Of a stretch of DNA of 20,703 nucleotides, positions 1-20,703 are shown piece after piece. Each line of letters begins with the position of its first letter. Within the stretch, counting starts at the first letter, position 1. The position numbers were made by a program, and so were the translations under genes. The stretch spans positions 1 to 20,703 of the forward strand of contig JBHLQH010000038.1 in assembly GCA_048884965.1 (NCBI GenBank), in the 5' to 3' direction. The DNA comes from Candidatus Thorarchaeota archaeon (lineage in GTDB: Archaea; Asgardarchaeota; Thorarchaeia; Thorarchaeales; Thorarchaeaceae). The notes under the pieces were generated by a model. It was not told the DNA's origin. It worked only from the letters and a program-made list of their open reading frames with translations, and made no database searches.

Positions 1-152
1 ATCCCATTTCCTAAAACCTGTTCTACCTTTGTAGCAATAATTCTAAGTCGCTAAAAGACTCGTCAAGAATATTGCTATAGTGGTATGGAAATTGCGGAGA
101 GGAGGATAGCTTCAACTCTCAATTACAGCTATCCCATTCTCCTGCTTCCTAT

Positions 153-2291
153 TCAAGACCCCTTCCTAGTGCTCAGGAACGCTCCGATGCCCATGATCAG
201 AGCGACAACCGCAATTGCGATTCCAGCAGTAGATATAAGGAATCCAAAGTTGCCTATTTCTACAGGTTGCGTAGGTGTTGTAGATGTATCTGTTCCATCA
301 CTTGGAGTCTCAACCACTGTTACTGTGAACTCTGCTGAGCAGTAGTTGCCATTAGGATCATAAGCCTTGACCTCAAGGTCGTATGTTCCAGCTGCAAGGA
401 CGCCGTCATTCGTGATGACACCGTTCTCATCAATAACGAAAGATGATGAGCCTGTGAGATTCCATGAAGCTATACCTGATGCATCCCATGCACCAACTTG
501 CAGATAGAAGTCTTCTCCCTCCTCAATAGAGGTATCATGAGGCAAGACAATCCACGTCGGATTTGCAGTGTCAACTTCTTCTTCCCCAACAATCACGTAG
601 AATTGTGCATTTGCTGTATTATCATGATTATCATAGACTGTGATAGATAGAGGATATGCACCAGGTGCTAGCAATGAAATCCCCTCTATCGTTCCTATAC
701 TGGTGTCAGCATAGGAAGACTCTGATAGGGCGAAATCATCGGTATCACTGATGGTCCAATGACTGATACCTGAAAGATCCCATGCAATCATTTGGAACTC
801 GATCGATTCTCCATAATCATAGGTTTTGTTCTTAACTTGTGAAACCCACGTAGGATTCACAGTATCGTCCACCTGGACTGAAAAACTCGCCTCCACTGAC
901 ATCTCATAAATGTTCGTCACCGTGATGATAAGGGGATAGGTGCCAACTTCAAGGGGTTCCTTACTGGAGATCGTCCCCATATCAGATATGATGAATGATG
1001 CTTCGTTGCTAATTTGCCAGTCTGTGATTGGAATGGAGCTAGTGATATCAAGGTCGTAGTTTAAGCTCTCTCCATATTCCACATATTGGTCCTCAGGCGC
1101 GGAGTCCCAAGTAGGATATGATGGTTCATGTACGAGTGGGTGATAATCATAGACATCATCTGCAAGGCAGAAATGCGGATGAGGTGTATCACCAAATCCA
1201 TCACCATTGAAATCAGGTCCCGCATAGTTGTCATAGAAGTTGTATTCAACTACATTGAGAACATCATAGAAGTGGACATGTCGTACCCCAGAATTCTTCA
1301 TAATATTCCAGTTGAACACATTGTACTGAGAGGAACTCCCAAACCATATCGCACGTTCAACACTGTCCGTGATAAGGCAGAATTCAATGTAGTTATATGA
1401 TGCAGAGGTAACAGTAATTCCTTGATCATTCGAATTCATTGTGCAATTGCTGACTGTGCAGTTCGAGGAGTGTGATAGATAAATCCCGTAGTAGTTGTTT
1501 GTACAGTTATTCCTTGATAGGGTCATGTTATCGCAATAATCAATACTAATTCCGTATGTACCTGTATTTACGATTACATTTTCCGATATTATCGTGTCGT
1601 GTGAAATATATGTGTACAATCCATGAGTTAAGCAATCTGTGATTGTGTTATTAGTAATCTCACAAAGAAACGTATCCCATATATGGTATCCCCATGTGCC
1701 AGCATTTACAGTGTTTCCTGTTATAATTGAGTTATTCAAAGTCAACGACACTATTCCTGATGCTTGTGATGTTGCATCTATTTCGTTATTCTCTACTAAG
1801 ATATGCCCTCCCTCTAGATAGATGCCATTATAGCTCTCTGCAATGCTATTATTTGATATCACTCCATTGATTACATTCTCTAACCAAATCGCAGCTCTTC
1901 CAGTAGCAGATGCTCTTGTGAGATTGCAATCTCTTATGATGAAGTGAACGTCTGTGTTGGATATCTGGATACAGTTACCATCGTCACTATCGCGATCAAT
2001 GAAGTAATTCTCGATGATGTATGGATAGCTGGCAGAGCCATTGCCTTCCCAAGACTCTGCTTCTGCAGTTTCCTTGAAATCCTGATTTCCATCAATCTTT
2101 ATGGGACCATGGTCGTCCCATGCTCCTGTTCTTTTGACTATTAGATTCCGTAATATTCTCTCAGTATCATTCTGCTCAGCCCCTCGAGATATTGCTTCAT
2201 GGTGGTTAGTGGTTTGGGGAATGGATGCAAATATTAGAGTAACGAGAAGGGCTGAAAGCAGAAAGGATACTACCTTTCTCTTTTTCATCAT
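153..2291 (-). CDS. Membrane-anchored cell-surface protein: signal peptide, NosD/pectin-lyase-like right-handed beta-helix, three Ig/cadherin-like repeats, S/T linker, C-terminal TM helix
   Basis: 712 aa ORF. Basic plus hydrophobic N-terminus (MMKKRKVVSFLLSALLVTLIFA); Asn-rich beta-helix rungs (NNSI/GIYL/NNTI); 'YDNYAGPDFNGDGFGDTP' motif; three ~90 aa modules starting PTW (PTWDSAPED, PTWVSQVKN, PTWIVLPHD); C-terminal hydrophobic helix followed by RK. Confidence 0.85.
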   Translation of the reverse strand: MMKKRKVVSFLLSALLVTLIFASIPQTTNHHEAISRGAEQNDTERILRNLIVKRTGAWDDHGPIKIDGNQDFKETAEAESWEGNGSASYPYIIENYFIDRDSDDGNCIQISNTDVHFIIRDCNLTRASATGRAAIWLENVINGVISNNSIAESYNGIYLEGGHILVENNEIDATSQASGIVSLTLNNSIITGNTVNAGTWGYHIWDTFLCEITNNTITDCLTHGLYTYISHDTIISENVIVNTGTYGISIDYCDNMTLSRNNCTNNYYGIYLSHSSNCTVSNCTMNSNDQGITVTSASYNYIEFCLITDSVERAIWFGSSSQYNVFNWNIMKNSGVRHVHFYDVLNVVEYNFYDNYAGPDFNGDGFGDTPHPHFCLADDVYDYHPLVHEPSYPTWDSAPEDQYVEYGESLNYDLDITSSIPITDWQISNEASFIISDMGTISSKEPLEVGTYPLIITVTNIYEMSVEASFSVQVDDTVNPTWVSQVKNKTYDYGESIEFQMIAWDLSGISHWTISDTDDFALSESSYADTSIGTIEGISLLAPGAYPLSITVYDNHDNTANAQFYVIVGEEEVDTANPTWIVLPHDTSIEEGEDFYLQVGAWDASGIASWNLTGSSSFVIDENGVITNDGVLAAGTYDLEVKAYDPNGNYCSAEFTVTVVETPSDGTDTSTTPTQPVEIGNFGFLISTAGIAIAVVALIMGIGAFLSTRKGS

Positions 2292-2404
2292 CTCTTGTCT
2301 TCCCCTGTGATAACCACACGCGAACTGCTACACATACGGCACTTTTAGTAATAAGCCATTTGTACAAGTGATTATTCGACTAAATTCCATATCCTTCCAT
2401 TCTT

Positions 2405-3229
2405 CTAGTTGCTCTTCATATATTTACCTGCCAACTCAACCAGTTTCTTGACACGCTGCTCACTTGTCATGTCAAAAAGGATGAGTGCGGGGGCTGAGAG
2501 GATCATAAGAATGATAGGCATAGGGATAAGGAAAGCTGGAATTGAGATGTGGACATCGGACGAGAGTGCGATTAATGCGAATGTGTAGAAGCCAATTATA
2601 GCACCAACTCCTGCATACCCTCCAAATATAGATCTATACCATCCACCAACGCTCCTCGTTTCAGCAGGTCCCGATGAAATGTCATCAGTTTCTTTAGTCT
2701 GATAAATTAGTCCCGTTTCAAGTAAGAGCCATACCCCCGAGAAGAGTCCTGTGGAGATTGTAATTGTGAATATCAGCAATAGGATGAGCGTTACAAAAGG
2801 CCATGAAGCATCAGCTGCGCCACCCGGACTACCCAGCCAAGCAGGATCGAGGAGCCATGCTTTGATCTCTGGCATGGTCGCGAAGTTCAGTGCAATACTG
2901 ATCGCCATGAGCGAGGGGTAGAACGCACGTTTGAAACCTTTGAATCCTATTTGCTCCGAACCTGTTTTAATATCATAGACCTTCTTCCGAGTAACAAGTG
3001 TTGCATGAAGGACTAGGAGCACAGGTCCCAGAATCCACCCAAGCACTATTCCCACTAAGGTGCCAACAATAAGTGATATGAAGATTAGAATCGCTTGGAT
3101 TGACAGCGAGTTGAAGGGAAATAGCGTCGTGAATGCCGGTTCAGTAATCGGTCCCACCAAAAAGAAGATGGATACTACTACTAGAAATACAAAGGTTACC
3201 AAAAGAGGTTTGATATAGTTACCTGCCAC
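2405..3229 (-). CDS. Multi-pass membrane protein of unknown function (about 6 TM helices)
   Basis: 274 aa ORF with several long hydrophobic segments; GTG start preceded by a GGAGG RBS on the minus strand. Confidence 0.8.
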   Translation of the reverse strand: MAGNYIKPLLVTFVFLVVVSIFFLVGPITEPAFTTLFPFNSLSIQAILIFISLIVGTLVGIVLGWILGPVLLVLHATLVTRKKVYDIKTGSEQIGFKGFKRAFYPSLMAISIALNFATMPEIKAWLLDPAWLGSPGGAADASWPFVTLILLLIFTITISTGLFSGVWLLLETGLIYQTKETDDISSGPAETRSVGGWYRSIFGGYAGVGAIIGFYTFALIALSSDVHISIPAFLIPMPIILMILSAPALILFDMTSEQRVKKLVELAGKYMKSN

Positions 3230-3342
3230 AGAGATTTCCTCCTGCGTATTTAACCAAGTACTTGCGAAGGACCTCCCTTTATCCTTTGGGAATTCGATGA
3301 CGCTCTCTAATCAGGAGCTCTCAAAACTCTGAATCTCTCAAT

Positions 3343-3350
3343 CTTTAAAT
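3343..3350 (+). promoter_or_regulatory. Candidate archaeal TATA box for the flavodoxin gene
   Basis: CTTTAAAT about 45 nt upstream of the TTG start, in a divergent intergenic region. Confidence 0.35.
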
Positions 3351-3392
3351 CCCGCTTTCATCATGGTATATTCAGTTCATGTGGTGTAATCA

Positions 3393-3857
3393 TTGAAAAA
3401 TGTACTAGTTGTATTTGACTCGAAATTTGGAAATACTGAGAAACTTGCCAGAGAGATCGCTTCTGGGATTGATGAGACCGGACTGGCCAGTGCTCAGGTC
3501 ATCAATATTGATGACGTGGAGAATCTCGACATATCAAGCTTTGATGGAGTCCTCTTCGGGGCTCCAATACATGCCTTTCGAGCGACCAGTGGCATAAAAC
3601 GCGCTGTCAAAACAGCTGCAAAGCTGGGCTTGGATGATAAGCTGGTGGGTGCCTTTGATACATACATGGCTCCAGGGCATGTCGGAAAATGTGCTGGACA
3701 GATCGAAGGAGAGTTGAAGAAGAAGGCAAAGGGTGCCAGACTCTATTCAAGGTATCTTTCGTCACGCGTTGATGGGTATGAAGGACCTCTCAATGAAGCC
3801 GAACCGGCAAAAGCACGAGCATTCGGAAAGGAATTTGCTACTGAGCTATCTCAATAA
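3393..3857 (+). CDS. Flavodoxin-family protein
   Basis: N-terminal FMN phosphate-binding loop VVFDSKFGNTEKLA; LFGAP and GAFDTY segments of the flavodoxin fold; TTG start after GGTG. Confidence 0.9.
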   Translation: MKNVLVVFDSKFGNTEKLAREIASGIDETGLASAQVINIDDVENLDISSFDGVLFGAPIHAFRATSGIKRAVKTAAKLGLDDKLVGAFDTYMAPGHVGKCAGQIEGELKKKAKGARLYSRYLSSRVDGYEGPLNEAEPAKARAFGKEFATELSQ

Positions 3858-3870
3858 TGCAGTGACTGAT

Positions 3871-4578
3871 TCACCAATCCATGGATGCTCTAGGATTCAG
3901 TATTGCCACTCTGAGTTCGAGGTCCTTAGAGGTCCTGAAAGTCTCCTCAGTGTACTCTAGGGTATCATATTCCCCTATCACCACGACCCTAATTGGTCTT
4001 GTACTCTCTTCTTTGAAGACCTCGATGATCCTTTCGAAGGCTCTCTCAGCTTCAAATCTCACTTGTGGTTCTGCGATAGCATCCAGTACGCCTTGTGGGG
4101 GGTCTTTTCCTTCGTTCTTGAATGCATAGATGGTGATCAATAGCACTAGCACCATGATAATCACAAAGCCAGATACCATAACTGGAAACGCAATCTCTGT
4201 TGGTATGATGCCAAACAATCTGAGGAATTCCAGTGCTAGCAAGGCTACTATACCAATAAGTGAACCAAGGATTGTAATCGATATGAACCACCTTGTCCAT
4301 GTTGATACCTCTGGAGTTAGTTTTTCAGAGAGAGCTGAGGAAAAAGACCTTCTAAGTTCTGGATCAAATTTACCAAGTACATTCAGGGCTGACCCGTATG
4401 CTATCATTCCCGATTGCGAGTACACTTCTGGAACCTTGGTATCCTTAATCTTCCCGAAATCCGCATACCCCTGTTGAATCATATCCAGAAACTGAAGCGC
4501 CCTAGAGATGTTCAAGCTATTCACACCCCTCACTTCAAAGGTCGTCTGTTCCACCTTTTTCCTAGATGCCATAGTCAC
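3871..4578 (-). CDS. Hypothetical membrane protein with a central two-TM hairpin and soluble N- and C-terminal regions
   Basis: 235 aa ORF; two hydrophobic stretches (WFISITILGSLIGIVALLAL; IAFPVMVSGFVIIMVLVLLITIYAF). Start may be the ATG at 4572. Confidence 0.75.
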   Translation of the reverse strand: MTMASRKKVEQTTFEVRGVNSLNISRALQFLDMIQQGYADFGKIKDTKVPEVYSQSGMIAYGSALNVLGKFDPELRRSFSSALSEKLTPEVSTWTRWFISITILGSLIGIVALLALEFLRLFGIIPTEIAFPVMVSGFVIIMVLVLLITIYAFKNEGKDPPQGVLDAIAEPQVRFEAERAFERIIEVFKEESTRPIRVVVIGEYDTLEYTEETFRTSKDLELRVAILNPRASMDW

Positions 4579-4699
4579 TCAGTGATACTCTAGATTGAAA
4601 GAAAATAACCTCTTGCTCATGGAGTTCTACACTAGCAAGGTAACCATATCTGAATCCTTTTTACATCTGAAACCTCACAATAGCTATCTGGTGCTAATA

Positions 4700-4852
4700 A
4701 TGGACAAGGATCATCTACACAACTGCGACCTCGTTGAACAAGACGATCACGACGAGATTAAGAGAAGATCTAGCGATGCCCAATGGAAGTGCAAGGAATG
4801 TGGTCATGTATCCTACAAAAAGGAGCATCTTTGTGAGCCTGTGGATCTATAG
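4700..4852 (+). CDS. Small (50 aa) Cys/His-rich putative zinc-binding protein
   Basis: ATG at 4700 with GGTG RBS at 4690-4693. Sequence MDKDHLHNCDL...WKCKECGHVSYKKEHLCEPVDL (HxHxC, CxxC, HLC). The 4595 TTG start in the track is probably an over-extension. Confidence 0.75.
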   Translation: MDKDHLHNCDLVEQDDHDEIKRRSSDAQWKCKECGHVSYKKEHLCEPVDL

Positions 4853-4854
4853 CT

Positions 4855-5184
4855 TCATTCCTTCTGTTTCTTCGGACTTACTCGGATACGTGATATCTCT
4901 TCTGGCTCTTCGTAGATGTCTGCCCATTGATCCTTAGTTAGGATGTCCTTGAGCTTGTCCTTACCGCCCTTCTTCATTCGCTCGCTCGCATACGTGAGTC
5001 GCTTCACTTTGACTGGAGAATCAGGATGGTCAAATCTATCCTTCTCGTATTTTCGAAGGGTTATTTCCAAGTATTCATGCAGATGCTCTAGCTGATCCTC
5101 AATGGCATCTCTTTCTTTGTCCAGCTTGTAGTACTTCTCGCATATCTCAAGCATCTCTTCCTCGAACTTCTCTTGAATACTCAT
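4855..5184 (-). CDS. Hypothetical protein with an N-terminal coiled coil
   Basis: 109 aa, highly charged, heptad-like N-terminal half; GAGGT RBS upstream of the ATG on the minus strand. Confidence 0.75.
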   Translation of the reverse strand: MSIQEKFEEEMLEICEKYYKLDKERDAIEDQLEHLHEYLEITLRKYEKDRFDHPDSPVKVKRLTYASERMKKGGKDKLKDILTKDQWADIYEEPEEISRIRVSPKKQKE

Positions 5185-5284
5185 TGTTGGAACCTCTCAG
5201 TATCTTGGAACGGTTGCTGTGATAAAAATGGTTCCATACTTTGGAATTGATGCATTCTCACATATTCCTGACCGAAGCGAATTG

Positions 5285-5317
5285 AAAATAAAAGGATGGA
5301 CGGGATTTGACCCGTCC
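5285..5317 (-). terminator. Hairpin plus T-rich tract downstream of the caspase-family gene
   Basis: GGACGGG (5298-5304) and CCCGTCC (5311-5317) form a 7-bp stem with a 6-nt loop, followed on the minus strand by CTTTTATTTT, about 25 nt after the stop codon. Confidence 0.5.
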
Positions 5318-5341
5318 GGCATCAGCGTCTTGTACCTCTCA

Positions 5342-6442
5342 CTAAAGTGTGAAGAGCTCAAAGATGTTGCCATCGAATTCTTGAGGTGTATCGCCTTTAT
5401 CATAGGGATAGTTGGAGAGGGCCCAGTCGAAGCACTGCTCCATGTTGGTGAAGCCCTGGCCAACCAGTCCTGCTTCTAGGAACCAGTAGGTCCATGCACC
5501 ATTGGAGTAGGTTGACACATCGTACCCATATCCATCATCAGTGCATGTGGTTGTCAAGTAGATGTTTGCACTGTTAGCATTCAACATGACTTCGTTCATT
5601 CCGCCAGAGTAGCAGTGGTCTAGGAAGATGAAGACCTCTGAAACTGCCGGCTCGAACGCTGCAGCAAGCTCCACATCCTTGAATGAGCCATCCTCGCCAT
5701 TCTGACCGACACCGTAATCCCAGAGGCATATGGTTTCACCACCTGAATAGGTAGTACCATGGCCTGAACTGGCATAGACGATGATGTCGTCTTCATCTGC
5801 GAGTCCGACGAAGTAGCTAAGAGCTGCCTTCACATTGTACTCTGTCGCATATCCATCCCACTGAGGATAGGAGTTCTTTCCATCTCCCAGCAAAATGATT
5901 GTGTAATCAAGTGCCGAGAGATAGTTGAACCAATCAGTGGCATCCTCATCACAATAGGTGAGATCATTGATGGCTGAATAGTCTGATATTCCCACAATGA
6001 GCGCATACCTATTCTGTCCTGGTGGCGGTGGTGGGTCTTCAACATTGTCAACTGTAACCGTCACACTTGCAGATGCAGAGAGACCTCCGCTATCAGTAGA
6101 TGATGCAGTGATTGTATGTGTTCCTTCAGCTGCGGCTGTGGTATCCCAATTGTACGAATTGGACGCCGCAACAACTGATCCGTCGATGCTTATCGTTGGG
6201 GTCAATACACCGTCCTGTGCGTCTGTTACTGAAGCCAAGATGGTAACGACACCTGAAACAGTGGCGAAGTTCATCGGCTCAGAAATAGTCACAACCGGAG
6301 CGGTATTCCTCCACCGCCCACCTGGGGCTTTGGTGGCGCCACGGCTCTCGTTCGCTGCCGCTACGTCCACAACTGGCCCAACAACGAATGCTAGACCAAA
6401 TAGAACAAGCAAGCATAGTCCTAAGATTGTAGTTCTTCTCAC
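5342..6442 (-). CDS. Secreted caspase-family (peptidase C14, metacaspase-like) protease with an N-terminal Ig-like domain
   Basis: Signal peptide (RRTTILGLCLLVLFGLAFVVGPVVDVAAA); Ig-like domain (APVVTISEP...VTVTVDN); Pro linker; C14 motifs RYALIVGISDY, DLTYCDEDA, SSGHG (catalytic His) and FLDHCYSGG (catalytic Cys). GTG at 6442 preferred as start; the ORF extends to 6472. Confidence 0.9.
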   Translation of the reverse strand: MRRTTILGLCLLVLFGLAFVVGPVVDVAAANESRGATKAPGGRWRNTAPVVTISEPMNFATVSGVVTILASVTDAQDGVLTPTISIDGSVVAASNSYNWDTTAAAEGTHTITASSTDSGGLSASASVTVTVDNVEDPPPPPGQNRYALIVGISDYSAINDLTYCDEDATDWFNYLSALDYTIILLGDGKNSYPQWDGYATEYNVKAALSYFVGLADEDDIIVYASSGHGTTYSGGETICLWDYGVGQNGEDGSFKDVELAAAFEPAVSEVFIFLDHCYSGGMNEVMLNANSANIYLTTTCTDDGYGYDVSTYSNGAWTYWFLEAGLVGQGFTNMEQCFDWALSNYPYDKGDTPQEFDGNIFELFTL

Positions 6443-6478
6443 AGTAAATCCATCCAGAGAACCTCTGTGCAAGAGCCG

Positions 6479-6518
6479 TATAAAAGAAAACCAACATATA
6501 AGTATTCTTTCTTTTATA
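6479..6518. promoter_or_regulatory. Perfect 11-bp inverted repeat overlapping the AT-rich promoter region of the caspase gene
   Basis: TATAAAAGAAA (6479-6489) and TTTCTTTTATA (6508-6518), 18-nt spacer. Confidence 0.4.
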
Positions 6519-6622
6519 AAAACGTGGATTCAGCTCGTTCCTTATCTATTCTATCTGATATGTTGCTATCACATTCGCGAATTCCATTTCCTGTAGAAAA
6601 CAAGGGTGTAGTCAATCTTGAA

Positions 6623-7792
6623 TCAGTGATTCGATTCTTGATCTTTGCGCATCCTCTTCAGGTCCAGCTCATCAACATGTCCTCGAATCTCCTTTCCTAC
6701 TAAATCGATTTGAGATCGTAGGTCCTCGATTTGCCTGCTTCGTCTCGTTAGCTGATCCTTTCTCCTCTGATCGACCTTTGTATACTCCGCATATGCGTCC
6801 GACCATTCTTGTCGAGTTGCTGCAAGCTGCTGCTTCAGATGTTCATACATGATCTTCTTGACATGCACCGTGTTCTTCAAGGTAACAAGCTGTTTTTCAA
6901 GCTCTGAGATCTCCTCTGAGAGCGCGTCCTCAGTTATTTTGAGCTCTTCTCGCAATAGTGCCAACTGGCTCATTGCTTCGCCGACCTGTGTTCCCTTGGT
7001 ATATTCAGTGTCGATGGTCATTGATGTGACTGGGTCCAGATCGGGCTGGAGCGCTCTGGCTTCGTTTGAAGCGGCTACGACTACAGTGTCATTTTCTGCA
7101 ACTGGTTCGGTATGGCTTTGAGGTGCCGCGTATTGAATTGGCTCTTCAGCGGTTGTTTCCGAGAGATCTATCTTGGTTGAGGGGCTTGGCGTTGGTTGTG
7201 GCTCGGGTTTTGCAGGAGCAATATCCTCTATCCCGAGCATCATCTTCGCTAGCTCCCTGAAGGCCTTGTCTATATTATCCCCAGTGAGTGCGGAGGTTTC
7301 AATGAAATACGCAGGGACTCGCATCTCAAGGCTGATATCCTCGGTGAATTTGATTCCTTCATCCGTTGTGACTGTTTCCTCTTTGGAATATCGTGCGCGC
7401 AAGTCCGTCTTGTTGCCAGCAATGATGAGCGGTGGTAGCTTTCCCATGAATCCTTTAGCTTCCACGAGCCATTGTCTTGCATTGTCAAATGACTCCCGAT
7501 TGACAACCGAATAGACTAGGATCAATCCATGGGCACCATCATAGTATCTCTTTCGCAGGTTCTGAAAGAGTGGTTGTCCAGCTATATCCCATATGATGAG
7601 ATCAGTCATATATTGCCTATAAGTGACAGTCTTCCGTGCAAAATCGACACCCAGTGTAGGGATATAGTTAGTCTTGAAGGACTTGTCTAGGAACTTCCTT
7701 CTGGCACTTGTTTTACCAACATATCCGTCACCAATTAGACATATTTTGAATTGCCTACGAATTGTGCCACTCATTGCGATCTCTTGCTCCAT
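6623..7792 (-). CDS. Rab-like small GTPase fused to a Pro/Thr/Glu-rich linker and a C-terminal coiled coil
   Basis: G1 GDGYVGKTS, G2 YIPTLGVDF, G3 WDIAGQ, G4 NKTD, G5 ETSAL; RabF-like LGVDF and YYDGA; about 115 aa heptad-rich C-terminus; no C-terminal Cys prenylation motif. Confidence 0.92.
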   Translation of the reverse strand: MEQEIAMSGTIRRQFKICLIGDGYVGKTSARRKFLDKSFKTNYIPTLGVDFARKTVTYRQYMTDLIIWDIAGQPLFQNLRKRYYDGAHGLILVYSVVNRESFDNARQWLVEAKGFMGKLPPLIIAGNKTDLRARYSKEETVTTDEGIKFTEDISLEMRVPAYFIETSALTGDNIDKAFRELAKMMLGIEDIAPAKPEPQPTPSPSTKIDLSETTAEEPIQYAAPQSHTEPVAENDTVVVAASNEARALQPDLDPVTSMTIDTEYTKGTQVGEAMSQLALLREELKITEDALSEEISELEKQLVTLKNTVHVKKIMYEHLKQQLAATRQEWSDAYAEYTKVDQRRKDQLTRRSRQIEDLRSQIDLVGKEIRGHVDELDLKRMRKDQESNH

Positions 7793-7916
7793 ATTTCCAA
7801 GCCGGGGGCGCTTGGCGCATTTTTCTTATTCTCATAAGGATATATAGCGGTATTTATGATGCTATTTACTCGACTTTGAGTACCATAGCAAAAAAAGATA
7901 TCTTAGTCAATCTTTA

Positions 7917-8645
7917 CTATCTGTTTGATTTGCGCAAAATATAGATCACCCATGGGGGGATGTGCGCCTCATTGACCCATTTAATTGGCTCATCAGCTTT
8001 TCCTAAGGGTCTATACACCTTGATGACTTCCATCTGTGCGTCTGAATAGGTTTCTAGGTATGCATCATGTGTCCAGATCACATCTTCTACTGGACGTTTA
8101 TCATCGGTATCACACTGGATTATCCTCACAATGCCTCCGCTCCTCGCATGCCTATTCTCAGGGAAGTCCTTTGTTGAGAATGATGCCCATTCGTGGTAAT
8201 AGATCTCTGGCGAGGAAACCAGATTGATGAATACGCCATTCTCTTTCATCACCCTTGCCATTGCCTTGAGGTTCCTTACCTTCTGTTCCATGGTGGGAAT
8301 ATTATCAAATGGAAATGCTGCGAGGATGAGGTCAAAAGAAGAATCGTTGAACTGGGAGAAATCCGCCTCTTCTATCACACGATAGTCCCCGTGCAGGTCC
8401 AACTCCTTTGCTTTTCTTATCATGTTGTCTGATATATCCACTCCAATAGTATGAAAACCTATCTTCTGCAAGAACCTGGTCGATCGACCTGAGCCACACC
8501 CGAAGTCCAGTGCGGTCCTTCCTTGTACATGTTGGGAGATGATCGTAGGAAGATCCCTGTAGGCTAGATAGTAGGTCCCTGGGAATTCCATCTTTGAATA
8601 TGCTTCAGCTCGTTTATCATCCTCGTAGACATTAGAGAACTCCAA
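7917..8645 (-). CDS. Class I SAM-dependent methyltransferase
   Basis: Motif I ALDFGCGSGR, GVDIS and FDLIL motifs. TTG start at 8645 has a GAGGA RBS upstream and removes the overlap with the divergent MFS gene. Confidence 0.9.
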   Translation of the reverse strand: MEFSNVYEDDKRAEAYSKMEFPGTYYLAYRDLPTIISQHVQGRTALDFGCGSGRSTRFLQKIGFHTIGVDISDNMIRKAKELDLHGDYRVIEEADFSQFNDSSFDLILAAFPFDNIPTMEQKVRNLKAMARVMKENGVFINLVSSPEIYYHEWASFSTKDFPENRHARSGGIVRIIQCDTDDKRPVEDVIWTHDAYLETYSDAQMEVIKVYRPLGKADEPIKWVNEAHIPPWVIYILRKSNR

Positions 8646-8755
8646 CTTCGATTCCTCGTCATCGTACCAATATCCTTCGGATATATCAGTTATGACTTGA
8701 CCAAACGACCCGTCCCAACCCAATGATTTAACTATGGTTAAAGCAACGGAGAACC

Positions 8756-9970
8756 ATGGCAACTGATGTAGTATGTGAAGCTGACTATGCTGAGAGGTAT
8801 CGAATTCTTACCGCTCTCTCGTACATCCTTTTCGCGATGGGGCCATTGGTCGGGAACGCAGTACTAACTCTACTTGGGGCAATATCTTCAGACTTTATGA
8901 TAAATCCCACTGCAGTGCTTATTGCAATTCCTGCATTCATGTTCCCTTTTGCGATCATTCAGTTGTTCTCAGGTGCTCTTAGTGACATGTATGGAAGGAT
9001 TCCCGTTATCGTTGTCGGACTAGTCGGATTCTCCATAGGACTCCTTCTCACAGCGGTCTCACAAACAGTGGAAACCTTTGCTCTAGGCAACTTTCTATCT
9101 GGTGTTGGTTTCGGTTTCGTGAATCCTGTCCTACTTGCTCTACTATCAGATTGTGCTCCTCCACAGGATATACCAAAGCGGATGGGCATTGCATCCGCAT
9201 TAGGCTCTCTTAGTGTAGGACTTGGTCCATTCATTGCAGGCCAGATGCTAGTTCTCGGATGGTCCTCATATTATATCATGTTCGTTTTTGTAGCGATAAT
9301 AGGACTAGTAGCTATTTCTATTGCAGTTAGACCTCCTGTGCATAACATTGAAAGGGCTGGTGTTCGTGTTTTACTTCATAACCTTCGTCTTGAACTCAAG
9401 AGACCTGTAGTCATGGTCCTTCTAGCAAGCTCGTTCTTTGTCGCCCTCACCTATCTAGGCACTCTCATCTGGACCTCACGAGGTCTAACCGGTTCTCTGG
9501 ATGAAGGATTAATTGGCATCATTCTGCTTGGCGGAGGTATCGTTGGTAGCATCTTGGGATTCCTTCTTGGTGCCATCATTCGCAGATTTGGATTGCGTGT
9601 GCCTTTCATCATGGCCATGCTTTCACTGTTCACAGGATTAGTCATCCTGATTTCGATTGAAGATCTCACATCATTTGGCTCGCTCTTTCCTTTGCAGGCA
9701 GGAATCATTTTCGTCGCTGGAGCAGGTGGGCTTCTCCTACCCCTAATGATAACATATAGTCAGATACTATCACCTGAACGTCGTGGTGTGTTGGCTGGTA
9801 TCGTAACCTTTGGATTCTTCCTTGGTTCTGCATTGATACCCATGATTTATGAACCCTTTTTCATTTTGAGCATGCAGTGGCTCTACTTCAGCATACTTGC
9901 TGTTGGAATCCTCTTATTGCTTTCAGTTACGGTGCTTTATCGTATGGCAGATTCGAGTAATTCTCACTAG
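8756..9970 (+). CDS. MFS transporter (DHA1/drug:H+ antiporter-like)
   Basis: 404 aa, about 12 hydrophobic segments; MFS motif A GALSDMYGRIPV, motif-C-like LGPFIAG, and PERRG in the second half. Confidence 0.92.
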   Translation: MATDVVCEADYAERYRILTALSYILFAMGPLVGNAVLTLLGAISSDFMINPTAVLIAIPAFMFPFAIIQLFSGALSDMYGRIPVIVVGLVGFSIGLLLTAVSQTVETFALGNFLSGVGFGFVNPVLLALLSDCAPPQDIPKRMGIASALGSLSVGLGPFIAGQMLVLGWSSYYIMFVFVAIIGLVAISIAVRPPVHNIERAGVRVLLHNLRLELKRPVVMVLLASSFFVALTYLGTLIWTSRGLTGSLDEGLIGIILLGGGIVGSILGFLLGAIIRRFGLRVPFIMAMLSLFTGLVILISIEDLTSFGSLFPLQAGIIFVAGAGGLLLPLMITYSQILSPERRGVLAGIVTFGFFLGSALIPMIYEPFFILSMQWLYFSILAVGILLLLSVTVLYRMADSSNSH

Positions 9971-10111
9971 TTCGGAGGGAGAACAAGCATAAACCTCATC
10001 TATTTGAATCATACCAAACTCTTACTGTAGGTCTTCTGAATCAGTCACCATATCTTATTATTGGCAGAGAATCATTTGGAGAGCTTGTCAGAGTTAGCTA
10101 TGGTGCTTCGC

Positions 10112-10450
10112 ATGAAAACGAAAGAAACAGACTGGTCATACATAACAGTTAGGTATGATGAGAATACTTTTACTATAGAATTTGATAATGACAAAGAACA
10201 CTGGGAGAAATCATATCAATGGACCTCGATTTCGAGAGTATGCTTCAAGTCCTATGATTATGGTGCACCTCATTTCTGTTATCTCTACTTCAGTGACAGT
10301 CCCGATGAAATCATCATGCCTGTGGAAGAACAGGCTGGCTGTGTCGCCTTTTGGAATGAACTAAAGGCAAAGGGGTTGTTTGATCCAAGTAAGGAGAAGT
10401 ATGCAGAATACTCTTCCATACCTGAATTCAATTGCCATGATGTAGAGTAG
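10112..10450 (+). CDS. Hypothetical protein (possibly PH-like beta fold)
   Basis: ATG at 10112 after GGTG; alternating beta pattern followed by a C-terminal helix (WTSISRVCFK...FWNELKAKGLF). The fold is a guess. Confidence 0.65.
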   Translation: MKTKETDWSYITVRYDENTFTIEFDNDKEHWEKSYQWTSISRVCFKSYDYGAPHFCYLYFSDSPDEIIMPVEEQAGCVAFWNELKAKGLFDPSKEKYAEYSSIPEFNCHDVE

Positions 10451-10702
10451 GCGCTCTAGAAGGAGGAGCCCTCGATGTGAATGGTTAGGCAATCCATGAG
10501 AGGGATGCATCGAAGATTTTAGGCGAACAAAAACTGATCATGAGGATACATGGGAATGCTGAGGGCTTGATTTTTGAAGTATCATTGAACGCACCATATC
10601 TATCGAGGTACACCTTAATTGAAATCAAACTCCTTCGGATTGTGCTAATCTGGTATCCTTAGTTTGCATCAGATGAAAGAGCAAAAGCACCATATGATTG
10701 GA

Positions 10703-12478
10703 TTATTTGGAATGGACCTTAGAACGCAGTTCCCGAACCATCTCCGCCTCTTCTTCTCTTCCTAGAAAGTCAAGAAGTCCTGCCTCTTGGTCCATCACCC
10801 AATCACTCAGGAGGGGCTTTGGATACCCAGTTCTCATAACTTCCTCAATATCACCTACGGGGTCATGAACTCTCGTAGCTAGTCTATTACTGTACCTGAA
10901 ATGGTCCTTGCCGAACTCATAATGCACTCCTTCAGAAGTGAAGAAGGTATTCTGCTCTCCTTTGTATGGAAATAACGAATTCGGACTACCCCACTCCTTG
11001 TATACAAGGCTACCATCAACCACTTTAACAGCGATATGATACATATGAATTCCATAGTATCTTGCGCGATAGAGACCTGTCAGTGATTCCAGTTCTCTAT
11101 CATCAAGCACTCCTTCAATCACCTCTGACTCTTGATAGAATAGGTCTACGGGTCCAACTCTACCGCTAAGTAGCGTTACTTTGACCGGGACATTCAGCTT
11201 ATCATCCATAACGAATCTTGCTACTGATGGGAAACCCTCGCTGATGAATGTGGAGTTGCTCTCTGGAGTCATCTCCTGTTCATTTCCACCTACTACAATG
11301 AACAGCTTGCTATCTCTTACTTTAAATCTCACAGCCCCCCATACTCCATTATATAGACCCTCCAACTTTGACAATGTATCAGCTGCAACCTCTTCTGTGC
11401 TACCAATTAGATCGTCCTTTGTTGGCACCTTTCGCTCAATACCTTTCTCCTTCAGAGCGAGGTCGATGGCTTGAAAGACAAGCTTGTAAGAGAGGTCAAC
11501 ATTCTCCATGTTCATCTCGACAACTGCACCCACACCGTGCTCAGGTGCTATAGCGAGTATTCCGGCATAGCCAAAGCCACCACCTGCGTGCTCAACGATT
11601 CTCACATTGCCTCCTTGGATTATGAATGAACCAAAACCGTACGTATATCCCTCATCACTATCAATCTGAGATGCGAAAATCTGTTCAATCAGATTCTCTT
11701 GAAGTATTTGCGTTCCATTATGCTTCCCGTTATTCAACAGAAAACGAGTCAATATCGCAAGGTCGGATATATTCATCCACGCTCCTCCACATCCGTATGA
11801 ATGCACAGTACCGATATCTATTGGAATCTCTGGATGTTCATGTCCGATTACGCGGTTGGGATTCTTCTTTGCCTCGATACTACCATACGTTATCGTGATG
11901 CCTAGGGGTTTAGCAAGCACATCGTCGACAAACTCTGGGAATGATTTTCCACTTGCTTGTTCTATCGAATAAGAAACCAAATCCATCCCAATATTCGAGT
12001 ATTCGAACTTTGACCCTACCTGACTCTCTAGCCATGTATCTCTGATACTATGAATGTGCTCTCTGAAAGTATGGGATGAGTTATCGCAACAGCCACCTAT
12101 TCGTGTCATTCGCGGGAGTCCTGATTGATGCGAGAGCAAATGTCTGAACACGATCTTGTTACCCTCATCTGATCCCCAGCGGCTCTTTACTTTGAATTCT
12201 GGGAAGTATTCTATGAGATAATCGTCCAGATCGATGAGTCCTTCTTGGATAGCAAACATGAATGCCAACGCATTGATGATCTTGCTTGTCGATTGAAGGG
12301 AGAAGAGAGTTTCTTTGTCCACTTCCCTTACTTTCGTCCCATCAAGATGACCAAAAACCTCTGTCCATAGTATCTCATCATCTGTAACCACCGTCATGGC
12401 AAGTCCAGTCGGTCCTGGTCCTGACATAGCCTCAAGAATCGCCTCTCGTAGAGTCCTTGCAATGTGATCCTTCTTCAT
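10703..12478 (-). CDS. Serine hydrolase, beta-lactamase/AmpC-like family, with C-terminal accessory (DUF3471-like) domains
   Basis: SxxK (FSLQSTSK), LLSHQSG, YSN (FEYSNIG) and HAGG motifs; two C-terminal 'GLY' beta modules; no signal peptide. ATG at 12478 has a GGTG RBS; the ORF extends to 12493. Confidence 0.9.
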   Translation of the reverse strand: MKKDHIARTLREAILEAMSGPGPTGLAMTVVTDDEILWTEVFGHLDGTKVREVDKETLFSLQSTSKIINALAFMFAIQEGLIDLDDYLIEYFPEFKVKSRWGSDEGNKIVFRHLLSHQSGLPRMTRIGGCCDNSSHTFREHIHSIRDTWLESQVGSKFEYSNIGMDLVSYSIEQASGKSFPEFVDDVLAKPLGITITYGSIEAKKNPNRVIGHEHPEIPIDIGTVHSYGCGGAWMNISDLAILTRFLLNNGKHNGTQILQENLIEQIFASQIDSDEGYTYGFGSFIIQGGNVRIVEHAGGGFGYAGILAIAPEHGVGAVVEMNMENVDLSYKLVFQAIDLALKEKGIERKVPTKDDLIGSTEEVAADTLSKLEGLYNGVWGAVRFKVRDSKLFIVVGGNEQEMTPESNSTFISEGFPSVARFVMDDKLNVPVKVTLLSGRVGPVDLFYQESEVIEGVLDDRELESLTGLYRARYYGIHMYHIAVKVVDGSLVYKEWGSPNSLFPYKGEQNTFFTSEGVHYEFGKDHFRYSNRLATRVHDPVGDIEEVMRTGYPKPLLSDWVMDQEAGLLDFLGREEEAEMVRELRSKVHSK

Positions 12479-12663
12479 CGAGCAATGCACCATCCTGTGA
12501 ATAAGGCGCTCTTAGAATTGGAGTAGTAAAAAGAACATTGCTCGGAAAAATCGAGTATATTTAGTATTGGAAAGGAACGGTTTCACTCTATCTGCTCGTT
12601 CTCTGAAAATAGGACACTTTTAGTTGAGAAGGATTATCTGGAAATTTGTTGCATGTTCAAGAC

Positions 12664-13002
12664 ATGAGAATCTCACACTTACATCCATGCGGGGCATACT
12701 GTGAAGACTGTCCAAGCTACAAGGGTAAGAACGAACCCCAATGCTCAGGATGTACAGAAACTAAAGGCAATCCTTGGTGGGGTGAATGCAAGCTATGCAA
12801 ATGTGCCCAAGAGAGAGGAGTGGAATATTGTGGAGTATGCAGTGAATTCCCATGTGAAACCTCTATTACTCATTTCGACCCTGACAACGCCGTTGGACAA
12901 CGGAATGCTGTTGTACGGATTGGCGTCCAAGCCTACAGGGCAAAGCACGGGGATGACAAGGCACTTGAACTTGTGGAGAAGCTACGTGCGTTGGAGCAAT
13001 GA
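12664..13002 (+). CDS. DUF3795-family cysteine-rich (metal/Fe-S-binding) protein
   Basis: PCGAYCEDC...CSGC...CKLCKCA...YCGVCSEFPC pattern typical of DUF3795. Confidence 0.85.
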   Translation: MRISHLHPCGAYCEDCPSYKGKNEPQCSGCTETKGNPWWGECKLCKCAQERGVEYCGVCSEFPCETSITHFDPDNAVGQRNAVVRIGVQAYRAKHGDDKALELVEKLRALEQ

Positions 13003-13180
13003 ATTGGAAATAAGTAGAAGTATCCGGAGCGATACCTACTTTGGAATAGGCAATCTCTTGACTAAAATAGTAAAGAATGAATGCTGGGAAATCCGTCCGT
13101 TTGCAAAGTTCTTTATTGTTCTTATTGAATAGATTGGTACTGTTGGAAACCTTTCCCGCGTGTTTGGGGATGATTTGAAA

Positions 13181-13555
13181 ATGACAAAACAGATGACACC
13201 GTTTGGCGTTTCGATTCTTGCAGCAATCAATATTGTCGTTGGCTTCTTTGGTGTTCTAGAAGGTGTTACACTTGATTTCATAATAGTAGGTGGTGAAATC
13301 ACTCTTGTTGGTTCCTTTCAGCTTGGAGCCCTCTTCATAGGTATATTCCAGATTATCGCTGGTCTTGGTCTCTGGCGTATGAAATCTTGGGCTTGGTATC
13401 TTGCTGGATTTGTCACTATCATTGGCCTTGTGACGAACTTCCTAATAGTGTTCTTTGACTTTTCCCTTCTATTTGAGTATCTTATGGTAATACTGATGCG
13501 TATTCTGATATTGATCTATCTTTTCCAGAAAGATATCAAGAGCAAGTTCAGGTGA
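13181..13555 (+). CDS. Small four-TM membrane protein (DUF2127-like), paralog 1
   Basis: PFGVSILA N-terminus; GLGLWRMKSWAW motif; four hydrophobic helices. Confidence 0.8.
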   Translation: MTKQMTPFGVSILAAINIVVGFFGVLEGVTLDFIIVGGEITLVGSFQLGALFIGIFQIIAGLGLWRMKSWAWYLAGFVTIIGLVTNFLIVFFDFSLLFEYLMVILMRILILIYLFQKDIKSKFR

Positions 13556-13574
13556 ATATAGGATAGGTGAGATT

Positions 13575-13964
13575 ATGTCTGACGAAGATTCGAAACCAGC
13601 GAGCATCGCTTTGGTTGCATTGGTGACACTTGTTGTGGGTGTGTATGCCATCTCGATAGGGTTGACCGTTGTAGCTGATTTGGTAGAAGGCACTCTAAAT
13701 CTGGTTGGAACTGTACAATTCGGAGCTCTTCTTTTTGGAATATTGCATCTAATAGGTGCATATGGAGTCTGGCAAATGAAGCCTTGGGGACGATGGATTG
13801 CCATAGCATCAGCTTCTGTTGGACTACTGCTAAACATAGCTACTGTTGCTCTTGCTCCACTCTTAGTCTTCCAATATTTTATTCCAATGGCTATCCGCGT
13901 CCTAGTGTTGTACTACCTCCTAGTATCTCCAGTAAAGGACCTCTTTTACCAAGATATCTACTAG
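13575..13964 (+). CDS. Small four-TM membrane protein (DUF2127-like), paralog 2
   Basis: AYGVWQMKPWGRW motif; GGTGA RBS; 19 nt downstream of paralog 1. Confidence 0.8.
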   Translation: MSDEDSKPASIALVALVTLVVGVYAISIGLTVVADLVEGTLNLVGTVQFGALLFGILHLIGAYGVWQMKPWGRWIAIASASVGLLLNIATVALAPLLVFQYFIPMAIRVLVLYYLLVSPVKDLFYQDIY

Positions 13965-13975
13965 TAACAAGTCCA

Positions 13976-14020
13976 TAGAAAAGGACAGAGCATCTCAATT
14001 CTGTCCTTTCTATTTTCTTT
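13976..14020 (+). terminator. Inverted repeat plus T-tract after the membrane-protein pair
   Basis: TAGAAAAGGACAGA ... TCTGTCCTTTCTA (near-perfect 13-bp stem) followed by TTTTCTTTT. Confidence 0.6.
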
Positions 14021-14160
14021 GATTATGAATGTTAGCAGGATAGGGTACAAGTTCCGAAACGAAATGACTGCATCTAGATACTACCCGAGCTCTAATTGTG
14101 CTTGAACTAAATGTTCATCATCTGTTCTTTACAAACATCGAATAGAGGTTGCGACTAGAT

Positions 14161-14958
14161 ATGGATGAAAGCAAGGGTTATCGAATTGAATCTGTCCCAA
14201 AGTCGAGGAAGCTGATTATAGAAAGCTGTGAATTCGCTCTACGGAAACACAGAATGATTGGGCTCTTCGAAGCAGATGTGACCGATGCGCGAAGAGCAAT
14301 TCAAAGACACAAGGATGAAACTGGTGAATCCATATCCTTCACCGGGTGGATATCAGCATGTGTTGGAAAGGCTGTTGGAGAGTACAAACAAATGCATGCA
14401 CTTATGATTGGTAAGAAGTACGTGATCTTTGATGATGTCAACATCGCAATTCTCGTAGAAACAGTCATTGAAGGGAAGGCATTCCCGATCAACTACATCT
14501 TGAAATCAGCCAATACTAAGACGGTCATGGAGATCAACCAGGAAATTCGCGATGCCCAAAAGAAGAAAGAAGAGGATTATACCAAAGCTGACGAAAACCG
14601 TGGACTCGATATCCTCCTTTCTGTTCCTAAATTCCTGAGAAATATATTGTTCTGGCGAAAAGCGCGAAAGGATCCTGAATTCATCAGCAAACGAATGGGC
14701 ACAGTCACGGTGACGTCAGTTGGTATGTTTGCTAGATCTGGTGGCTGGGCTATCCCTTTAGGAATGCATGCTGTTAGTATTGCTGTGGGCGGAATTACAG
14801 AGCGGCCTGGATTTGTAGGTGACAAAATCGAGAGAAGAGAATACTTGTCACTGACCATAACACTGGATCATGATGTTGTTGATGGAGCTCCCGCCACACG
14901 CTTTGTATCCCGACTAGTGGAGCTCTTGGAGGAGAGCTTTGGTCTCCCCTCCACCTAG
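14161..14958 (+). CDS. Stand-alone 2-oxoacid dehydrogenase E2-like acyltransferase catalytic domain (CAT/E2 fold)
   Basis: GTVTVTSVG and LSLTITLDHDVVDGAPATRF (HxxxDG catalytic motif); no lipoyl or E3-binding domain. Confidence 0.9.
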   Translation: MDESKGYRIESVPKSRKLIIESCEFALRKHRMIGLFEADVTDARRAIQRHKDETGESISFTGWISACVGKAVGEYKQMHALMIGKKYVIFDDVNIAILVETVIEGKAFPINYILKSANTKTVMEINQEIRDAQKKKEEDYTKADENRGLDILLSVPKFLRNILFWRKARKDPEFISKRMGTVTVTSVGMFARSGGWAIPLGMHAVSIAVGGITERPGFVGDKIERREYLSLTITLDHDVVDGAPATRFVSRLVELLEESFGLPST

Positions 14959-14983
14959 TGCACAATATTCTCAACGACCTCAA

Positions 14984-15100
14984 TCAACTGGAATGTATAT
15001 CAGAGCGTAGTTTCCGTATCTCTTCAGCTTCTTCAAGGCGTCCAAGGAAATCAAGTAGTCGTATCTCCTGGTCAATCACCCAATCCGTGAGCATGGGCAT
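14984..15100 (-). pseudogene. 3'-terminal remnant of a paralogous beta-lactamase-family serine hydrolase gene
   Basis: Minus strand reads MPMLTDWVIDQEIRLLDFLGRLEEAEEIRKLRSDIHSS*, which aligns ungapped with the C-terminus of the 10703-12478 protein (PLLSDWVMDQEAGLLDFLGREEEAEMVRELRSKVHSK*): 25/37 identical by hand count, with the stop codon at the same position. Confidence 0.85.
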
Positions 15101-15169
15101 GCAAAAGGCAAGAGAGCAATGATTTTCACAGTCCATATTCTTATGTGATTTCACTTTCATCTACAATAA

Positions 15170-15964
15170 GTGAAGGACATGGAAGACAGTGAAGAGATTC
15201 GACGAATCTGGAACATTCGTGAGTACATTGATGAGATCGAAGGCATCAAGAATCGAATCGTAGAGCAACTTCATCTGGATTCTATCTGGATAAATGATGT
15301 TAAGGACCTCTATTTCCATGTGGTTTCGTCATGGCAATTACTCAAGTCTTGTCCGGTTTCGGAGGGTACTGAGCTCGAAGAGCGAGCTCACAATGCCAGG
15401 AGCTATCTAGAATTAGCCAAAGACAAGTATGCTCAGGTCCAGAGCGAGCTCGATGCAATCTCTGGAACAATAGCGGTTAAGATGAGTGGACAGCTTGAAC
15501 GAGCCTTCATCCTTTACTTTGAGGCCATGTCAGATGCACTTGAAGTCTATCTTACTGAATCAGTGGAGATTCCTCCTGAAAAGATCATAAGGACGGAGGG
15601 TCCACGGGAGTTCTACCTAGTATGTTCGATATGCGGCGCAACTTGTGTCACCATTAATGGGAATCCTGATCAGACTGGTAGTACGGATCGCATAATCTAC
15701 AAGGGGATCACGACAGGCACTACCCTCGATATGAATCGTAATGAACACATCTTTGATATGCTCAAGAGAGAGGCTTTGAAGGAGCTGCATGAGTATCTTC
15801 AGGAGAATACGTTCCTTGAGGATGGGATAGATGCGTATTGTCCGAAGTGTGATACAGTCTATTGTGGGATTCATATGGACACTCAGGTCGTATATGATGA
15901 TGGCTTCTACGACTGCACCTATGGAACCTGTCCTGAAGGACATAGACGAATCATCGATGACTAG
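15170..15964 (+). CDS. Hypothetical protein: N-terminal helical bundle and C-terminal Cys/His zinc-binding domain
   Basis: Amphipathic helical N-terminal half; CSIC, YCPKC..YCGIH and CTYGTCPEGH motifs. Start is GTG 15170 or ATG 15179. Confidence 0.8.
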   Translation: MKDMEDSEEIRRIWNIREYIDEIEGIKNRIVEQLHLDSIWINDVKDLYFHVVSSWQLLKSCPVSEGTELEERAHNARSYLELAKDKYAQVQSELDAISGTIAVKMSGQLERAFILYFEAMSDALEVYLTESVEIPPEKIIRTEGPREFYLVCSICGATCVTINGNPDQTGSTDRIIYKGITTGTTLDMNRNEHIFDMLKREALKELHEYLQENTFLEDGIDAYCPKCDTVYCGIHMDTQVVYDDGFYDCTYGTCPEGHRRIIDD

Positions 15965-16073
15965 ATCAGTCACACGCTAGTAATTTTCCAATTGATTTTG
16001 CAAAGGGTTTATCTCGTTGCGCAAGAACGGTCCTTGCTTAGAGCGTGAGTGAATACTAGAAGGAGAACTAGCA

Positions 16074-16709
16074 TTGACTGAGGACAGGCCACAAATAGGT
16101 CCGGATGCACCGTTCAACCTGCAGGAGAATGCACGCAGATATTTCAAGAATGCTGAGTCATTCCGTGAACAAGGTCAGCATAGAAGTATGGCTGAATGCT
16201 ACGAAAAGGCCTTGGAACTTGGTAAGGCAAGTGACACTCCTGATGGGCTAGCAATTGCAGCGGAAGCATGTCTCTACCTCGGCCATCGAGCAAAGACACA
16301 TGCCGCATGGGGCCTGGCTCTAAAGCACTATGAGGAATCCATTAGCCTGGGTCGAAGATCCGGCACTCCTGAGGGGCTCTATGCAGCAACAAGAGCCGCA
16401 TGGAACCTGGGGAACACCCTCGAAGAAGCTGGGATGGAGGGACTTGAAGATGCCTTTCGTGATGCGATTCAGCTAGGTCGAGCATCACAACTTCAAGCCG
16501 CGTTGGAAGTGGCTGCAAAGGCTGCATTCAATCTTGCTTCAAACCTGTACCCTGATGAGGGATCTGTTCCTTCTGAACAGGTTGAAACAATCGCAGAGGT
16601 ATGGCGTGAGGCTATTGAGCTTGGCAATGAATGTGGAACACGGGATGGCAAAGAGGTTGCGAGCAAGGCCACACGTTATTTGTCAGAACTAACGCAAAAC
16701 GAAGATTGA
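16074..16709 (+). CDS. TPR/SNAP-like alpha-solenoid protein with four ~43-aa repeats
   Basis: Repeats YEKALELGKASDTPDGLAIAAEA / YEESISLGRRSGTPEGLYAATRA / FRDAIQLGRASQLQAALEVAAKA / WREAIELGNECGTRDGKEVASKA; GGAG RBS before the TTG. Confidence 0.8.
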   Translation: MTEDRPQIGPDAPFNLQENARRYFKNAESFREQGQHRSMAECYEKALELGKASDTPDGLAIAAEACLYLGHRAKTHAAWGLALKHYEESISLGRRSGTPEGLYAATRAAWNLGNTLEEAGMEGLEDAFRDAIQLGRASQLQAALEVAAKAAFNLASNLYPDEGSVPSEQVETIAEVWREAIELGNECGTRDGKEVASKATRYLSELTQNED

Positions 16710-16784
16710 TTGAATGAGGTTCAAGTACTCTCAGGCAAAGATAATATGGATTCATTATGGTCCTTTCACAGGGTGAAGGATATA

Positions 16785-17687
16785 TTGGACCTTGAAGGTG
16801 TTGTAATATTTGGCGCAGAGTCTGGTATTCCACTATTTTCGAAAATGAATGAGAGTATCGAGCCCTCACTTTTCAGTGGATTCGTTTCAGCTATTCAAAA
16901 CTTCTCAAAAGAAATGGCATTGGGTGGATTATCCTCGTTTGTAACTGATGAGAAGACAGTGTTTCTAGCCGCGCGTGAGAAGACAGTGACTGCTATCATC
17001 GCTCCTCTTGATTCTGATTTTGATGAAGTCTATTCTCTAGCCTATACACTCGGGGAGAAGTTCGAGGAGAAGTATGAGGTTGTCGAAGGTGGCGAGGTTG
17101 GTATCTACAGATCTTTTGATACAGTGATGACAGAACTCCTCCAACGAAAAGAGATTCCTTTCTTGATACGCGTAGCGAATTTCGCAAGGAAAGAAATCGG
17201 TGGAGATGTATCGGTTCGTCCTCGATTGAAGACACGTAGTGGAACCTACGATACCGTTGACTTACTTGTGGAGTATGGTGAGAAATCCAAGAGAGGCGGG
17301 ATCAGAGACCGTCTCATTCAGAAACACCTTCGCGTCTTCAGTGAGGAGGTCATCTTTGTCAAGACAGTAGATGGGACCGCCGGAAAGGGAGAGGTAATGA
17401 AGTTCATAGAGTCCATGAAGAACTATGGCACTTGGAGGAGAGAAGAGGAAACGATGGATGATGTCTTTCCTTATTTTCCATCACGTGCAGTCATCGTTGC
17501 TCGTGACTATTCTCCTACAGTCTTTGAGGGTCTCGAGGGATTAGATCGGATCGATAGCAAATCGTATATCGCACCTGATCATCTATTTCCCACATTTGGA
17601 ACCAAGATGGCTCCAAAGACAACAAAGTGCTTCATAGAGCTATGGAAATGGCATGATGACAAGTACCCTGAGAGAATCTTCAGCTAA
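16785..17687 (+). CDS. Longin-domain protein fused to a degenerate Mrr-like PD-(D/E)XK nuclease fold
   Basis: N-terminal VVIFGAESGIPLFSK...SLFSGFVSAIQNFSKEM...LGEKFEEKY matches the Asgard longin signature. C-terminal RSG..VDLLV..VIFVK..EVMKF..AVIVARDYS matches restriction-endonuclease-like topology. TTG at 16785 has a GGTGA RBS 8 nt upstream; the ORF extends to 16710. Confidence 0.75.
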   Translation: MDLEGVVIFGAESGIPLFSKMNESIEPSLFSGFVSAIQNFSKEMALGGLSSFVTDEKTVFLAAREKTVTAIIAPLDSDFDEVYSLAYTLGEKFEEKYEVVEGGEVGIYRSFDTVMTELLQRKEIPFLIRVANFARKEIGGDVSVRPRLKTRSGTYDTVDLLVEYGEKSKRGGIRDRLIQKHLRVFSEEVIFVKTVDGTAGKGEVMKFIESMKNYGTWRREEETMDDVFPYFPSRAVIVARDYSPTVFEGLEGLDRIDSKSYIAPDHLFPTFGTKMAPKTTKCFIELWKWHDDKYPERIFS

Positions 17688-17785
17688 GATGTTTCAGACT
17701 GGACTACATTGAGGGATGAGAAGCGAGTATCCTTTTTACTGCAGGTAATTGCACCCCCTCTTTCTAAAATTCGACGACCATCACT

Positions 17786-17849
17786 ATTTATAACGAAACA
17801 TATTTTGGAAATTATTGGTAGCTAGACTACTCCGTTCGCGTTGAGGAGG
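17786..17849 (+). promoter_or_regulatory. Candidate TATA box and strong RBS for the secreted nuclease gene
   Basis: TTTATAA near 17787-17793 and GAGGAGG at 17843-17849, 8 nt before the TTG at 17858. Confidence 0.5.
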
Positions 17850-17857
17850 CATTGGAA

Positions 17858-20703
17858 TTGAATCACAAAAGAGTAGGAATACTATTAGTCCTATCATTCT
17901 TGATGCTTAGTGTTGCTTTCACTACCACTGCAGATGCTTGTGGGCATAACTGGAGATGGAGGTGGAGGCGGGACACCACACCACCGACTGTCACGATAAT
18001 CAATCCAGAGGATGGCGAAACCCTATCTGGCTCAGTCACAATCTCGTTCTCTGCTGAGGATAGAAGTCGCATTCGCTTGTGTCAGATTCTTATCGATGGC
18101 ACAGTACGGTCTTGGAGAAGCACATACGATTGGAACACAACCTTAGAGCTGGATGGCGAACATACCATCACATGCAGAGCAATGGATCAGTTTCGAAACT
18201 GGGGCGAAGCGTCTGTCCTGGTCGATGTTGATAATACTGTTGGTGCTTTCAAGGTAATGAGCTACAACATAGAGGCTTCAGGCTCAAATGCTGACTGGAA
18301 GCAGGTTGTGAAGGAAGAGAATCCTGACATCTTGGTCCTTATAGAAACAGGGACATGGGATGACAATGGGAACTACATTCTCAATCAGATTGTCGATGAG
18401 TTCAACACATTCTTCTTGGACGAGCTACCATACGAAGGCTTCTGCGCTCAAGACATTCAGTACGCAACGAGTGGTGCTACAATTTTGAGTCGGTTTCCAG
18501 TTGTTTCCTTCAACCAGATCTCAATCGTGCCACTTGATGATACGTCCGACTACGATGTTACACATGACTTCGTAGAGGCTATTGTAACCATAGATGAATT
18601 TGATGTCCATATCTTTGGTTCTCACCTCAAGGCAATGTCAGGCGCCGAAAATGAGTACAGACGAGAACGCGAAACAGAGGGCATCATCAACTACATGGAC
18701 AACCTCGGAAATGTCCCCATCATGTATATGGGTGACCTCAACTCATTCTCACCAGATGACACCGGTGATCTTGCACCCTTGGGCGACCTCGGATATGGTC
18801 CAATGACTATGAAGCTGTATCCAGAAGATCCAATCTATGGGCAGTATTCATCCACCGTTCACAATTTCACGGATGTCTTTAGAACCCTGAATCCAACTGA
18901 TCCTGGTTATTCCTATGGACATCAGGACTCACAATACCTATCGCGAATTGACTTTATAGTTGTCAATTCGTTCTTCGCTGAAAAGCTGATTAACTCTACA
19001 GTGGGCGATACCGCAACTGCGGACACTGGCTCCGACCACTATCCGGTTGATGTCTTCGTCACTCTGGATAATCCAATCGAACCTGACAGTATCCCTCCTG
19101 CACAAGTTACAGGTCTTAGTGCTACAACAATTAGCATGTCTCAGATTGACCTAAACTGGGATGCCAACACTGAGCCTGATGTGTCCCATTATCGGGTATA
19201 CCGAGATGGAATGCTGATCGCACAGGTTGTTGGAACTGCCTACAGCAATGTTGGTCTTGACCCATTGACCGAGTATACATACGAGGTTTCAGCAGTCGAT
19301 ACGAGCATCAATGAAGGATTGAAGTCCAATCCTGTGACTGCAATGACGGAGGAAGGCGGAGATGCTGATCTTGTAGTAATCAATGAATTCCTTCCAGACC
19401 CCTATGCCCTTTATACTGAGGAATGGGTTGAATTCTATAATCCTCAGGCTTTGGACGCTGACATGTCTGGATACATACTTGATGACATCACTAGTGGAGG
19501 TACGAACCCATATTCAATCCCTGCAGGAACCGTCATTCCTGGATATGGATATCTTGTGCTTTATCAAGGTGCGACAGGTGTTGGTCTGAACAATGCTGGA
19601 GATACTGTGAATCTTCTGAAACCTGATGGCACTACAGTCATAGATTCCTATACCTACACATCCTCAGCTGATGATGTAAGCTATGGTCGTGAATCAGATG
19701 GCTCACCGTCTTGGACGACATTCGACACCCCAACTCCAGGATCTGCAAACATCGTCGTACTACCAAACGGTGATGGTGTTCTCATCAATGAATTCCTTCC
19801 TGACCCCAACACACTCTACACCGAAGAATGGATAGAGCTCTATAACCCATCAGATACCACAGTCAATGTAACCGGTTACGTGCTTGATGATATCACAACT
19901 GGAGGTACTGCTCCCTACACGATACCATCCGGTACTACTATTCCCGCACATGGCTTCATTGTTCTCTATCAAAGCGTCACTGGGATTGGCCTGAATAATG
20001 CTGGCGATACAGTGAACTACATCAGTTCTGATGGTGTGACAGTCCTTGACTCATATACATACTCGACTTCAGCTGACGACATCAGTTATGGGCGAGAAAC
20101 AGATGGTTCATCCATCTGGACGACCTTTGATACACCATCTCCCGGTGCGAGTAATGGAGCTGGCACAAGCAATGGTGATCTAATAGTCATCAATGAATTC
20201 CTCCCAGACCCCAATACCCTCTACACCGAGGAGTGGATCGAGCTCTACAACCCATTGGATGTGGCTGTTGATATCTCTGGATACATCATTGATGATATCA
20301 CGACAGGTGGAACGGCACCATACACAATACCGATTGGAACGGTTATCCCTGCGTATGGCTTTCTTGTGTTCTACCAGAGCGTTACGAATATCGCATTGAA
20401 CAATGCCGGAGACACTCTGAACTACATCAATCCCGATGCAGTGACAGTCCTAGACTCGTTTACCTATACCTCCTCCGCCGATGATATCAGCTATGGTCGA
20501 GAAACTGATGGGGCATCTACTTGGATCACCTTTGATGCTCCAACCCCGGGAGAATCGAACGCCGGTACATTGGCAAATGGTGATGCAGTCCTCATCAATG
20601 AGTTCTTGCCAGACCCCAACACCCTCTATACTGAGGAGTGGATCGAGCTCTACAATCCCCTGGATGAAACAGTCGATATCTCTGGGTATGTGCTTGATGA
20701 TCT
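17858..20703 (+). CDS. Secreted endonuclease/exonuclease/phosphatase (EEP) family protein: signal peptide, Ig-like, EEP, Fn3, at least 4 lamin-tail domains (3'-truncated by the window end)
   Basis: Open frame of at least 948 codons from TTG 17858, absent from the ORF track because there is no stop. Signal peptide MNHKRVGILLVLSFLMLSVAFTTTADA; EEP motifs MSYNI, LVLIE, GSHLKA, MGDLN, SRIDFI, GSDHYPV; Fn3 (IDLNWDAN..HYRVYRDG..GLDPLTEYTYEVSAVD); LTD repeats VINEFLPDP..EEWIELYNP..GYxxDD..LNNAGD..SYGR..PTPG. Confidence 0.92.
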   Translation, partial: MNHKRVGILLVLSFLMLSVAFTTTADACGHNWRWRWRRDTTPPTVTIINPEDGETLSGSVTISFSAEDRSRIRLCQILIDGTVRSWRSTYDWNTTLELDGEHTITCRAMDQFRNWGEASVLVDVDNTVGAFKVMSYNIEASGSNADWKQVVKEENPDILVLIETGTWDDNGNYILNQIVDEFNTFFLDELPYEGFCAQDIQYATSGATILSRFPVVSFNQISIVPLDDTSDYDVTHDFVEAIVTIDEFDVHIFGSHLKAMSGAENEYRRERETEGIINYMDNLGNVPIMYMGDLNSFSPDDTGDLAPLGDLGYGPMTMKLYPEDPIYGQYSSTVHNFTDVFRTLNPTDPGYSYGHQDSQYLSRIDFIVVNSFFAEKLINSTVGDTATADTGSDHYPVDVFVTLDNPIEPDSIPPAQVTGLSATTISMSQIDLNWDANTEPDVSHYRVYRDGMLIAQVVGTAYSNVGLDPLTEYTYEVSAVDTSINEGLKSNPVTAMTEEGGDADLVVINEFLPDPYALYTEEWVEFYNPQALDADMSGYILDDITSGGTNPYSIPAGTVIPGYGYLVLYQGATGVGLNNAGDTVNLLKPDGTTVIDSYTYTSSADDVSYGRESDGSPSWTTFDTPTPGSANIVVLPNGDGVLINEFLPDPNTLYTEEWIELYNPSDTTVNVTGYVLDDITTGGTAPYTIPSGTTIPAHGFIVLYQSVTGIGLNNAGDTVNYISSDGVTVLDSYTYSTSADDISYGRETDGSSIWTTFDTPSPGASNGAGTSNGDLIVINEFLPDPNTLYTEEWIELYNPLDVAVDISGYIIDDITTGGTAPYTIPIGTVIPAYGFLVFYQSVTNIALNNAGDTLNYINPDAVTVLDSFTYTSSADDISYGRETDGASTWITFDAPTPGESNAGTLANGDAVLINEFLPDPNTLYTEEWIELYNPLDETVDISGYVLDD
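19373..20703 (+). repeat. Tandem 405-bp (135-aa) coding repeats, lamin-tail domains: three complete and one partial
   Basis: The AAT-GAR-TTC (NEF) anchor recurs at 19382, 19787, 20192 and 20597, an exact 405-bp period, with many synonymous differences between copies. Confidence 0.9.

What the first reader, a model, noticed from the sequence alone, without database searches (positions are those of the whole stretch)
16785..17687. Longin domain fused to an apparently inactive Mrr-like restriction-endonuclease fold
Seen: the N-terminal ~120 aa carry the pattern typical of Asgard longin domains (SGIPLF, LFSGFVSAIQNFSKE). The C-terminal ~180 aa follow PD-(D/E)XK/Mrr_cat order: helix FLIRVANF, RSG, VDLLV, a strand ending in K, helix EVMKF, AVIVARDYS. 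The expected E-x-K reads F-V-K and the first-helix Glu is absent. Established: longin domains scaffold Rab GEFs (TRAPP, Mon1-Ccz1, DENN) and some SNAREs, while Mrr-like folds are defence nucleases. Inference: a nuclease fold repurposed as a nucleic-acid- or protein-binding module and coupled to a GTPase-regulatory longin domain. That would link proto-eukaryotic GTPase signalling to a defence-derived fold. I do not know a characterised protein with this architecture.
Basis: partly seen in the sequence, partly recalled or inferred. Interest (0 to 1): 0.75.

Follow-up and report, generated by a model that had tools for sequence, protein, structure and literature searches.

The report
Asgard longin fused to pseudo-nuclease fold
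This Thorarchaeota gene encodes an unannotated, Asgard-only protein that joins a eukaryote-style longin domain to a restriction-enzyme-like fold that has lost a key catalytic residue, so it is probably an adaptor rather than a DNA cutter, but its function is untested.

Summary

Among 136 full-length members:
- The strand-2 Asp is kept in 134.
- The expected acid of (D/E)xK is never acidic (Phe in 131).
- The Lys is lost in 17.

A canonical nuclease is therefore unlikely.

"Mrr-like" and "defence-derived" are not supported. There is no Pfam, PADLOC or profile match, and no DNA methylase or GTPase among the neighbours examined. The GTPase link is inferred only. A closely related longin (50% identity) is fused to a Rag-like GTPase, and a more distant one (32%) to a Ras-like GTPase.

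New here:
- The window copy is a rarer "type B" paralogue. It sits in tandem with type A in sister genomes but has been relocated here.
- Three genomes of one other Asgard family carry the two domains in swapped order, beside a type II methylase.

This scan had already noted the same architecture on other DNA (e1-5597283 and others). I found no paper describing it. Interest is moderate.

The parts
16785..17687 (+). Gene for the 300-aa longin + pseudo-nuclease protein (type B paralogue). TTG start; stop codon included.
   Evidence: ORF. The called protein P0002 and 83 homologues. Homologue N-termini align at this start.
16710..16784 (+). In-frame upstream extension with alternative starts (TTG 16710, ATG 16746). 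Probably 5' leader rather than coding.
   Evidence: None of the 45 aligned homologues carries a related extension; four have unrelated N-terminal extensions.
16785..17153 (+). Longin domain, residues 1-123 (strands 5-10, 16-21; helix 27-44; strands 51-74; helices 79-96 and 105-120).
16821..16835 (+). S-G-I-P-L motif at the end of the strand1-strand2 loop. This is the most conserved patch of the longin half.
   Evidence: S 117, G 133, P 124, L 133 of 136 members. Position read.
16974..16976 (+). Arg64 in the strand3-strand4 hairpin of the longin domain.
   Evidence: R in 103 of 136 members. Hairpin position. The likeness to the Arg finger of GAP-type longins is unverified.
17154..17684 (+). Restriction-endonuclease-like (PD-(D/E)XK-fold) domain, residues 124-300.
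17259..17261 (+). Asp159, at the position of the canonical strand-2 catalytic Asp.
   Evidence: D in 134 of 136 members. Codon checked.
17355..17363 (+). F191-V192-K193 on strand 3, where (D/E)-x-K is expected.
   Evidence: Position 191: F 131, I 3, L 1, Y 1, with no acid in 136. Position 193: K 117, R 2, other 17. Codons checked.
16074..16709 (+). Upstream gene on the same strand, 75 nt away: a 211-aa helical-repeat (weakly TPR-like) protein. Not a conserved partner.
   Evidence: Pfam TPR_12 at E 0.0034, below cut-off. No BLASTP hit (E <= 1e-5) to any ORF of the 35 related loci. BLASTP E 0.081 to the TPR protein next to the type A copy.

Best explanation
The gene encodes a soluble two-domain adaptor of an Asgard-only family.

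The N-terminal longin domain most likely acts as longins do elsewhere, as a docking surface for a Ras-superfamily GTPase and/or for another longin or roadblock protein.

The C-terminal domain is a restriction-endonuclease-like fold that has lost the canonical metal-binding acid in every member and the catalytic Lys in about one in eight. It most likely no longer cuts nucleic acid. Instead it probably serves as a fixed binding or assembly module. Its conserved polar residues are D159, K193, D/E196, R/K201, R/K240, C282 and E/D285.

The two domains work as one unit. The C-domain was not found without the longin, and one other Asgard family carries both domains in swapped order.

The window's copy is the rarer type B paralogue. 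It lies in tandem with type A in sister genomes, as paired longin subunits often do.

Shown here: the gene, its conservation, the predicted folds, the residue pattern and the phyletic spread. Inferred: loss of catalysis, any GTPase docking and any pairing.
For: - Residues: 0 of 136 members have an acid at position 191, and 17 of 136 lack a basic residue at 193.
- Fixed architecture: a C-domain profile found 102 proteins of 95-354 aa. All are about 250-320 aa or short fragments, and none has a precomputed Pfam domain. No forms of 355-2000 aa were found.
- Swapped order: in 3 of 3 genomes of family f12, profile positions 123-296 match first (E about 1e-21) and positions 24-100 match second (i-E 5e-4 to 0.08).
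- GTPase hint: a longin 50% identical to this one sits in P0095 with a Gtr1/RagA GTPase. A 32%-identical one sits in P0111 with a Ras GTPase.
- 29 of 45 members weakly resemble the first longin of the Fuzzy/Mon1/HPS1 Rab-GEF subunits.
- Paralogues: the genome has two full copies at 38% identity. Copies are tandem in L001, L002 and L005 and adjacent in G128, G167 and G169.
- No defence signal: PADLOC gives no hit.
- Precedent (recalled): Rpb5 jaw, ERCC1 and EME1 are inactive nuclease folds used for assembly. Rpb5 chains appear in the hit list.
Against: - No binding partner is shown.
- No GTPase gene lies within 6 kb in 0 of 35 related loci. The window's own genome has only weak Gtr1/RagA-type hits (best E 1.6e-10).
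- The C-domain keeps many conserved charged residues: D159 in 134/136, acid at 196 in 126/136, acid at 285 in 132/136, R/K201 in 132/136. This looks more like a working site than a decayed one. PD-(D/E)XK enzymes are known (recalled: Cfr10I, NgoMIV) to move the acid elsewhere.
- The mapping of D159/F191/K193 onto catalytic positions is by element order only.
- In family f12 the gene always follows a type II DNA methylase, an arrangement typical of restriction-modification.
Confidence: 0.45

Rival explanations
1. It is an active nuclease with a relocated catalytic acid (for example D/E196, D/E209 or E/D285 in place of position 191). The longin domain would gate or target it, possibly through a GTPase. 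It would then be a new GTPase-linked DNA or RNA processing or defence enzyme.
For: - D159 is kept in 134/136 and K193 in 117/136. Acids are kept at 196 (126/136), 209 (129/136) and 285 (132/136).
- The best structural neighbours are real nucleases: NucS/EndoMS, PaqCI, Can2, Card1.
- The swapped-order relatives lie directly downstream of a type II N6/N4 DNA methylase in 3 of 3 genomes.
- A 2026 preprint states that profilin-longin-like domains occur with GTPases in candidate anti-selfish-element systems (10.64898/2026.10.19.760177, passages read).
Against: - Position 191 is hydrophobic in all 136 members.
- The Lys is N/S/Q/I in 17 members, which true nucleases rarely tolerate.
- No PADLOC hit.
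- No methylase among the recurrent Thorarchaeota neighbour families scanned.
- The C-domain's net charge is about neutral (mean +0.6).
- In G023 the methylase has another candidate partner upstream (weak REase_II/PDC-S02 hits).
Confidence: 0.2
2. It is a housekeeping adaptor unrelated to small GTPases. The longin domain would be used, as in SNAREs or adaptor sigma subunits, for protein or membrane contacts. It might be tied to membrane-lipid or transport functions encoded nearby.
For: - The type A copy sits in a stable Thorarchaeota neighbourhood.
- That neighbourhood holds an unknown 237-aa protein directly upstream on the same strand (19 of 35 loci, plus the window genome's own type A copy), a PEMT/ICMT-type membrane methyltransferase, an EamA transporter and ABC-2 transporter genes.
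- The best fold matches of the longin half are SNARE and adaptor longins.
- Earlier scan notes (e1-2676559, e1-5517101, unchecked here) report Loki-type nuclease-fold + longin proteins next to a lipid head-group synthase.
- No GTPase neighbour in 0 of 35 loci.
Against: - The synteny is confined to one family of close relatives. It is absent from the Hermod (L003) and Frey (L004) loci and from the window itself, so it may only reflect shared descent.
- Related longins are fused to GTPases.
Confidence: 0.2
3. [quoted passage not shown] That would make it an already catalogued GATOR1-type subunit.
Against: - Pfam NPR2 does not hit the protein, none of the 45 members, and nothing in this genome at E <= 1.
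- The C-domain's 50 best structural rows hold no GATOR1 chain.
- Earlier scan notes (e1-5584573, e1-5584231, not checked here) place separate longin + winged-helix NPRL2-like genes elsewhere in this genome.
Confidence: 0.05

Closest known systems
Eukaryotic and Asgard longin domains (VAMP7, Sec22b, AP sigma/mu N-domains, Fuzzy/Mon1/HPS1 first longin, TRAPPC1/2/4; solved Lokiarchaeota longin 8yqg)
   Different: No Pfam longin model reaches its cut-off. No SNARE motif, DENN, mu-homology or further longin domains follow; a nuclease-like fold follows instead. GEF, GAP or SNARE-type roles are all untested.
PD-(D/E)XK nucleases AF1548 (1y88), NucS/EndoMS (2vld, 5gke), XisH (2okf, 2inb)
   Different: - 8-14% identity, and no significant profile match (hhalign P 0.058 to NucS_C; probability 0.5% to Mrr_cat).
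- Phe replaces the (D/E) in all members.
- There is an insertion between strands 2 and 3, plus extra C-terminal strands.
- I recall AF1548 as Mrr_cat-like but could not confirm this (one search found no PDB hit).
Rpb5 N-terminal 'jaw' domain, ERCC1/EME1-type inactive nuclease folds
   Different: Lower similarity than to true nucleases. No relation to RNA polymerase or XPF-type partners is indicated. The ERCC1/EME1 comparison is recalled, not tested.
Longin + alpha/beta C-domain regulators of GTPases (FLCN, SMCR8, C9orf72, NPRL2/3; DENN proteins)
   Same: - An N-terminal longin is followed by a second globular domain.
- Paralogue pairs occur.
- A conserved G-x-P lies at the start of strand 2 and an Arg (103/136) lies in the strand 3-4 hairpin. 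These recall the GP motif and Arg finger described in PMC12290439 (passages read).
   Different: - The motif is G-x-P, not G-P.
- The Arg is not universal.
- The C-domain's structural matches are nucleases, not DENN or GATOR1 chains.
- DENND1A and GATOR1 match only the longin half.
Asgard longin- or roadblock-fused Rag/Arf-like GTPases (Tran et al. 2024, PMC10933270; Liu et al. preprint)
   Same: The same longin subfamily. P0095 (548 aa) has a 50%-identical longin followed by a Gtr1/RagA GTPase. P0111 (478 aa) has a 32%-identical longin followed by a Ras GTPase.
   Different: This family has no GTPase domain. Neither paper's passages that I read mention a nuclease-like partner domain.

Membership tests
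Longin domain superfamily | bb-a-bbb-aa topology without an N-terminal helix | tested here: met
   DSSP of the AF2 model: E5-10, E16-21, H27-44, E51-53/57-63, E67-74, H79-96, H105-120.
Longin domain superfamily | Structural similarity to solved longin domains | tested here: met
Longin domain superfamily | Hit to a curated longin sequence model above its cut-off | tested here: not met
   No Pfam family at E <= 10 for the window protein. PF19036 is matched only below cut-off: best E 0.0053, 29 of 45 members.
PD-(D/E)XK (restriction-endonuclease-like) superfamily | a-bbb-a-b core fold | tested here: met
PD-(D/E)XK (restriction-endonuclease-like) superfamily | Catalytic Asp at the start of strand 2 | tested here: met
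   D159 in 134 of 136 members. Placement is by element order only.
PD-(D/E)XK (restriction-endonuclease-like) superfamily | (D/E)-x-K on strand 3 | tested here: not met
   Position 191: F 131, I 3, L 1, Y 1 of 136, with no acid. Position 193: K/R in 119, other in 17.
Mrr_cat (PF04471) | Match to the family's sequence model or profile | tested here: not met
   No hit at E <= 10. 0 of 45 members at E <= 5. The genome scan hits another gene (contig C71) and not this one. hhalign against 4 Asgard Mrr_cat domains gives probability 0.5%.
NucS_C (PF01939) | Match to the family's sequence model or profile | tested here: not met
   No match in the window's own genome. hhalign against 12 Asgard NucS_C domains gives P 0.058 and probability 0.9%.
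Type II restriction-modification endonuclease | Adjacent cognate DNA methyltransferase | tested here: not met
   None of the window's ORFs hits a DNA methylase model (Pfam). None of the 12 recurrent neighbour families does either. Only the swapped-order relatives of family f12 follow an N6_N4 methylase, in 3 of 3 genomes.
Known anti-phage defence proteins (PADLOC-DB) | Match to a defence-system model | tested here: not met
   0 families at E <= 0.01 for the window protein, its type A paralogue and the swapped-order relative.
NPRL2-like Thorarchaeota family / GATOR1 NPRL2-NPRL3 | NPR2-type sequence match and NPRL2-type C-terminal domain | tested here: inconclusive
   PF06218 gives no hit to the protein, the 45 members or the genome. 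That model also found nothing else in this genome. No GATOR1 chain is among the C-domain's 50 best rows. The asCOG table was not readable.
GAP-type longins (FLCN, SMCR8, C9orf72, NPRL2) | GP motif before strand 2 next to an arginine finger | tested here: inconclusive
   G14 in 133/136 and P16 in 124/136, but separated by one residue (G-x-P). R64 in 103/136 lies in the strand 3-4 hairpin. Spatial equivalence could not be checked. The motif definition comes from PMC12290439.

The most novel reading that the evidence does not exclude
The family is a small-GTPase-gated nuclease. The longin domain would dock a Ras-superfamily GTPase and switch a variant PD-(D/E)XK active site, with its acid relocated to D/E196, D/E209 or E/D285. 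This would give Asgard archaea a GTPase-controlled DNA or RNA cutting module. The swapped-order form beside a type II methylase would be its restriction-modification-like relative.
Probability: 0.1. Interest if true: 0.8.

Novelty: new variant of a known kind. Interest (0 to 1): 0.45.

Why it matters
Longin domains are core parts of eukaryotic membrane-traffic and nutrient-signalling switches, and Asgard archaea hold many of them in unfamiliar combinations. This is a conserved, unannotated combination. It occurs in 36 of 201 sampled Asgard genomes, including 25 of 43 in the window genome's own family. The second half is a nuclease fold that has apparently been re-used as a binding module, and the two halves occur in both orders.

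If the partner of either half were found, it would give a defined and testable case of how Asgard longins are wired. The possibilities include GTPases, nucleic acid, or membrane and lipid functions. If the protein proves to be an adaptor with no link to GTPases or nucleic acid, it is one more lineage-specific Asgard multidomain protein.

Tried and rejected
- **Homodimer prediction.** I ran complex prediction with two copies and the 45-row alignment. The verdict was 'no answer', score 0.00 against a mark of 0.42, and the controls were not run. This is neither for nor against pairing.
- **Sequence searches of solved structures.** I searched with the protein and with profiles A1 and A3. Only chance-level hits appeared (best E 0.048, ribosomal uL22).
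- **NCBIfam.** One chance-level hit only (UreE, E 0.042 against a cut-off of 290 bits).
- **hhalign of the C-domain.** Against NucS_C and Mrr_cat domains taken from Asgard genomes, nothing was significant. The local NucS alignment put K193 opposite the Glu of ExK, so the register is unsettled.
- **Family of AF1548.** I tried to show which Pfam family it belongs to with an Mrr_cat profile. There was no PDB hit, so that link stays recalled.
- **C-domain in longer proteins** (355-2000 aa). None was found, which the tool itself calls weak evidence. It also missed the 354-394-aa swapped-order proteins.
- **ESM Atlas on the C-domain**. Best scores were 0.81, which are leads only. One cluster carries Mrr_cat in 11% of its members.
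- **RNA evidence**. No RNA holder is listed, and I did not lay any reads.
- **TPR link.** I compared the window's upstream repeat protein with the TPR protein next to the type A copy. BLASTP gave E 0.081, so this was rejected as a conserved pairing.
- **Window GTPase (6623-7792) as partner.** No related locus has a similar GTPase within 6 kb, and I ran no further search on it.
- **Gtr1/RagA in the window's own genome**. There were only 4 weak hits (best E 1.6e-10, 180-242-aa ORFs), so no obvious cognate Rag-like partner could be picked.
- **Literature.**
  - 'longin + Asgard + endonuclease' found 0 papers.
  - 'longin + nuclease + Thorarchaeota' found 0 papers.
  - 'longin + restriction endonuclease' found 64 papers; none of the 10 listed was relevant by title or abstract except one preprint, which I read in passages.
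  - A search term with brackets was rejected for syntax.

Full report
**The gene**

The frame 16710-17687 (+) is open. The gene as called elsewhere starts at TTG 16785 and gives 300 aa (P0002). 45 aligned homologues begin at the same residue.

The protein has no Pfam hit at E <= 10 and no hit to any solved chain by sequence. Its one NCBIfam hit is at chance level.

It is nevertheless strongly conserved:
- 83 proteins score E <= 1e-3 among 1557 candidates. The best non-self hit is 1e-155 and nearly all cover >= 94% of the query. All are about 290-320 aa apart from three shorter entries (188-257 aa).
- Those that carry a name are called 'hypothetical protein'. The lineage labels are Thor-, Loki/Prometh-, Odin-, Hod- and Freyarchaeota.
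- An exhaustive search of 1.84 billion representatives found 66 proteins, 15 of them at E <= 1e-30.

**N-terminal half: longin**

I built an AF2 model from a 45-row alignment. These were 45 of the 83 hits, chosen for diversity and contig length. The model has mean pLDDT 84.7 and pTM 0.78. Residues 1-120 read bb-a-bbb-aa.

Against 48,161 representative chains, the first 35 rows are longin or roadblock-type chains:

Foldseek gives 44 matches at E <= 1e-3, led by adaptor sigma subunits and Sec22b. By sequence, 29 of 45 members weakly resemble PF19036, the first longin of Fuzzy/Mon1/HPS1. The best E is 0.0053, under the cut-off.

The most conserved patch is S-G-x-P-L at the entry to strand 2, followed by the GGLSSFxT(D/E)EK stretch.

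**C-terminal half: restriction-endonuclease-like fold**

Modelled alone (residues 121-300, 59-row alignment), it reaches pLDDT 91.8 and pTM 0.88.

Foldseek finds nothing at E <= 1e-3. Its best hits are EndoMS at 4.7e-3 and NucS at 5.0e-3.

- then PaqCI, Can2, Card1, AspBHI, MspJI, FokI, McrC, Bax1, SfsA and Rpb5 jaw domains

Of the 50 rows, five are clearly something else: three acetyl-CoA carboxylase chains, a rhomboid N-domain and a mitoribosome chain. I recognise the rest as nuclease-fold proteins. That recognition is recalled, not tested.

**Is it Mrr-like, and is it active?**

As a family, Mrr_cat fails every sequence test I could run:
- No Pfam hit for the protein.
- 0 of 45 members hit it.
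- A genome scan with PF04471 hits a different gene.
- Profile-profile probability is 0.5% against four Asgard Mrr_cat domains.

NucS_C fares no better, with P 0.058.

On catalysis, I aligned 136 full-length members:
- The strand-2 Asp (D159) is kept in 134.
- The position of the (D/E) is F 131, I 3, L 1, Y 1, and never an acid.
- The Lys position is K 117, R 2, N 8, S 6, Q 2, I 1.

A universally hydrophobic residue at the acid position, and loss of the Lys in 17 members, argue against a canonical nuclease.

Against that, other charged positions are well kept: acid at 196 in 126/136, R/K201 in 132/136, acid at 209 in 129/136, R/K240 in 128/136, C282 in 133/136 and acid at 285 in 132/136. Relocated acids are known in this superfamily (recalled). 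I had no coordinates, so I could not see which of these residues are neighbours in space.

Net charge is about -7 for the longin half and about +0.6 for the C-domain.

**The two halves belong together**

A C-domain profile (24 rows) found 102 proteins of 95-354 aa. All have the same roughly 300-aa architecture or are short fragments. No longer proteins were found (weak evidence).

A scan of 201 Asgard genomes found the C-domain in 36. That includes 25 of 43 genomes of the window genome's own family, with patchy presence elsewhere and none in 0 of 40 (f8) and 0 of 21 (f4).

In family f12 (3 of 3 genomes) the match lies in ORFs of about 354-394 aa, and the order is swapped. Profile positions 123-296 match residues about 3-220 (E about 1e-21). 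Positions 24-100 of the longin half then match weakly at residues about 254-370 (i-E 5e-4, 0.0038, 0.082).

That C-terminal part belongs to a domain family present in 189 of 201 Asgard genomes.

All three swapped-order genes follow a type II N6/N4 DNA methylase. In G023 that methylase has another weak candidate partner upstream.

**Paralogues and context**

The window's genome has two full copies: this one, and one on contig C2 at 38% identity. It also has 12 longin-only matches, several of them in ORFs of 1,500-2,260 aa.

I built a tree of 39 rows, chosen from the roughly 190 proteins held:
- The usual Thorarchaeota form ('type A', 18 rows, support 100/100) includes the C2 copy.
- The window's copy ('type B') groups with the second copies of L001 and L002 (98/98). 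It then groups with a Hermodarchaeota protein (89/86), nearer to the Odin, Hod, Frey and Heimdall forms.

In L001 and L002 the A and B copies are in tandem, and L005 also carries two copies side by side. Adjacent pairs also occur in G128, G167 and G169. In the window's genome, B has moved.

Type A has a stable neighbourhood:
- FAD_binding_2 oxidoreductase in 27 loci
- an unknown 780-aa protein in 30 loci
- an unknown 237-aa protein directly upstream on the same strand in 19 of 35 loci, plus the window genome's own type A copy
- a PEMT/ICMT-type methyltransferase in 12 loci
- EamA and ABC-2 transporters

None of these neighbours is in the window, nor in the Hermod (L003) or Frey (L004) loci. 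The synteny may therefore only reflect kinship.

Around the window gene lie a weakly TPR-like protein (16074-16709) and a secreted EEP/fn3/lamin-tail protein (17852 onward). No related locus holds a Ras-like GTPase within 6 kb, 0 of 35. The GTPase at 6623-7792 is therefore not a conserved neighbour.

**The GTPase link**

The only positive evidence is by domain fusion:
- P0095 (548 aa) has a longin 50% identical to this one, followed by a roughly 100-residue domain and a Gtr1/RagA GTPase.
- P0111 (478 aa) has a 32%-identical longin with a Ras GTPase.
- Tran et al. 2024 (PMC10933270) and Liu et al. (preprint) describe longin-GTPase fusions in Asgard archaea. I read passages of both.
- PMC12290439 describes a GP motif and an Arg finger in GAP-type longins (passages read). 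This family has G-x-P at the same loop, and an Arg in 103 of 136 members in the strand 3-4 hairpin. I could not verify that these positions are equivalent.

**What is known**

- Liu et al. mention an 'NPRL2-like' longin family in most Thor MAGs. I could not read their supplementary tables.
- Pfam NPR2 finds nothing in this protein or this genome.
- Earlier scan notes place longin + winged-helix NPRL2-like genes elsewhere in this genome. I did not check them.
- Four literature searches found no description of a longin + nuclease-fold protein.
- This scan itself noted the same architecture before on other DNA: e1-5597283 in the same domain order, and e1-2676559, e1-5636737 and e1-5517101 with the nuclease fold first.

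**Verdict**

'Mrr-like', 'defence-derived' and 'GTPase-regulatory' are not shown.

My best reading is a non-catalytic nuclease fold serving as a binding module on a longin adaptor (confidence 0.45). The rivals are an active nuclease variant (0.2) and a non-GTPase adaptor (0.2).

The architecture is undescribed but is built from known parts, and its function is unknown. Interest is moderate.

Noticed in passing
L069:2095-3156, L071:1419-2600, L078:9310-10371 (genomes G023, G034, G012): The same two domains occur in swapped order (nuclease-like fold first, longin-like part last, 354-394 aa) in 3 of 3 genomes of one other Asgard family. Each gene lies directly downstream of a type II N6/N4 DNA methylase.
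   Followed up: partly
Proteins P0094, P0099, P0100, P0110 (230-298 aa) and P0095 (548 aa): A sister architecture. A longin of the same subfamily (40-50% identical) is followed by a different domain of about 100 aa. I guess that domain is gelsolin-like, but this is untested. In P0095 a Gtr1/RagA GTPase also follows.
   Followed up: partly
window 6623-7792 (-): 389-aa protein with a Ras-family GTPase domain (Pfam Ras E 5.6e-41) and a long coiled-coil tail. It is not a conserved neighbour of the finding.
   Followed up: partly
window 5342-6472 (-): 376-aa protein with a bacterial Ig domain (Big_7) followed by a caspase-type Peptidase_C14 domain.
   Followed up: no
window 17852-20701 (+), runs off the window: A large secreted-looking protein of at least 950 aa. 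It has Big_7, an endonuclease/exonuclease/phosphatase domain, fn3 and at least four lamin-tail domains (LTD E 1.1e-56).
   Followed up: no
own genome: C20:13722-14096, C14:29369-29737, C1:287963-288289, C1:299241-299558, C1:292626-292946: The same longin profile matches inside very large open frames (1,504-2,261 aa). This longin type is therefore also a module of giant proteins in this genome.
   Followed up: no
L044:6650-7369 (own genome, contig C2), and family F4 in 20 of the 35 related loci (directly upstream in 19): An unknown protein of about 237 aa sits upstream of the type A copy on the same strand. It has a weak zinc-finger-like N-terminus (IBR E 0.042). A PEMT/ICMT-type membrane methyltransferase lies two or three genes away in 12 loci.
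   Followed up: partly
L057, L061, L062, L064-L068 (Asgard genomes G020, G021, G028, G002, G014, G026, G011, G022): Pfam Mrr_cat hits in these genomes fall on short proteins. Their sequence continues into a motif that I recall from the C-terminus of RNA polymerase subunit Rpb5/RpoH. Asgard Rpb5-like proteins therefore seem to carry a degenerate nuclease-like N-domain that the Mrr_cat model picks up.
   Followed up: no
window 16785 versus same-genus genomes G146 and G164: The two same-genus genomes sampled (92-93% complete) each show only one copy of the family. The score suggests type A, so the type B copy may be specific to this species.
   Followed up: no
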